Shown here piece by piece: positions 1 to 64,000 of a stretch of DNA of 64,000 bases. How positions within the stretch are numbered: the stretch's first letter is position 1; each line of letters begins with the position of its first letter. A program made the position numbers and the translations under genes. Source of the stretch: Eubacteriales bacterium (GTDB lineage Bacteria; Bacillota; Clostridia; Oscillospirales; CAG-272); contig JAZKYL010000113.1 of NCBI GenBank assembly GCA_045612105.1, positions 226,099 to 290,098 of the forward strand, given 5' to 3'. The notes beneath the pieces were generated by a model that saw nothing but the letters and a program-made list of their open reading frames with translations, did not search any database and was not told where the DNA came from.

Positions 1-434
1 AAGCAGGAATCAACACCTTCAAAGTTGATATATATCTGCTTTTCAAGCATATCCTTGTGAACGAAGAACTCGCGGCGGTAAAGACCGCAGGGATTGTTCG
101 CAGGAACGTGAGGCGGATCAACGGGGAAGGGATAGCGCACGTTCAGATAGTTGGGAGTGTCGTAGCCCTTGCCAAGATCGCTCTGCCAGCTTCTGGGAAC
201 CATGATCTTGCCGAATTCATCGCAGGCAAGAAACTCTTCCTCTGTGAGGGATGCAAAAGAGGGATAAAACTTGAAATCCCACTCGCCGCAAAGAGAGATA
301 AAGTTATAGCTCTTTGAGCGATTGTCCTCGGCTGCCACAGCATCGTTCTGATAAGGGATAAAATAGGCTCTCGGCTTCTCGCAATTTACGTGAAGATGCT
401 CAAGGCCCTTATGATAGTTCAATTTCAAAGACAC
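1..434 (-). CDS. Beta-galactosidase, GH2 (N-terminal part, runs off window)
   Basis: Not in ORF track. Manual translation from GTG at 434 (GAAAGGA RBS upstream): MSLKLNYHKGLEHLHVNCEKPRAYFIPY...SLCGEWDFKFY...VPRSWQ...PNYLNVRYPFPVDPPHVPANNPCGLYRREF...INFEGVDSC, typical of the LacZ/EbgA N-terminus. Confidence 0.9.
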   Translation of the reverse strand, partial: MSLKLNYHKGLEHLHVNCEKPRAYFIPYQNDAVAAEDNRSKSYNFISLCGEWDFKFYPSFASLTEEEFLACDEFGKIMVPRSWQSDLGKGYDTPNYLNVRYPFPVDPPHVPANNPCGLYRREFFVHKDMLEKQIYINFEGVDSC

Positions 435-471
435 AGTAAAATACCATTCCTTTCTTAGTAAGGTTAAACAA

Positions 472-500
472 ATTCTATCATATTTAATTTGTGGTGTCAA
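472..500 (-). promoter_or_regulatory. sigma-A promoter for GH2 gene
   Basis: TTGACA-17bp-TAGAAT on minus strand. Confidence 0.65.
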
Positions 501-568
501 TAATAATAACGAAAATCAATATTTTTTGAAGGGATTCAATGTAAATTAAAAAATTAAAAAAAATTTCA

Positions 569-597
569 TTTACAAATCAAACAAAATATGCTATAAT
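569..597 (+). promoter_or_regulatory. sigma-A promoter for pseudouridine synthase/tex
   Basis: TTTACA-17bp-TATAAT with extended -10 TG. Confidence 0.65.
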
Positions 598-628
598 GTT
601 TAAAGACTGCCATAACGGAGGTAAAGCA

Positions 629-1354
629 ATGAGGCTTGACAAGTTTATAGTTGAAGCAGGACTTGCTTCAAGGACCGAGATTGCTAAAGCGGCTCGTAGC
701 GGTGGAATCACCGTAAACGGGCAAATAGTACGCAGAGCAAGCGGACACATAGATCCCACTACCGATATCGTAACGTATTGCGGAAGAAAAGTGGTGTGGC
801 GAGAGTTTACCTACGTTATGCTTAATAAACCGGACGGATACGTCAGCGCAACCGACGATCTTCTCAATCCAACAGTTTTGACCCTTTTGCCTGAAGAATT
901 GCAGAAAATCGGACTTTTTCCCTGCGGAAGACTTGATAAAAACACTCTTGGACTTATGATTCTGACTAATAACGGACCACTGTCTCACAAATTGTTAGCA
1001 CCAAAGAATCATGTATCCAAAAAATACCGTTTCACCGTTAAATTTCCAATAAGTGAATCCGACATGCAAGAGCTTGAGGCGGGAGTTGATATAGGCGGAT
1101 ATATCACCGCTCCATGTAATGTCGAAATGATCGACGAAAAGAGCGGGTTTATTACTCTCACCGAGGGAAAATATCACCAAATAAAACTGATGGCAGAAGC
1201 GGTACACAACCAGATCACGTATCTTGAAAGGGTAACATTTGGTCCGATCACCCTCGACGAAAATCTTGATAGAGGGCAATGGCGTTATCTCACTTATGAA
1301 GAGCAAACAGCCCTTGAAGAGAGAGGAAAAAGCATTAACAGAACTCATACATAA
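629..1354 (+). CDS. rsuA: rRNA pseudouridine synthase, RsuA family
   Basis: S4 domain MRLDKF, LNKPDGYVSA, catalytic GRLDKNT, EGKYHQIK; GGAGG RBS before ATG 629. Confidence 0.85.
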   Translation: MRLDKFIVEAGLASRTEIAKAARSGGITVNGQIVRRASGHIDPTTDIVTYCGRKVVWREFTYVMLNKPDGYVSATDDLLNPTVLTLLPEELQKIGLFPCGRLDKNTLGLMILTNNGPLSHKLLAPKNHVSKKYRFTVKFPISESDMQELEAGVDIGGYITAPCNVEMIDEKSGFITLTEGKYHQIKLMAEAVHNQITYLERVTFGPITLDENLDRGQWRYLTYEEQTALEERGKSINRTHT

Positions 1355-1391
1355 CAAAATTATTCAGCAAAATATACAAGGAGCACCCCCA

Positions 1392-3545
1392 ATGGACATT
1401 ATCAAAACACTTGCAGAAGAATTCAAACTTAAAGAAGAACAGGTATCCAAAACCGTCGAGCTTATCGACGGCGGCGACACTATTCCTTTTATCGCACGAT
1501 ACAGAAAGGAAGTAACAGGTAGTCTTGACGATGCTGTGCTTCGTGATCTTAACGATAGACTCGAATATCTTCGCAACATTGAAAAAAGAAAAGAAGAAGT
1601 TAAAAACCTTATTGAGGCTCAAGAAAAGCTTACTCCCGAGATCGAGTTAGCTATACTTAATGCTAAAACCATTACAGAGGTTGACGATATCTACCGCCCC
1701 TTCAGACCCAAGAGAAAAACGCGAGCATCCGTTGCCCGTGAAAGAGGTCTCGAGGATCTCGCAAAGCTCATTATGGAACAGAAGCTTGAATATGCTCCCT
1801 CGATTGAGGAGGCGGCAGAAGCTTTCGTCAGCGAGGAAAAGGAAGTGCCTGATGCAGTAGCGGCTATTGCGGGTGCTTGCGACATTATTGCCGAGGATAT
1901 CTCCGACAATGCGGAATTCAGAAAGTCTCTCCGCGCGCTTACCTTCGATCACGGTGTTCTCAACGTTACCGCGGCTAAGGAAGAGGATTCTGTTTACGCC
2001 CAGTACTACGAGTACAGTGAGCCTCTAAAAAAGGTGCCCGGACACAGAGTTCTCGCAATAAACCGTGGCGAGAAGGAAGAGTTTTTGAAGGTCTCCGTCG
2101 AGATTGCAGCGGACATAATTCTCAATTATCTCTTTGCTTGTGTAGTTACCGAGCCCTCCAGCCCTGCATATAAGTACGTTTCGGCTGCGGCTGTTGACGG
2201 ATACGAAAGACTTATCGCTCCTTCCATTGAGAGAGAAATAAGAAATGATATGTTTGATCTTGCAAGCGAGGGAGCAATCAAGGTTTTCTCCGATAACCTC
2301 GGTCACTTGCTTATGCAGTCTCCCCTTAAGGGAAAGACGGTTCTGGGATTTGACCCCGGTTACGTCAACGGCTGTAAGCTTGCTGTAGTTGATAAAACCG
2401 GAAAGGTTCTTGATACTGCGGTCATTTATCCCACTAAGCCCCGCCAGAGAACCGAGGAAGCTACCAGAGTAGTCAAGGGACTCATTAAGAAGCATCACGT
2501 TGACGTTATCGCTATCGGCAACGGTACTGCATCCAAGGAAAGCGAAATATTTATTGCCGGCTTGCTCAAGGATATTCCCGAAGCTAACTGCAAATATATT
2601 ATTGTCAGCGAAGCTGGTGCTTCTATCTATTCCGCATCGAAGCTCGCAACCGAGGAATTTCCTGATTTCGACGTTATGCAGCGTTCTGCGGTGTCGATCG
2701 CGAGAAGACTTCAGGACCCTCTTGCGGAGCTTGTTAAGATCGACCCCAAGTCCATCGGTGTCGGTCAGTATCAGCACGATATGAAACCCGCGAGACTGGA
2801 CAGCGCGCTTACGGGTGTCGTTGAAAACTGCGTTAACTCGGTTGGAGTTGACGTTAATACCGCATCTCATTCGCTTCTCGCATACATCTCCGGCATCAAC
2901 GCCACCAGCGCAAAGAATATCGTGAAATACAGAGAAGAAAACGGAGAATTTACCTCCAGAGCGCAGATCAAAAAGGTTCCCCGTATCGGTGACAAGGCAT
3001 TTGAGCAGTGCGCAGGATTTTTGAGAGTTCCCGATTCCAAGGAGATCCTTGACAATACCGGAGTTCACCCCGAATCCTATGAAGCTGCAAAAGCTTTGCT
3101 TGAAATATTCGGATATACCACAGATGACGTTCGCCAAGGACAGCTCAGAGAGCTTCGTGCAAAGGCCACCAAAAAGGGAATAAAGAACGTTGCATCGGAG
3201 CTCGGAATCGGTGAGCCCACTCTCGTTGATATTATCGGAGAGCTTGAAAAGCCCGGACGCGACGTTAGAGACTCTCTGCCACCTCCCATTCTCCGTGATG
3301 ATATTCTCGATCTTGAGGATCTTAAGCCTGATATGGTGCTGACAGGAACGGTCAGAAACGTTATCGATTTCGGTGCCTTCGTTGATATCGGTGTTCATCA
3401 GGACGGTCTTGTCCATATTTCGCAAATATGCGATAAATATATCAAACACCCCTCGGAGATGTTGTCCGTCGGAGATATCGTTAAGGTTAAGGTCCTTTCG
3501 GTTGACGTTAAGAAGAAGAGAATATCTCTCTCAATGAAGCTTTAA
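1392..3545 (+). CDS. tex: Tex family RNA-binding transcription accessory protein
   Basis: TIPFIARYRKEVTGSLD, YqgF-like GFDPG, IDPKSIGVGQYQHD, C-terminal S1 domain; AGGAG RBS before ATG 1392. Confidence 0.95.
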   Translation: MDIIKTLAEEFKLKEEQVSKTVELIDGGDTIPFIARYRKEVTGSLDDAVLRDLNDRLEYLRNIEKRKEEVKNLIEAQEKLTPEIELAILNAKTITEVDDIYRPFRPKRKTRASVARERGLEDLAKLIMEQKLEYAPSIEEAAEAFVSEEKEVPDAVAAIAGACDIIAEDISDNAEFRKSLRALTFDHGVLNVTAAKEEDSVYAQYYEYSEPLKKVPGHRVLAINRGEKEEFLKVSVEIAADIILNYLFACVVTEPSSPAYKYVSAAAVDGYERLIAPSIEREIRNDMFDLASEGAIKVFSDNLGHLLMQSPLKGKTVLGFDPGYVNGCKLAVVDKTGKVLDTAVIYPTKPRQRTEEATRVVKGLIKKHHVDVIAIGNGTASKESEIFIAGLLKDIPEANCKYIIVSEAGASIYSASKLATEEFPDFDVMQRSAVSIARRLQDPLAELVKIDPKSIGVGQYQHDMKPARLDSALTGVVENCVNSVGVDVNTASHSLLAYISGINATSAKNIVKYREENGEFTSRAQIKKVPRIGDKAFEQCAGFLRVPDSKEILDNTGVHPESYEAAKALLEIFGYTTDDVRQGQLRELRAKATKKGIKNVASELGIGEPTLVDIIGELEKPGRDVRDSLPPPILRDDILDLEDLKPDMVLTGTVRNVIDFGAFVDIGVHQDGLVHISQICDKYIKHPSEMLSVGDIVKVKVLSVDVKKKRISLSMKL

Positions 3546-3739
3546 TAAATTAAAACGCGAATCGGTGTAAAAATTGGTTTATTAGCTCAAAAATATTGTC
3601 GGTTGTCTAAAATGCACAAAACAAACTTGATAATTTTGGGCAATTATGCTCTTTAAAAAAGCTCGATTTTTTGGTACAATTATAATGTTAAAAAATATAG
3701 GTTTGCAAAAGCCTACTTAAATTAGGAGGAATAAAACAC

Positions 3740-4852
3740 ATGGCAAGTTTGTCTCTCAGACATATTTATAAGAAGTATCCCGGTGGTGTTACCGCTGTTT
3801 CCGACTTCAACCTTGAGATCAAGGACAAGGAATTTATCGTCCTCGTCGGTCCTTCCGGTTGCGGTAAGTCCACAACTCTTCGTATGATCGCAGGTCTTGA
3901 GGAGATCTCCGAAGGTGAGCTCTTCATCGGCGACCGTCTCGTAAACGACGTTGCACCTAAGGATAGAAAGATCGCGATGGTGTTCCAGAACTACGCGCTT
4001 TATCCTCATATGACTGTTTCCGAGAATATGGCATTCGGTCTTAAACTTAATAAAACTCCCAAGGAAGAGATCAAGAGACGTGTTGAAGAGGCAGCTCGTA
4101 TACTCGATATAACCCACCTTCTCGACAGAAAGCCTAAGGCTTTGTCCGGTGGTCAGAAGCAGCGTGTTGCGTTGGGTCGTGCTATCGTTCGTAACCCCAT
4201 GGTATTCCTTCTTGACGAGCCTCTTTCCAACCTTGATGCTAAGCTTCGTGCAACCATGAGAACCGAGCTTACCAAGCTTCACCAGAGAGTCGAGACAACC
4301 TTCGTATACGTTACCCACGACCAGGTCGAGGCTATGACGATGGCAACTCGAATCGTTGTTATGAAGGACGGTCTTATTCAGCAGGTTGATACTCCTCAGC
4401 ATCTTTATGATAGCCCTGTAAATATGTTCGTTGCAGGATTTATCGGAACTCCTCAGATGAACTTTATTAACGGTTCTCTCGTTAAGAAGGGTGAGGACGT
4501 TTATTTCGAATTTGAAGGTAACTCTATCAAGGTTCCCGCAGAGAAAGCTAATAATCCCGCTCTTGCTGAGTACATTGGTCAGGAAGTTGTTGTCGGAATT
4601 CGTCCCGAGAGCATTCATGACCAGCCCGCTCAGATCTCTGCTCTTGAAGATAGCACTGTTGACTCCTACGTTGAAGTTACTGAGCTTATGGGTGCTGAGA
4701 TTTATCTCTACCTCATTATCGGTGAGACCAAGCTTACCGCTCGTGTATCCGCAAGATCCACCTCTCGTGCAGGCGACACTATTAAGATCGCTCTTGATAC
4801 CGCGAGAATGCACATCTTCGACAAGGATACCGAAAAGTGCATAGTTCACTAA
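3740..4852 (+). CDS. Shared sugar ABC transporter ATP-binding subunit (MsmX/MsmK/UgpC family)
   Basis: GPSGCGKST Walker A, LSGGQKQR, FLLDEPLSNLDAKLR, TOBE-like tail; stand-alone gene. Confidence 0.93.
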   Translation: MASLSLRHIYKKYPGGVTAVSDFNLEIKDKEFIVLVGPSGCGKSTTLRMIAGLEEISEGELFIGDRLVNDVAPKDRKIAMVFQNYALYPHMTVSENMAFGLKLNKTPKEEIKRRVEEAARILDITHLLDRKPKALSGGQKQRVALGRAIVRNPMVFLLDEPLSNLDAKLRATMRTELTKLHQRVETTFVYVTHDQVEAMTMATRIVVMKDGLIQQVDTPQHLYDSPVNMFVAGFIGTPQMNFINGSLVKKGEDVYFEFEGNSIKVPAEKANNPALAEYIGQEVVVGIRPESIHDQPAQISALEDSTVDSYVEVTELMGAEIYLYLIIGETKLTARVSARSTSRAGDTIKIALDTARMHIFDKDTEKCIVH

Positions 4853-4870
4853 TTAATATTCATTAGAATT

Positions 4871-4916
4871 AATAAAAACACCTTAAATGTGTACTCATAT
4901 TTAAGGTGTTTTTATT
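4871..4916 (+). terminator. Intrinsic terminator
   Basis: aaaaacaccttaaatgtg-tact-catatttaaggtgttttt. Confidence 0.85.
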
Positions 4917-4977
4917 TGCACATTTTTCGGAATCCTCAGAATTCTGAAGTTTTTAATCATAATTATTCATACCCCCC

Positions 4978-5006
4978 TTGAAAACTCCCAACCGATATGC
5001 TATAAT
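4978..5006 (+). promoter_or_regulatory. sigma-A promoter
   Basis: TTGAAA-17bp-TATAAT with extended -10 TG. Confidence 0.7.
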
Positions 5007-5040
5007 TGAATAGTAAATTTAAATTACCGCAGGAGCAGAA

Positions 5041-5946
5041 ATGGATATTGGAAAAAAGATCAAGAAACTACGCACAGATAAGCTAATGACTCAATCAGAA
5101 TTAACCGGTGGAGAAATAACTCGAAATATGCTGAGCCGTATTGAAAACGGTGCCGCACTGCCAAGTATAGGAACTATTGTCTATCTTGCTTCAAAGTTGG
5201 GCGTCCCGGCAGGCTATTTGCTGTCTGAAGGCGAGGAAGAATTTATTTATCACAAAACCTCAGTTATGAAAAATATTCGTCGCGCATACACCGACAAGAA
5301 TTTCGAACTCTGTCTTGATATTTGCCTTGCAGAATTCGATAGTTTTGACGATGAATTGGAGCTTATACTCACAGATTGTTGCCTTGGCATATCAGAAGAA
5401 GCAATGCGCGGTGGACATCTTCATAAAGCTTGTGCTTTTCTCGACAAAGCGATAAGACATTCCCGCAATACAATGTTCGATACCACTACACAAAAAAACA
5501 GGATAGAGATTATGTTTGGACTATTAAAAGAACTGTCTCCGGCATTGGACTCAGACGAGGCTGATACTGTAATAAGTGAGGATATGTTCCATCCTGCAAT
5601 TTTTGGCAATATTTTCTGTAAATACATTACAGTAATCTTAGATATCGGCAAATATGAACTCTTTTTTGACGATCTGCAAAAAAACTGCTACACATTGACT
5701 GAGCGTGAACAATTATTCATTCTGCACCTGGAAGCAAGAAAACAAATGCTTGCCGAGGAATATAGCAATGCTATCTTGACTCTACGAACATTGATAGATT
5801 CCGAAATCGTTCCTGAAAGATTACTTCTGTACCTTGCTTGTATTGATATGGAGATCTGTTGCAGAGAAACTAACGACTATAAGGGTGCTTACGAATTTTC
5901 ACAAAACAAACTTGAAATTCTTGAGCATATGTTGGGGGAAGATTGA
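5041..5946 (+). CDS. XRE-family HTH regulator with helical (TPR-like) C-terminus
   Basis: IGKKIKKLR...MTQSEL...ITRNMLSRIENG...LASKLGV; about 300-aa RRNPP-like architecture. Confidence 0.8.
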   Translation: MDIGKKIKKLRTDKLMTQSELTGGEITRNMLSRIENGAALPSIGTIVYLASKLGVPAGYLLSEGEEEFIYHKTSVMKNIRRAYTDKNFELCLDICLAEFDSFDDELELILTDCCLGISEEAMRGGHLHKACAFLDKAIRHSRNTMFDTTTQKNRIEIMFGLLKELSPALDSDEADTVISEDMFHPAIFGNIFCKYITVILDIGKYELFFDDLQKNCYTLTEREQLFILHLEARKQMLAEEYSNAILTLRTLIDSEIVPERLLLYLACIDMEICCRETNDYKGAYEFSQNKLEILEHMLGED

Positions 5947-5947
5947 T

Positions 5948-6880
5948 ATGAAGCAAAATATTCGCCACATTATTGCACTACTAATATCACTTTTAATCTT
6001 TGCTCTTACTTCATGCGCATTGTTTATCCCCAACGATAGCTTTGACGGTGGCATATTATTGGACGACGAAAAAATTTCACAGATTAAATCTGAGATTTTT
6101 AAAACCGAAAGCTCAAGCTCACTAAATGAAACAGATTCAACAAAGCTAAATGATTCTTCAGAAGCAACAATCATTGCGGAAACACACCGGGAAAAGGAGA
6201 GTCATACAGAAACGTATATTTTTTCAGTAGCAGAAAGTACCACAGAAATTGAAAGCTCATCCAAAATCGAGAACATGCCCGCAGATGAATTGCCGCCCAA
6301 AGATAGTACCACCGATCTAACCGAAACAAATGAAAGCATCGAAACAGAAATTAAAGAAACCACAGAATTTGCCAACTCACAATTTGAAAATGAAACGATC
6401 TTAACCGAATCTGGAAGCATTATAATCGAAAATGAAGAGTATACCGATCTAATTATCGAAGTAGACACATCATCAAATATGACCAATGCCGTTTCAACTG
6501 AACAGATAGAAACAGAAAGCATCGAAAAAGTTTATTGGGTAACAAACGGAAAAGTTTGGCATCTTTTTAAAGACTGCGGTTACTTGAAGAATTCAAACCC
6601 CATATTATCAGGCAATGTTGAAGAGGCAGTATCCGAGGGAAAAGAAACAGTTTGTTCAAGCTGCAGTAAAAAACAAGAATACTACACCGAAACTGAAACC
6701 GAAATTATAACAACAATAGATATAGTATTTTGGTGCAAAAACAGTAAAATTTGGCATCTTTTTGAAGACTGCGGTTATTTAAAAAATTCGGATGCAGTAT
6801 CATCCGGTAGTATTGAAGATGCCATGTCTTATGGAAAAGAAAAAGTATGTTCAAGTTGTGAGAAAAGGCTAAAAAACTAA
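5948..6880 (+). CDS. Putative lipoprotein with E/T/S-rich linker and two H-x4-C...CxxC domains
   Basis: Signal peptide ending LTSC lipobox; duplicated W-x4-K-x-WHLFxDCGYLKNS...CSSC. Confidence 0.7.
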   Translation: MKQNIRHIIALLISLLIFALTSCALFIPNDSFDGGILLDDEKISQIKSEIFKTESSSSLNETDSTKLNDSSEATIIAETHREKESHTETYIFSVAESTTEIESSSKIENMPADELPPKDSTTDLTETNESIETEIKETTEFANSQFENETILTESGSIIIENEEYTDLIIEVDTSSNMTNAVSTEQIETESIEKVYWVTNGKVWHLFKDCGYLKNSNPILSGNVEEAVSEGKETVCSSCSKKQEYYTETETEIITTIDIVFWCKNSKIWHLFEDCGYLKNSDAVSSGSIEDAMSYGKEKVCSSCEKRLKN

Positions 6881-6968
6881 TTTTTATATTTTTTCAACAA
6901 AAAACACCATTTCAAAATGGTAAAATCACCCAAAAATCAAAAACAAACTAAAATTTGTGTTAATGTGA

Positions 6969-6997
6969 TTGACAAATCGAAGTTTTTATGATATAAT
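6969..6997 (+). promoter_or_regulatory. Consensus sigma-A promoter upstream of mgsA
   Basis: TTGACA-17bp-TATAAT. Confidence 0.8.
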
Positions 6998-7128
6998 CGT
7001 AGTGTTAGGACTTAAATAAGTTATAGATTTATATTAAAACATTGCGATTTTTTTCACAAAGATTCTTTTCGCATTGGTTTTTTATTAGTATTTTGTCCAA
7101 CAGTTCAAAACAGGATGGAGGAGTTCAA

Positions 7129-7566
7129 ATGGAAATAGCTATCATAGCACATGACATGAAGAAAGAGCTTATCACACAGTTTTGTATTGCATACTGCGGT
7201 ATTCTCAGCAAGCACAATATTTGCGCAACAGGAATAACCGCTAAATATATATCTGAGGCAACCGGACTCAAGATTGAAAAGATGCTTAGCGGAGAGCAGG
7301 GCGGCGAGCAGCAGATCGCTTCGAGAATCGCTTACAACGAAATAGACGTTCTTATCTATTTCCGCGATACCCGACCTTCATCCGATATGTTTTCTGAGCA
7401 TGATAAAATCGAAAAAGAGCTTCTTTTGGCATGTGACCGCTACAACATTCCCGTAGCAACAAATATTGCAACTGCCGAGGTGATTATTATGGCTCTTGAC
7501 CGTGGAGATCTCGATTGGAGAGAAGTCGTTAATCCAACCTCTGCATATAACAGAAGCCGTCGCTGA
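7129..7566 (+). CDS. mgsA: Methylglyoxal synthase family protein
   Basis: IAIIAHDMKK, ATGIT, SGEQGGEQQI, CDRYNIPVATNIATAE; GGAGGAG RBS. Confidence 0.85.
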   Translation: MEIAIIAHDMKKELITQFCIAYCGILSKHNICATGITAKYISEATGLKIEKMLSGEQGGEQQIASRIAYNEIDVLIYFRDTRPSSDMFSEHDKIEKELLLACDRYNIPVATNIATAEVIIMALDRGDLDWREVVNPTSAYNRSRR

Positions 7567-7574
7567 TAAAACGG

Positions 7575-7757
7575 TATCACAAAAGACAAGTTCTATGCAT
7601 GAAGCGCACACAGAGAGAGGGATTAGGTGAAAGCCCTTTACGCCGACGTATAGGATACCACTTTTGCGCGCAATTCAATAAGAATGAGTTAAAAGCTCGG
7701 GTGGAACCGTGCATATTGCACCCCGAACACAGTAAATGTGTTTGGGGTGCTTATTTA
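7575..7757 (+). ncRNA. T-box riboswitch (Thr) leader of thrS
   Basis: AGAGA/GGTGAAAG stem I motifs, likely ACC specifier at 7657-7659, T-box GGGTGGAACCG 7699-7709, terminator gcaccccgaacac/gtgtttggggtgc 7718-7750. Confidence 0.9.
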
Positions 7758-7798
7758 ATAAAAAATATATTTGACATAAATCAAGAAAGGTAAAAACT

Positions 7799-9739
7799 AT
7801 GAAGATCAATTTTGGTTCACAAATTTTAGAATCTGAATCTCCCGTAACGGTATATGATGCCGCCAAGGAAACATTTGGAATGGTAGAGAGAAGCGTTATC
7901 GCTGCAAGTGTTAACGGTGAGACTGTTGCTCTGGGTTACGAAATCGCGGCTGATGCTGACGTCAAGCTCCTTACCTTTGCAGACAAGGAAGGTGCTCACG
8001 TATTCAGACATACCGCATCTCACATTCTCGCTCAAGCAGTTAAGAGACTTTATCCCGAGACCAAGCTTACCATCGGTCCCGCTATCGACGACGGATTCTA
8101 CTACGATTTCGACAGTGACATCGCATTCACTCCTGAGATCCTCAAGGCACTTGAAGGCGAAATGAAAAAGATCGTTAAGGAGAATCTCAAGATCGAGCGT
8201 TTTGAGCTTCCCAGAGACGAGGCTATCGCGTTTATGACCGATAAGAACGAGCCCTACAAGGTTCAGCTTATCGAAGAACTTCCCGAGGGTGAGACCATCA
8301 GCTTCTACCGTCAGGGCGAGTTTACCGACCTATGCGCAGGTCCACACCTTTTCGCAACCGGTGCGGTAAAGGCGTTCAAGCTGACTCAGTGCACCGGTGC
8401 TTATTGGAAGGGCGACCAGAACAACAAGCAGCTCCAGAGAATCTACGGTCTTGCATTCCCCTCGAAGGACGAGCTTAACGCTTACGTTACAATGCTTGAA
8501 GAGGCAAGAAAGCGCGACCATAACAAGATTGGTCGTGAGCTTGAATATTTCACCACTGTAGACTCTATCGGTCAGGGACTTCCTATCCTTATGCCTAAGG
8601 GTGCAAGAGTTATCCAGACACTCCAGAGATGGATCGAGGACGAGGAGCAGAGAAGAGGATATCTTCTTACCAAGACTCCTCTTATGGCAAAGAGAGACCT
8701 TTATAAAATATCCGGTCACTGGGATCACTACAGAGACGGTATGTTCATCCTCGGAGACCCCGATGACGAGACCAAGGAGTGCTTCGCTCTACGTCCTATG
8801 ACCTGTCCCTTCCAGTATCAGGTATATCTCAGCAAGAAGCGCTCTTACAGAGACCTTCCTATGAGACTTGGCGAGACCTCGACCCTGTTCAGAAATGAGG
8901 AAAGCGGCGAGATGCACGGTCTTATCCGTGTCCGTCAGTTCACCATTTCCGAAGGACACCTTGTTCTCCGTCCCGAGCAGCTGGCAGAAGAATTCAAGGG
9001 CTGTCTTGATCTGGCTCTCTACTGCCTCGATACGCTCGGTCTCAGAGAGGACTGCTCCTTCCGCTTCTCACAGTGGGATCCCAAGAGAACCGACAAGTAC
9101 GAGGGATCGCCCGAGCAGTGGGATGAGGCTCAGGGCATTATGGAAAAGCTTCTCAACGAAAACCTGGGCGAGGGCAACTACGCCATCGGTATCGACGAGG
9201 CGGCTTTCTACGGTCCTAAGCTTGACATTCAGATCAAGAACGTATTCGGTAAGGAGGACACCCTTATTACCATCCAGATCGATATGCTTCTTGCTAAGAA
9301 GTTCGGTATGGAGTACGTTGACTCCGATAACACTATGAAGACTCCCTATATCATTCACCGTACCTCTATGGGTTGCTACGAGAGAACTCTCGCGCTTCTG
9401 CTTGAGAAGTATGCGGGTGCGCTTCCTACCTGGATGGCTCCCGTTCAGGTCAGAATGCTTCCTATCGGTGACGAGCAGGTCGCATACTGTGAGGAGATCG
9501 AGAGAAGACTTACCAATCTCGGTGTTCGTTGCGAGGTTGACAAGAGAAACGAGACTATCGGCTACAAGCTTCGTAACGCTCAGCTCGAAAAGCTGCCTTA
9601 TATGGTAGTTGTCGGTGCTAAGGAGATCGAAAGCAATACAGTTGCTGTCCGTTCCAGAAAGGACGGCGAGAAGGGTGCTATGGCTGTCGATCAGTTTATT
9701 AGTGAGCTTCTTCTTGAAATCGCTGAAAAGAGAAGATAA
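7799..9739 (+). CDS. thrS: Threonine--tRNA ligase
   Basis: TGS domain, RHTASH, DLCAGPH, RDHNKIG, LRPMTCP, AAFYGPKLD, IIHRTSMG. Confidence 0.97.
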   Translation: MKINFGSQILESESPVTVYDAAKETFGMVERSVIAASVNGETVALGYEIAADADVKLLTFADKEGAHVFRHTASHILAQAVKRLYPETKLTIGPAIDDGFYYDFDSDIAFTPEILKALEGEMKKIVKENLKIERFELPRDEAIAFMTDKNEPYKVQLIEELPEGETISFYRQGEFTDLCAGPHLFATGAVKAFKLTQCTGAYWKGDQNNKQLQRIYGLAFPSKDELNAYVTMLEEARKRDHNKIGRELEYFTTVDSIGQGLPILMPKGARVIQTLQRWIEDEEQRRGYLLTKTPLMAKRDLYKISGHWDHYRDGMFILGDPDDETKECFALRPMTCPFQYQVYLSKKRSYRDLPMRLGETSTLFRNEESGEMHGLIRVRQFTISEGHLVLRPEQLAEEFKGCLDLALYCLDTLGLREDCSFRFSQWDPKRTDKYEGSPEQWDEAQGIMEKLLNENLGEGNYAIGIDEAAFYGPKLDIQIKNVFGKEDTLITIQIDMLLAKKFGMEYVDSDNTMKTPYIIHRTSMGCYERTLALLLEKYAGALPTWMAPVQVRMLPIGDEQVAYCEEIERRLTNLGVRCEVDKRNETIGYKLRNAQLEKLPYMVVVGAKEIESNTVAVRSRKDGEKGAMAVDQFISELLLEIAEKRR

Positions 9740-9748
9740 TTAATAATA

Positions 9749-9788
9749 AAAAAGCTCAAATTTCCTCAATGGATTTTTGGGCTTTTTG
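9749..9788 (+). terminator. Intrinsic terminator after thrS
   Basis: aaaagctcaaa...tttgggcttttt. Confidence 0.6.
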
Positions 9789-9888
9789 ATTTGTTTACAA
9801 AATATACCTATAATTACACAAACAAACAGTGTATAATAACATGAATTTAATACAATATATCCAAATAATACAAATTCAGGAGTGTTTT

Positions 9889-12384
9889 ATGAAGAAATTT
9901 TTAGCAATCGTTTTAACAATTTGTATGATCGTGACTTCGACAGCGTTCGCCTTCCCATTCACAGCATTTGCGGAAGATGCTAATAGCACGATCACAGTTA
10001 CCGACGTCGATTCATTGAATCAAGCAATCAAAGACATCGCTAACGGTGGAACTATTACCGTTAACGGTGACATGATTATTCCCGAGTCAAACAGTGGTTT
10101 CACCTTCAGCTCCGGTGCGGGAAAAACATACACCATCACGGGCGGTTCATTTGACTTTTCCGCTCTGACTTCCAGTGACGGCGAAAGAGGCTTTGTTCAC
10201 ATCAAAGACAACGTAACATTTGAAAATACAAAGTTTATCTTTGACTCCGCCAAAAATGACTATATCTTCGCTAACGGATACGATCTGACTATTTCAGAGA
10301 CGGTTACTTTCGAGGGCGCAGCGGTGTACTTTTACGGCGGTGTTCTCAATGGAGGCTGCAAATCCGTCAACGTAACTCTTCTCAGCGGAAATTACAAAAC
10401 AGTTTACGCTGCCAGTAATTCCAAACAAACCGTTTCAGGTGACGTTAATATTCACATTGGCGGAAGCGCAACCGTCACGGATATACTTGGAAACAGCGGA
10501 GGCAGTATCGTTGAAGGTGACGTTAACGTTCTTGTAGACGGCAATGCTGTTGCAAGCGGCGTTTACGGAGGTGGTAACGGCGGCACTGTCAATGGAAACG
10601 CTTATGTTACGGTTGGTGGCAACGCTGACATTAAGCTGATCTACGGCGGAGGTAGTGCCGGTACCATAAAGGGCAACACCTACGTTACTGTTAAAGATAG
10701 CGCTAATCCTAATTCAACTCCTTCGGATAGTAGCCATAACGGTGGCAACTACAACATTTACGGCGGAGGAAAAGGCACTATTGAAGGAAGTACTAACGTG
10801 TACTTTATGGATAATGCCAAAGCAGGCTACGTAGTTGGCGGTATGGCTCCCGGTTCGAACGGATCTATCGCAAACGGTGCTAATGTTTATATTATGGGCG
10901 GCACCACATATAGCGTTTACGGCTGCGGTACAAGTATAGATCACGGAACCGGTGCTAATATTATTATGACAGGCGGAACCGCTTGGCAGGTGTTTGGCGG
11001 CTGTGAGTCGTCAAGCGTTACCGGTGACGTTACTATAAAGCTTCTCGGTGGTACGGTTAAGCGTCGTGTTTATGGCGGTTGTTATAACGAAACCTCCGGA
11101 CTTTCTTTTGGAACTTCTTACTCCGTAACAGGTAATATAACTTTGATAATTGACAGCAATGTAAACATCGATTTCTCTTCTACTGACAATGACAGAAGCA
11201 TTTACGCTCATAGCCGACACGACAGCCCTTCTTCGGCAGAGATCTCTGCCATCTTGTTTACAGATTCCAACGCTTATAACACTTATAACAGTAAATTAGG
11301 TGCTCAGGATACCGCAATGAGCCTTATAATGGGCAATACCAGTTCCGCAGACGCAACCCACTGCCATTCCTACGCAATAAACGACAATATAGTCACACAA
11401 ACTTGTACCTGCGGCAATTCTGCAGCTGCTACAATTACGGCAAGAAATACAACGTATACCGGGGAAGAGATCAATGCAAGCATTGAGTATTCTGAACAAT
11501 GGGAATATGATAAATTCGAAGTGGTTCATTCCAATAACGTAAATGCCGGCACCGCAACTGCTACGTTCAGCGTTTACAACAATCAAGTTCATTCTGTAAG
11601 CTACAGCATTTTTAAGAGAACGCAAAAGGCTCCATCTGTTACGACCGATAATAACACTATCAAGGGTCTTACCACTGCTATGGAATACAGTAATGATAAT
11701 GGTGCAACATATACAGCTGTTACCAACCCCGAAATGACCTTTGAAGCAGGCAAATATTACGTTCGCTACGCAGCAATCGGTGAAAACGTTGCGGCATCAC
11801 CCGTAACCAAGGTATTCTTCGGAAGCGGTATTTCCGCAAACAAGGTAAGCGCACTTAATGGAAAGACCGTTGAGGTCATAATCAATATGCCTGTTAACTC
11901 GGGTATAAGCACTCTTGATCTTGCTATATCTTATAATACTACTGCGCTTACTCTTGACAACGTAACCGTTGGAAGCGTTGTTGGAGCAACTTACGCCAAC
12001 GGAAAGCTTACTTGGAGCGGCGAGAATACAACAAAAACCGGAATTCTCGCAAAACTTACTTTCACTGTAAGCGAAACCGCAGCAATAGGCAGTTATGATA
12101 TAACACTTTCTCAAGAGGGCTTCAGCATCGAAAACGGAACAATCAACGTTGTTGAATACGTTACCGGTGATGTTGGCGGTGACGATGGAAAGATCACTAT
12201 TTCCGATATCGTAGACTTAAGAAATGCAATAGCCAATGCAGAAACCGGGACTCTTGCAAGCGGTGCTGACGCAAACGGTGACGGTGCAGTAGATGTCCGG
12301 GATCTTATAGTTATTCGTCAATACATAGCCAACTATGACTATGATGCAGGAGAATCATCTGTAGTTCTCGGCGGCGCACAGTAA
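9889..12384 (+). CDS. Secreted protein with Gly-rich YGGG repeats, cohesin-like and dockerin domains
   Basis: Signal peptide MKKFLAIVL...AFA; repeated V-YGGG...G-x-V-x-G-D/N-x-x-V/I; cohesin-like GKTVEVII...ISYNTTALTL...ILAKLTFTV; dockerin GDVGGDDGKITISD / DANGDGAVDVRDLIVIRQYI. Confidence 0.75.
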   Translation: MKKFLAIVLTICMIVTSTAFAFPFTAFAEDANSTITVTDVDSLNQAIKDIANGGTITVNGDMIIPESNSGFTFSSGAGKTYTITGGSFDFSALTSSDGERGFVHIKDNVTFENTKFIFDSAKNDYIFANGYDLTISETVTFEGAAVYFYGGVLNGGCKSVNVTLLSGNYKTVYAASNSKQTVSGDVNIHIGGSATVTDILGNSGGSIVEGDVNVLVDGNAVASGVYGGGNGGTVNGNAYVTVGGNADIKLIYGGGSAGTIKGNTYVTVKDSANPNSTPSDSSHNGGNYNIYGGGKGTIEGSTNVYFMDNAKAGYVVGGMAPGSNGSIANGANVYIMGGTTYSVYGCGTSIDHGTGANIIMTGGTAWQVFGGCESSSVTGDVTIKLLGGTVKRRVYGGCYNETSGLSFGTSYSVTGNITLIIDSNVNIDFSSTDNDRSIYAHSRHDSPSSAEISAILFTDSNAYNTYNSKLGAQDTAMSLIMGNTSSADATHCHSYAINDNIVTQTCTCGNSAAATITARNTTYTGEEINASIEYSEQWEYDKFEVVHSNNVNAGTATATFSVYNNQVHSVSYSIFKRTQKAPSVTTDNNTIKGLTTAMEYSNDNGATYTAVTNPEMTFEAGKYYVRYAAIGENVAASPVTKVFFGSGISANKVSALNGKTVEVIINMPVNSGISTLDLAISYNTTALTLDNVTVGSVVGATYANGKLTWSGENTTKTGILAKLTFTVSETAAIGSYDITLSQEGFSIENGTINVVEYVTGDVGGDDGKITISDIVDLRNAIANAETGTLASGADANGDGAVDVRDLIVIRQYIANYDYDAGESSVVLGGAQ

Positions 12385-12399
12385 GTTCATTATACAATC

Positions 12400-12433
12400 A
12401 ACTCACCCTTGGATCATTCAAGGGTGAGTTTTT
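12400..12433 (+). terminator. Intrinsic terminator
   Basis: aactcacccttgg-atca-ttcaagggtgagttttt. Confidence 0.85.
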
Positions 12434-12551
12434 ATATGTAAAATTTGATAAAATTGTAATAATATATAAAATATTTACAATTAATGTGTTTACAAGTAGC
12501 AAAAAAAGTAGTAAAATATTTGGTAGAATTTATTACTTTGGGAGAATAGCA

Positions 12552-13268
12552 ATGTCAAAACCTATTTACAATAGAATTTTAGTAAAAATATCAGGCGAAG
12601 CACTCAAAAACGGATGTGAAAATGACATTCTCGATTTTGATTTTGTTGATAAAGTAGTCGAATCAATCGATAAGTGCCTTAAGGCAGGTGTTGAAGTAGC
12701 GATCATCGTCGGTGCCGGAAATATCTGGCGCGGTGCAAGAAAGGGCGTGGGTATGAACCGAGCAAGAGCCGATCATATGGGTATGCTCGCAACTGTCATC
12801 AACTCTTTAGCTCTTCAGGATGCGTTTATCCGACAGGGAATAGACGCAAAGGTTCTTTCTTCCGTAGAAATGAACACATTTGCTGATTTCTATACCCAGA
12901 GAGACGCAGACAAATATCTTTCCGAAGGTAAGGTCGTTATTTTTGGTGGCGGTCTCGGAGCTCCTTATTTCTCCACCGACACTCCCGCAGTTGTTCGTGC
13001 CGCTGAAATAGGTGCTGATATTGTTCTTATGGCAAAGAACGTTGACGGTCTTTATACCGCTGACCCCAAGAAAGATCCTACGGCTACTCGTTATGATGAC
13101 GTTACTTATGCAGAGATCCTCGACAAGAATCTCAAAGCCTTTGATTTGACAGCAGTTTCTTTCTGTAACGAAAATAACATAGATTGCTACGCATTCGCTC
13201 TTTCTGATCCCGAAAATATTTACCGTGCCGTAATGGGTAACACCACAGGAACTAAAATGCATAAATAA
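12552..13268 (+). CDS. pyrH: Uridylate kinase
   Basis: RILVKISGEAL, GAGNIWRG, ADHMGMLAT, FSTDT. Confidence 0.95.
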   Translation: MSKPIYNRILVKISGEALKNGCENDILDFDFVDKVVESIDKCLKAGVEVAIIVGAGNIWRGARKGVGMNRARADHMGMLATVINSLALQDAFIRQGIDAKVLSSVEMNTFADFYTQRDADKYLSEGKVVIFGGGLGAPYFSTDTPAVVRAAEIGADIVLMAKNVDGLYTADPKKDPTATRYDDVTYAEILDKNLKAFDLTAVSFCNENNIDCYAFALSDPENIYRAVMGNTTGTKMHK

Positions 13269-13303
13269 GATTAATATTTATATACATAGAAAGGGAATCA
13301 ATT

Positions 13304-13858
13304 ATGAATTACAACACTAAAGATCTTGAAGCAAAAATGCAAAAAACTATTGCATCCTATGAAACTAATCTCGACACTATTCGCGCAAGCCAGGCAAATC
13401 CTGCGGTTCTTAATCGAGTTACCTTTGATTATTGGGGTTCTCCCGCTGAAATTACCGCAATGGCTAACGTAAGAGTTGCAGATGCCAAGACCCTTGAAAT
13501 AATCCCTTACGATGCAAGCACACTTAAGGCAATGGAAAAGGCTATTCAAACCTCCGATATAGGAATCAATCCCTCTAACGATGGTAAGATTATTCGCCTC
13601 GTATTTCCCCAGCTTACCGAAGAAAGACGTAAAGAGCTTGCAAAGCAGGTACAGAAAATGGGAGAAGATGCTAAAGTAGCAGTAAGAAACCTCAGAAGAA
13701 CCGCCAATGATGATATTAAGAAGCAGAAAAAAGACGGACTTCTTACAGAAGACGACGTAAAGAATGCTGAAAAATCGGTTCAGGATATCACCGATAAGTT
13801 TATTAAGAATATCGATGCTATCACATCCGCTAAGGAAAAGGCTGTAATGAAGGTTTGA
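13304..13858 (+). CDS. frr: Ribosome recycling factor
   Basis: IRASQANP, INPSNDGKIIRLVFPQLTEERRKEL; follows pyrH. Confidence 0.95.
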   Translation: MNYNTKDLEAKMQKTIASYETNLDTIRASQANPAVLNRVTFDYWGSPAEITAMANVRVADAKTLEIIPYDASTLKAMEKAIQTSDIGINPSNDGKIIRLVFPQLTEERRKELAKQVQKMGEDAKVAVRNLRRTANDDIKKQKKDGLLTEDDVKNAEKSVQDITDKFIKNIDAITSAKEKAVMKV

Positions 13859-13878
13859 TCCTCAAAAAACTATACAAT

Positions 13879-13907
13879 TAGAGCGGAAGATTTAACTTCC
13901 GCTTTAA
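13879..13907 (+). terminator. Hairpin/terminator between frr and uppS
   Basis: agagcggaag-atttaa-cttccgcttt. Confidence 0.65.
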
Positions 13908-13942
13908 TTGCATAACATATATTTTAAGTATTTGGAGTTTAT

Positions 13943-14659
13943 ATGACGGATAATTATATCGTTAAAGTTGACGAAAGGCTTAAACATATTGCGTTTATTA
14001 TGGACGGAAACGGCAGGTGGGCAAATTCACGCAATATGCCGCGTGAATACGGTCACAAACACGGTGCACGGGTTTTTCGTGAAATAACCGAATATTGCCA
14101 CAAAATCGGTATAAAATATATCACAGTATATGCTTTTTCTACCGAGAATTGGAAACGTCCTAAAAGTGAAGTAAATGCAATAATGAAACTGCTTGACGAA
14201 TATCTTGACAAGCAAAGACCTGAAAACGCAAGTATTCGTTTTATTGGTGATATCAGCAAACTTGATGACAAGTTAATTGCTAAAATCAGAGCAATGGAGC
14301 AAGAAACAGCCGGGCACGAATCTGTTTTGAACGTAGCTATGAATTACGGCTCGCGAGCTGAGATCGTCAACGCATTCAATAAGCTGATAGCACAAGGCAA
14401 GACCGATGTTACAGCGGATGATATAAATTCCGCACTATATACCGGAGATTGTCCCGACCCTGATCTTATTGTTCGCACCGGAGGAGATCTCAGAATCTCA
14501 AACTTTCTGCTTTGGCAAGCAGCATATTCGGAACTTTATTTTACTGAAACGCTTTGGCCGGATATGACCGGCGATGACGTTGATAAAGCTATCGAAGACT
14601 TTTATACAAGAAAGCGTCGTTTCGGCGGCTTAGATAAAAAAACCGAAAAGAAGGATTGA
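13943..14659 (+). CDS. uppS: Undecaprenyl diphosphate synthase
   Basis: HIAFIMDGNGRWA, YAFSTENWKR, PDLIVRTGGDLRISNFLLWQ. Confidence 0.96.
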   Translation: MTDNYIVKVDERLKHIAFIMDGNGRWANSRNMPREYGHKHGARVFREITEYCHKIGIKYITVYAFSTENWKRPKSEVNAIMKLLDEYLDKQRPENASIRFIGDISKLDDKLIAKIRAMEQETAGHESVLNVAMNYGSRAEIVNAFNKLIAQGKTDVTADDINSALYTGDCPDPDLIVRTGGDLRISNFLLWQAAYSELYFTETLWPDMTGDDVDKAIEDFYTRKRRFGGLDKKTEKKD

Positions 14660-14662
14660 TTT

Positions 14663-15535
14663 ATGTTAAAGAGAATTATTACTTCTATTGTCGCACTATG
14701 CGTTTTTGTTCCGGTACTAATATTCAGCGATACGTGGATATTCCCGATAATTATGTCTGCATGCGCCGTTGTTGGTGTATGTGAAATGATGTTTTGTCAA
14801 GGATTCAAGAAAAATCTGTTTCTAATAATTCCCATATCTCTCGTGGCGGCATTTTTCCCGCTGTTTGCAAGATATTCTTATCTTAGCACAGCTGCCCAAT
14901 TAAGCTCTCTTCGTGAATTGCTGAAGCTTGCTATAAGTGTAGCATTTGTTATTGCGCTCTATGTCTTTGGCGTGGCTGTATTTGCTAACAAGACCGTGAA
15001 TGTTACCGATGCGGGCCTGCTTTTCGCGACGTCGTTCTACATAATCGCTGCATTCACCTCCATTGTATACATCCATGATTACATTCAGGGAGGGGAGTAC
15101 ATTTATCTGCTCACCTTTATCTGCGCTTGGGTCACCGATATTTTTGCATATTTTACAGGCAGATTTCTTGGCAAGCATAAGCTTATTCCTGCAGTCAGTC
15201 CCAAAAAGACTGTGGAGGGTGCTATCGGTGGAATAGTTTTCTGCGTTGGAGCTGTTGTTTTATTTGGATTCATTATCGAAAAATTCTTCAATCCCAACGG
15301 TGCCATCAGTGCGAATTATCTCATTCTCGCTATAAGCGGAATATTCATTTCTGTCGTCTCCCAGATCGGCGATCTTATAATGTCTGTTATCAAAAGACAT
15401 TATGGCATAAAGGACTACGGCAAACTTTTCCCGGGTCACGGAGGAATTCTCGATAGATTTGATTCGGTTTTAGCCGTTTCGCTTCTTCTTGCGGTTATTT
15501 GCTCATATTTTGAGCTTTTACCACTTATTGCATAA
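14663..15535 (+). CDS. cdsA: Phosphatidate cytidylyltransferase
   Basis: SPKKTVEG, GDLIMSVIKRHYGIKDYGKLFPGHGGILDRFD. Confidence 0.95.
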   Translation: MLKRIITSIVALCVFVPVLIFSDTWIFPIIMSACAVVGVCEMMFCQGFKKNLFLIIPISLVAAFFPLFARYSYLSTAAQLSSLRELLKLAISVAFVIALYVFGVAVFANKTVNVTDAGLLFATSFYIIAAFTSIVYIHDYIQGGEYIYLLTFICAWVTDIFAYFTGRFLGKHKLIPAVSPKKTVEGAIGGIVFCVGAVVLFGFIIEKFFNPNGAISANYLILAISGIFISVVSQIGDLIMSVIKRHYGIKDYGKLFPGHGGILDRFDSVLAVSLLLAVICSYFELLPLIA

Positions 15536-15553
15536 AAGTTTAAGGATTATAAT

Positions 15554-16732
15554 ATGAATTTAAACAAACCAAGTATGATAGTTCTGGGCTCCACGGGTTC
15601 CGTTGGAGAGCAGGCAATAGACGTTTCCCAAAAGTTCGGCGTCACAGTCGATGCAATATCGGCTCATAAAAACGTTAAAAGGGTTGAAGAACAGGCACGA
15701 GCATTTAACGTGAAGGCTTGTGCGATGAGTAACCCAAATGCCGCCAAGGATCTTCGTGACCGTCTCAAGGATACACGCATCAAAGTCTACTGTGGTACAG
15801 AAGGCATTTGTGAAATGATATCCGAGACTAAAAGCTCGTCAGAGAGTCAGATAGTTGAAAACTCTATCGTAGGAGAAGCGGGACTAAAACCAACTCTTGC
15901 AACCTTGAATGCAGGTAAAAAGCTTGCTTTGGCTAATAAAGAATCCCTTGTAGTTGGCGGCGATGCCGTTATGGCTTTGGCAAGAGAAAAGGGTATAGAT
16001 ATCTTGCCCGTAGACAGTGAACATTGCGCCATATTCCAATGTTTGCGTTCTGGAAAACAGAGCGAAATCAAAAACATTATCCTGACCGCTTCTGGAGGCC
16101 CTTTTTATGGATATTCCAAAGAACAGTTAAAAAATGCTACTTTGGAATCTGCTTTGGCTCATCCTACCTGGTCAATGGGCGCGAAAATTACCGTAGACAG
16201 CGCATCACTTATGAATAAAGGATTTGAAGTGATCGAAGCAATCCATCTTTTTGGAGTAAAACCCGAACAGATAAAAGTTGTTGTGCATAGGGAAAGTATA
16301 ATCCACTCTGCGGTAGAATATATTGATAACAGTGTTATTGCCCAGATGTCTGTCCCCGATATGCGACATTGTGTACAGTACGCACTTACTCATCCTGAAA
16401 GAGGAGAGGCAACCACCGAAGAGCTTGATTTGTTCTCTATAGGTAAATTGACTTTCAGTCGTCCCGATACCGAAACGTTCGTACTGCTTGCCAAGGCTTT
16501 TGAAGCAATTAAGCTTGGCGGTGCTATCCCTGCGATACTCAATGCTGCAAATGAAGAAGCTGTTGCGGCATTTTTAGCTAAAAAAATAACTTTTTACGAT
16601 ATTTTTGAAGTTGTTTGCGAAACTGTCAACGGATTGAATGCTCGCAAAACAGTTAATGATCTTGACGGTATTCTTGCGTCCGCCAAAGAGGCAAGAATAT
16701 ACGCAAACAACCTTATAAACAAACGCAAATAA
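15554..16732 (+). CDS. dxr: 1-deoxy-D-xylulose-5-phosphate reductoisomerase
   Basis: LGSTGSVG, LANKESLV, PVDSEH, HPTWSMGAKITVDSA. Confidence 0.96.
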   Translation: MNLNKPSMIVLGSTGSVGEQAIDVSQKFGVTVDAISAHKNVKRVEEQARAFNVKACAMSNPNAAKDLRDRLKDTRIKVYCGTEGICEMISETKSSSESQIVENSIVGEAGLKPTLATLNAGKKLALANKESLVVGGDAVMALAREKGIDILPVDSEHCAIFQCLRSGKQSEIKNIILTASGGPFYGYSKEQLKNATLESALAHPTWSMGAKITVDSASLMNKGFEVIEAIHLFGVKPEQIKVVVHRESIIHSAVEYIDNSVIAQMSVPDMRHCVQYALTHPERGEATTEELDLFSIGKLTFSRPDTETFVLLAKAFEAIKLGGAIPAILNAANEEAVAAFLAKKITFYDIFEVVCETVNGLNARKTVNDLDGILASAKEARIYANNLINKRK

Positions 16733-16749
16733 ACCTGAACGGAGAATTT

Positions 16750-17970
16750 ATGAACACGATCCTGTATCTTTTGCTGACCCTCGTTTTACTCAGCATTATG
16801 GTAGTTATCCATGAGCTTGGACACTTTTTGTTTGCCAAGCTTTTTAAGGTTACAGTGCTGGAGTTTTCAATAGGAATGGGGCCAGCCATTTTTACAACCG
16901 GAAAAAAGAAAAACAAAGAATCAACTGATACAACCGAGGAAAGTAATCTTGGTAATACATTCCGTTCAAACGAAAGTCAAAATGAGACAACCGAAGAAAC
17001 ATCTCCTTCCATCGACACTGATGATATTCTCAACACATCCGCTTTAGAAAATAATAGCGTACAAGAATCAGAATCAACAAACGAAAAAACGGTATTCAGT
17101 ATAAGAGCCTTTCCAATCGGCGGATACGTCAGCATGGCGGGTGAGGATGAAGCTTCGACGGACAAAAACGCATTTTGCAATAAACCCGTTTGGCAGAGAT
17201 TTATTATCACCGTAGCAGGTGCCGTAATGAATATACTGCTTGGAATAATCTGTATGTTTTCTCTCGTAGGAATTGAATGTGCGCAGAATGACTTTTTGGC
17301 GTCAAATGTGATTGGTGGCTTTCAGGAGAAGGCTATTTCAAACACCTGTGAGAATCCTTTAATGGTTGGTGACAAGATCATCAAGGTTGACGGTGTAAGC
17401 GTACACACCGGTAATGAGCTTGTATATGAAATAATAAACAGCGGCTACGAGCCTATCGATCTTGTGGTCGTCCGTGATGGAAAGGAAGTAACTCTTGAAA
17501 GAGTAACCTTCCCGACAGAGGAAACCGCAGGGACCACCATCGGAATATACGATTTCAAGGTCATGAAAGAGGAAGTAACCTTCAGATCAGTAATGAAACA
17601 CTCCGTATTCCGCTCATTTTCAACAATCAAAGTCATAACCGACAGCTTAAAAGATATGCTTACGGGTAGGTACGGAGCCGAGGCTGTTTCAGGACCTATC
17701 GGAATGGCAGGAGCCGTGGGAGAGGCAACTAAAAGTGGAATAAATTCACTTTTATATTTGTTTACGCTTATTACTATGAATCTTGGAGTATTCAATTTGC
17801 TCCCTTTACCTGCCCTTGACGGCGGCAGAATAATCTTCCTCATAATCGAAGGAATTGCCAGAAAACCCGTAAAAAGAGAGATTGAACAAACAATAAACAC
17901 CGTCGGCTTAATGCTTTTGATGGCCCTTATGTTGTTTGTAACGCTGAAAGACATCGTAAATTTGTTCTGA
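16750..17970 (+). CDS. rseP: Site-2 intramembrane metalloprotease
   Basis: HELGH, PIGGYVSM, PDZ-like region, NLLPLPALDGG. Confidence 0.92.
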   Translation: MNTILYLLLTLVLLSIMVVIHELGHFLFAKLFKVTVLEFSIGMGPAIFTTGKKKNKESTDTTEESNLGNTFRSNESQNETTEETSPSIDTDDILNTSALENNSVQESESTNEKTVFSIRAFPIGGYVSMAGEDEASTDKNAFCNKPVWQRFIITVAGAVMNILLGIICMFSLVGIECAQNDFLASNVIGGFQEKAISNTCENPLMVGDKIIKVDGVSVHTGNELVYEIINSGYEPIDLVVVRDGKEVTLERVTFPTEETAGTTIGIYDFKVMKEEVTFRSVMKHSVFRSFSTIKVITDSLKDMLTGRYGAEAVSGPIGMAGAVGEATKSGINSLLYLFTLITMNLGVFNLLPLPALDGGRIIFLIIEGIARKPVKREIEQTINTVGLMLLMALMLFVTLKDIVNLF

Positions 17971-18033
17971 TGTTCCAAAAATGGGACTATAAGCAGTGTA
18001 TAATAAAAGCATCTTTATTAAGGAGAAATATCA

Positions 18034-19125
18034 ATGATCTACAATGATATCCGAAGAAAAACGTACGAAATCAATATTGGTGGCATTAGGATAGGCGGTA
18101 ATAATAAGATCGCAATTCAATCTATGACCAATACCGATACTAAAGATGCTATTGCTACGCTTGATCAGATCAAAAAACTTGCAAGTGCAGGCTGTGACAT
18201 AGTCAGAATAACCGTTCCTGACGAAGAAGCTGCTGAAACTGTCCGATTTATAAAAGAATCGGGCATCCGCACACCGATAGTTGCAGATATACACTTCGAT
18301 TACCGTGCTGCTTTGAAATCTGCCGAATACGGAGTTGATAAGATCCGCATAAACCCCGGCAACATAGGTGATGAAGACAGAGTTAAAGCTGTTGTAGATG
18401 CCTGCAAAACAAAAAACATCCCTATCAGAATAGGTGTAAACAGTGGCTCTGTGGAGAAGCATATTCTCGCAAAATACGGCTCACCCACACCCGAAGCGCT
18501 TTGCGAAAGCGCTCTTTATCACGCATCCATACTTGAAAAATATGACTTTTACGACACCGCAATATCAATTAAATCCTCAGATGTGTCAACTATGATTGCG
18601 GCTAATAGATTAGTTGCAGAAAAATGTGATTATCCTATACACATTGGAGTTACCGAGGCAGGAGACGCAAGGAGGGGAACTATCAAGAGCGCAATCGGTA
18701 TCGGCGCATTGCTTTGCGACGGTATCGGCGACACTTTGCGCGTATCCCTCACTGCAGATCCTGTAAACGAGATTGGCGCTGCCAAAGATCTTCTCACTGC
18801 CCTGAATATTGAAGGGCAGTGCGGAATGAATATCGTCAGCTGTCCTACCTGCGGAAGAACCAAAATAGACCTCATATCTCTTTCCGCAAAATTTGAAGAT
18901 GCAATAAAAGCCGAAAAGCTTGAAGATCTGCCTATTACAGTTGCTCTTATGGGATGTATTGTTAACGGTCCCGGTGAAGCACACGAAGCAGATATCGGAA
19001 TCGCCGGTGGTAAAGGAGAAGCTTTGCTTTTTGCTCACGGGCAGACTATAGGAAAAATCAAAGAAGAAGAAATAATCCCTAAACTTATCGATGAGATCAA
19101 AAAAATCAAGGAAAACAAAAATTAA
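18034..19125 (+). CDS. ispG: HMBPP synthase
   Basis: IQSMTNT, VADIHFD, RINPGN, SCPTCGR, MGCIVNGPGE. Confidence 0.96.
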   Translation: MIYNDIRRKTYEINIGGIRIGGNNKIAIQSMTNTDTKDAIATLDQIKKLASAGCDIVRITVPDEEAAETVRFIKESGIRTPIVADIHFDYRAALKSAEYGVDKIRINPGNIGDEDRVKAVVDACKTKNIPIRIGVNSGSVEKHILAKYGSPTPEALCESALYHASILEKYDFYDTAISIKSSDVSTMIAANRLVAEKCDYPIHIGVTEAGDARRGTIKSAIGIGALLCDGIGDTLRVSLTADPVNEIGAAKDLLTALNIEGQCGMNIVSCPTCGRTKIDLISLSAKFEDAIKAEKLEDLPITVALMGCIVNGPGEAHEADIGIAGGKGEALLFAHGQTIGKIKEEEIIPKLIDEIKKIKENKN

Positions 19126-19130
19126 TAACT

Positions 19131-22100
19131 ATGGCAAAGACTTTTTTACAAATATTTGATAAATATAAAGCAGATGAAAGAGCCGCAGAAATATTGGCTC
19201 GCGCAGAAAACATAAAAATACAAGCAGATAAAGCTAACCGATATTTACAGGCATCGGCGGATTTTCCTATGCTGGTAGAAAAGGATTTTCTTTATCAGTT
19301 AGAAAAAGATATTAAAAAAGCATACGAGCTTAATCTTGTCAAAATCATGCCGCATTATCCTGCGGCTCTTTTTGACAGCGACTATATTCCCGAGCTATTG
19401 AAGGAGACCGAAATGGTCGGCATAGTTGCCAAGGGTTTTTTCAACACCTACAGGTATAACCTTGAGGATAACACACTGAACATTGAGATACCTTTCAGTG
19501 AAAACGGAGTCAGATTGCTTTATGACGGCAGAACACCAAGCGTAATGCAGGGAATACTCTATTCCGAGTTTGGAATAAACGTCAAAGTAAATATAATTCA
19601 TACCAACGACGAGTTGTTTTTGGCAAGTAACAATTCTCTTGAAAAATACATCGAAGATTTCGACAAAAGAATGGCAGAAGAAGCGAAAGCTTATGAAGCA
19701 AGAATGGCTCAAAAGCTGTCATCTACACCACCGTCCGACGAAGAAGCCAATATGCTCCCGAGAAAGACCACGCTTTTTGACGAAAGCGGAATAGTTATCA
19801 TAGAGGATGGCATATGTAAGATCGGAAACGGTAAATTTGACATTTCCTCACCTGAATACGTCTACGGAGAGCCTTTTTCTATAACGCCCACCTCAATCGC
19901 TGAAATAGACAAGCCTCAAAGAAATATTGTTATCGTTGGTACAGTGTTCGATTATGCTCAAGAGCCCAGCCGCTCGGGCGATAAAATGAATATATCTTTC
20001 TCAATATGCGACGGCAACTCTTCTGTCGAAGTCAAGTGCTTCGCAACCCTTGAGGATGCCGATGAGATCTCGGCAAACGTGAAAACCGGCGCAGTTCTGG
20101 CACTTAAAGGTTATGCCAAGAAGGAAATGCGAAAGGACAGAACAGAGGGAACTGATTTTCAATTTTTCTTTAATAATATTGCAAAAATAAAGAAACTGTC
20201 GAGAGTAGACAATGCTCCTGTTAAACGCGTTGAGCTTCATCTGCACACTCAAATGTCCCATATGGACGCTCTGATTCCACCCGATGTTGCCGTTAAGCAA
20301 GCAAATGCATGGGGGCACCCCGCGGTAGCTATTACCGACCACGGAACGGTTCAGGGCTATCAAGACGCTATGCTTGTGTCAGAAAAAATCGGACAAAAGG
20401 TCATTTACGGTGTTGAAGCTTACTTCGTTAACGATACCGCAGGTGCGCTTTACGGAAATTACAACGAGGATTTTGACGAAGAAACTATCGTTTTCGATAT
20501 TGAGACCACAGGTCTTTCGGTCAAGAATTGCAGAATTACCGAGATTGGTGCAGTTAAGGTTAAGGGCGGCGAGGTTGTCGACGTTTTCAATACCTTTGTT
20601 AATCCTGAAATCCCGATTCCGGAGGATATCGTAACTCTTACAGGGATCACAGACGAGATGGTTGCAGATGCTCCAAAAATTAGGGAAGCGCTTGAAGCAT
20701 TTTTCGACTTCATCGGTGACAGACAGACCGATAAGAAAAAGCTCCTTGTTGCCCATAATGCAAGCTTCGATATGGGTTTTATCCGTTATGCAGCCGACGA
20801 GTGCGGTCTTGAATTCAAGAATCCTTATCTTGATACCGTGGCACTCTCAAGATACATAAATCCCGATCTCAAAAAGCATAAGCTTGATACACTTGCCGAG
20901 TATTACGGTCTTGGAGATTTCAACCACCACAGAGCCTGTGATGACGCGGCAATGCTTGCGGCTATCTACGTCAAGATGATAGCGTCAATGCGTGAGCAGG
21001 ATATAAAGAGCTTTGAACAGCTCAAGAGAGATATGAGCGCAAATTCCAATCCGCTCAACCTCAAGCCTTATCACCAGATTATTCTTGTTAAGAATAAGAT
21101 AGGTCTTAAAAACCTTTATAAGCTTATTTCCTTCGGTTTCCTAAAGTATTACAAGAGACACCCGAGAATCCCCAAGACCGAGCTTGAAAAGCACAGAGAG
21201 GGTCTTATTATCGGCTCTGCTTGTGAAGCGGGCGAGCTGTTTACGGCAATTCTCGAGAACCGTCCCGAGGCAGAGATCGAGGAGATCGTAAATTTCTACG
21301 ACTATCTTGAAATTCAGCCTATATCCAATAACCGATTCCTTATAAGAGAGGAAAAGGCGAAGGACGAGGAGGATCTTCGCAACTTCAACAGAAAAATAGT
21401 CGAGCTTGGCGAGAAATACAACAAGCCCGTAGTCGCAACCTGTGACGCTCACTTCTTGAACGATGAGGATGAGCTTTACCGTAAGATACTTCTTGCAGGT
21501 CAAAAATTCAAGGATTTCGACTCTGAATCTCATCTTTATTATCGCACGACAGAGGAAATGCTTGAGGAATTCTCTTATCTTGGCGAAGAAAAGGCTTATG
21601 AGGTCGTTGTAACAAACACCAATATGATCAATGATATGATCGACTCCGACATCCGTCCTTTCCCCAAGGGAACCTTTACTCCCGGAATGGAGGGAGCGGA
21701 GGAGGATCTTACCAGAATCTGCTATGAAAGAGCAAAATCAATGTACGGCGACCCTCTGCCCGAAATAGTAGAGCAGAGACTTGACAAGGAACTTACATCG
21801 ATCATCAAAAACGGCTTTGCGGTGCTTTATATGATTGCGCAGAAGCTTGTTTGGTACAGTGAGAAGAACGGATACTTGGTCGGCTCCCGTGGCTCGGTTG
21901 GCTCTTCCTTCGTAGCATCTATGGCGGGAATTTCCGAGGTTAACCCCCTGCCGCCTCACTATTGGTGCCCTAAATGCCAGTATAACGATTTCTCAAATCC
22001 CCAAAAAGCAGGCTCGGGCTTTGACCTACCCGACGCAAATTGTCCTAAGTGCGGCACCAAGATGCATGCCGACGGTCACCATATTCCTTTCGAGACCTTC

Positions 22101-23558
22101 CTTGGATTCTACGGTGATAAATCACCTGATATCGACCTTAACTTCTCGGGAGAGGTACAGGGAAAAGTCCATAAATACACCGAGGAATTGTTCGGTGCGG
22201 AAAACGTATTCCGCGCGGGTACTATCGGTACTCTTGCCGACAAGACCGCCTACGGTTACGTTATGAAATTCCTTGAAGAAAAGGGAATCAGTCTGCCTCG
22301 CGCCGAGGTCAACAGAATCGTTTCAAACTGCGTTGGCGTTAAGCGTTCAACGGGTCAGCACCCGGGAGGAATCGTCGTTGTTCCCAAGGAATATGAGATA
22401 TATGACTTTTGTCCCGTTCAGCACCCCGCTGATGACCCCAACTCCGATATCGTCACCACTCACTTCACCTTCGAGTATCTCCACGATACGCTCCTGAAGC
22501 TTGACGAGCTTGGACACGATATGCCGACGAAGTATAAATACCTCGAAAAATATTCGGGCAACACCAGCGTTATGGACGTTCCAATGAACGATAAATCTGT
22601 TTACGAACTCTTCTTATCCACCAAATCTCTCGGAGTTTCCCCCGAGGACATTAACTGCAATATCGGAACCTTCGGTCTGCCCGAATTTGGTACCCGATTC
22701 GTTATCAAGATGGTTGAAGAAGCGAAGCCGAAGTCATTTTCCGATCTTTTGCAGATTTCGGGACTTTCCCACGGAACCGACGTTTGGACGGGTAATGCCC
22801 AAGACCTTATTAACGAAGGCATCTGTAATATTTCAAACGTTATCGGATGTCGAGACAACATAATGAACGACCTTATTGCATACGGTGTCGAAAAATCTCA
22901 CGCGTTTAAGATAATGGAGTCGGTTAGAAAGGGCAAAGGTTTGACTCCTGAGTGGGAGGAAGAGATGATCGCCGCAGGCGTTCCCGACTGGTACATCGGC
23001 TCTTGTAAGAAGATAAAATACATGTTCCCCAAGGCTCACGCGGCGGCATACGTTATGTCGGCGATACGCCTTGGATGGTATAAGGTGCATATCCCTATTG
23101 CCTTCTATTGCGCCATGTTCACCGTTGCTCCCGGTGGCTTTGATGCCGAGATAGTAATGGGCGGTCGCAGTAAGGTTCAGGCTACTATCAAGGATATAGA
23201 GCAGAGAACCAAGGAAAAGAAAGAGGTAACCCCAAAGGAGCAGGCAAGCATACCCACACTTCAGCTTATTAACGAGGCTATGGCGAGAGGAATTAAATTC
23301 CTGCCCATCAACATCATCAAATCCGAATCTTCGGCATTTGTGCCCGAAAACGGCGCGATCCGTATGCCTTTCTCGGCGCTTGCGGGCCTCGGTGAAAATG
23401 CGGCGGCAAATATTGTCGCGGCAAGAGAAGAAGAGCCCTTCTTCTCGGTAGAAGACCTTCAGATAAGAGCAAAGCTCACAAAATCGGTTATTGAGGTGCT
23501 TAGAAACAATAAGGTTCTTGAAGGACTTGATGAAACCGACCAGTTAAGCTTCTTCTAA
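19131..23558 (+). CDS. polC: DNA polymerase III PolC
   Basis: PHP ELHLHTQMS, inserted exonuclease FDIETTG/HNASFD/HHRACDD, GSRGSVGSS, PDIDLNF. Confidence 0.97.
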   Translation: MAKTFLQIFDKYKADERAAEILARAENIKIQADKANRYLQASADFPMLVEKDFLYQLEKDIKKAYELNLVKIMPHYPAALFDSDYIPELLKETEMVGIVAKGFFNTYRYNLEDNTLNIEIPFSENGVRLLYDGRTPSVMQGILYSEFGINVKVNIIHTNDELFLASNNSLEKYIEDFDKRMAEEAKAYEARMAQKLSSTPPSDEEANMLPRKTTLFDESGIVIIEDGICKIGNGKFDISSPEYVYGEPFSITPTSIAEIDKPQRNIVIVGTVFDYAQEPSRSGDKMNISFSICDGNSSVEVKCFATLEDADEISANVKTGAVLALKGYAKKEMRKDRTEGTDFQFFFNNIAKIKKLSRVDNAPVKRVELHLHTQMSHMDALIPPDVAVKQANAWGHPAVAITDHGTVQGYQDAMLVSEKIGQKVIYGVEAYFVNDTAGALYGNYNEDFDEETIVFDIETTGLSVKNCRITEIGAVKVKGGEVVDVFNTFVNPEIPIPEDIVTLTGITDEMVADAPKIREALEAFFDFIGDRQTDKKKLLVAHNASFDMGFIRYAADECGLEFKNPYLDTVALSRYINPDLKKHKLDTLAEYYGLGDFNHHRACDDAAMLAAIYVKMIASMREQDIKSFEQLKRDMSANSNPLNLKPYHQIILVKNKIGLKNLYKLISFGFLKYYKRHPRIPKTELEKHREGLIIGSACEAGELFTAILENRPEAEIEEIVNFYDYLEIQPISNNRFLIREEKAKDEEDLRNFNRKIVELGEKYNKPVVATCDAHFLNDEDELYRKILLAGQKFKDFDSESHLYYRTTEEMLEEFSYLGEEKAYEVVVTNTNMINDMIDSDIRPFPKGTFTPGMEGAEEDLTRICYERAKSMYGDPLPEIVEQRLDKELTSIIKNGFAVLYMIAQKLVWYSEKNGYLVGSRGSVGSSFVASMAGISEVNPLPPHYWCPKCQYNDFSNPQKAGSGFDLPDANCPKCGTKMHADGHHIPFETFLGFYGDKSPDIDLNFSGEVQGKVHKYTEELFGAENVFRAGTIGTLADKTAYGYVMKFLEEKGISLPRAEVNRIVSNCVGVKRSTGQHPGGIVVVPKEYEIYDFCPVQHPADDPNSDIVTTHFTFEYLHDTLLKLDELGHDMPTKYKYLEKYSGNTSVMDVPMNDKSVYELFLSTKSLGVSPEDINCNIGTFGLPEFGTRFVIKMVEEAKPKSFSDLLQISGLSHGTDVWTGNAQDLINEGICNISNVIGCRDNIMNDLIAYGVEKSHAFKIMESVRKGKGLTPEWEEEMIAAGVPDWYIGSCKKIKYMFPKAHAAAYVMSAIRLGWYKVHIPIAFYCAMFTVAPGGFDAEIVMGGRSKVQATIKDIEQRTKEKKEVTPKEQASIPTLQLINEAMARGIKFLPINIIKSESSAFVPENGAIRMPFSALAGLGENAAANIVAAREEEPFFSVEDLQIRAKLTKSVIEVLRNNKVLEGLDETDQLSFF

Positions 23559-23589
23559 AATCAATTCTTTACATACGGAGGACAAGCGT

Positions 23590-26157
23590 ATGAATATTTT
23601 GCAGAATTCCAAATGGATCGAATGTAAAAAGAGCGCGAATTTCGCCATAACCGACCCGAAAAACCCGTGGGAGGGCATTGAATTCTCTCCCCGCCCGGGA
23701 AACAAGGAAACGCAGTTTCAGCCGATAGAGAACGCAGGCGGATTGCCAATGTTCCGCCGCGTATTTACAGCAAAAAATGTAGCGAATGCTAAAATTACAG
23801 CTACCGCCCTTGGCATTTACAATCTTTGGTGCAACGGTCGCCGTGTCGGTACGAAAAATGCCGACGGTGAAGTAATTTTTGACGAATTCAACCCAGGCGC
23901 AGGCGTGTATTCCAAGAGAGTTATGGCAACAGAATACGACATTTCGGAGTATTTAGTTAACGGTGAGAACGTGATCCTCGCCGTAGTGGCTCCAGGTTGG
24001 TGGAAAGGAACAATATTCTACGATACCTACGGACTTGGATTGGGTATGGCATTCTGCGCGGAGATCGATCTGGGCGGCGAGAAAATTATCAGCGACGATA
24101 GCTGGCAGACTATGTGGGGCGGACGCGTCAGAGCCGCAGATTTCTACCACGGTGAGCTTTATAACGCGAGCTTTGATTCCTATGAGGAAATGTCTCTTGC
24201 GTCTTACGATGCAAGCGAGTGGACAAGCCCCGAGGTCTGGTGCGATCAGGTTATCGAGACCTTCAACGTAGGACATATTCCGAAGCATAAAACCCACATA
24301 AACGATCTCGAGATCGTACCTTTCAGAGGTCCTGCCGTAAGGATCAGAAAGCATCTCTCAAAAAAGCCTCAAACAGTCACAATTTATAACGGCACTAAGG
24401 ATAACGGAAGCGATTTCGGAGAGATCAACGTAATTTCCATCACCGAGAACAAGGACGGATTCGTTCTTTGTAAGGGCGAGACCGCGGTTATCGACTTCGG
24501 ACAGAATCTGGTGGCTTTGCCTGATATAATCTTCAAGGCAGCAAAAGGAACGTATATTCAAATCCGCGTAGCAGAGATGCTCAACGATTCGGGACTTTTG
24601 TCACGCGGCAACGATAATCCCAAGGGCTCGGTTTATACCATAAATTACAGAGGCGCAAGATCAAAGGCATATTATGTCGCAAATGGAGACGAGAGTGGCG
24701 AGAACTACTGCTCTATGTTTACCTTCTTTGGCTTCCGCTATATCGAGATCAGCGCTACCGATGATATTTCGGTCAGCAATCTTACTGCTATGGTGGTCGG
24801 CTCCGATATAGAGGAGGTAGGAAGCATCGAGACCTCCAACAGGGACGTAAATCAGCTTATTTCCAATATTTTTTGGGGACAACGAGGAAATTACCTCAGT
24901 ATTCCTACTGACTGTCCTCAGAGAGATGAGAGACAGGGCTGGACAGGAGACACTCAGTTCTTCTGTCAGACCGCGGCTTATAATGCCAACGTGCTTGAAT
25001 TCTTCCGCAAGTGGATGACCGATGCCCGCGACTCTCAGCATGAAAATGGCGCTTATCAGGACGTTATCCCTACGGTTCGCCATTGGGGGTACGGCGGTGC
25101 GGCTTGGGCAGATGCCCCCGTTATCGTAGCCTACGTTATGTGGTGTATGTATGCCGACAAGGATCTGCTTCGCGAGAATATAGATTCCCTTGATAAATAT
25201 ATGGATTGGCTCGCTTCGAGAGGTATGCAGGGTCCTGCGCCTACCTACGGTGACTGGCTGGCATACGACCTTATCGACAGAAGCTATATCAGTAAGGCAT
25301 ATTACGCTCTTGACGCGCAGATAATGGGTATGCTCCACTATATGCTAGGGAACTACGATAAGTCCGAGGAATATAATGATCTGTATTTTGAGATAAGAGA
25401 AGATTTCCGTGACACCTATATGGAAGACGGGGACCTTCTGCCCGAATACAGAAAACAGACGGGATATCTGTTGGCACTCCACACCGATATGTTCGATTTT
25501 GACGAGATCGATGCGGCGGCAGACGCTCTTGAAGAGAAGATAATAGAGAACGGATATATGCTCTCCACAGGCTTTGTAGGCACTCCTATCCTCTGTACCA
25601 CGCTTTCTAAGGTTGGAAAATCAAATATCGCATACTCGCTCCTGCTTCAGACCAAGGACCCCTCCTGGCTTTACAGTGTTCATCAGGGTGCGACCACCGT
25701 TTGGGAAAGATGGAATTCCTACACTCACGAAAGAGGCTTTGGCGACGTGAATATGAACTCCTTTAATCACTATTCCTTCGGTGCTGTAATGGAATGGATG
25801 TATCGCTATATGGTAGGAATTCAGAGCTTAGGTTTTGCATTTGAGCAGGTCATGTTTACCCCCAAGCCCGATATGAGAGCCGATAGTGAGATCCCTGCAG
25901 GACAAGAGAGGATAACCTGGGCAAAGGGTTCTTATGAGAGCAGATACGGCACTATCACGTCGGAATGGAAACGCGAGGGCGACGGATTCGTATTTATTTG
26001 CGAGACACCCGTATCCTGCGAATTCCATCTGCCGATAATTGAGGGCAAAAATGCGGTTACCGTAAATGGAAAACAGATTGATGTCCACTCTCTTGAGATC
26101 ATCGACGGCTGCGCCGTTATTAAGCTGGAGCGCGGCAAATATACTGTGGAATATTGA
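23590..26157 (+). CDS. Alpha-L-rhamnosidase, GH78
   Basis: DFGQNLV, FTFFGFRY, PTDCPQRDERQGWTGD, ATTVWERWN, SFNHYSFG. Confidence 0.9.
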   Translation: MNILQNSKWIECKKSANFAITDPKNPWEGIEFSPRPGNKETQFQPIENAGGLPMFRRVFTAKNVANAKITATALGIYNLWCNGRRVGTKNADGEVIFDEFNPGAGVYSKRVMATEYDISEYLVNGENVILAVVAPGWWKGTIFYDTYGLGLGMAFCAEIDLGGEKIISDDSWQTMWGGRVRAADFYHGELYNASFDSYEEMSLASYDASEWTSPEVWCDQVIETFNVGHIPKHKTHINDLEIVPFRGPAVRIRKHLSKKPQTVTIYNGTKDNGSDFGEINVISITENKDGFVLCKGETAVIDFGQNLVALPDIIFKAAKGTYIQIRVAEMLNDSGLLSRGNDNPKGSVYTINYRGARSKAYYVANGDESGENYCSMFTFFGFRYIEISATDDISVSNLTAMVVGSDIEEVGSIETSNRDVNQLISNIFWGQRGNYLSIPTDCPQRDERQGWTGDTQFFCQTAAYNANVLEFFRKWMTDARDSQHENGAYQDVIPTVRHWGYGGAAWADAPVIVAYVMWCMYADKDLLRENIDSLDKYMDWLASRGMQGPAPTYGDWLAYDLIDRSYISKAYYALDAQIMGMLHYMLGNYDKSEEYNDLYFEIREDFRDTYMEDGDLLPEYRKQTGYLLALHTDMFDFDEIDAAADALEEKIIENGYMLSTGFVGTPILCTTLSKVGKSNIAYSLLLQTKDPSWLYSVHQGATTVWERWNSYTHERGFGDVNMNSFNHYSFGAVMEWMYRYMVGIQSLGFAFEQVMFTPKPDMRADSEIPAGQERITWAKGSYESRYGTITSEWKREGDGFVFICETPVSCEFHLPIIEGKNAVTVNGKQIDVHSLEIIDGCAVIKLERGKYTVEY

Positions 26158-26168
26158 AAGGATTAAAT

Positions 26169-27179
26169 ATGCAAACATATTCGTATAAATCCCCCGAAAT
26201 AAAGGTGTTCGGTATTCCTAATTTTGATGAAAACAAGCGTCTGCGCCGTCTCCCCGATGACGTTATGGAAAAGGTTCCGAGCCTTGCTTTTCTCGGGAAG
26301 CGTCCTCAAGGCGCGCGACTCGGATTCAAGACAACCGCCACCGAATTCACCTTGAAAATTGAGTTTGAAACCTTCAAGCCCGACATTGGAATGGCAATAT
26401 ACAGCTGTCAGTCGGCACTGGTTTATGCAGGCGACAGACAGAATCCGCGTTATCTTGGAATGTGCCGTCCCGCAAGCTACGAGACAAAAGCCTTTGAAGC
26501 GAAATTTCGCAAGGGAAATGACAGTCTTGAAGATATTCTCGTCTGGTTGCCAAGAAACGAGATCATCGCCGACGTAACCCTTGACTTTCCCGACGGCGCA
26601 GTTGTCTGCAACCCCACGCCCTATAAGTACGAAAAGCCCATCGTTTATTACGGCTCGTCCATAACCGAGGGCGGTTGCGCATACAACGTAAATTGCGGCT
26701 ACAATGCCATAATCTCACAGCACCTCGATACCGATTATATCAATCTCGGCTTTTCGGGGAACGCAAAGGGCGAGCTTGCGGTTGCGGATTTCATAAACAC
26801 CCTTGACATGAGCATTTTCGTCTACGATTACGACCACAATGCGCCCACGGTGGAGCATCTTGCCGCTACTCACGAGCCTTTCTTCAAGCGCATCCGCGAG
26901 AAGCACCCCGATCTGCCCATAGTTATGATGACAAGACCTGCCATTATCTACGGAGAGGATGAAAAAAAGCGCCGCGAGATAGTAATGACTACTTATCGAA
27001 GTGCCCTTGATGCAGGCGACCAAAACGTATACTTTATCGACGGCGAGCAGTTCTTCGGTGAGCATGACAGACACCTTTGCACAGCTGACGGAGTACATCC
27101 CAACGATCTTGGCTTTTACAGAATGGCAGCGTGCGTTGAGCCTGTTATAATGTCGATTTTGGAGAACGGAAAAGCATAA
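26169..27179 (+). CDS. SGNH/GDSL hydrolase (putative carbohydrate esterase)
   Basis: YYGSSITEG, NLGFSGNAKGE, DYDHNA, DGVHPNDLG. Confidence 0.85.
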   Translation: MQTYSYKSPEIKVFGIPNFDENKRLRRLPDDVMEKVPSLAFLGKRPQGARLGFKTTATEFTLKIEFETFKPDIGMAIYSCQSALVYAGDRQNPRYLGMCRPASYETKAFEAKFRKGNDSLEDILVWLPRNEIIADVTLDFPDGAVVCNPTPYKYEKPIVYYGSSITEGGCAYNVNCGYNAIISQHLDTDYINLGFSGNAKGELAVADFINTLDMSIFVYDYDHNAPTVEHLAATHEPFFKRIREKHPDLPIVMMTRPAIIYGEDEKKRREIVMTTYRSALDAGDQNVYFIDGEQFFGEHDRHLCTADGVHPNDLGFYRMAACVEPVIMSILENGKA

Positions 27180-27197
27180 TATAAAATAATCGCAGTC

Positions 27198-27231
27198 AAA
27201 AAACTCCCGACCGAGGCGGTCGGGAGTTTTG
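27198..27231. terminator. Bidirectional terminator
   Basis: aaaaactcccgacc-gaggc-ggtcgggagtttt between convergent genes. Confidence 0.85.
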
Positions 27232-27239
27232 CATTATAT

Positions 27240-27893
27240 TTAGGAAGCCTTTCTGTTAAGATTGCTTTCAAAAAAAGCTTCGCGGTTAATAACGGTTGTA
27301 GCGGGGATATTCAGTTCATCGATCGACGCACAATACGCGAAGGCAAGCTCATCGATAAATTCGAGGATTGGAGGAAGAATTACTTTACTGAGACTGTCAC
27401 AAGCGTAGAAGGTGCTACTTTCAATGACCAAAAGATTATCGGAAAGCGAGATCTCGGCAAGATTTCGACAGCCCTCGAAAGCCGCAGAGCCGAGTCTTGT
27501 AAGCGAATCGGGAAGAGCTACAGAGATGAGAGCAGGGCAATAACCAAAGGCTTTTTCTCCGATACGTTCAAGATTCTCACCAAAATCAATTTTTGCAAGT
27601 CTGTCGCATCCCATAAAAGCTCTGTCGCCGATTTCGGATGCGTTCGAAGTAATCTCAACTAGCTCTCGGCACCAAGCGAATGCCTGAGGCTCAATAAATT
27701 CCACTGATTTCGGAAGAACAACACTCTTTATCTGTGTAGAGCGAGCAAATGCCTTTTCGGCAACTCCAACAACAGGATAGCCCTGAACCGAAGAGGGAAC
27801 AATGATATGCTCGTCGAGGCAGTTACCAATACCGCGCAGAACAGCCACGCCGTTTTTCATAACCACGTATTCAAGTCCGTAAGATATTCGCAT
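27240..27893 (-). CDS. BspA/LRR_5-type leucine-rich repeat protein, no signal peptide
   Basis: Repeated LPxSLxxIxxxAFxxCxxL units; GAAAGGAG RBS. Confidence 0.85.
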   Translation of the reverse strand: MRISYGLEYVVMKNGVAVLRGIGNCLDEHIIVPSSVQGYPVVGVAEKAFARSTQIKSVVLPKSVEFIEPQAFAWCRELVEITSNASEIGDRAFMGCDRLAKIDFGENLERIGEKAFGYCPALISVALPDSLTRLGSAAFEGCRNLAEISLSDNLLVIESSTFYACDSLSKVILPPILEFIDELAFAYCASIDELNIPATTVINREAFFESNLNRKAS

Positions 27894-27945
27894 CGGTGTG
27901 ACTCCTTTCTGCCGACAAGTACTGTGTCGTACTAATTATATGCCT

Positions 27946-27974
27946 ATTTTACACCAAAAATACCGTTTTGTCAA
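27946..27974 (-). promoter_or_regulatory. sigma-A promoter for LRR gene
   Basis: TTGACA-17bp-TAAAAT on minus strand. Confidence 0.7.
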
Positions 27975-28031
27975 CCCCATTATTGCAATTTAACAACTTT
28001 GGAGTGTTTTTTCGTATATTTGTGACAAAAC

Positions 28032-28260
28032 TTAGCCCAGGCTTACAATGCGCTTTACGTCAAGTGCCAGGGCCAAGGACGTTCGCCTTGCGGTTGCAAA
28101 AACGAGCGGCGATTACAGCCCTCAAGGGCAAGCGAGGCTGTTTTCGGCAATGTTTGACATGGGCGAGAACGGCACGCGGGGGCTTATGAAGCTGATTGGC
28201 GAGGCACGAGGTGTTGATCTCGGAAATTTAGCCCAGGCTTACAATGCTCTTTACCAAGTG
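28032..28260 (+). repeat. Imperfect direct repeat at left edge of phage-like fragment (28032-28066 / 28228-28260)
   Basis: ttagcccaggcttacaatgc (20 bp exact) + g/t + ctttac + (gt) + caagtg, copies 196 bp apart. Confidence 0.85.
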
Positions 28261-31200
28261 GGAGCGCGAGGAGAGCATATTTTGAAGGCGAAAAATCCTT
28301 ATATTTCGATGCTTACGCCCGAGCAGGTTGGTTTGGCGTATACTTACGGTCAGATGGACGGGCTACTGGAGAGGGGGAAAAATAAAAATTCGTCTGAGGT
28401 AGTAGAAGAAGCGAAGCCCGAATTTTTGGATAGCGAGAAGGTCGAGAAAGCGCAAGCGGAGGTTGACGCGGCAAAGAGAACTGACGGCAAAAAGAAAAAA
28501 GGCACCGTTATTTACGACGGTGACAGAAGCAAGCTTTCTGATATGCAGAAAAAATCTCTTGACGTATTGGATAAGGTTGCCGAGGCTCTTGGCGTTACGT
28601 TCCGCATTTACGAGTCTGAGAGGGTAAATGGAAAATTCGTTTACGAGAAGCCCGACGGTGTAAAGACGAGCGCTAACGGTTGGTATGATACCAAGACCGG
28701 TGAGATCTGGCTTGATATTAATGCCGGACTTAACGGAGAAGGTACGCTGATCTTTACCGCGGCGCATGAGCTGACGCACTTTATAAAGCAATGGTCGCCT
28801 GCAAAATTCAAGATCTTTGCAGACTTCCTGATTGAGCAGTACGGAGAGCGTGGAATTTCGATAGACGAGTTGGTTCAGAGACGGATCGACAAGAAAAAGA
28901 AAAACGGTGAAGATATAGACCCGGATGTAGCTTACGAGGAAGTAATCGCCGATTCTTGCGAAACCTTCCTTCGTGACAGCAATGCCGCTGAGAAGATAGC
29001 AGAGCTTCATCAGAAGGATGCAAGTCTTGCACAGAAGATAAAGCGATTCCTCAGTGATATGCTCAAGAGACTGCGCGAGCTGATGAACGGAATGGATCCC
29101 GATTCGCTTGAGGGAAAGATGGTTGCTGAGATGACGGGAAGCCTGGAACAGTTGCACAAGCTTTGGACCGACGCGCTCGCCGATGCTGGGGAGGCGTATT
29201 CGGGGGCGGAAGGTGTAGTAAACTCTGAAGGCGGTGTTAAGGAACAGGCGAGAAACGCTAAAAACACAAACGCACAATCAAATAGAACCTTTTCATACAA
29301 TGAGCTTGTGTCAAAGGGGGATCTTTATGGCGTAGTTGTTGATAAAAATCAGCAATTACAAATGAATGGTGGTGTAGTAGATGCGAACTGGCTTGTAAAT
29401 GAGGTGAAAAAGGGTTGCCAAATTAAAAATACCAAAGGAGGACCGGTATATTACGCAGAAGCACCTGATATTGGTAGAAATGTTGAAATTATCAGAGACG
29501 GAATAACTCACGGATTTAACAGACCAAATGACAAAAGAGCAGGTAAATCCACTCCTAATGCCATTATAAATGCTAAAGCATCATTAAATATCATTGAGTT
29601 ACTTCGTCATTCTATAGAAGTCAACAGATCTCAACGAGGTGCCAATAAAGATGTGCCTTATACTCATGTATTGATGGGAGTTATGGAAATCGAGAATGCT
29701 GCAGGGCAAGCAGAATATTATGCGGTTCGTAGCATGGTTCAAGAGAGAACAAATCTCAATCCTCTATTGGTTGAAGTTAACATATTGGGCAAGTTATCAT
29801 CCGTAAATGCAAAAAAAATAGGTTCGCCCGCTGCTCAGGCGGGTAAAAAAACCACAGCCCCTGCAGGTGGCATAACCTATTTTACCTATAGTATAGCAGA
29901 TTTTCTTCAAGATGTCAAGGGGGAATTTGACGATACTTTTTCAAATGATGTTTATGCACATTTTAATATGCAACGCCATGCTAATGATTTTTCGGCTAAT
30001 TTGATGTATTCCGACCGTGATCCTGATGCGCTCACAAACCGTGAGATCTTAGCTAATCTTCTTGAGAGCGAAGATATGTCACCTTCGGAGAAGGGATTCT
30101 TGACGAAGTACAAGAACAAGATCTCTCAGATCGAGGCTAATGAGGCGGAGATCGCCTCCATGGAGACCGAGCTGAAGGAGCTTCGGAAGGCAGGAAAGGG
30201 AGATTCTTCGAGGGCTATCACGCTTGAGGGGAAGATCGAGAACCGCCGCAAGGAGATCGCACGGGATGAGAATATGATCCTCAATCTTGAGTCTACCAAG
30301 CCTATTAAGGAGCTGTTGAAGCGTGAGAAGGATGCCGCTTACGCTGAGGGTATGCTTGCCGGGCAGATGGGGCAGGGAAGACGGGATGCCGCCAAGCTGC
30401 GCCGAGCCGAGGAGAAGCTTGCGGAACAGAAGCGCAAGGACGGTGAGACTCTTGCCGAGTACAGAAAGCGAGTTGTCGAGAGAGAGGCTGAGATCAAGCA
30501 GAAGAACCGTGAGAAGCTGGCAGAGCAGAGAGAGAAGGCACGAGAGAATCTTGATGCGCAGGCTAAGAGGTATCAGGCATCGAGAAAGGCTGCGACCGAG
30601 GGCAGACATAAGACTGCTATGCGCCACAAGATTGCAGACGTTGTCTCTGAGCTTGACAGACTTCTGCGCAAGGGAACTAAGGAGCGCAACGTTAAGATCG
30701 GGCTTCAGGATGCGGTTGCCTCTGCGCTTGAGCTTTTCGATATGAATTCGGAAAAGGTAGAAAGATACAACAAGGCTATTGCCGATCTGGATGCCCGTAT
30801 AGCTGCCGCCACCGATCCCGTAGAGATCGAGGCTCTTACTGCCCTTCGTGAGAAGAAGGTGAGAAACAGCGAGAGGCTTGCGGACAAGCTGCAGGTAATG
30901 AAGAAGGCTTACGAGGATATTCACAACGGTCGTGACGGTGAGAATTATCCTTCGTATTACAAGGCAGAGTGCGAGGCTATTGAGAACCGTATTGCCGAGG
31001 TCATGGAGAAGGTGGGAGACACGCCCATCGGGGATATGTCCCTCGAACAGCTTGAGGCGGTCTATAATATGTACCGCATGGTATTGACCACGGTGCAGAA
31101 TGCCAACAAGATATTCAAGGAGGGCAAGCTGGCTGATCTTACCGATGATGCTGCTGCTATGACCGCGGAGCTTCAGAGGATCAAGAAGCTTGCAGAGGAG

Positions 31201-32955
31201 AGGCTGAAGGCGGGGGATGACATTCGCAGCTTTGTATGGAACGAGCTGACACCTTATTACGCGTTCAACCGAATAGGCTGTGAGACGCTCATGAGCTACT
31301 ACCACGAGCTGATCCGCGGCCAGGACATTTATGCGCGAGATATTGAGGAAGCGCAGCAGTTTGCTGAGCAGACTCGAGAGAAGCACGGATACAACAAGTG
31401 GAAGCTTGATAAGGTACACAGCTTCAAGGACAAGGACGGAAGAGATTTCCGCTTGACGTTGCGGCACATGATGTCGATCTACGCTTACTCCAAGCGAGAG
31501 CAGGCATTTGACCACATGGAGAAGGGAGGCTTCTTCTTCAACAACAAGGAGACCTTCAGGAAGAAAGGTGGAGTGCTTAAGTTCATAGCCTCCAACGAGT
31601 CGGGATACAAGGTGGATGCTCGTATATTCGCTCAGATCAAGGGAGCATTGACCGCCGAGCAGATCGCTTACGTTGACGAGATGCAGGCTTACCTCACCCA
31701 GATGGGAGAGAAGGGCAACGAGGTCACGAGAGTGATGTGGGGAATTGATATCTTCAAGGAGGCTGTATATTTCCCGCTGAAATCGAAGGAGGATTTCATA
31801 TACCAGGCTAACACTCCTGCGGAGACGTCGTCTCTTAAAAACGACGGCATGACCAAGGAGACAAAGCCTCACGCCAGCAATCCCATCGTGCTTGAGTCCT
31901 TCGACGAGGTCTGGGCGAACCACGTGGAGAAGATGAGCAAGTATCACGGGTTTGTTATTCCGATCGATAACTTGAATAAGTTGGTCAACTATGGAACGTG
32001 GATGAGTGGGGAGAGTCAAACGGAACGGGTATTTTCTTCTAATAATGAAATAAGAACTGAGATTGGCGAAGAGGATAGGACTGCCGGCAAGATAGCTGCT
32101 GATTTTATCGATGACGTTTCAAAAATGCAAGATAAAGTCAAGCGCTCCAAACGAAAGAAAAAAATCGGACTTCCTTCCTCTGCACATATCGAGAAAATTG
32201 AAGCCCTAATAAAAACTATAAACGAAGATTTTTCTGCTGATGGATACGAAGTTTGGATTGACGGAACAGCAGTAGATCATCTTATGAGAAGGCATGGAGA
32301 AAATGGTGTTGCCGATCACTCTATGGCTTCAAGAGAAAGCAGAGAGCTTATACCGTGGGTGGTAAACAATCCGGACTCGGGCGAGTTAATTCGCAATACA
32401 GACGGAACATTAGATTTATCCAATAGGTATTTTAATGCAGATGGATCGAAAGCACCGCAAATACGAATGGAAAAGCAAATAGACGGTGATACGGTATACG
32501 TTTCCGAATGTGTGCCTGATAGTATTAATAAAAGAATTTATATTACCAGTGCATACATAAAAAAAGGTAGTACCGATCAACTGTTGAACATAGCTCCTAC
32601 AAGTGGAACTCCGCAACCTACGTCCGAAACGTCTTTTGATGGCAGTACTACCAATAGTAGTATATCACATCCTGGCGAAAATGTCAATAGGAATTTTTCG
32701 ACAAATTCAGAAATGGGCTCTCATTCGATCTCCACCATGCTCGAGGCGAGGTTTGGTCCGGGTGTCAACGAGTATCTCAACACCTTTATAAAAGACCTGA
32801 ACGGCGCAAAAGCGCAGAATGGCGGTGTTATGGGCGGAGTGTTCAACCTCCTCTCCAAGTTCAAAAAGACCTCTGTGGCGGCATCGCTTTCGGTCGTTGT
32901 TCAGCAGCCTACGGCGATCATCCGCGCGCTCAGCGAGATTGACGCGAGGTATTAA
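28048..32955 (+). CDS. Fragment of a phage/mobile-element large polyvalent protein (zincin-like HExxH domain, coiled coil, two nuclease-like variable domains); probably truncated at both ends
   Basis: NGWYD...IWLDINAG...AHELTH...EEVIAD metallopeptidase-like motif; module boundary motifs VKEQAR and MYSDRD; DHLMRRHG...VVNNPD...ITSAYIKK RNase-like domain; no RBS at ATG 28048; ends abruptly at ...SEIDARY. Confidence 0.75.
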   Translation: MRFTSSARAKDVRLAVAKTSGDYSPQGQARLFSAMFDMGENGTRGLMKLIGEARGVDLGNLAQAYNALYQVGARGEHILKAKNPYISMLTPEQVGLAYTYGQMDGLLERGKNKNSSEVVEEAKPEFLDSEKVEKAQAEVDAAKRTDGKKKKGTVIYDGDRSKLSDMQKKSLDVLDKVAEALGVTFRIYESERVNGKFVYEKPDGVKTSANGWYDTKTGEIWLDINAGLNGEGTLIFTAAHELTHFIKQWSPAKFKIFADFLIEQYGERGISIDELVQRRIDKKKKNGEDIDPDVAYEEVIADSCETFLRDSNAAEKIAELHQKDASLAQKIKRFLSDMLKRLRELMNGMDPDSLEGKMVAEMTGSLEQLHKLWTDALADAGEAYSGAEGVVNSEGGVKEQARNAKNTNAQSNRTFSYNELVSKGDLYGVVVDKNQQLQMNGGVVDANWLVNEVKKGCQIKNTKGGPVYYAEAPDIGRNVEIIRDGITHGFNRPNDKRAGKSTPNAIINAKASLNIIELLRHSIEVNRSQRGANKDVPYTHVLMGVMEIENAAGQAEYYAVRSMVQERTNLNPLLVEVNILGKLSSVNAKKIGSPAAQAGKKTTAPAGGITYFTYSIADFLQDVKGEFDDTFSNDVYAHFNMQRHANDFSANLMYSDRDPDALTNREILANLLESEDMSPSEKGFLTKYKNKISQIEANEAEIASMETELKELRKAGKGDSSRAITLEGKIENRRKEIARDENMILNLESTKPIKELLKREKDAAYAEGMLAGQMGQGRRDAAKLRRAEEKLAEQKRKDGETLAEYRKRVVEREAEIKQKNREKLAEQREKARENLDAQAKRYQASRKAATEGRHKTAMRHKIADVVSELDRLLRKGTKERNVKIGLQDAVASALELFDMNSEKVERYNKAIADLDARIAAATDPVEIEALTALREKKVRNSERLADKLQVMKKAYEDIHNGRDGENYPSYYKAECEAIENRIAEVMEKVGDTPIGDMSLEQLEAVYNMYRMVLTTVQNANKIFKEGKLADLTDDAAAMTAELQRIKKLAEERLKAGDDIRSFVWNELTPYYAFNRIGCETLMSYYHELIRGQDIYARDIEEAQQFAEQTREKHGYNKWKLDKVHSFKDKDGRDFRLTLRHMMSIYAYSKREQAFDHMEKGGFFFNNKETFRKKGGVLKFIASNESGYKVDARIFAQIKGALTAEQIAYVDEMQAYLTQMGEKGNEVTRVMWGIDIFKEAVYFPLKSKEDFIYQANTPAETSSLKNDGMTKETKPHASNPIVLESFDEVWANHVEKMSKYHGFVIPIDNLNKLVNYGTWMSGESQTERVFSSNNEIRTEIGEEDRTAGKIAADFIDDVSKMQDKVKRSKRKKKIGLPSSAHIEKIEALIKTINEDFSADGYEVWIDGTAVDHLMRRHGENGVADHSMASRESRELIPWVVNNPDSGELIRNTDGTLDLSNRYFNADGSKAPQIRMEKQIDGDTVYVSECVPDSINKRIYITSAYIKKGSTDQLLNIAPTSGTPQPTSETSFDGSTTNSSISHPGENVNRNFSTNSEMGSHSISTMLEARFGPGVNEYLNTFIKDLNGAKAQNGGVMGGVFNLLSKFKKTSVAASLSVVVQQPTAIIRALSEIDARY
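29811..29883 (-). ncRNA. Predicted ~73-nt antisense small RNA 1 embedded after first variable domain
   Basis: Starts at 7th nt after -10 box; 10-bp terminal stem AAAAUAGGUU/AACCUAUUUU, two internal hairpins, U8 end; prediction only. Confidence 0.6.
29890..29918 (-). promoter_or_regulatory. Intragenic antisense sigma-A promoter 1
   Basis: TTGACA-tcttgaagaaaatctgc(17)-TATACT with extended -10 TG. Confidence 0.75.
32559..32652 (-). ncRNA. Predicted ~94-nt antisense small RNA 2 embedded after RNase-like domain
   Basis: Starts at 7th nt after -10 box; 10-bp terminal stem GGUAGUACUG/CGGUACUACC, AUCAA/UUGAU, two internal arms, U7 end; prediction only. Confidence 0.65.
32659..32687 (-). promoter_or_regulatory. 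Intragenic antisense sigma-A promoter 2
   Basis: TTGACA-ttttcgccaggatgtga(17)-TATACT with extended -10 TG. Confidence 0.75.
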
Positions 32956-32979
32956 CCGCTTTATGACCTCGAATATTAA

Positions 32980-33018
32980 CTCAAAACGAAAGCAAATTGT
33001 ATCGTTTTGAGCCTTTTT
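32980..33018 (+). terminator. Putative terminator after polyvalent-protein fragment
   Basis: ctcaaaacga-12nt-tcgttttgag-ccttttt. Confidence 0.55.
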
Positions 33019-33115
33019 AGTTTATAGCGAGAAAATATATTGCTCATGTTAACCATTTCTTCATTTTTTTTTGATATAATAATTTAAATATTATGCAAAA
33101 TTTGGAGAAATAATT

Positions 33116-33559
33116 ATGAAAACCAAAGTAGAGATCAAAAAACTTGACGAAAGAGCAATAATCCCCACCTACGGTACCGAGTTTTCGGCAGGTGCTGATA
33201 TTTACGCGCTCCTTGACGAGCCCGTAACTATCGCTCCCGGCGAAACCAAGCTTATCCACACCGGACTTGCCATGGCTATTCCCGAAGGGCTTGTAGGGCT
33301 TAATTTTGCCCGTAGCGGCATGGCTACCAAGCGCGGCTTGGCTCCTGCAAATAAAGTGGGCGTTATCGACAGCGACTATCGCGGTGAGGTTATGGTGGCG
33401 CTTCACAATCACGGAAAAGAGCCTCAGACCATCGAGCATGGCGACCGAGTTGCGCAAATGGTATTTGTACCTTATTATGCCGCTGAATTTGAGATTTGTG
33501 ACGAGTTGAGTGAGACTCTTCGCGGCGAGGGCGGCTTCGGTTCTACAGGAACCAAGTAA
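33116..33559 (+). CDS. dut: dUTP diphosphatase
   Basis: SAGADI, ARSGMA, GVIDSDYRGE, RGEGGFGSTG. Confidence 0.96.
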   Translation: MKTKVEIKKLDERAIIPTYGTEFSAGADIYALLDEPVTIAPGETKLIHTGLAMAIPEGLVGLNFARSGMATKRGLAPANKVGVIDSDYRGEVMVALHNHGKEPQTIEHGDRVAQMVFVPYYAAEFEICDELSETLRGEGGFGSTGTK

Positions 33560-33573
33560 TTTTCCCAAAAATA

Positions 33574-33602
33574 TTGACTTTTCAGCTTATAAGGTTTATA
33601 AT
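33574..33602 (+). promoter_or_regulatory. sigma-A promoter for CobW operon
   Basis: TTGACT-17bp-TATAAT. Confidence 0.7.
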
Positions 33603-33644
33603 TTAAGTGTTATTATATCAATTATCTTTAGAAAGGCAAATAAA

Positions 33645-34937
33645 ATGACAAAAATCGACATATTTTCGGGATTTCTCGGTGCGGGAAAGACTACCCTTAT
33701 CAAAAAGCTTATAGAAGAAGCATATCACGGTGAAAAGCTGGTCCTTATCGAAAACGAATTCGGTGAGATTGGTATCGACGGCGGTTTCCTTGCCGAGGCA
33801 GGCATCAAGATCAACGAAATGAACTCGGGTTGTATCTGTTGCTCTCTTGTCGGTGACTTTGCTGTAGCGCTTAAGAAGGTTATCGATGAATACGCTCCCG
33901 ACCGCATCCTTATCGAGCCCTCAGGTGTTGGTAAACTCTCCGACGTTATCAAGGCGGTTGAGAACGCAGACACAGAGGGAGCTATCCTCAACGGCTTTAC
34001 CACCATCGTTGACGCAAACAAGTGCAAAATGCATATGAAGAACTTCGGTGAGTTCTTCAACGACCAGGTTGAAAATGCGGGATGTATCGTACTCAGCCAC
34101 ACGGGCAATATTTCCGAGCAGAAGATCGCGGATTGCGTAGTGCTTCTAAAGGAGCATAATGCTACCGCTGTAATCGTTTCCACACCTTGGGATCAGCTCA
34201 CGGGCGATCAGCTTCTTGAGGCTATGGAACGCAAGTCTACCCTTGAGGCAGAGATGAGCGAACTTGCCGAGGAGGCTCACGAGCATCATCACCACCATGG
34301 CGAGTGCTGCCACCACGATCACGATGAGGAACACGAGCATCATCACCACCACGGCGAGTGCTGCCACCTCGATCACGATGAGGAACACGAGCATCATCAC
34401 CACCACGGTGAGTGCTGTCACCACGATCACGATGAGGAACACGAGCATCATCACCACCACGGCGAGTGCTGCCACCACGATCACGATGAGGAGCATCACC
34501 ATCACCATCACCATCACGAATACGACGAGCACGGTAATTGCTCCTGCGGTCATCACCACGATGAGCATGAGCACCACCACGAATATGATGAGCACGGTAA
34601 TTGCTCCTGCGGTCACCATCATCACGATCATCACCACCATCACCATCATGCCGACGAGGTCTTCGTAAGCTACGGCGCTGAGACCACCAAGAAGTTCAAC
34701 GCTGACGCGCTTAAGGCGGCTCTTGAAAGCTTCACCGATGCTGAAAAGTACGGTATGATCCTTCGCGCGAAGGGTATCGTTGCCGCAGATGACGGCAGAT
34801 GGATCCACTTCGACTATATCCCCGGTGAGCCCGACGTACGTTTCGGCGGTGCAGGCGTTATCGGTCGACTCTGCGTTATCGGCTCTAAGCTTAACAAGGA
34901 TGCCGTATCCAAGGCTATCGGAGTAGAGCTGGCATAA
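33645..34937 (+). CDS. CobW/COG0523 G3E GTPase metallochaperone with long His/Cys-rich insert
   Basis: SGFLGAGKTT, ENEFGEIGID, GCICC, IEPSGVG, LRAKG C-domain; GAAAGG RBS before ATG 33645. Confidence 0.92.
   Translation: MTKIDIFSGFLGAGKTTLIKKLIEEAYHGEKLVLIENEFGEIGIDGGFLAEAGIKINEMNSGCICCSLVGDFAVALKKVIDEYAPDRILIEPSGVGKLSDVIKAVENADTEGAILNGFTTIVDANKCKMHMKNFGEFFNDQVENAGCIVLSHTGNISEQKIADCVVLLKEHNATAVIVSTPWDQLTGDQLLEAMERKSTLEAEMSELAEEAHEHHHHHGECCHHDHDEEHEHHHHHGECCHLDHDEEHEHHHHHGECCHHDHDEEHEHHHHHGECCHHDHDEEHHHHHHHHEYDEHGNCSCGHHHDEHEHHHEYDEHGNCSCGHHHHDHHHHHHHADEVFVSYGAETTKKFNADALKAALESFTDAEKYGMILRAKGIVAADDGRWIHFDYIPGEPDVRFGGAGVIGRLCVIGSKLNKDAVSKAIGVELA
34278..34649 (+). repeat. In-frame tandem repeats: 4 x 54 bp (HEHHHHHGECCHHDHDEE) then 2 x HHEYDEHGNCSCGHHH
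   Basis: Direct reading of DNA and protein. Confidence 0.95.
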
Positions 34938-34965
34938 TTTATTGTTATACAGAAAGGTTTTTGAA

Positions 34966-35916
34966 ATGGCACAACCTACAATCCCCGTATATCTTTTTAC
35001 CGGCTTTCTTGAAGGCGGTAAGACACACATAATTCAGGAGTCTATGGCAGACGAGCGCTTCAACACAGGAGAAAAGACCCTTATTATCCTCTGTGAAGAG
35101 GGAATCGAGGAGCTTGACGTATCCGAATTCAGCGGAAAGAACGTCTATCTTGCAACTCTTGACAGTGAAGCCGACGTTACCGCGGAGAAGCTTGAAGCCT
35201 GCCGCGACGGACACAAAATCGACCGTGTTATTATCGAGTATAACGGTATGTGGCAGTTGGCGAATCTTTATAACAATCTGCCCCGTGATTGGTTCATATT
35301 CCAGAATATGATGTTTGCGGACGCTAACACTTTCTTCACCTACAACCAGAATATGAGAAGTCTTATGGTAGACAAACTTATGTCCTGCGAGATGATCGTT
35401 CTGAACCGCACTCCCGATAATATTGACAAAGACGAGGTTCATAAGATCGTCCGCGGCATCTCCCGAAGAGCGACTATTACCTACGATTATCCCGACGGTC
35501 ACGTTGAATATGACGAGATCGAGGATCCCCTGCCTTTTGATATCGATGCAGACGTTATCGTAATTGAAGACGACGACTACGCGCTCTGGTACAGAGATCT
35601 CAGCGAGGAGATGGAGAAATACGACGGCAAAACCGTCAAGTTCAAGGGTGTAGTTGCAAGAGATATGAAGCTTGGCAAAGATGCTATCGTTATCGGCAGA
35701 CACGTTATGACCTGCTGTGTTGAGGATATCGCATACAGCGGTCTTGTCTGCAAGTTCAAGTCAGCGGTTGCGTATAAGAACTACGATTGGATCAACGTTC
35801 AGGGTAAGATCAAGATTGAGAAAAATAAGCTTTACGGCAGACCCGGTCCGGTTATCTATGCCGACAGCAGCGCATATACTGATAAACCAGAAAAGGAAGT
35901 AGCAACATTCTATTAA
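34966..35916 (+). CDS. CobW-like P-loop domain fused to TIGR03943/DUF1980-like C-terminal domain
   Basis: YLFTGFLEGGKT, IIEYNGMW, GRHVMTCCVEDI. Confidence 0.75.
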   Translation: MAQPTIPVYLFTGFLEGGKTHIIQESMADERFNTGEKTLIILCEEGIEELDVSEFSGKNVYLATLDSEADVTAEKLEACRDGHKIDRVIIEYNGMWQLANLYNNLPRDWFIFQNMMFADANTFFTYNQNMRSLMVDKLMSCEMIVLNRTPDNIDKDEVHKIVRGISRRATITYDYPDGHVEYDEIEDPLPFDIDADVIVIEDDDYALWYRDLSEEMEKYDGKTVKFKGVVARDMKLGKDAIVIGRHVMTCCVEDIAYSGLVCKFKSAVAYKNYDWINVQGKIKIEKNKLYGRPGPVIYADSSAYTDKPEKEVATFY

Positions 35917-35941
35917 AACTTTTATCGAAAGGAGCAGAGAT

Positions 35942-37225
35942 ATGGAAAATACCAATGCTGTTCAAAATCCAATAGACTCCACCGTACTAACTAAAAATAT
36001 AGATAAGCCATTTACTCCCTCGATCGTCAAAGAAGAAAGGAATATGGGGGTTGAGCTTTTCCGTGTAGTCTCAATGATGATGGTTGTTTTGCTCCACGTC
36101 CTGGGACACGGTGGGGTCTACTCATATGCCGGCTCTCTTACCGATAACTATAAGGTTGCTTGGTTTTTAGAGACTCTCGCATACTGCTCCGTAAATTGCT
36201 ACGCTCTTATATCCGGTTTTGCTAACGTAAAATCAGGCTTCAAGTTCAGAAGAATAATATATCTTTGGCTTGAGGTAGTAACACTTAACGTCGGTCTTAC
36301 CGTAGTAATGCACTTTTTTGTACCAACGGCAACCGTCACTGAAGATTATTGGCTCCGCGCCTTTTTCCCACTTACAAGACGTGCCTTCTGGTACTTCTGC
36401 GCTTATTTCTTTATGTTTCCTTTGATTCCCATACTAAATAAGGGAATACTTTCCTTAAAAAAATATCAGCATATAATTATATGTTTTATGCTTATGGCAC
36501 CGGCCGTATTCCGTATCATAATGAAAAAAGATAACTACGTGCTTGGAAGCGGTTATTCCGCTCTTTGGCTCGTCTGTCTCTATATCATAGGAGCTTATTT
36601 CAGAATATACGGAGCACCAAAATGGGCAAAATGGTTCGTAACTCTCCCTGTTTTCTTCGGCACAACGTTCATAGCATGGTATTATAAAATACACATCGAA
36701 ATGATGCGAAAAGAAGGTATGGAATTCGCAGGAGAGGTCGTCACAAAAGATTCCGAGCTTTATACAAACAGAGGTATCCTTATCAGCTATATCTCACCTT
36801 GCATGGTAATTATGGCGGTTTGCTTACTGTTGTTCTTTATGCAAATAAAAATAAAGCACAAGGTTCCAAAGGTAATAATATCTAATCTTGGAAAAGCTAC
36901 CTTCGGTGTATTTATTCTTCACGTTGGCGCGGCATTCTGGTATTGGGACAGCTTTTGGAATCAGTTCCGCGCTTTCGGTAAAGCCCCCAATACCATCTGG
37001 GGAATGCTGTGGCGAGTTGCGGTCGCAATGCTGTTTATTTACCTTTCCGCATCAATAATTAGCCTTGCTCGAATATATTTATTTAAGCTTTTGAGAATTC
37101 ATAAAGGTGTCGACTTTTTAGCAGATCTCCCCACACGCATTTCAGAAAAAATAAGGATCCGAAAAGAAGCGAAAGCAGCGGAGACATTGGAAGCATCTGA
37201 AGAATCAACACAACCTACTGAATAG
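35942..37225 (+). CDS. Acyltransferase-3 family membrane O-acyltransferase
   Basis: ERNMGVELFRVVSMMMVVLLH, VNCYALISG, WYFCAY, FGVFILH; multiple TM helices. Confidence 0.85.
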   Translation: MENTNAVQNPIDSTVLTKNIDKPFTPSIVKEERNMGVELFRVVSMMMVVLLHVLGHGGVYSYAGSLTDNYKVAWFLETLAYCSVNCYALISGFANVKSGFKFRRIIYLWLEVVTLNVGLTVVMHFFVPTATVTEDYWLRAFFPLTRRAFWYFCAYFFMFPLIPILNKGILSLKKYQHIIICFMLMAPAVFRIIMKKDNYVLGSGYSALWLVCLYIIGAYFRIYGAPKWAKWFVTLPVFFGTTFIAWYYKIHIEMMRKEGMEFAGEVVTKDSELYTNRGILISYISPCMVIMAVCLLLFFMQIKIKHKVPKVIISNLGKATFGVFILHVGAAFWYWDSFWNQFRAFGKAPNTIWGMLWRVAVAMLFIYLSASIISLARIYLFKLLRIHKGVDFLADLPTRISEKIRIRKEAKAAETLEASEESTQPTE

Positions 37226-37339
37226 TCTATTGTAACCCTAATTCTCGCATTTTAGGAGTAAATCCCGCACTTTGGGGTGGAAATCTCTCTGACGGAATGG
37301 TAGAATTATTGCATAATAAACCGAAAAGGGAGGCATATT

Positions 37340-38662
37340 ATGGAAAAGAAAACGATAGGCAGATTCATATCGGTTCTCCGAAAAGCAAACGGAATGACCC
37401 AAAAGGAGCTTGGAGAAAAATTATTCGTTTCCGATAAAACCGTCAGTCGCTGGGAACGCGATGAATGTACACCCGAATTATCATTAATACCAGCTATTGC
37501 AGAAATATTTGGTATTACTACCGACGAACTTCTCAGAGGAGAGCGTAACAGTCTCGATTTTACCGATAACGTAGAGCGACAGAGGACAAAAAGTGATAAA
37601 CAGTTTAAACTGATGCTTCACGACAATCAAAGGAAGTATAAAAACCTTACCTTAATATCTATAGGTATCACGATATTTGGATTAATTTCCGCAATGATCG
37701 CAAATCTCGCGTTTTCAGAGGGATTGATAGCATTTTGTCTTGCCTGCGCCTTTTGCGTCGCAAGTGAAATATGCCAGATATGCTTTGCGATCAACACTCG
37801 AATATTGTTAGATGAAGACGACGATAGCAACAATGATAAGATAAGCGAGGTAAACACTAACACAGTAAAAACTGCAATTACGGTAACATTCATAAACATC
37901 TCACTGTTTGCCTTATGTCTGCCCCTTGTAACATTAATAGACGGAGCCAATTTTGGGTTGAACTTTGAATCGTGGATCGGATTGGGCTTATTGTTTGCTT
38001 TGATAGTCCTTGTAGCAGCATATATTATTTATGTGCTTTTCATTCGCAAGTATCTCTGCAATCGCGGATTGATCGTCATAAATGAAAATAATAAAGAAAA
38101 ATTCGCATATAATAATAAGCTTTTGAAAAAAGTTATTGTAATATCAGTCAGTATCGCCGTTTTAATTGTTATTTTGATAGTATCTTTTAACAATTTCGAT
38201 ACAGAGCTTTTCATTGAAAAATTGGAATTCGATAACTGTACAGATTTTAAGAAATTTATGGAAAGCGACTATGATCGCTGGCTTAAGGAAGGCTACAGTT
38301 ATTATTACGACGACAATGGAAATATAACTATTCAAATTCCCATATATCCCGAATTTGACGATTCCGATGGTAAAACCGAAACGGAAGATGCATACTATCC
38401 GGAAAGGGAATTGGGCATTATAAAAAATGCAAATGAAGAAGTGATATGCGAGTATTATTACAATCCCAGTCTGTATAGTGAGATAGTTTTTTCATCAACG
38501 TCTGAAGACAAGATGCCTGTTACCGTAATAACAATGCAAGCGTATTACAATGCAAGAAGTTGGGTTTATGATATAGAATTTATACTGCATTTCTTGTTAG
38601 TTGCCGATTTTGTCGTTGCAGCGTGCATATATTTTCTAAAAACAAGGAAAAAGAAATCTTAA
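37340..38662 (+). CDS. XRE-family HTH protein with membrane-spanning C-terminus
   Basis: IGRFISVLRKANGMTQKELGEKLFVSDKTVSRWE; several TM segments. Confidence 0.85.
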   Translation: MEKKTIGRFISVLRKANGMTQKELGEKLFVSDKTVSRWERDECTPELSLIPAIAEIFGITTDELLRGERNSLDFTDNVERQRTKSDKQFKLMLHDNQRKYKNLTLISIGITIFGLISAMIANLAFSEGLIAFCLACAFCVASEICQICFAINTRILLDEDDDSNNDKISEVNTNTVKTAITVTFINISLFALCLPLVTLIDGANFGLNFESWIGLGLLFALIVLVAAYIIYVLFIRKYLCNRGLIVINENNKEKFAYNNKLLKKVIVISVSIAVLIVILIVSFNNFDTELFIEKLEFDNCTDFKKFMESDYDRWLKEGYSYYYDDNGNITIQIPIYPEFDDSDGKTETEDAYYPERELGIIKNANEEVICEYYYNPSLYSEIVFSSTSEDKMPVTVITMQAYYNARSWVYDIEFILHFLLVADFVVAACIYFLKTRKKKS

Positions 38663-38666
38663 ACAG

Positions 38667-38704
38667 AAACAAGACCGTAGCTAACAAGCACGGTCTTGTT
38701 TTTT
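38667..38704 (+). terminator. Intrinsic terminator
   Basis: aacaagaccgt...acggtcttgtttttt. Confidence 0.8.
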
Positions 38705-38802
38705 CAATATATCAAAATACTGTAACAATCGCCCCAATTCGACATAAAATGGTATTGAGGAAAGCAGTTACTCTTTCCAAAAAACATATAGGGGGAAATT
38801 AT

Positions 38803-39645
38803 ATGCAAGATAACAGATTTTCGTGCGGCCCCGGCAAAGGCTTGGAAACTGTTTGTATAGAGACTAACAGAATACTTGACTCCTGCAGAGACCGCGACTG
38901 CTTTGAAAACGCAAAGGTTTTTTTAACCGATTTCGGCAGAGAAATAATTGACCACACAAGCGCGGTCAGAGTAAAGAGCGCTTGTATCGCGCAGACTCAG
39001 ATAAGTCTTGATCCCGTGCAGTTCAACAGAGGATTTTACACTGTAAATATCCGTTATTACGTAAAGCTTGTATTCGAAGCATGTATCGGTAACGGTCGTT
39101 CTCAGGAATTTGAGGGCGTAGCTGTACTCGACAAAAAGGTAATCCTTTATGGTGGTGATTGCAATGTTAGCACGTTCCGTACAGGCGGAGACGCAACAGA
39201 TTTCTGCTCACACATAGTGCCTTGTTGTAAAGAAAACAACCTGCCCACCGCAGTTGTAGAGGTAGCAGAACCTATCGTTCTTGGCGTAAACGTACTTGAA
39301 AACGTCAATGATTGTTGCTGCTGTTGCTGTTGCGCTCACGATATTCCCGAAACTATCGCAAGCTCAATGAACGGAAATCTTTACTACGACGACGATGACG
39401 ACAGAAGGTATTTAGCGGTATCCGTTGGTATATTTTCAATAGTCAGAATAGTTCGTTCAGCACAGCTTCTCGTCTCTGCAAGCGAATATGTCATTCCCGA
39501 TAAAGAATGCATCTCTCCTTCTAATGACGATCCCTGCAGTGTTTTCCGCTCAATGGCATTCCCAATTTCCGAATTTACCTGTGGCACTGTAACGTCACCT
39601 CAAAGTAATCACGATAAAGGAACCGGCGGCAAATGCGGCTGTTGA
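38803..39645 (+). CDS. Cys-rich hypothetical protein, possibly spore coat-associated
   Basis: VCIETNRILDSCRDRDCFE, CCCCCC run, PDKEC...DPC; CATAAAAT sporulation-sigma-like -10 upstream. Confidence 0.55.
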   Translation: MQDNRFSCGPGKGLETVCIETNRILDSCRDRDCFENAKVFLTDFGREIIDHTSAVRVKSACIAQTQISLDPVQFNRGFYTVNIRYYVKLVFEACIGNGRSQEFEGVAVLDKKVILYGGDCNVSTFRTGGDATDFCSHIVPCCKENNLPTAVVEVAEPIVLGVNVLENVNDCCCCCCCAHDIPETIASSMNGNLYYDDDDDRRYLAVSVGIFSIVRIVRSAQLLVSASEYVIPDKECISPSNDDPCSVFRSMAFPISEFTCGTVTSPQSNHDKGTGGKCGC

Positions 39646-39672
39646 TAAAATCTTAAAAACGTTGGAATTAAG

Positions 39673-39715
39673 AAACGGTTGCGCGCCCAAAAGAGGGAGT
39701 CGCGCAACCGTTTTT
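39673..39715. terminator. Bidirectional terminator
   Basis: aaacggttgcgcg...cgcgcaaccgttttt. Confidence 0.8.
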
Positions 39716-39719
39716 AGTT

Positions 39720-40466
39720 TTATTTATTGAATTCGTCGGTAACTTTCGTAAGAAGATGAGGACAAGCCTTAGGTATCTCATATCCAATATCAGCGGGCTT
39801 TACCCACTCAACCGCATTCTTGATAATACGCTGAACGTAGGGGTTATAGAAGGAACGGCAATACTCGTGGCCTGGCTGGAAGTAGAATATCTTACCCATT
39901 CCGCGAAGGAAACAGCAACCGCTTCTGAAAATATAGCCGTCCTCATACCAGCCTCCGAAAACAAGCGCATCAGGCTGAGGAATATAGAAGGGCTCACAGT
40001 AAAGCTCTTCCTCTTCAATCAAAAAGTGATCGGGAATACCTGCAGCAATAGGATGAGCAGGCATAAGATTCCACATGATCTCCTTCTGATCACGTCCCCA
40101 AGAAAGGTTGCCGGTAGTTCCAACAACAGCCTTGAACACCTTGGAGTGATGTCCGGAGTGCAGAACAATAAGTCCCATTTTTCCGGCATATACTCTCTGA
40201 CGGATCTTTTCAACGAGCGCGTCGTTTACCTCACCGTGAGCCATGTGCCCCCACCAAAAAAGCACGTCGGTTTTCTCAAGCAACTCGTCAGATATACCCT
40301 GATCGGGATCGTCAAGAGCAGCAAGCGTTATGTCAAGGTTTTCATCATCTTTAAGAAAATTCTTTATGCAACCGTGAATACCCTCGGGATAAATTGCGGC
40401 GCAGTTCTTATCAAGCTTTTCGTGTCTGTATTCGTTCCAAATAACAACGTTGAGTTTCTTGGACAT
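39720..40466 (-). CDS. ThuA-domain (trehalose utilisation) protein
   Basis: VIWNEYRHE, IYPEGIH, DVLFWWGHMAH, LHSGHHSK, FYFQPGHE. Confidence 0.9.
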   Translation of the reverse strand: MSKKLNVVIWNEYRHEKLDKNCAAIYPEGIHGCIKNFLKDDENLDITLAALDDPDQGISDELLEKTDVLFWWGHMAHGEVNDALVEKIRQRVYAGKMGLIVLHSGHHSKVFKAVVGTTGNLSWGRDQKEIMWNLMPAHPIAAGIPDHFLIEEEELYCEPFYIPQPDALVFGGWYEDGYIFRSGCCFLRGMGKIFYFQPGHEYCRSFYNPYVQRIIKNAVEWVKPADIGYEIPKACPHLLTKVTDEFNK

Positions 40467-40618
40467 ATTGTTAGTACCTCCTCAAATTTTGTGAATCTAC
40501 ATCACTTTATTTCATTATAAGACATTCTTAATTTTAATTCAAGACATTTTTTTGCAATTGAAAGACAAATATTGCTAAAATTAAAGTGGGGATTTATCCA
40601 ATTCCATAATTGCTTACC

Positions 40619-40840
40619 GATATATTCGTTGTGTCCATCTCTTATGTCTCTTTGGCGCATACTTCCCGCCGGAAGATAAATGATATCCCCGCTTACCATA
40701 TCGTATTTTTAATCGTCAATATAATAAGTCATTTTACCATTGATCAGAAAGGTCAGTTCGTGAAATTTTATTCGATGACGATCTATATTTCTTTGAATTC
40801 CATACTTATTATGCGTATAATAAAAAATATTTTCTATCAT
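40619..40840 (-). pseudogene. Decayed partial duplicate of the adjacent AraC regulator 5' end
   Basis: MIENIFYYTHNKYGIQRNIDRHRIKFHELTFLINGKMTYYIDD*KYDMVSGDIIYLPAGSMRQRDIRDGHNEY aligns to the intact gene; TAA at 40709-40711. Confidence 0.9.
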
Positions 40841-40973
40841 TGATTTGTTAACAAAAAGCTCTTACTTATTTAAACTATTTTTACCTGTCTTTGTATAAAT
40901 AACCATAAAAAACTTATATTTTATAGTAAATAAATTGTATCCAACAAAAACTATGCGTGATATAATTATTACG

Positions 40974-41732
40974 TTAGAGAAGTGACTTATTAACATCTAC
41001 CACTGATGACCTGTACTGCAAGGGCGAAAAGCCTATGCGTTTTTTAAAAACTCTTGAGAAATAGTTTGCATCGTCAAATCCAACCATTGAAGCAATATCC
41101 GAACAGGGAAGTGAGGTTTCGATCAGCAATTTTTTTGCTTCCGAAATTCGGATATCAATAAGATAATTAATGATCGACTTTCCAAATGCTTTTCTAAATT
41201 CGCTTTCGCAATATGCAATCGAAAAAAAGGTTTCTTTACTTATATCCTCAAGCGAAATATGCTTACTGTAATTACAGATAAGGTAATTTGCTATTTGAAT
41301 AGATAAAGGTGTGTTACTGCTTGCCATTATATTATCTATGATCTGCATTATCATAGCCTCGAAAAGAACGTTCAGCTTTTTGTTATTAATATTCGTTGGG
41401 TTCTTATGCTCGGCATCAAAATATGCAAGAAGTAATCTGATTTCCTCTGTGATTCCGTTTGGAATATACGGTTTGAGTGCCAATCTTTTATCAGCATGAA
41501 AATTCATGCTGACATAATCGTTATGCCCATCACCAATGTCTCGTCTTCGCATACTTCCGGGAGGAAGATAGATAATATCTCCACTTACCATATCGTATTT
41601 TTCATCGTCGATATAATAAGACATTTTCCCATCAATAAGAAAGGTTAGTTCGTGAAACTTGATTTGGTGACTGTCAATATTTTTTTGTGGGCCATATTCG
41701 TTGTGTCTATAGTAGAAAATATCCTCTATCAT
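40974..41732 (-). CDS. AraC family transcriptional regulator
   Basis: Cupin-like N-terminus, IRISEAKKLL, IASMVGFDDANYFSRVFKKRIGFSPLQYR; GGAGG RBS. Confidence 0.93.
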   Translation of the reverse strand: MIEDIFYYRHNEYGPQKNIDSHQIKFHELTFLIDGKMSYYIDDEKYDMVSGDIIYLPPGSMRRRDIGDGHNDYVSMNFHADKRLALKPYIPNGITEEIRLLLAYFDAEHKNPTNINNKKLNVLFEAMIMQIIDNIMASSNTPLSIQIANYLICNYSKHISLEDISKETFFSIAYCESEFRKAFGKSIINYLIDIRISEAKKLLIETSLPCSDIASMVGFDDANYFSRVFKKRIGFSPLQYRSSVVDVNKSLL

Positions 41733-41798
41733 AGTCTTACCCTCCATCAAAAACATAAGAAAATGCTAAAAAAAGCACCATTTTTTTTAAAAAAACTA

Positions 41799-41856
41799 TT
41801 GAAAATACTTTTAAAAGTGCTATAATAATTATAGCACGACAATGCAAGATTGTCAA
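41799..41856. promoter_or_regulatory. Overlapping opposed promoters for SDR operon (+) and araC (-)
   Basis: + TTGAAA-16-TATAAT (41799-41826); - TTGACA-17-TATAAT (41856-41828); the -10 boxes form palindrome gtgctataat-a-attatagcac. Confidence 0.7.
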
Positions 41857-41891
41857 TAGCTAAAAAACACTGAACAATAAGGAGTATTTTT

Positions 41892-42716
41892 ATGAAAAAG
41901 GTTTGCGTAGTTACGGGCGCAGGCGGTGTGCTCTGCGCTGAATTTGCAAAAGAAATGTCCAAGAATGGCTATGCAGTAGCTCTTCTTGATATAAATGAAT
42001 CAGCTGCTCAGGCAGTAGCTGATGAGATCTGCGCCGATGGCGGCGTGGCAAAGGCATATAAGACTAACGTACTCGACAAAGAGTGCATTGTTGATGTTCA
42101 TCAAAAGATTCTTGCTGAGCTCGGCAAGTGTACAGTTCTTATCAACGGTGCAGGTGGAAATAGCCCCAAAGCTACGACTGCCCACGAATATTTTGAGGCA
42201 GGCGACGAAAACCGCGACGATATCCTGACCTTCTTCAATCTTAACGAGGCAGGGTTTGATTTTGTATTCGATCTCAATATGAAGGGTGTTCTTCTTCCCA
42301 CACAGGTATTTGCTGCCGATATGATCGGTGAAGAAGGTTGCTCTATAATTAACATCTCCTCTATGAACGCATATACACCTTTGACTAAGATCCCCGCATA
42401 TAGTTCCGCAAAAGCGGCTGTCTCAAACTTTACTCAGTGGTTGGCAGTTCACTTTGCAAAAGAGGGAATCAGAGTCAACGGAATCGCTCCCGGATTCTTC
42501 TCCACCAATCAGAACAAGGCACTTCTCTGGAACCCCGATGGTACTCCTACCGCAAGGACAGGCAAGATCCTGGCGGCTACTCCTATGGGACGTTTCGGTG
42601 AGGCTCACGAGCTTCTCGGAGTGCTCAAGTTCCTCGTTGACCCCGTTGCAGCTTCCTTTGTAACCGGAACCGTTATCCCAGTAGACGGAGGCTTCTCCGC
42701 ATACTCGGGAGTATAA
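41892..42716 (+). CDS. SDR oxidoreductase, D-mannonate oxidoreductase (UxuB-like)
   Basis: TGAGGVLC, INGAGGN, NISSMNAYTPLTKIPAYSSAK, PVDGGFSAYSGV. Confidence 0.85.
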   Translation: MKKVCVVTGAGGVLCAEFAKEMSKNGYAVALLDINESAAQAVADEICADGGVAKAYKTNVLDKECIVDVHQKILAELGKCTVLINGAGGNSPKATTAHEYFEAGDENRDDILTFFNLNEAGFDFVFDLNMKGVLLPTQVFAADMIGEEGCSIINISSMNAYTPLTKIPAYSSAKAAVSNFTQWLAVHFAKEGIRVNGIAPGFFSTNQNKALLWNPDGTPTARTGKILAATPMGRFGEAHELLGVLKFLVDPVAASFVTGTVIPVDGGFSAYSGV

Positions 42717-42742
42717 TTAAAATTTTTTGAAAGGTTACAGTT

Positions 42743-43597
42743 ATGAATACCGATAAAATAAAGCTTTGCGCCTTCGCCGATGAAGCCGATCCCATGCTGG
42801 ACGGTCAGATCGAGGCAATGGTTGCAAATAATATCTCTCTGCTTGAAATACGCGGAGTTGATAAAAAAAATATCAGTGCTATCACCACTGCAGAAGCACT
42901 TGAAATAAGAAAAAAGCTTGATGCAAATGAAATATCAACTTGGGCGATCGGCTCACCTGCAGGAAAGATCAAGATAGGCGACGATTTCAATAAGGAGATC
43001 GAAACCTTCAAGCGTATGCTTGAGGTAGGAGCTATACTTGACGCTAAATGTATTCGTCTTTTCAGTTTCTTCGGAACCAATGCCGAAAAACAGTATTTTG
43101 ACGATGTTTGTGAACGTCTCAACAAATACGTTGAGCTTTGCAAGCCCTACGGCATTATTCCTTGCCACGAAAACGAAAAAAGCATTTACGGTGAAGACGC
43201 TCCACATTGTCTTGAAATATTGAAGGCTGTTCCCGGACTCAAGGCTGTATTCGATCCTGCAAACTTCGTTCAGTGCGGTCAGGATACTCTTGAGGCTTGG
43301 GATATGTTGAAGGAATATGTATATTACGGTCATATCAAAGATGCCGATAAGGACGGCAATATTGTCCCTCCCGGATGCGGTATCGGTCATATTGCAGAAT
43401 ACCTGCCCGATTTTGTTTCTCGTGGATGCAGCGTGCTGACCCTTGAACCTCATCTTTCCGAGTTTGTCGGTCTTGCCGACCTTGAGGAAGAGGGCGCGAG
43501 AAGCAACGTAAGCAATCTTACCTTTGCAAATAACCGTGAAAGCTTCGACTATGCGGTAAATTCTTTGAAATCAATTATCAACGGACTTAATATTTAA
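42743..43597 (+). CDS. Sugar phosphate isomerase/epimerase (xylose-isomerase-like TIM barrel)
   Basis: AFADEA, IGSPAGK, HENEKSIYG, FDPANF, HIKD, TLEPHL. Confidence 0.85.
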   Translation: MNTDKIKLCAFADEADPMLDGQIEAMVANNISLLEIRGVDKKNISAITTAEALEIRKKLDANEISTWAIGSPAGKIKIGDDFNKEIETFKRMLEVGAILDAKCIRLFSFFGTNAEKQYFDDVCERLNKYVELCKPYGIIPCHENEKSIYGEDAPHCLEILKAVPGLKAVFDPANFVQCGQDTLEAWDMLKEYVYYGHIKDADKDGNIVPPGCGIGHIAEYLPDFVSRGCSVLTLEPHLSEFVGLADLEEEGARSNVSNLTFANNRESFDYAVNSLKSIINGLNI

Positions 43598-43614
43598 TCT
43601 GGAGGACAAAAAAG

Positions 43615-44379
43615 ATGAAATTAGGTGCTCAGTTTTATACCTTGAGAGACTATTGTAAGGATCTTGCAGGTCTTGAAGAAACTATGAAAAAGGTTGCCGA
43701 TATTGGATACTCCTCAATTCAGCTTTCCGGTGTTTGCGCTTACGAGGGTGAATGGGCTGCTGAAAAGGCAAAAGAGATCGGTATTACTATCGACATTACT
43801 CATTTTGCTTACAGCAAGATCATCAACGATATCGAAAACACAATAAAGCATCACGATGCTATGAATTGCAAGTGCATAGGAATCGGTGCCAGCCCTTACG
43901 ATAAGGATCAGGCAGGTCTTGATAAGTTTGCAAGCGAGGTAGCTTCCGTTATCCCTGCAATCGTGGCTTCGGGACACAAGCTGATGTATCACAACCACCA
44001 CTGGGAATTTGTCAAAATCGGAGATAAGACCTTCCTTGACCTCCTCTGCGAGAGATTTACTCCTGAAGAGCTTGGAATCACCCTTGACACCTACTGGGTA
44101 CAGGCAGGCGGCGCTGATCCCGCGGCTTGGATCAGAAAGCTTCAGGGACGTATTGACCGCATCCATTTCAAGGATATGGTTATGAACAACACCGACAAGA
44201 GAGTAAGAATCGCTCCTATCGGCGAAGGAAATATGAACTACGATTCGATTATTCAGGCTTGTCTCGATACTGATATTGAGTACGCTTACGTAGAGCTTGA
44301 CGAGTGCTACGGCGAGGATCCCTTCGATTGTATGAAGAGAAGCTACGACTTCCTGAATAAGAGATACGGACTCAATTAA
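43615..44379 (+). CDS. Sugar phosphate isomerase/epimerase (xylose-isomerase-like TIM barrel)
   Basis: GAQFYTLRD, YHNHHWEF, LDTYWVQAGG, IHFKD, VELD. Confidence 0.87.
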   Translation: MKLGAQFYTLRDYCKDLAGLEETMKKVADIGYSSIQLSGVCAYEGEWAAEKAKEIGITIDITHFAYSKIINDIENTIKHHDAMNCKCIGIGASPYDKDQAGLDKFASEVASVIPAIVASGHKLMYHNHHWEFVKIGDKTFLDLLCERFTPEELGITLDTYWVQAGGADPAAWIRKLQGRIDRIHFKDMVMNNTDKRVRIAPIGEGNMNYDSIIQACLDTDIEYAYVELDECYGEDPFDCMKRSYDFLNKRYGLN

Positions 44380-44411
44380 ACAAAAAGATCAGTCTTTTGG
44401 AGAAAAGATCA

Positions 44412-45617
44412 ATGAAAAAAGTAAGACTTGGAATAATCGGATGCGGAAATATCGGCTCCCAACACTATTCCAACGTTTTGAACGGAAAATGCCCTGAGAT
44501 CGAGGTCACCGCTATTGCCGACGTTAATCCCGACAGACTTGAATGGGCAAAAAACGTTTGTAAAAAATACCGTGATGAAAAAAAGGACGTTCCCGAGGTC
44601 GCTTTGTTTTCTGATGCATCGGAAATGCTCTCAAGCGGACTTATCGATGCTGTAATCATCTCGGTGCCGCACTACGATCATCCCAGATATGCTATTGAAG
44701 CTTTCCAAAAGGATATTCATGTTATGTGCGAAAAGCCTGCTGGAGTTTATACACTTCAGGTCAAGGAAATGATTGCCGAAGCGGATAAACATCCCGAATT
44801 GAAGTTTGGAATGATGTTCAACCAGAGAACCAACTGTCTTTATCGCAAAATGAAGGAGATAATTGACAGCGGTGAGCTTGGTCAGCTTAAAAGATCCACT
44901 TGGATTATTACCAACTGGTACCGTCCTCAGGCTTATTACGATTCCGGTGAATGGAGAGCCACCTGGGCGGGTGAAGGCGGTGGGGTTCTGCTTAATCAAT
45001 GCCCCCATAACCTTGACCTTTGGCAATGGCTTTGCGGTATGCCCGTGAAGGTGTATGCCAAGATGAAGTTCGGTAAATATCATGATATCGAGGTCGAGGA
45101 TGACGTTGTGGCTACGGTTGAATATGAAAACGGTTCTATGGGCTCGTTTATTACCACCACAGCTGATACTCCCGGAACCAACCGACTTGAAATAGTATTT
45201 GACGGTGGTTCACTCATTTGTGAGAATAATCAGCTGATTTACAAAAAGCTCGGTTCTCCAGAGTCTGTATTTACAAAGGAGAACAAGTCGCCTTACGCGT
45301 CTCCTGTTTACAAGAGCGAGATAGTTGAGACCGACGGAGCTAATCCTCAACACGCAGGTGTTCTGAACGCTTTTGCTGCGGCTATTCTGCGAGGCGAGCC
45401 TATGGTCGCTGACGGCCGCGAGGGACTCAAGGGTCTTATGCTTTCAAACGCTATGCATCTTTCCGCATGGCTTGGTAGGGAAGTCGATATTCCCTTTGAC
45501 GAGGAGTTATTTAAGACCCAACTTGAGGAACGTGTCAAGACCTCAAAACGAAAGGAAAACGTATCATACGTTTTCTCAGAATTTGACCAAAATCACGGTA
45601 ACTTGTGCTTCACGTAA
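44412..45617 (+). CDS. Gfo/Idh/MocA NAD-dependent oxidoreductase (copy 1)
   Basis: GIIGCGNIG, VMCEKPAG, MFNQR, GGGVLLNQCPHNLD. Confidence 0.92.
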   Translation: MKKVRLGIIGCGNIGSQHYSNVLNGKCPEIEVTAIADVNPDRLEWAKNVCKKYRDEKKDVPEVALFSDASEMLSSGLIDAVIISVPHYDHPRYAIEAFQKDIHVMCEKPAGVYTLQVKEMIAEADKHPELKFGMMFNQRTNCLYRKMKEIIDSGELGQLKRSTWIITNWYRPQAYYDSGEWRATWAGEGGGVLLNQCPHNLDLWQWLCGMPVKVYAKMKFGKYHDIEVEDDVVATVEYENGSMGSFITTTADTPGTNRLEIVFDGGSLICENNQLIYKKLGSPESVFTKENKSPYASPVYKSEIVETDGANPQHAGVLNAFAAAILRGEPMVADGREGLKGLMLSNAMHLSAWLGREVDIPFDEELFKTQLEERVKTSKRKENVSYVFSEFDQNHGNLCFT

Positions 45618-45651
45618 TATAACAACAAAATAAATAAGGAGATTTTGCACT

Positions 45652-46860
45652 ATGAAAAAAGTAAGGCTTGGCATCATTGGTATGGGTAATATGGGTTACC
45701 AGCACTTAAGAGAGCTTATTCGTCAAGATGATTGCGAGATAGAAATAACCGCAATCGCTGACAGAAAACCCGCCAGACTTGATGCAGGTAAGAACTATAT
45801 TACTGAGTATAATGAGAAGAATCCTGACAAAACCCCGTACTCCATTCCAAAGACTTTTGCCGAGGGAAGCGACCTTATAAAGAGCGGCGAGTGTGAGGCC
45901 ATACTTATCGCGGTTCCTCACTATGATCATCCTACTCTTGCTATTGAGGGCTTCAAAGCAGGACTTCACGTTATGTGCGAGAAGCCCGCAGGTGTTTACA
46001 CTCTTCAGGTAAGAGAGATGATTGCAGAGGCTGATAAGCATCCCGAGTTGAAATTCGGTATGATGTTCAATCAAAGAACCAACTGCCTTTTCAGAAAAAT
46101 GAAAGAGATCATCGACAGCGGCGAGCTTGGTGAGATCAGAAGAACCAACTGGATAATCACCGACTGGTATCGCCCTCAGGCTTATTACGATTCGGGCGAC
46201 TGGCGTGCAACCTGGTCGGGCGAGGGCGGCGGTGTTCTGCTGAATCAGTGTCCTCATAATCTTGACCTTTGGCAGTGGATCTGCGGTATGCCCGTATATG
46301 TGGATGCAAAAATGAGCTTCGGTAGACTTCACGACGTTGAGATAGAGGATGAGGTTACCGCGTTCGTTAGATATGCAAACGGTGCAACCGGTACGTTTAT
46401 TACTACCACCGGTGAGGCTCCCGGAACTAACCGCTTTGAGATAGTATGTGACGGCGGTACCATTGTTTGTGACGACGGTAGACTTATTCTCAAGAAGCTT
46501 GATGTGCCCGAATCCGAGTTCACCAAGACCAACACAGTTGCTTTTGGCATACCTAAGTGTACTAGAAGTGTGGTTGAGACCGACGGTCAGAATCCTCAGC
46601 ACAAGGCGGTACGAAATGCCTTTGCTGCGGCTATTCTTCGCGACGAGCCTATGATTGCGGACGGCAGAGAGGGAATTAACGGACTTATGATCTCCAACGC
46701 GATGCATCTTTCCGCATGGACTGGCAAGCCCGTTGAGCTTCCTTTCGACGAGCAACAGTTCAAGGATCTGCTTATGGAGCACGTAAAAAACTCTCGACGC
46801 AAAGTAGCTACAGCTTCTGCCGAGGTTGCAGATCTTTCAAACACCTACGGTTCTAAATAA
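45652..46860 (+). CDS. Gfo/Idh/MocA NAD-dependent oxidoreductase (copy 2)
   Basis: GIIGMGNMG, VMCEKPAG, MFNQR, GGGVLLNQCPHNLD. Confidence 0.92.
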   Translation: MKKVRLGIIGMGNMGYQHLRELIRQDDCEIEITAIADRKPARLDAGKNYITEYNEKNPDKTPYSIPKTFAEGSDLIKSGECEAILIAVPHYDHPTLAIEGFKAGLHVMCEKPAGVYTLQVREMIAEADKHPELKFGMMFNQRTNCLFRKMKEIIDSGELGEIRRTNWIITDWYRPQAYYDSGDWRATWSGEGGGVLLNQCPHNLDLWQWICGMPVYVDAKMSFGRLHDVEIEDEVTAFVRYANGATGTFITTTGEAPGTNRFEIVCDGGTIVCDDGRLILKKLDVPESEFTKTNTVAFGIPKCTRSVVETDGQNPQHKAVRNAFAAAILRDEPMIADGREGINGLMISNAMHLSAWTGKPVELPFDEQQFKDLLMEHVKNSRRKVATASAEVADLSNTYGSK

Positions 46861-46870
46861 TAACGAACAC

Positions 46871-46902
46871 CAAAAGCCTCATCAATTTCGATGGGGCTTT
46901 TG
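46871..46902 (+). terminator. Intrinsic terminator
   Basis: caaaagcctcatc-aatttc-gatggggcttttg. Confidence 0.8.
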
Positions 46903-46954
46903 CAATATACGAAAAATCAAAGTAAAATAGGCAAAAACAAGTCATTTTTTATAC

Positions 46955-46983
46955 TTGACATGAAAAATATTATATGTTAAAAT
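46955..46983 (+). promoter_or_regulatory. sigma-A promoter
   Basis: TTGACA-17bp-TAAAAT. Confidence 0.7.
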
Positions 46984-47049
46984 TTAATTGTGGCAGATGC
47001 TTACATTTCACTTCAAACGCTCATAATCATAAGAAGAGAGGTCACTATT

Positions 47050-49053
47050 ATGAATTTTTCTCCGTATCAGTTCAGAATTGCTTATCACGACGGCATAAGC
47101 GAGATCATACCGTTCAACACCGATGAATCCTGTGGAAATAAGGTAAGAATCATACTCAAATCAGACGAAAAAGGCATCGCAACAACCAAATTGACCGCCC
47201 TTGAGGATATTATGCCAGGATATTTGAACGTAGAATTCAAAATACCCGAATCAACACTCACAGACGATCTCTATTATTATTATGCTACATTTACGACAAA
47301 CGATATAGCGTCGGTTTTTCAGCACAAGCTCAAGCCCAAAAACGATATGAAGGATCTTATCCTTATGAAGAATATCGCAACGGGAGAAAATCTCAATATA
47401 GGTCTCCTTACGGCTCACAGATTTTTCACAATTATACGACTGGAAAATGATATCGTTTCTGTCCATTTTGACCTTGAAAACAAGCTTATCAAAAAAGGTA
47501 CAACGCTCACCCTTGAGCGTTTCATATACGGAACCGAATGTGAAACCGAATTTCTTGAAAAGAGATACGCACCTCTAACAGCCGATCTTAACAGTGCCAG
47601 ACCCCTCAACAGCGTTCCTACGGGCTGGTGCTCCTGGTCCTGCTATTACAGAAACGTAGACGAAAAAAAGATCTCCAACTGCGTCGAGGATATGACAACA
47701 ATAAAAGGAACCGACCTGTTCCAGATCGACGACGGATGGCAGGTTGACGGCACCTTCCCGGGAGATTGGCACGTTGACCCTGAAAAATTCCCTAACGGAC
47801 TTGAAGAAATAATAAAAAAATGCAACGATAACGGCATAACCTTCGGCCTCTGGCTCTCGCCGTTTTTGGTAGCCGAGGATTCCGTATATTACGAGAGTGT
47901 CAAGCACCTTGCAAGAACCGACGTGGTGGCAGGGAACTCGACTCCGACAAAAATATACCATCCTTTCGACCTCGATAATCCCGAGTATTATGATCTGCTC
48001 TATAAGACATATCATTGGCTCTCTCATGAAATGAACGTCAAGTATTATAAGCTTGACTTCCTTATATTCGGATATTTCAGCTTCCACTGTCAGATACGCT
48101 TCAAAACAGACTATAAATCCGCGCTTTTCCGCAAGGTCGTGCAAACTATAAGAGCAGCAGTAGGAGAAGATGCAATAATGCTGTCTTGTGGCTCACCCAT
48201 AACCGAATGCGCAGGAATCTTTGATGCACAAAGGATCTCCAGAGACATAATCTGTCCCAAAAACGCAGGCGACCCATTCTATTGGCAACATTGGAGCAAT
48301 ATCAAGAACGCTTCCAAAACCGTATTGTATCGTTATTTTTATAACAATATTATCTTCAGAAACGACCCTGACGGTGTGGTTTTGAGAGATTACGACATCG
48401 GAGACGGCTTCGATTGCAACTACGCTGAGGCACGTTATTGGTCAACAATCGTAGCATTTTCAGGAGGATTAGTTCTTACAAATGACGAGTTCCGTAATCT
48501 GAGTAAGCCACGCCAGGAGCTATTTACAAAGCTTATACCGGCACTTGGAATAAGTGGACGTGCAAACGATATGTTCGAATATCCCGCGCCCACCAAGGCA
48601 ATTATTGAGGCTTCTGAAACCACAAAATATATAGCAAGCTTCAATATGTCCGATAAATTTGAGAATATTGACGTCAATCTCAATGACTTCGGAATATGTG
48701 GCAAAAAGCTGATATTCAGATGCTGGGAATCTGAATTTGTCGGCTTAACCGATACAGTAAGTGAAAAGTTGGTAAATCCTCACAACGCGCTGATGTATAT
48801 GGTTAAGGACATACCTACAGAGCCAACGTTTATCTATTCAGATATAAACGTATACCTCGGTGAAAATGTTTTCAAATCCGAATTTACTAATGGCAGTCTG
48901 ACCATAACAGTTAACGATGAGAATAAAAAATTTGTAACCGGCAACACGAAAGTTTACGCATATTATCCCAAGAAATACGTAAATGCGATCACAATCAAAG
49001 AAAAAATATCCTGCGAAACAGAAGAATTTGTAATAACAGAATATAAATTATAA
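47050..49053 (+). CDS. Alpha-galactosidase-like glycoside hydrolase, GH36
   Basis: PTGWCSWSCYY, FQIDDGWQ, KFPNGL, FGLWLSPF, YYKLDF, QRISRD, NDPD. Confidence 0.85.
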   Translation: MNFSPYQFRIAYHDGISEIIPFNTDESCGNKVRIILKSDEKGIATTKLTALEDIMPGYLNVEFKIPESTLTDDLYYYYATFTTNDIASVFQHKLKPKNDMKDLILMKNIATGENLNIGLLTAHRFFTIIRLENDIVSVHFDLENKLIKKGTTLTLERFIYGTECETEFLEKRYAPLTADLNSARPLNSVPTGWCSWSCYYRNVDEKKISNCVEDMTTIKGTDLFQIDDGWQVDGTFPGDWHVDPEKFPNGLEEIIKKCNDNGITFGLWLSPFLVAEDSVYYESVKHLARTDVVAGNSTPTKIYHPFDLDNPEYYDLLYKTYHWLSHEMNVKYYKLDFLIFGYFSFHCQIRFKTDYKSALFRKVVQTIRAAVGEDAIMLSCGSPITECAGIFDAQRISRDIICPKNAGDPFYWQHWSNIKNASKTVLYRYFYNNIIFRNDPDGVVLRDYDIGDGFDCNYAEARYWSTIVAFSGGLVLTNDEFRNLSKPRQELFTKLIPALGISGRANDMFEYPAPTKAIIEASETTKYIASFNMSDKFENIDVNLNDFGICGKKLIFRCWESEFVGLTDTVSEKLVNPHNALMYMVKDIPTEPTFIYSDINVYLGENVFKSEFTNGSLTITVNDENKKFVTGNTKVYAYYPKKYVNAITIKEKISCETEEFVITEYKL

Positions 49054-49082
49054 TCTGTACCCCCAAAAACTAAATAACTAAA

Positions 49083-49111
49083 ACAGATCGACTCTATATG
49101 AGTCGATCTGT
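49083..49111. terminator. Hairpin between convergent GH36 and spoIIID
   Basis: acagatcgactc-tatat-gagtcgatctgt 12-bp stem. Confidence 0.7.
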
Positions 49112-49306
49112 AGACTTTTAGGTATTATATGAGTTCTGTAAAGACCACCCCATAAACCAGCTTAAAATTGGTATTTTCGACTCCCCAAATTATACAAAAT
49201 TTTGATTTTGTATAATTAATGATATTGATTAATAATCTTCTCTTTTTAGCCCAATTGACGCTTATAATGCACAAGGCGACCTAAAATTCCGTTTGTGCTC
49301 TATGGC

Positions 49307-49573
49307 TCATCCGCTTGTTTCTTCAATCAAGTATTTTTTCTTGGTTGCCTCTCCTCCGCGCAGATGCCTTTCCTTTTTATTTTTTGCAAGAACGCTTTGT
49401 ACGTCCAGATATAGTGATTTGTTCGCGTTTTTCAATACTTGTGTTACGTCTTTATGTACCGTGCTTTTGCTGATTCCAAATCTCGTTGCGGTGGACCTCA
49501 CTGTTGCGTTGTTTTCAACAATATACAATCCAAGTACTACGCACCGTTCTTTTCCTGACGCTAAATACATCAT
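49307..49573 (-). CDS. spoIIID: Stage III sporulation regulator SpoIIID
   Basis: YIVENNATVRSTATRFGISKSTVHKDVT...NKKERHLRGGEATKKKY. Confidence 0.93.
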   Translation of the reverse strand: MMYLASGKERCVVLGLYIVENNATVRSTATRFGISKSTVHKDVTQVLKNANKSLYLDVQSVLAKNKKERHLRGGEATKKKYLIEETSG

Positions 49574-49656
49574 CGCGTTTACCTCGCATTTATATGGTGT
49601 TTATTCTAATATATATGCTTAGTTCAATAAATTAATTCTTTAGGAGTAATTATTAT

Positions 49657-50418
49657 ATGCAAGATTCTTTTGATATTTTTGAAGGTATGACTTCGATATC
49701 TGCTGTTATCAATGCTATATCAAGTGGCACCAGCAATCGTAAGATTCACAAAGTATTATATGACCGCGACCGAACTAAAAATAGGATACGCGAATTACAT
49801 TTTCTTGAGCATTCCTCATCGTCTCTCGGTTTTTCTTTAAACCCTGTTGACTCGTCTGAAATTGACAAAATCGTTTCAGGTACTACTCACGGTGGCATTG
49901 TAGCTGTCTGTTCCAACAGATCATTTCCTGAATTGAATGCTAACCATTTGTTAAACGGAAGTTTCTTCGTTTTGCTTGAAGGCATCGAGGATCCATATAA
50001 TTTTGGGTATTCTGTCAGATCACTTTATGCCGCGGGCGTTAATGGAATCATATTACCACCCAGAAATTGGCTTGAGCTGTCAGGCACAGTTGCCCGATCA
50101 TCTGCAGGTACTACCGAACTTGCCAACATCTTGATATCCGAGCCTTGCGATGCCGTAAAACTCTTTAAAGACCGTGGCTATGAAATAGTTTGCGCAGGCA
50201 TACGCGACTCCGTATCACTTTATGATCACAGTTTTTCTTCGCCTACACTGCTTGTAATTGGCGGTGAAAAGCGCGGAATATCACGTAAAATTCTTGATTT
50301 GGCAGACACAACTGTCAGAATCGACTACGGCCGTAGTTTTATGGGTTCTTTGCCGTCTGCATCAGCGATTTCAGTCATGGCTTTTGAAATTGCTCATAAA
50401 AAAGGAATAATATCTTAA
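49657..50418 (+). CDS. TrmH/SpoU family RNA methyltransferase
   Basis: HGGIVA, EGIEDPYNFGYSVRS, VIGGEKRGIS. Confidence 0.85.
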   Translation: MQDSFDIFEGMTSISAVINAISSGTSNRKIHKVLYDRDRTKNRIRELHFLEHSSSSLGFSLNPVDSSEIDKIVSGTTHGGIVAVCSNRSFPELNANHLLNGSFFVLLEGIEDPYNFGYSVRSLYAAGVNGIILPPRNWLELSGTVARSSAGTTELANILISEPCDAVKLFKDRGYEIVCAGIRDSVSLYDHSFSSPTLLVIGGEKRGISRKILDLADTTVRIDYGRSFMGSLPSASAISVMAFEIAHKKGIIS

Positions 50419-50522
50419 TTTTAACAAAAAAGTTTCTATTTGTTGTTTTTATCATATAGAACATTTTGATTTTTATGCTATAATTATAGAAATATAAACG
50501 TAGTATTTATAGAGGTTGATTA

Positions 50523-51362
50523 ATGAAAAAACTGGCTTTTATAGGTGTAGGTAATATGGCAAGTGCCACATTGTCAGGCATTTTTAAAGGATCTGAACGC
50601 TTGGTTGAATGGTCAAATATCATTTTATTTAACCGTCATAAAGAGAAAATCGAAAAATACCGCGAATACGGTGCAATAATTGCTGATACACTAAAAGATG
50701 CGGTGGAGGCTGCAGACTATGTATTTCTTTGTGTCAAACCTCAAAATTTTTCGGAAATTCTTCCCTGTTTGTCTGCCTTCAAAAATGTCTCAAATAAAGT
50801 TTTTGTCACCATGGCAGCAGGTATAACTATGAAAGTCGTCTCGGATGCCGCACTCGGTGCCTCGGTTATTCGTGTTATGCCAAATACCCCTATCCTAATA
50901 GGCAATGGTGTTATTGCCGCCTGTAAAAATTCTAAAACATCTGATGAAGATTTTCAATTTATATGCAGCATTTTCAATCGTTCCGGATCGGTTATAGTCA
51001 TACAGGAAAATGAAATGAACCGTATTATTTCTGTCACCGGCTCGTCTCCGGCATATGTTTTTCTTCTTATCAAAGCAATGTATGACGGAGCTGTCGCTCA
51101 AGGACTCGTAACAAACGGAACTGTTGACGGACTTTCCGAAAAAGAAATCTTAGATAGTATCTGCGACACCATAATCGGAGCAGCTACTCTTATGAAATCA
51201 GAAAGCAAAACTCCCGAAGAGCAAATCGCTATAGTTGCATCAAAAGGCGGCACCACCGAGCGAGCCATAACTGAATTGCATAACTACAATTTTTGTGAAG
51301 GCATTATAAGTGCAATGCAAAAATGCACAGACCGTGCTGAAGAATTGGGGGCTTCAAAGTAA
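50523..51362 (+). CDS. proC: Pyrroline-5-carboxylate reductase
   Basis: FIGVGNMA, LCVKPQ, RVMPNTP, TGSSPAYVF, VASKGGTT. Confidence 0.94.
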   Translation: MKKLAFIGVGNMASATLSGIFKGSERLVEWSNIILFNRHKEKIEKYREYGAIIADTLKDAVEAADYVFLCVKPQNFSEILPCLSAFKNVSNKVFVTMAAGITMKVVSDAALGASVIRVMPNTPILIGNGVIAACKNSKTSDEDFQFICSIFNRSGSVIVIQENEMNRIISVTGSSPAYVFLLIKAMYDGAVAQGLVTNGTVDGLSEKEILDSICDTIIGAATLMKSESKTPEEQIAIVASKGGTTERAITELHNYNFCEGIISAMQKCTDRAEELGASK

Positions 51363-51417
51363 TATTTTTTCTCAACGTTCCATAACAATTTATTATAAGA
51401 ATTGTTTGGTGGTATAT

Positions 51418-51987
51418 ATGAGAAGATTTAATTGCAACTCAAATAAGAATATATTATTGATTTTAAGATTAACAGCATTATTCATTTTTGCATTCATATT
51501 TGGATGCTATTACGTATCTTCGCATTTTGATCTAAAAGATCAAGAAAGCATTATTTCGTCATTTGAGATAAGCAATTTTTTTGAAAACCTTTTTCCGATA
51601 TCAATTATCGACTATTATCTTATGCTGTTCGTGGGCATTTCTGCGTTAACATTTTTCTGCCCGCTTGCCATCCACTTGTCAACTATTATAGGAGGATTAT
51701 TGTATGGCATGTCTTTCGCTTCATCTATACCTTTAATTGCTAACAACATTAAATGTTTTTTAGTTGTATTGATCTCAATAATAGTTGCTATTATTTACAT
51801 ATATTGGGCAACATTTGCCATAAAATCAAACCGTAGCTTTTTGTTATGCGCAGGTAAAAGCCCACAAAACCCACGCATTTTTATTTCTGCGGATTTCAAG
51901 AAATTTATATTTGAACTTTTAAAAATATTCATACTATTAACAATAATAAAAGTAATAATCTCTTTTTTATTAAACACGATAAAATAA
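51418..51987 (+). CDS. Membrane protein, possibly SpoIIM-like
   Basis: About 190 aa, 5 hydrophobic segments, F-x-FGC N-terminal pattern; family assignment weak. Confidence 0.4.
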   Translation: MRRFNCNSNKNILLILRLTALFIFAFIFGCYYVSSHFDLKDQESIISSFEISNFFENLFPISIIDYYLMLFVGISALTFFCPLAIHLSTIIGGLLYGMSFASSIPLIANNIKCFLVVLISIIVAIIYIYWATFAIKSNRSFLLCAGKSPQNPRIFISADFKKFIFELLKIFILLTIIKVIISFLLNTIK

Positions 51988-52009
51988 CTCAAAGAAAAGG
52001 ATCAAAAAA

Positions 52010-52966
52010 TTGGAAATCAAGAAAAAAATCAAATTATTCGATATGAATCGCGATGGAAAAGGTGTTGACAAAGGCGAAGATACAACACCGAATTTAAAAT
52101 TCTTTTTTAAACAGTTCGGAAGAAAATTTTCTAAAATTATCTCTTTAAATATCTTAATGATATTTCAGATAATCCCGATATTAATCTCAATTTATCTGTA
52201 CTTTTTTGCATCTCCCACAACTCCTACTCAATACTTCCCTGAATATGCAGCACTACACGGAATTCAAGAAACTGCAACCAACGCTGTTTCATCGGTTAAT
52301 ACTGGATTGCATTCGTTTCAACTTGGACTTCCTACGTACAATACCTATATATATTGGGTAATTGGTGCCCTTGCAGTGTTTATGCTCATTACTTACGGCT
52401 GGCAAAAAGTAGGATCCGTGTATGTCACAAGAGGGCTGGTCAGAGGTGATAGCGTTTTTGTTTTCTCAGATTACTTCTATGCTATAAAAAAGAATTTGAA
52501 ACAGGGCTTTTTCCTGGGACTTATCGATTGTATTATAATGGCGGTTCTCGCATACGACTTAATCTACTTTCTCAATTCCCCACTCTCCGGCTTTAACAAC
52601 TTTATGTACGTTATGATAATCGCGCTCATAATTCTATATGTTGTTTTCAGATTTTATACATACCTTATGTTAGTCACGTTTAATATGAAGCTCGGTAAGA
52701 TATTCAAAAACGCGCTGATATTTACTGTGCTTGGTATCAAAAGGAATATCTTAGCTTTACTGGGGCTTTTGATCGTATCTGCCGTTGCAATAGTCCCCAT
52801 AATTCTTCTTATGCCTCTGGGGCTCGGTGTTGCAATAGTTTTACCGCTTATATACTATCTCGGTGTTTGTTGCTTTATTTACACATATGCCGCTTATCCA
52901 ATCTTAGACAGATATATGATTCAACCGGTAGCTCCTGTTGATTCTGATAATAATGAAGATATCTAA
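52010..52966 (+). CDS. YesL/DUF624-like membrane protein
   Basis: GKGVDK, FFKQFGRKFSKIISLN, VFSDYFYAIKKNLKQG, IFKNALIF. Confidence 0.7.
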   Translation: MEIKKKIKLFDMNRDGKGVDKGEDTTPNLKFFFKQFGRKFSKIISLNILMIFQIIPILISIYLYFFASPTTPTQYFPEYAALHGIQETATNAVSSVNTGLHSFQLGLPTYNTYIYWVIGALAVFMLITYGWQKVGSVYVTRGLVRGDSVFVFSDYFYAIKKNLKQGFFLGLIDCIIMAVLAYDLIYFLNSPLSGFNNFMYVMIIALIILYVVFRFYTYLMLVTFNMKLGKIFKNALIFTVLGIKRNILALLGLLIVSAVAIVPIILLMPLGLGVAIVLPLIYYLGVCCFIYTYAAYPILDRYMIQPVAPVDSDNNEDI

Positions 52967-53006
52967 AAAATTCCGAGATCCATTTTTGGTGGGTCTCGGA
53001 ATTTTT
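52965..53006. terminator. Bidirectional terminator
   Basis: aaaaattccgagatcca...tgggtctcggaattttt. Confidence 0.8.
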
Positions 53007-53014
53007 ATAATTAC

Positions 53015-53722
53015 TTATTCTAATCCAATCAGCTCACTGACAACAACAAACTTATATCCCATATTCAACAGCTCGGGTATAAATAACTTAAGTGCTTCAG
53101 GTGTGGGACTGTTGTATGAAATATAATCATGCATCAAAATTATATCTCCGGAGGCAATATGCTTTACAACGTTGTCACGTATAGCTTCTGATGGTGTGTG
53201 AGCCCAATCCAAAGTATCAATATCCCACAAAATCACTTTATAATCCAGATTTTTTAAAACATTTTTGACTTGTGAATCCACCATCCCCTCAGGAGGGCGA
53301 AAAAGCTTTGTTTTGTGGTCAGTCAGACCATATATTGCGGACTCGCATTTTTCAACCTCGCTATTCAACCGATCAGCATCAAGTACCGCCACGTGTGGAT
53401 GAGTGTATGTGTGATTGCCTATCTCATGTCCTCTCCTGCTGATTTCCTCAAGAGCTTCGTGATAATTCACGGCATTTATTCCAACAATAAAAAAAGTAGC
53501 TTTAATTCCATAATAATCAAGTATATCTAATATTTGAGGAGTATATCTCGGATGAGGCCCATCATCAAAGGTAAGTGCAATTTTCTTATACTCATTTTGG
53601 TTCTTTCTGTATATGTCAACGTCAGAATCTTCCGAATATACCTGTACGGTAAAAACAGAACACACCATATTGACTATCAGCGCAACAGTCAGAGCAACAG
53701 AGCATATACCCCTTGCTTTCAT
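53015..53722 (-). CDS. Polysaccharide deacetylase (CE4/NodB)
   Basis: ALTFDDGPHP, GNHTYTH, FRPPEG, ILMHD. Confidence 0.9.
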   Translation of the reverse strand: MKARGICSVALTVALIVNMVCSVFTVQVYSEDSDVDIYRKNQNEYKKIALTFDDGPHPRYTPQILDILDYYGIKATFFIVGINAVNYHEALEEISRRGHEIGNHTYTHPHVAVLDADRLNSEVEKCESAIYGLTDHKTKLFRPPEGMVDSQVKNVLKNLDYKVILWDIDTLDWAHTPSEAIRDNVVKHIASGDIILMHDYISYNSPTPEALKLFIPELLNMGYKFVVVSELIGLE

Positions 53723-54513
53723 TGAATATCACCGCCCAGCTCATCAAGTGTACCAAACCGATACCCCCTTGATTTAAGCTCTTTAATTACGTCTCCAAGT
53801 ATTTGCGCATTTGTTGCTGACGTTGGGTGTAGAAGCATTATCTCGCCATTATGGATATTCTCAATAATTTTGTTTTTTGCGCGATCAAACGACATTTGAT
53901 TATTATTGTCCCAATCAGCATATCCAAAGCTCCAAAAAACCGTCTTATATCCAAGTTCCTTGGCATATTTAAGACTCTCTTCATCAAATCTACCTTCGGG
54001 AGGTCGATAGTATTTTGCCAAATTGTGACCGGTTTTTTCTACACATATCCGTTCAAGCTTTTCAATCTCATTCACAAATTCTTCTTTGCTTTTTCCAATC
54101 ATGGTTTTGTGTGAATAGGTATGGTTGCAAACCAAATGTCCCTCATCAAACATTCTTAGTATGAGGTCGACATTTTTTTCTATCACATTTCCCAACACAA
54201 AAAATGCCCCCTGAACATCTTCTTGCTTAAGCACGTCCAATACTTTTCTTACGTTTCCATTTTCGTATCCAACGTCAAACGTTAAATAAATCACCTTGTC
54301 TGTGCTGTCATTTCCATGTTCTGCATCTATATAATAACAATCATAACCTTCAATAAAATCAAAACGACTATCAGCAGTCGGCTGCTTATTATCTTTTCTA
54401 TGAACGCAATACCAGCTATATGATTCACCTGCCGCAAAGATCTGTATGATTGTTGCATATATTAAAAAAATAACTAAAACTATTCCAAAAACACCCTTTT
54501 TCGACTTTATCAT
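53719..54513 (-). CDS. pdaA: Spore cortex delta-lactam biosynthetic deacetylase PdaA-like
   Basis: YLTFDVGYENG, CNHTYSH, YRPPEG, FWSFGYADWD, LLHPTSATNA. Confidence 0.8.
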   Translation of the reverse strand: MIKSKKGVFGIVLVIFLIYATIIQIFAAGESYSWYCVHRKDNKQPTADSRFDFIEGYDCYYIDAEHGNDSTDKVIYLTFDVGYENGNVRKVLDVLKQEDVQGAFFVLGNVIEKNVDLILRMFDEGHLVCNHTYSHKTMIGKSKEEFVNEIEKLERICVEKTGHNLAKYYRPPEGRFDEESLKYAKELGYKTVFWSFGYADWDNNNQMSFDRAKNKIIENIHNGEIMLLHPTSATNAQILGDVIKELKSRGYRFGTLDELGGDIQ

Positions 54514-54640
54514 TTTAACAACTCCTTTCAAATATATTTTTCTCATTTTTATTACAATTATTTATTTGAAATATATTGACTTTTTTTGAATAATGAGTTA
54601 AAATATATATGTAATGCCAAGACAAAAGGAGGAAATGACA

Positions 54641-54916
54641 ATGGAATTAGTTTGGAAAATGATCCTTGGTTTTTTTGTCGGCATTCTTTGCGGTCTTGTA
54701 CCGTTTATATATGGATTTATTAAGGCAAACCGTAAGCTTGCCGCGGTTTCTATCATATTGACAGCTCTTTCCGGATTGCTCTTCTCCGTTTTGGACAAAT
54801 CTCCTTTTTCCGCATTTGTTGTTGCGATTATGTTTGTTGTAATAAATATAGCAAGCAACAAACGTAAATCTCTCCACAACCAAGATGATAATGAAGATGG
54901 GGACGATATATCATAA
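54641..54916 (+). CDS. Small membrane protein
   Basis: AAGGAGG RBS, own TTGACT-17-TAAAAT promoter (54576-54604), 3 hydrophobic segments, terminator 54916-54947. Confidence 0.75.
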   Translation: MELVWKMILGFFVGILCGLVPFIYGFIKANRKLAAVSIILTALSGLLFSVLDKSPFSAFVVAIMFVVINIASNKRKSLHNQDDNEDGDDIS

Positions 54917-55049
54917 ATATCCGAGCAACATGCTTCGGATATTTTTATTATGCCAAAAAATGTAAAAATAATTATAAAAATCTATATACAAAAAGAGTTA
55001 AATATGTTATAATATATTAATATTAATACTATAAATGGTGGTTATTACT

Positions 55050-55916
55050 ATGAAAAGCAATAAAAATAAGAGAGATTTCAAATTCGATAACAAAAATAGT
55101 CTCCAAAAAGGAAACGAATCAAAGCAGCATGGACGTTATGACAAATATACCAACTCTGCCAATGAGCAAACTGAGGAAGGTACTGGTGTCGTAATAGGCA
55201 GAAACGCGGTCCGAGAGTTGCTAAAATCTGACCGAGAGATAGACAAAATTCTGGTTCAAAGAGGAGAGCGAGAAGGTTCTATTGTTGTTTTGGTTGCTAT
55301 GGCAGTTGAAAAAGGCATTCCCGTAGTAGAAACAGACAAATCAAAGCTTGATGCAATTTCCGGATTCGCCCCCCATCAAGGCGTAATTGCTATGGCATCA
55401 GAAAAAGAATACTGCTCTGTTGAAGATATTCTTGAGATTGCAGAATCACGTGGAGAAGCTCCTCTTATTGTTATTGCCGATGGTATTACAGACCCTTATA
55501 ATCTTGGTGCACTCATCAGATGTGCCGAAGGTGCAGGTGCTCATGGTATCATTATACCTAAAAGACGCTCGACCGGTCTCACACCTCTTGTTTCTAAATC
55601 TTCAGCCGGTGCCATAGAGCATATGGCAATTGCAAAGGTATCAAATATTACTAATACAATTCTATCACTGAAAGAAAAAGGAGTTTGGGTTTTCGCCGCA
55701 GAGGCAGGTGGAAAGCCATATTATGAAACCGATTTTAAGGGTCCCTGTGCCTTGGTGTTCGGCAGTGAAGGTAATGGAGTATCGCAGATTGTTATAGATA
55801 ATTGCGATGTCTTGACATCGATTCCTATGTATGGCAAGGTTAACTCATTCAACGTATCCACTGCTGCTTCTGTGCTCCTTTGTGAAGCAGCCAGACAAAA
55901 CAGAACTCAAAAATAA
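55050..55916 (+). CDS. rlmB: 23S rRNA Gm2251 methyltransferase
   Basis: GRNAVRELL, HQGVIA, DPYNLGALIR, FGSEGNG, IPMYGKVNSFNVS. Confidence 0.92.
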   Translation: MKSNKNKRDFKFDNKNSLQKGNESKQHGRYDKYTNSANEQTEEGTGVVIGRNAVRELLKSDREIDKILVQRGEREGSIVVLVAMAVEKGIPVVETDKSKLDAISGFAPHQGVIAMASEKEYCSVEDILEIAESRGEAPLIVIADGITDPYNLGALIRCAEGAGAHGIIIPKRRSTGLTPLVSKSSAGAIEHMAIAKVSNITNTILSLKEKGVWVFAAEAGGKPYYETDFKGPCALVFGSEGNGVSQIVIDNCDVLTSIPMYGKVNSFNVSTAASVLLCEAARQNRTQK

Positions 55917-55955
55917 TATATTCTCATTATTAATTCGAAATAAGGAGGTGTCTTG

Positions 55956-58900
55956 ATGGCAAAGCATTATAAAAATAATAAAAACGAGCTTGACACTATT
56001 CTTGAGCAATTAAAAATATCCTATAGTACAGACTCCGCCCCCAAAACTGACGATGACTTGCTTGAAAATGTTTTATCTGAGAATGATGAGGAGCTCAACG
56101 AGATTCTAAACAAATTATTCTCGTCTGAAATTGATAATTCTTCCCTTTCTGAGCTTAGCCAAGAATCACTTGATGAAGAAAGCGTTAGTATGGAAATGAC
56201 TGCCGAAGAAAACGAAGATAATAATATTAGTCTCCAGCAAGACATTTCTCAAGTGGACGATGTGTTGGACTTGATGTTTTCGCACAAATCTGACGACAAC
56301 TCCAAGGACGCTCAGACCAAGGGCGATAGCACTACAACGCATATAGATGAAATATTTGAAGAACAGACTATCTCAACTCCGGAATACAAGTCCGAAATTA
56401 AGAAGATCGATACCGAAAAAGCATCTCCAATAATTGTGCTCTCTTCTCCGCCAATTATATCCGAAGATATTCCTGATGTTGAGATCATCGCAGATGTTGA
56501 TGTTACAGAAAACGCTGAGATCACAGAAGACGCTGAGATCACAGAAGACGCTGATATCTCGGAAAACGTTGAAATCACCGAGGACGTTGAAATCACCGAG
56601 GACGTTGAAATCACCGAGGACGTTGAAATCACTGAGGACGTTGAAATCACTGAGGACGTTGAAATCACTGAGGACGTTGAAATCACTGAGGACGTTGAAA
56701 TCACCGAGGACGTTGAAATCACCGAGGACGTTGAAATCACCGAAGACGTTGAAATCACCGAGGACGTTGAAATCACTGAGGACGTTGAAATCACTGAGGA
56801 CGTTGAAATCACCGAAGACGTTGAAATCACCGAGGACGTTGAAATCACTGAGGACGTTGAAATCACTGAGGACGTTGAAATCACTGAGAACGTTGACGTT
56901 ATAGAAAACATCAAGGAGATCGCAACCGCAGAAGATATTCATGAAATTGAAGATACTAAAGATACTATTGAGAATCCTATATTAATACTGTCCCCTACCG
57001 AATACACTTTCGATCCGCTTCAGGTCAGTCTACCTAAAATTAACAACTCACTGACTTCTTCAAAGCCAGATGATAAAATTGCCACGTCAACTCAGGGTAT
57101 TACTATAACCAAGAAATCATCTCAAAACAAATCATCATTTGATGATAACGACATCTCCCTTCTTTTGAAATTTGGTTATGATAATGAAATCAGATCAGAG
57201 GTAGGATCCGAAACCACTCAAAAAGTATTATTCGAAGCAGATAGCGAATATGTTCCCGAAAAGCTTCATGCTCCATTTGGTTTCTGTGGAAAGGAGCTTT
57301 CAAACCGCGATCAAATACCCGCTATTAAAGAAAAGTATAAAAGTAATAAGCATAATCTAATAATTTTGCTGTCAATCGTATCTTTTTTCTCTGCAACACT
57401 CCTCGCTAACACGATACTCTTTGATTTTTTTGCAAACAAGATATTAGATTATCCTCTATTGCTGATATCGGAGTTTGTACTTGTATTCACAATCGGTCTT
57501 ATAGTAATTAAAAACATTGTTAGAGGTTGGATTGGCATAATAAAATTTGAAACCAATCGCTATGTAATTCTATCGTATATATTAACTCTTTATTTAATAT
57601 ACGATTTGATTTCTCTTACAGTGTTTGTTACAGATCATACAAACATAGTAAGTCAGGATCTGGTCTTGCTTGGATTCTGTGTATCATTGTATGCGGTGAT
57701 TACGTTAGTATCAGATCTGTTCAATTGCATTAAAGAATCATCAGCATTGGATATAATTGCATCCTCTGACAAGTTATACACAGCTGAAAAGAAAAACCAA
57801 ATACCCGATATAAAAAACTGTTTCGACAAAAACAGCAATGTATTCAGAATCAGGGAAACAGGGCTAATTAATGGATATTTCAGAAAAAATTCATATTACC
57901 AGAATAATGTTAACCTTATCTTTCTTTTGGGAATAGCTCCGATCATCTCACTTACATCAAGTATTATTGTTGGAATAGTTTCAAACAGTTTAATGAAAGG
58001 TATATCGGTATTTTTCTTTGCAATACTACTTTCTGCTCCTCTGTCTTACTTATTTGTTCCCACTTTTTTTGAGTATATAGTCTCAAGTATATTTAAAAAG
58101 CAAAGAATTGCCTTTATTGGTTTGGAAGCAGCCGAAAAATATGCAAATACCGATACTCTGATCTTCTCGGACAATGACGCTATTGAAATAACCGGATTTA
58201 CCGAAATTCATCCAACAAAGCGTAATGATACAGAAGAATTATTGAGTGTTGCGTATGAAGTGTTTCACGCTCTCGGAGGTCCTCTCAACACAATAGGACG
58301 TAAAAACACTCCTGCAAAAGAATCTGACGTATCCGATCTGATAATCAATGCGATAAGCGACAACGGAATTGATATTTATTTCAATTCCGCAGTAAATATT
58401 TTGCTCGGTGATGCCGAATATCTGAATTCACACAACATAAAAGTCAAAACAGCAACTAATCTCAGTACTGCAACCAAAGGCGCAGATAAATCTGTTATTT
58501 ATATGGCTTTTGATGGTGTTCCAAAACTTGGATTTATAATTAACAGCAGAATCAAGCCTAAATTTTCAAAGTTGGCAAAAGGCCTCGAAAATTCAGGAAT
58601 TAACCTCTATATCGAAACCTATGAACCTCAAATCAATAATGCCTATTACGAAGGAAACAAATCCAATTATGATACGTCGGTCGGCATATTGAAGCCCAAT
58701 GATTACGAGAATATGTGTAACTGCAAAATGTGTGACGGTAGCATTGTGTCAACCATTGATAGTATGAATGTAGTTACGGCAATACAAGAGTGTAATAATA
58801 TTATTAAGCAACGTAAAGTAAATACGCTTGTAAACAGTTTGATGTCTACGCTTGGAATAATTATTACTGCTTTAATTTCTATTTTAGCATGTATCAAGGA

Positions 58901-59060
58901 TGTACCGCTCAGCCTTAATTGGCTTACCGCACATATTTCGAGTGTTATCACGCTTATAGTGATATTTAGTATCGTTCCCGGAATTATTACAACATTCATG
59001 TATAAAAAAAGCAAAGACAACGCATCAAAGTTGTCAAAACGGAGACCTAAAAAACAATGA
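55956..59060 (+). CDS. Large membrane protein: acidic low-complexity N-terminus plus degenerate P1B-type ATPase-like body
   Basis: TAAGGAGG RBS; TM blocks; IAFIGLEAAEKYANTDTLIFSDNDAI, ILLGDAEYL, SVIYMAFDGVPKLGFII resemble P1B P/N-domain segments, but DKTGT, TGE, CPC and GDGxND are absent. Confidence 0.6.
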   Translation: MAKHYKNNKNELDTILEQLKISYSTDSAPKTDDDLLENVLSENDEELNEILNKLFSSEIDNSSLSELSQESLDEESVSMEMTAEENEDNNISLQQDISQVDDVLDLMFSHKSDDNSKDAQTKGDSTTTHIDEIFEEQTISTPEYKSEIKKIDTEKASPIIVLSSPPIISEDIPDVEIIADVDVTENAEITEDAEITEDADISENVEITEDVEITEDVEITEDVEITEDVEITEDVEITEDVEITEDVEITEDVEITEDVEITEDVEITEDVEITEDVEITEDVEITEDVEITEDVEITEDVEITEDVEITENVDVIENIKEIATAEDIHEIEDTKDTIENPILILSPTEYTFDPLQVSLPKINNSLTSSKPDDKIATSTQGITITKKSSQNKSSFDDNDISLLLKFGYDNEIRSEVGSETTQKVLFEADSEYVPEKLHAPFGFCGKELSNRDQIPAIKEKYKSNKHNLIILLSIVSFFSATLLANTILFDFFANKILDYPLLLISEFVLVFTIGLIVIKNIVRGWIGIIKFETNRYVILSYILTLYLIYDLISLTVFVTDHTNIVSQDLVLLGFCVSLYAVITLVSDLFNCIKESSALDIIASSDKLYTAEKKNQIPDIKNCFDKNSNVFRIRETGLINGYFRKNSYYQNNVNLIFLLGIAPIISLTSSIIVGIVSNSLMKGISVFFFAILLSAPLSYLFVPTFFEYIVSSIFKKQRIAFIGLEAAEKYANTDTLIFSDNDAIEITGFTEIHPTKRNDTEELLSVAYEVFHALGGPLNTIGRKNTPAKESDVSDLIINAISDNGIDIYFNSAVNILLGDAEYLNSHNIKVKTATNLSTATKGADKSVIYMAFDGVPKLGFIINSRIKPKFSKLAKGLENSGINLYIETYEPQINNAYYEGNKSNYDTSVGILKPNDYENMCNCKMCDGSIVSTIDSMNVVTAIQECNNIIKQRKVNTLVNSLMSTLGIIITALISILACIKDVPLSLNWLTAHISSVITLIVIFSIVPGIITTFMYKKSKDNASKLSKRRPKKQ
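56565..56888 (+). repeat. 18-bp in-frame tandem repeat, 18 copies (DVEITE), with degenerate copies on either side
   Basis: gacgttgaaatcacYgaR repeated over 324 bp. Confidence 0.97.
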
Positions 59061-60913
59061 ACGAAAAACTCAATTCAATTTTAAAACAAGTATCAAAGCC
59101 CGGACGCTATTCGGGCGGAGAATACGGACAGATAATTAAAGATAAAAGCAAGATTAAAGCACGATTTGCTTTTGCTTTTCCCGACACCTATGAGATAGGA
59201 ATGTCAAATCTCGGTGTCCGCATTCTTTACGAATGCCTCAATCGTGAAGAAGACATATGGTGTGAACGCGTATACGACCCTTGGGTAGATATGCAAGAAA
59301 AAATGCGTGAGCATAATATGCTTCTTTGGGCTCACGAAAGTAAAGATTACGTTAAGGATCTCGATTTTCTTGGATTTACCCTCCAGTATGAAATGTCATA
59401 TACCAACGTATTGAATATGTTGGAGCTTTCAGGCATTCCGCTTCGTGCATCCGACAGAGACGATAGCTTCCCTTTGGTCATCGGCGGCGGCCCCTGTGCC
59501 TATAATCCCGAACCTGTAGCAGACTTTTTTGACCTTTTCAATATCGGAGAAGGCGAAAGTATGCTTGTTGAGATAGTTAAGCTATACATAAAGATGAAGG
59601 ACGAAGGCAGCTATACCAAATCCGATTTTCTTCACGAAGCGGCAAAAACTATCCCCGGTGTCTACGTTCCTTCACTCTATAACGTTACCTATAACGAGGA
59701 TGGAACCATTAAGGCATACACACCAATCTATGATGATATCCCCACCAAGGTTATCAAGCGCATCGTAGAGGATCTCGATAAAGCTCCTTTTCCCGACTAC
59801 GCAATTATGCCATATACAGAAGTAGTACATGACAGAATTATGCTTGAGGTCTTCAGAGGATGCATCCGAGGATGCCGATTCTGCCAAGCGGGTATCATTT
59901 ACCGTCCTGTAAGAGAAAAAACTCCCGATGTCCTCAATGAGCAAGCAAAATGCATTTTTGAAAACACGGGATACGAGGAAATTTCACTCGCTTCCCTTTC
60001 CATAAGCGATTATTCGGGTCTTCCAGAGCTCACCGATAAGCTTCTTGATTGGACACAAGATAATATGGTAAGCTTTTCGCTGCCATCCCTCCGTGTTGAC
60101 AGCTTTACCAAAGAGCTTATGGAAAAGGTCGCCTCTGTTCGTTCTTCATCCTTAACATTTGCCCCTGAGGCAGGCACACAAAGACTTCGAGACGTTATTA
60201 ACAAAAACGTGCTTGAAGACGACCTTATGAGAGCGGTCAACGTTGCATTTGACGCAGGCAAAACTCAGGTCAAGCTCTACTTTATGCAGGGACTTCCCAC
60301 AGAAACCTATGAGGATCTTGAGGGAATTCCTACCCTTGCAAAAAAGGTTATAGAAGCATTCTATGCAAATCCCAACAGAAACCGTGCAAAATCCCCCCAG
60401 GTCACATTCAGTGTTTCCCCCTTCATTCCTAAACCCTTCACCCCCTTCCAGTGGGAGCCCCAAGATACCCTTGAGGTCATAAAGGAAAAACAGGAATTCG
60501 TGGGCAAGTGCGTGACTGACCGAAAGATAAAGTATCAGCACCATGAGGCTGAGATCTGCCGTATTGAAGCTGTTCTCGCACGCGGAGACAGACGTTTGGC
60601 TCCGGCCCTTGAGCTTGCCTGCCGTGAAGGCTTCAAATTCGATGCCTGGAGCGAATTTTTTGATTATGATAAATGGATAAGCGTATTTGAACGTTCAGGC
60701 GTTGACCCCTCGTTTTATGCCAACAGAAGATATTCCTACGACGAAGTATTACCTTGGGATATCATCGACTGCGGTGTAACCAAAGAATTTCTTATCAAAG
60801 AAAGCAAAAAGGCACACGAGGGTGATACAACCCCAAACTGCCGCGAAAAATGCTCAGGTTGCGGAGCTAACAGACTTGGAGGTGAGAGATCGTGTTGCCC
60901 GAAAAGAAAATAA
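59057..60913 (+). CDS. TIGR03960-type B12-binding radical SAM protein
   Basis: VSKPGRYSGGE, FPDTYEIGMSNLG, RGCIRGCRFCQAG, FAPEAGTQRLR. Confidence 0.92.
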   Translation: MNEKLNSILKQVSKPGRYSGGEYGQIIKDKSKIKARFAFAFPDTYEIGMSNLGVRILYECLNREEDIWCERVYDPWVDMQEKMREHNMLLWAHESKDYVKDLDFLGFTLQYEMSYTNVLNMLELSGIPLRASDRDDSFPLVIGGGPCAYNPEPVADFFDLFNIGEGESMLVEIVKLYIKMKDEGSYTKSDFLHEAAKTIPGVYVPSLYNVTYNEDGTIKAYTPIYDDIPTKVIKRIVEDLDKAPFPDYAIMPYTEVVHDRIMLEVFRGCIRGCRFCQAGIIYRPVREKTPDVLNEQAKCIFENTGYEEISLASLSISDYSGLPELTDKLLDWTQDNMVSFSLPSLRVDSFTKELMEKVASVRSSSLTFAPEAGTQRLRDVINKNVLEDDLMRAVNVAFDAGKTQVKLYFMQGLPTETYEDLEGIPTLAKKVIEAFYANPNRNRAKSPQVTFSVSPFIPKPFTPFQWEPQDTLEVIKEKQEFVGKCVTDRKIKYQHHEAEICRIEAVLARGDRRLAPALELACREGFKFDAWSEFFDYDKWISVFERSGVDPSFYANRRYSYDEVLPWDIIDCGVTKEFLIKESKKAHEGDTTPNCREKCSGCGANRLGGERSCCPKRK

Positions 60914-61617
60914 TACCCGGCGAGAAAAAGTTCGCTCTCCCTATGCTTGAAACTCCCGAAACTGTGAGAATAAAATTCTGCAAGATCGGAAATCTTCAGT
61001 TTATCTCCCACCTAGATCTTCAAAGAACCTTCCATAGAGTCCTCGTGAGAGCAGGAATCCCTATGTGGTATACAAAGGGATTCAACCCTCACGCAAAACT
61101 TGTTTTCGGAGTTCCCCTTTCGGTTGGTACTGAGAGTATGTGCGAAATGGCAGACCTTAAGATCGAGCGCAAGATAAGCCTTGAGGCAATAAAAAATCAG
61201 CTCAACGAACAGCTGACCGACGAAATGTACGTCCTCGAGGCATATTATCCGTCAACCAAGTTTGCAGATATTGCATATGCCGACTATACAATAACACTGA
61301 GATCCCCTCACATAACCCCGGAATCCGAAAAGAGGGCAGCTGATCTCTTCTCATCGCCAATAATGATGATAAAAAAATCAAAATCCGGCGAAAAAGAAGT
61401 AGATATTACCACTTTTATCAAAAAAATCGCATTCAGAGCATCTTCCGGCGAGTTGACGATCAACACAATTCTTTCAGCGGGAAGCTCCGAGAATCTTAAT
61501 CCCGAGTATATCGTAAACGCATTAAAAAATGCGGGACTATTCTCAAGCGAAGCCGAAAACTACTACAGAATTATGAGAAATAGGGTCTACGATAAGAATT
61601 TGATGGAATTCAAATGA
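60892..61617 (+). CDS. TIGR03936/DUF2344 radical SAM-linked protein
   Basis: FISHLDLQR, YTKGFNPH, PLSVGTES, KKSKSGEKEVDI; GGAGGTGA RBS. Confidence 0.9.
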   Translation: MLPEKKIIPGEKKFALPMLETPETVRIKFCKIGNLQFISHLDLQRTFHRVLVRAGIPMWYTKGFNPHAKLVFGVPLSVGTESMCEMADLKIERKISLEAIKNQLNEQLTDEMYVLEAYYPSTKFADIAYADYTITLRSPHITPESEKRAADLFSSPIMMIKKSKSGEKEVDITTFIKKIAFRASSGELTINTILSAGSSENLNPEYIVNALKNAGLFSSEAENYYRIMRNRVYDKNLMEFK

Positions 61618-61769
61618 TTTTTGTTGTCATAATATACAAAATTAAATTCGTTTTATGTTCAAGTCTACAAAAGTTCATTTTTTCCGACAAAACCTTTGAT
61701 TTTTTATCAAAAATATGTTAAAATAAAACTAATAATACGGTTGATCCGTTATAATGGAGGACTATAATT

Positions 61770-62192
61770 ATGGCAATCAAAATGAGAGTGCTTTGCTACC
61801 CCGAAAACAAGAAGAAGCTCACCGCTATCGCAAATATGATCAAGGCTGAATATGACCTCAGCGTTAATGCTGTTGACCGTATTCCCTCCGCATATCCCTG
61901 CGATAAGGAAAGAATCGTTATTCTTGCAACCAGTATCAAGGGCAAGCTTCCCGACGATTACAGACTTTATGTAAGAGAACTTACCAAGGCAAGAGCCGCT
62001 AACGTTGCTATTATCGCTGCAGGCGACGACGCTTGTGTAGAAAGCACCAAGGCTCTTCTTACCGAAGCAGGAACCAATATCATCGACGATGTTATGAAGA
62101 TCAAGATCGGCTTCTTAGATAACAAAGTTTCTGATGAAGAAAAGGCTGATATCCTCGCTTGGGTCGAGAAGGTAAAGGCAGAGCTTAAGTAA
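61770..62192 (+). CDS. Flavodoxin-like fold protein
   Basis: 140 aa alpha/beta, AYPCDKERIVIL, DEEKADILAWV; canonical TGNT loop missing; GGGAGG RBS. Confidence 0.55.
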   Translation: MAIKMRVLCYPENKKKLTAIANMIKAEYDLSVNAVDRIPSAYPCDKERIVILATSIKGKLPDDYRLYVRELTKARAANVAIIAAGDDACVESTKALLTEAGTNIIDDVMKIKIGFLDNKVSDEEKADILAWVEKVKAELK

Positions 62193-62201
62193 TTTTTACA
62201 T

Positions 62202-62240
62202 AAAATATCCCTTGAACTTTGGGTTCAAGGGATATTTTTT
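62202..62240. terminator. Bidirectional terminator
   Basis: aaaatatcccttgaac...gttcaagggatattttt. Confidence 0.85.
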
Positions 62241-62249
62241 ATTCTATCA

Positions 62250-64000
62250 TTAATCTTCTTCGTAGATCCAAAAAGCGGGAGCGGGGATACCGTCACTATC
62301 GCAAAGATTTATATCTGTTCCAAAGTAATTTGACGCAACAGCATTATATGCAACTCCGCGAATCGCTTTCGAAGCTGTTATTGTTATCGTATCAGGGGCT
62401 GTTATCTCAACCGTGAGGTTCACCCTTGTATCCACCTTGTTCTTTTTAGCAACAGGAACAAAACCATTCACAATGTCCCCGCCGTCAGATGTCGTCAGTC
62501 CTTCGCCACAATTGGTAAATTTCAGAATTATAGTTTTGTGATCCTCACTTATCTCGTAAGAAACAAGCGTAGGACCTGCCACTTCATCCATAGTCTTAGT
62601 ACCATAAATTACAGCCTGCATAAGATCTGTAACTCTCTCCGCCTGTTCATATTTACAGTAAGGATGAATATTGTTGGTGTTCGTCTTATTATCCCAAAGA
62701 TCAGATCCAACCGCAATATAAGAATTGGAGAGTGACAAAGGAATCATTCCGGTACAAGCTCTTATTCTGCCTGTATCAAGATATTCAGGAGAATCACCGA
62801 CTTTGTATACCGAGGGAAACTCAACGTAAAACACAGGAAATTCCTTGTTGTAAATATTGTGAGTTGATCTCATATACTCCATCAAAGCGGTAAATCTTTC
62901 AACGTAAACACTGGAAAGATCAATATTACTCTCCGCCTCGCCCTGATACCAAACAATACCGGCGATAGGCATTCTCTCAAAAGGATACATATATTGGTTG
63001 TACATATATCTCGCTTCAACGTGACCGTAATGGTTGTCAATATATATTCCCTGTTCAGGGTCAAAATGATCACTTCCAAGCTGCTCTGCAAGCTCGTTGG
63101 GCATAAATACGCTGAGAGGTCTTCCGCTTGCGGAGAACTGAGAAATACCTACCGGAATACCGTTGTCAGTAAGCTCTGCGATCTGATGAGCCATCAAATA
63201 ACCAAAAGCTGATAAATGAATAACGTTTTTTTCGCTAGGAATTATCCATCCGTAATCATTTATCGCATCCTTGCAGACCTCATCGGTTCCCTTTCTGGGA
63301 TATCCAATACTCTGAGTGTTAGAATTGTAATTGTATCTGATTATCGAATTCTCACCAATAAAATCAGGAGTCCACTTTAGATTGGGCTCGGAAGCAAGAT
63401 ACTGCCCTACACTATACTGCACGTTGGACTGACCAACTACCATAAACACGTCGCCGATAAGCACGTCCTCAAAAACGTACTCAATAATAGCGTCTGCTTC
63501 GGTATTTGTCTCAATTTCTTCTTCGCTTTCTGTTTCGCTATCAAACTCGGTCACACTATCCGTTTCGGCTTCGCTATCAACTTCGGTTTCACTTTGTATT
63601 GAAAATTCCGACACAACCACTCCGGCGTATACAACGAGGTCATTACCAAGAGATGCATTTGCCTCATGTCTCTGGTAAAAGACTATTTCCCACTCTCCGT
63701 TTTCAATAAGAGCATCAGCTGTGTACCCCATAAAAGTTGCGCTGATCTTCTTGCCGTTTTCACTCTCGGGTGCCCACCCCCAAATGCGAACAAATTCGTT
63801 TCGCTGTATCACCATATCAGAATCAAAAACGTTTGATACTGTAAAATCAGAAGCGTATTCTATATCATCGCCAAGAATAAGATTTGTCTCAGGAAACGTC
63901 TCTTCATGCTCGGTTTCAGGCAAAGTCTCAGTCACCGTTTCAGTTTCATTCACAGTTTCTGTCTCTGTCTCTGTCTTTGTCTCTGTTTCAGTTACCGTAT
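62250..64000 (-). CDS. Sialate O-acetylesterase (SASA)-like protein with ET-rich linker; 5' end outside window
   Basis: VFDSDMVIQRN, GDVFMVVGQSNV, GIVWYQGEAE, NIHPYCK; frame open to window edge (TVTETETKTETETET). Confidence 0.85.
   Translation of the reverse strand, partial: TVTETETKTETETETVNETETVTETLPETEHEETFPETNLILGDDIEYASDFTVSNVFDSDMVIQRNEFVRIWGWAPESENGKKISATFMGYTADALIENGEWEIVFYQRHEANASLGNDLVVYAGVVVSEFSIQSETEVDSEAETDSVTEFDSETESEEEIETNTEADAIIEYVFEDVLIGDVFMVVGQSNVQYSVGQYLASEPNLKWTPDFIGENSIIRYNYNSNTQSIGYPRKGTDEVCKDAINDYGWIIPSEKNVIHLSAFGYLMAHQIAELTDNGIPVGISQFSASGRPLSVFMPNELAEQLGSDHFDPEQGIYIDNHYGHVEARYMYNQYMYPFERMPIAGIVWYQGEAESNIDLSSVYVERFTALMEYMRSTHNIYNKEFPVFYVEFPSVYKVGDSPEYLDTGRIRACTGMIPLSLSNSYIAVGSDLWDNKTNTNNIHPYCKYEQAERVTDLMQAVIYGTKTMDEVAGPTLVSYEISEDHKTIILKFTNCGEGLTTSDGGDIVNGFVPVAKKNKVDTRVNLTVEITAPDTITITASKAIRGVAYNAVASNYFGTDINLCDSDGIPAPAFWIYEED

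Follow-up and report, generated by a model that had tools for sequence, protein, structure and literature searches.

A conserved structured RNA predicted as a gene on the antisense strand of a polyvalent-type reading frame, directly behind a PBECR3-like domain

Can a gene for a structured RNA lie on the opposite strand of a long protein-coding gene, directly behind one of its predicted RNase domains, and if so, what would such an RNA do there? The question is raised by a window of 64,000 nucleotides (the whole stretch of DNA analysed here, from an Eubacteriales bacterium), in which an original prediction made from the letters alone placed a multibranch RNA antisense to a polyvalent-type open reading frame (ORF) of 1635 aa. 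Polyvalent proteins, in the accessible part of the survey that describes them, are large multi-domain effectors of phages and conjugative elements that contain PBECR RNase domains and undergo extensive domain shuffling (Iyer et al. 2017, PMC5512222), and on that description the host gene of the RNA belongs among them. The ORF sits among housekeeping genes (its neighbours are dxr, rseP, ispG, polC, rhamnosidase / dUTPase, CobW) and appears to be cut off at both ends; the L002 homologue has ~700 aa more beyond the point at which it stops. The low-complexity linker KKGSTDQLLNIAPTSGTPQPTSETSFDGST that was said to overlie the RNA is located in this ORF, together with the upstream motifs DHLMRRHG, VVNNPD and RIYITSAYI. 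From the sequence comparisons set out below we estimate a probability of about 0.9 that a structured small RNA of ~90 nt constitutes a self-contained gene, encoded antisense within the coding sequence of a phage or mobile-element polyvalent protein (Table 1).

Table 1. Coordinates in the window of the RNA, its parts and its surroundings.
Feature	Position	Strand	Basis or remark
Structured RNA, ~87 nt + U-run	32559..32652	-	Single-sequence fold, comparative alignment, RNAalifold
P1	32652-32643 / 32575-32566	-	
P2	32640-32636 / 32580-32576	-	
P3	32632-32628 / 32624-32620	-	UCG loop
P4	32617-32614 / 32586-32583	-	
P5	32610-32605 / 32597-32592	-	
Near-invariant core ..CGUUUCGGACGUAGGnUG.. (P3 + junction)	32614..32634	-	Sense reading P-T-S-E-T
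Sigma-70-type promoter	32659..32687	-	-35 TTGACA 32687-32682; TG 32667-32666; -10 TATACT 32664-32659; 17-nt spacer
U7 run, terminator-like	32559..32565	-	Directly after P1 3' arm; Lys codons in sense frame
PBECR3-like predicted RNase domain, aa 1386-1510	32203..32577	+	Pfam PF18812, E 3.1e-9
Polyvalent-type ORF, 1635 aa (sense gene)	28048..32955	+	RNA gene inside, on the minus strand

The 94-nt sequence of the original prediction corresponds exactly to the minus strand from 32652 to 32559. Folding of both strands against shuffled controls gave a minimum free energy of -30.0 kcal/mol for the minus strand, where shuffles average -20.2 (z -3.23; 1 of 200 equal), and a weaker result for the plus strand (z -1.63; 9 of 200 shuffles as good); by itself such a single-sequence score is poor evidence within a 64-kb window. 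The minimum-energy structure contains P1 and P2 as they were drawn by eye but pairs the interior otherwise, and it is the comparative alignment that backs all of the drawn helices, namely P1, P2, arm A (P3), arm B (P4) and the arm B extension (P5). The architecture that emerges has its 5' and 3' ends paired (P1 and P2) around a three-way junction composed of the invariant P3 hairpin, P4 and a variable P5.

We assembled 43 distinct copies of the RNA from Clostridia MAGs, metagenomes and viral contigs; judged by their comparison, conservation and covariation show the RNA to be real beyond chance and bear out its multibranch form. In the alignment of copies ~93% (92.9%) of the cells pair, versus 35-48% with the partners slid, a level equalled by 0 of 500 shuffles, and compensatory changes on both sides are seen in 26 of the 30 pairs. 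RNAalifold returns the same helices, with compensatory changes in 25 of 28 pairs, and the excess of G-U over A-C combinations among the pairs (132 vs 12) fixes which strand is folded. The RNA model was seeded by hand; MAFFT followed by RNAalifold on the raw sequences left the stems unaligned. A single match is present in the RNA's own genome (2.96 Mb). The Rfam 15 covariance models have 0 matches in the window at the gathering score, and relaxing the threshold to E<=10 over 32300-32900 brings up one match only, at 32496-32568, to a miRNA model that is unrelated; the region has no blastn match among the INPHARED phages and PLSDB plasmids, and a literature search found the core sequence in no paper and no description of such an RNA. 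A 15-mer pattern occurs in 65 stretches of the viral contigs, all of which except L030, L035 and L041 are chance matches that were removed ahead of every count. An 18-nt core match on C154 is not a copy of the RNA, and L080, from a Zetaproteobacteria MAG, is a doubtful core-only match (model 14-74, 20.8 bits) that lacks promoter, P1 and P2 and was left out of alignments A7 and A8.

The RNA is flanked by a promoter-type signal and a terminator-like U-run. Its promoter matches the consensus at 11 of 12 positions, plus the TG, and is one of two antisense sites of the TTGACA-17-TATACT type within the 1635-aa ORF; this pattern has 4 matches in the 64-kb window against 0.06 expected. Read in the sense frame the promoter region encodes ..S-I-S-H-P-G-E-N-V-N... 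Throughout the family a promoter (at least 9/12, 4-15 nt ahead of the RNA match) accompanies 37 of the 43 distinct copies versus 1.6 in shuffles, and it is kept while its spacer varies. In 34-39 of the 43 copies P1 is succeeded by a U-run (in 34 of 43 the 10 nt behind P1 include 6 T or more), which is lacking from the L081 and L095 copies; a strict terminator scan of the window did not call the U-run site here because P1 closes a 66-nt multibranch and not a small loop. These signals also bear on the idea that the conserved element acts as DNA, as an imperfect, attC-like palindrome at a cassette border that serves recombination or domain shuffling and has no role as RNA. Alignment of the window with a related genome shows homology beginning exactly at the promoter / RNA 5' end, which places a cassette border there, and orphan modules with repeated constant regions are present, both as a recombination signal might have it. 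A palindrome of this kind leaves unexplained why promoter and T-run are conserved in their proper order and at their proper distances, the three-way junction with its invariant unpaired core and the excess of G-U pairs, and with no recombinase in the seven genes scanned on each side of the ORF we consider it very improbable.

Is it instead the linker peptide that is conserved? The original prediction asked if the TSET-encoding ACGTCCGAAAC is invariant at the DNA level, and the core is indeed kept at that level in homologues. In the 31 copies that lie within ORFs of 300 aa or longer it is read in two frames, as PTSET (22) or PYVRNA (5), and the T-S-E codons ACG TCC GAA are the same in 10/10 loci, unlike those of the invariant domain residues, which use 2-5 synonymous codons each; 3 copies retain the -35 GTCAA although it is read there in other frames. 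The two-frame core, the invariant codons beside synonymously varying catalytic residues, and the G-U excess place the constraint at the nucleic-acid level, and most of the linker peptide, with its recurrent 'S-I....V-N' motif, simply follows from it. On the alternative view the locus holds a conserved low-complexity protein linker only (a protease site, for example), and codon usage in a stretch rich in Ser, Thr and Lys yields fold and promoter incidentally. This view could appeal to the self-complementarity of AGTACT (Ser-Thr codons) and to the recurrence of SPQPTSET, NNSIPQ and similar peptide motifs. It is contradicted by the identical nucleotides kept across reading frames and by codons that do not vary although synonymous substitutions would cost nothing; moreover the P1, P2 and P5 arms encode differing residues between copies and are still complementary, and some copies stand outside any ORF, such that this explanation is barely credible.

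The nature of the neighbouring domain was predicted as BECR/PBECR-like, and the placement of the RNA directly behind a PBECR-type domain is upheld by Pfam PBECR3, with PF18812 profile scores of 37.2, 39.1 and 41.3 bits against a gathering cut-off of 30, and of 55.3 bits for L030 and 37.5 bits for L041 among the relatives. A structural match to the BECR fold was not recovered: with an AF2 model at pLDDT 89, Foldseek against the PDB has 0 matches at E<0.001 and its top rows are NTF2/KSI-like (TM 0.2-0.3), and a PDB sequence profile search with the domain gives nothing below E 0.16. Three matches in BFVD (E 2e-11 to 8e-8) are all unnamed parts of phage 'Nuclease/PolyVal' proteins of >1000 aa. The PBECR3-like domains share an invariant H..xxHGxxG....S and a C-terminal [ST]-A-[YR] and are otherwise diverged, with 26-42% identity only; in alignment A5 the invariant positions are H58, H63, G64, G67, S72, K123, K142 and A149. 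The [ST] stands right before A149 in 9/9 sequences, which together with the two histidines H58 and H63 is how PBECR domains are recognised in the accessible part of PMC5512222. Searches by tblastn with two versions of the domain against INPHARED and PLSDB found no match, nor did the single window domain as query find a relative among the viral contigs.

The association of RNA and domain is close. At 22 of 22 loci picked by the domain profile (A5) alone, the RNA is antisense and abuts the domain C-terminus; R1, whose training set was made up of other sequences, recovers 13 of these at E<=0.01, and with R2 every one is recovered at E<=3.3e-4. When PF18812 was sampled across the phylum, the RNA stood behind 4 of 5 domains lying within frames >1000 aa and behind none of the 12 PBECR3 ORFs that are solo (<=149 aa), and thus the PBECR3 fold needs no such partner in general. 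The distance from RNA start to domain end is 0-15 nt, so the co-occurrence could stem from physical linkage alone. Orphan copies of the RNA are found in four genomes without a domain match, three of them with promoter-like sites, and these may be mere decay products.

At somewhat below even odds, we propose that the RNA specifically inhibits the RNase domain next to it, as an 'immunity' element or type-III-like antitoxin and possibly as a pseudo-substrate. Pointers to a partner in trans are the invariance of the RNA core beside domains so divergent in sequence, a promoter independent of the host gene, and the persistence of the orphans in domain-free genomes; a search for a trans target of the core in its own genome found none. 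The RNA would be produced constitutively from the element's DNA and would bind the conserved active-site face of the PBECR3 domain, such that the effector is kept silent in the producing or lysogenic cell; following injection into a new host, fresh synthesis of the RNA would silence the effector once more, and orphan RNAs in domain-free genomes could protect against incoming relatives. The more specific suggestion that the RNA mimics a tRNA or other substrate is speculation: matches to the 39 tRNAs of its own genome are of <=8 nt only, and by covariation arm A closes on a 3-nt loop and not a 7-nt anticodon-like loop. A likeness to the 3' end of 16S rRNA (helix 45) is rejected, as the loop is absent. 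It is also conceivable, and unlikely, that the RNA is a partner of the domain and not its inhibitor, whether as a substrate from which the RNase would produce an active small RNA, as a scaffold, chaperone or cargo accompanying the polyvalent protein, or as a decoy for an RNA-binding factor of host defence. The co-occurrence and the core conservation suit this, as does the compact end-paired fold, which is presumably typical of stable protein-bound RNAs; it has no specific support, and neither the solo PBECR3 proteins without RNA nor the orphans without domain are readily accommodated.

The main rival to inhibition is a type-I-like cis-antisense regulator of the polyvalent gene acting by pairing with the sense mRNA, to which it is perfectly complementary at this site, or by promoter collision, which we regard as possible if doubtful. 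The long message would be silenced, cleaved or attenuated, for instance to keep the effector off in a lysogen, or alternatively the parts before and after the linker would be expressed uncoupled, and the structure would help the RNA to be stable, to terminate and to pair quickly loop to loop. The antisense arrangement, with a promoter of its own and a terminator-like U-run, fits this, the L075-type orphans are RNAs that overlap the 5' end of the next ORF, and the P3 loop region UUCG is one that we take to resemble the YUNR loop motif of antisense RNAs. The occurrence of several RNA families at other domain borders likewise suggests a role independent of the domain. Complementarity, however, survives any mutation, and cis pairing therefore leaves unexplained an invariant core of ~20 nt amid diverged P1, P2, P5 and protein, as well as the conserved three-way junction and the orphans in genomes without a matching domain.

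Those other families are encountered in the same and related genes. The prediction had cast the RNA as part of a second cassette, and a second antisense RNA, of another family, does stand behind another domain of the 1635-aa ORF; further unrelated domains in the same or related genes have their own antisense RNAs of different families, with at least four other RNA families at other domain borders; these include the family of cassette 1, one in L002 and L005, and two in L008. Generic regulation suits these at least as well as inhibition does. In the 4139-aa ORF of L035, antisense promoters are not enriched, and the cassette pattern is thus not universal. It is a doubtful generalisation that polyvalent genes in phages and mobile elements of gut Clostridia are built from cassettes of a domain and its own antisense RNA, each RNA neutralising its domain. 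Were it so, a dual-coded RNA immunity layer would exist, with the PBECR3 RNA as its first example, that times effector activity after injection, and lysogens, even genomes with orphan RNAs only, would be protected against related invaders.

As in the type III toxin-antitoxin systems ToxIN, CptIN and TenpIN, a structured RNA lies beside an endoribonuclease (here a predicted one), the locus is associated with mobile elements and the RNA comes from that same locus; for the present RNA, neutralisation by direct binding is proposed. Type III antitoxins consist of tandem repeats, are encoded ahead of the toxin in one operon and in the same orientation, and are processed by the toxin, whereas the present RNA is single-copy, lies downstream and antisense, has a separate promoter and is embedded in-frame in a multi-domain ORF. 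Like type I antitoxins and other cis-antisense RNAs (Sok, RNAI, CopA, oop), it is a short structured antisense RNA with a strong constitutive promoter and overlap with the message of a harmful gene, and its terminator-like U-run stands where those RNAs have an intrinsic-type terminator. The toxins of type I systems are small hydrophobic membrane peptides, in contrast to the 1635-aa multi-domain ORF here, and their RNAs, like other cis-antisense RNAs, overlap 5' or 3' UTRs and are conserved in close relatives only, unlike an RNA with an invariant core and three-way junction across very divergent hosts. In polymorphic-toxin and MuF cassettes, too, a variable toxin domain is followed immediately by a protective element (here the proposed cognate inhibitor), with a conserved exchange junction, orphan modules and orphan 'immunity' copies; their immunity is conferred by a protein from a separate downstream gene, whereas here that place is taken by an RNA gene antisense to the ORF itself, in which the toxin domain is internal and not at the C-terminus. 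The accessible part of PMC5512222 does not contain 'antisense', 'linker' or 'immunity protein', and describes no RNA layer.

If the RNA inhibits the RNase, it would represent a new form of toxin control, in which an RNA 'immunity' element is dual-coded in the toxin's own polyprotein gene; this would answer how producers tolerate polyvalent nucleases and time effector activity, and the conserved RNA ligand would provide a handle by which substrates of PBECR RNases could be identified. Independently of its function, conserved 'linker peptide motifs' can be the shadows of antisense promoters and RNA structure, genes of this kind escape searches for structured RNAs that are confined to intergenic regions, and the RNA promoters coincide with cassette borders in these mosaic genes.

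The RNA proposed within the polyvalent-type ORF of the window is conserved and structured, and its antisense gene has a promoter of its own and is tied to a predicted RNase domain. The 94-nt sequence of the original prediction matches the minus strand exactly, and it lies antisense within a 1635-aa ORF over the linker ..IKKGSTDQLLNIAPTSGTPQPTSETSFDGSTT.., 3' of ..DHLMRRHG..VVNNPD..RIYITSAY, just as had been described. The minus-strand fold (-30.0 kcal/mol) is more stable than those of shuffled sequences (-20.2 +/- 3.0; z -3.23, a value that taken alone is nothing special within 64 kb; 1/200 shuffles equally good), and the plus-strand fold is weaker (z -1.63; 9/200 shuffles equally good). The TATACT of its promoter ends 6 nt from the first base originally proposed (32652) and 7 nt from the start of the covariance-model match (32651), and a U7 run stands directly 3' of the 3' arm of helix P1. 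Sites of the form TTGAC-N15-TGnTATACT, with at most one mismatch, number 4 in the window against 0.06 expected, and a second promoter site of the same type is found antisense in the same ORF.

Features of the window and of related loci (L-numbers; coordinates within each locus)
Feature	Position	Strand	Details
Polyvalent-type ORF	28048-32955	+	1635 aa
31-nt direct repeat	28028-28058 and 28224-28254		94%
Second promoter site	29918-29890	-	antisense in the ORF
Cassette 1	29918-29806	-	TTGACA-17-TGcTATACT, end-paired RNA ~75 nt, U8 run
PBECR3-linked RNA	32652-32559	-	94 nt
Promoter of PBECR3-linked RNA	up to 32687	-	TTGACA-17 nt-TATACT, TG before -10
18-mer	32696-32713	-	TTTCTGAATTTGTCGAAA
54-nt tandem repeat array, CobW-type GTPase gene	34214-34663		
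End-paired antisense RNA, L002	1390-1500	-	z -5.33, U-run, same promoter motif
End-paired antisense RNA, L005	1556-1666	+	z -4.41, U-run, same promoter motif
End-paired antisense RNA, L008	1070-1180	-	z -3.08, U-run, same promoter motif
End-paired antisense RNA, L008	1395-1502	-	z -5.33, U-run, same promoter motif
Tandem RNA genes, L003 (= L079:6686-6900)	1393-1607		own promoter each
Orphan RNA, L095 (genome G081)	1501-1593		promoter 9/12

Searched at the DNA level, 7 of 61 related genomes gave matches, and in relatives the promoter hexamers are kept and the spacer is variable. Two homologous linkers, L003 and L004, have wholly different P1 and P2 sequences that are still paired, around an identical centre, ..CGUUUCGGACGUAGG... 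A 21-nt core pattern picked out 2 stretches in viral contigs, 8 in genomes and 9 in metagenomes, and in every one except L080, whose membership in the family is doubtful, the parts follow the same order: promoter, ~7 nt, P1, P2, an invariant P3 hairpin, AGG, P4, CGG, a variable P5 hairpin, AUGUU, P4', P2' and P1', with a U-run at the end of most (L081 is without one). A covariance model (R1) seeded with 4 sequences and the helices originally drawn gave 29 matches in 30 sources, some of them missed by the core pattern, and a second model (R2) was built from 28 matches. The family totals 46 matches, 43 of them distinct, and the window holds the single copy of its own 2.96-Mb genome. A promoter scoring at least 9/12 and ending 4-15 nt before the model match accompanies 37 of the 43 distinct copies (the exceptions are L093, L035, L104, L105, L107 and L114), whereas shuffling the same 50 nt yields 1.6 such copies on average and 7 at most; the TG extension is present in 21 of the 37, and among the 10 nt after P1, 34/43 copies have 6 T or more and 39/43 have 5 or more. 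We note that the 18-mer just upstream of the window's -35 (sense frame ..STNSE..) is almost unchanged in L005, L006, L008 and L002, in copies that have otherwise diverged; its possible roles include those of an UP element, an operator, or homology for cassette exchange.

Counted on model-fitted alignments, which bias the result towards the model, standard pairs occupy 92.9% of cells among 27 distinct sequences versus 35.4-47.9% after the 3' partners are shifted by 1-3 columns; both sides change in 26 of 30 pairs, and none of 500 shuffles reaches any of these measures (an earlier sequence set gave 94.6% and 24/30). RNAalifold, in its own prediction on the 46-row alignment, recovers the five helices drawn in the original prediction, with compensatory changes in 25 of its 28 pairs, and the same compensatory swaps are seen by hand in single sequences. 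Covariation and stability beyond the shuffle level, on which the original prediction had staked the fold, are thus both present. P3 is nearly invariant, and the replacement of its U-A pair by C-G or G-C in 8/46 rows shows that this hairpin closes to a 3-nt loop. The excess of G-U over A-C among paired cells (132 versus 12; an A-C is a G-U on the other strand) indicates that the folded strand is the one antisense to the ORF, in agreement with the promoter and the U-run.

The constraint lies on the nucleic acid and not on the peptide. RNA and promoter both fall within a sense frame of 300 aa or more in 31/43 copies, within shorter frames in 8 and within none in 4; in those 31, frame 0 (..PTSET..) reads the core 22 times and frame 1 (..PYVRNA..) 5 times, the 1874-aa ORF of L030 included, and the pattern does not match it in 4. 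The -35 GTCAA is mostly read as Val-Asn/Lys, with another frame in 3 copies. At the ten loci where an in-frame T-S-E and the catalytic motif share one open frame, the core is invariant at the DNA level (ACG TCC GAA in 10/10), and for the domain's invariant His, Gly and Ser the number of synonymous codons in use is 2 to 5. The recurrent peptide motifs NNSIPQ..NVN, SPQPTSET and KKG are therefore by-products of the -10, the -35, the core and the U-run.

The sole Pfam family in the ORF is PBECR3 (PF18812), a predicted BECR-type RNase domain (aa 1386-1510, E 3.1e-9, 37.2 bits, cut-off 30; 39.1 bits with the domain alone as query). A 9-sequence alignment keeps H58, H63, G64, G67, S72, K123, K142 and a C-terminal [ST]-A, in agreement with the residue description of PBECR and colicin-D-like RNases in the accessible part of Iyer et al. 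2017 (PMC5512222). An AlphaFold2 model from this alignment (pLDDT 89) had 0 Foldseek matches in the PDB at E<0.001, and a sequence profile search of the PDB returned nothing; the three best BFVD matches (E 2e-11 to 8e-8, TMq 0.76-0.80) correspond to parts of gut-phage proteins longer than 1000 aa that carry the names 'Nuclease' or 'PolyVal ADP-ribosyltransferase'. The PBECR assignment is thus one by sequence profile; of the BECR/PBECR-like domain originally proposed, the PBECR type stands and the BECR fold is a predicted one.

The gene is solitary among housekeeping genes (preceded by dxr, rseP, ispG, polC, a rhamnosidase, a GDSL lipase and a BspA-LRR protein, followed by dUTPase and CobW-type GTPases) and is probably a phage or mobile-element remnant. 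It looks truncated at both ends, yet it is open over 4.9 kb. Homologue L002 extends ~700 aa beyond its stop, relatives are present on IMG/VR viral contigs, and at L030 an 1859-aa ORF adjoins a siphovirus DUF859 protein and an M23/LysM protein. The 31-nt direct repeat lies across the start codon of the ORF, and the array in the CobW-type GTPase gene, which encodes a His/Cys/Asp/Glu-rich stretch, has likes in the L005 and L008 homologues.

A profile of the domain alone, from the 9 sequences, had matches in 22 of the 401 genomes searched from the order. R1, whose training shared only the window (= L099) with these loci, detected the RNA at E<=0.01 in 13 of the 22, and a further 3 gave weak matches. 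R2 with filters off found it in 22/22 (E 3e-19 to 3.3e-4), 11 of which were in its training and match by construction, such that placement is evidence at the other 11; every match lies on the opposite strand, directly against the C-terminal end of the domain match, and the sole further match below E 0.03 in those 68.5 kb is a second RNA copy in L112. Linkage alone could produce such co-occurrence. Pfam's own PF18812, searched phylum-wide, has 21 places in 19/401 genomes, where the RNA follows 4/5 domains embedded in frames >1000 aa (G812 twice, G735 and G770, with G761 lacking it) versus 0/12 in frames <=149 aa; the below-cut-off places L135 (535 aa), L136 and L137 gave no RNA match. The RNA family is therefore associated with the polyvalent-embedded subfamily and not with solo PBECR3 proteins.

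Four genomes, G081 (95% complete), G085 (99%), and G014 and G030 (82% each), contain a copy of the RNA and give no domain match at E<=0.01. The G081 orphan sits in the intergenic stretch that separates a glycosidase-like gene from hisIE and is without a U-run, and L075-type orphans reach into the 5' end of the ORF downstream, the elements concerned bearing another RNA behind PBECR3, ~2.9 kb off. At L003 the second promoter of the tandem begins directly after the first U-run, and the upstream PBECR3 domain is gone. Metagenome contigs L083 and L088 have two family members ~2.9 kb apart with the same constant region after each (..VKKNRSTKSDKT..VQKAVDALYEAD..), resembling the main and orphan modules of polymorphic toxin loci.

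The ORF's second antisense unit, cassette 1 (z -4.88, 0/200 shuffles as good), is of a different RNA family. The domain before it matches no Pfam family and has relatives at ~30% identity in a further 6 of the 401 genomes; in 5 of these, an antisense TTGACA-16/17-TGnTATACT stands at the same place, and after it comes an RNA with paired ends, covarying stems and a U-run. The RNAs of L002, L005 and L008 come after other domains of related polyvalent genes, and those of L002 and L005 look mutually homologous and show compensatory changes. Cassettes of a domain and its own antisense RNA are thus recurrent in this lineage, and a break in homology between the window and genome G035 at the RNA 5' end and promoter places a cassette border at that point. 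Antisense promoters are not in excess in the 4139-aa ORF of L035, where the pattern is absent.

We give a probability of about 40% to the RNA being a domain-specific inhibitor of the adjacent predicted RNase. The unpaired core and junction are invariant, though cis-antisense pairing with its own message demands no conservation; the sole constant neighbour is a predicted RNA-binding enzyme with equally invariant catalytic residues; the promoter looks constitutive and does not depend on the host gene; and orphans (3/4 with promoter-like sites) outlive the domain, like orphan immunity genes. Generic antisense control, which we consider somewhat less probable than an inhibitor, fits at least as well with the presence of RNAs at other domains, but has no need of an invariant core and junction. 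Against an inhibitor stand the co-occurrence, for which linkage would suffice, and the solo PBECR3 genes, which manage without the RNA. The tRNA mimicry originally suggested finds no support in the 3-nt P3 loop or in comparison with the genome's 39 tRNAs.

No family in Rfam 15 matches the RNA, and its core sequence is in no searchable paper. The accessible text of the polyvalent-protein paper of Iyer et al. 2017 mentions neither antisense RNAs, linkers nor immunity, that of a 2026 BECR preprint describes immunity by protein only, and the portions available of the literature on RNA antitoxins with MuF, polymorphic toxins and conjugative elements contain nothing similar. By analogy, the RNA would be closest in its working to a cis-encoded antitoxin RNA; its layout departs both from the one that defines type I systems and from the one that defines type III systems, and there is a fair chance that it is more than a variation on known antitoxin RNAs.
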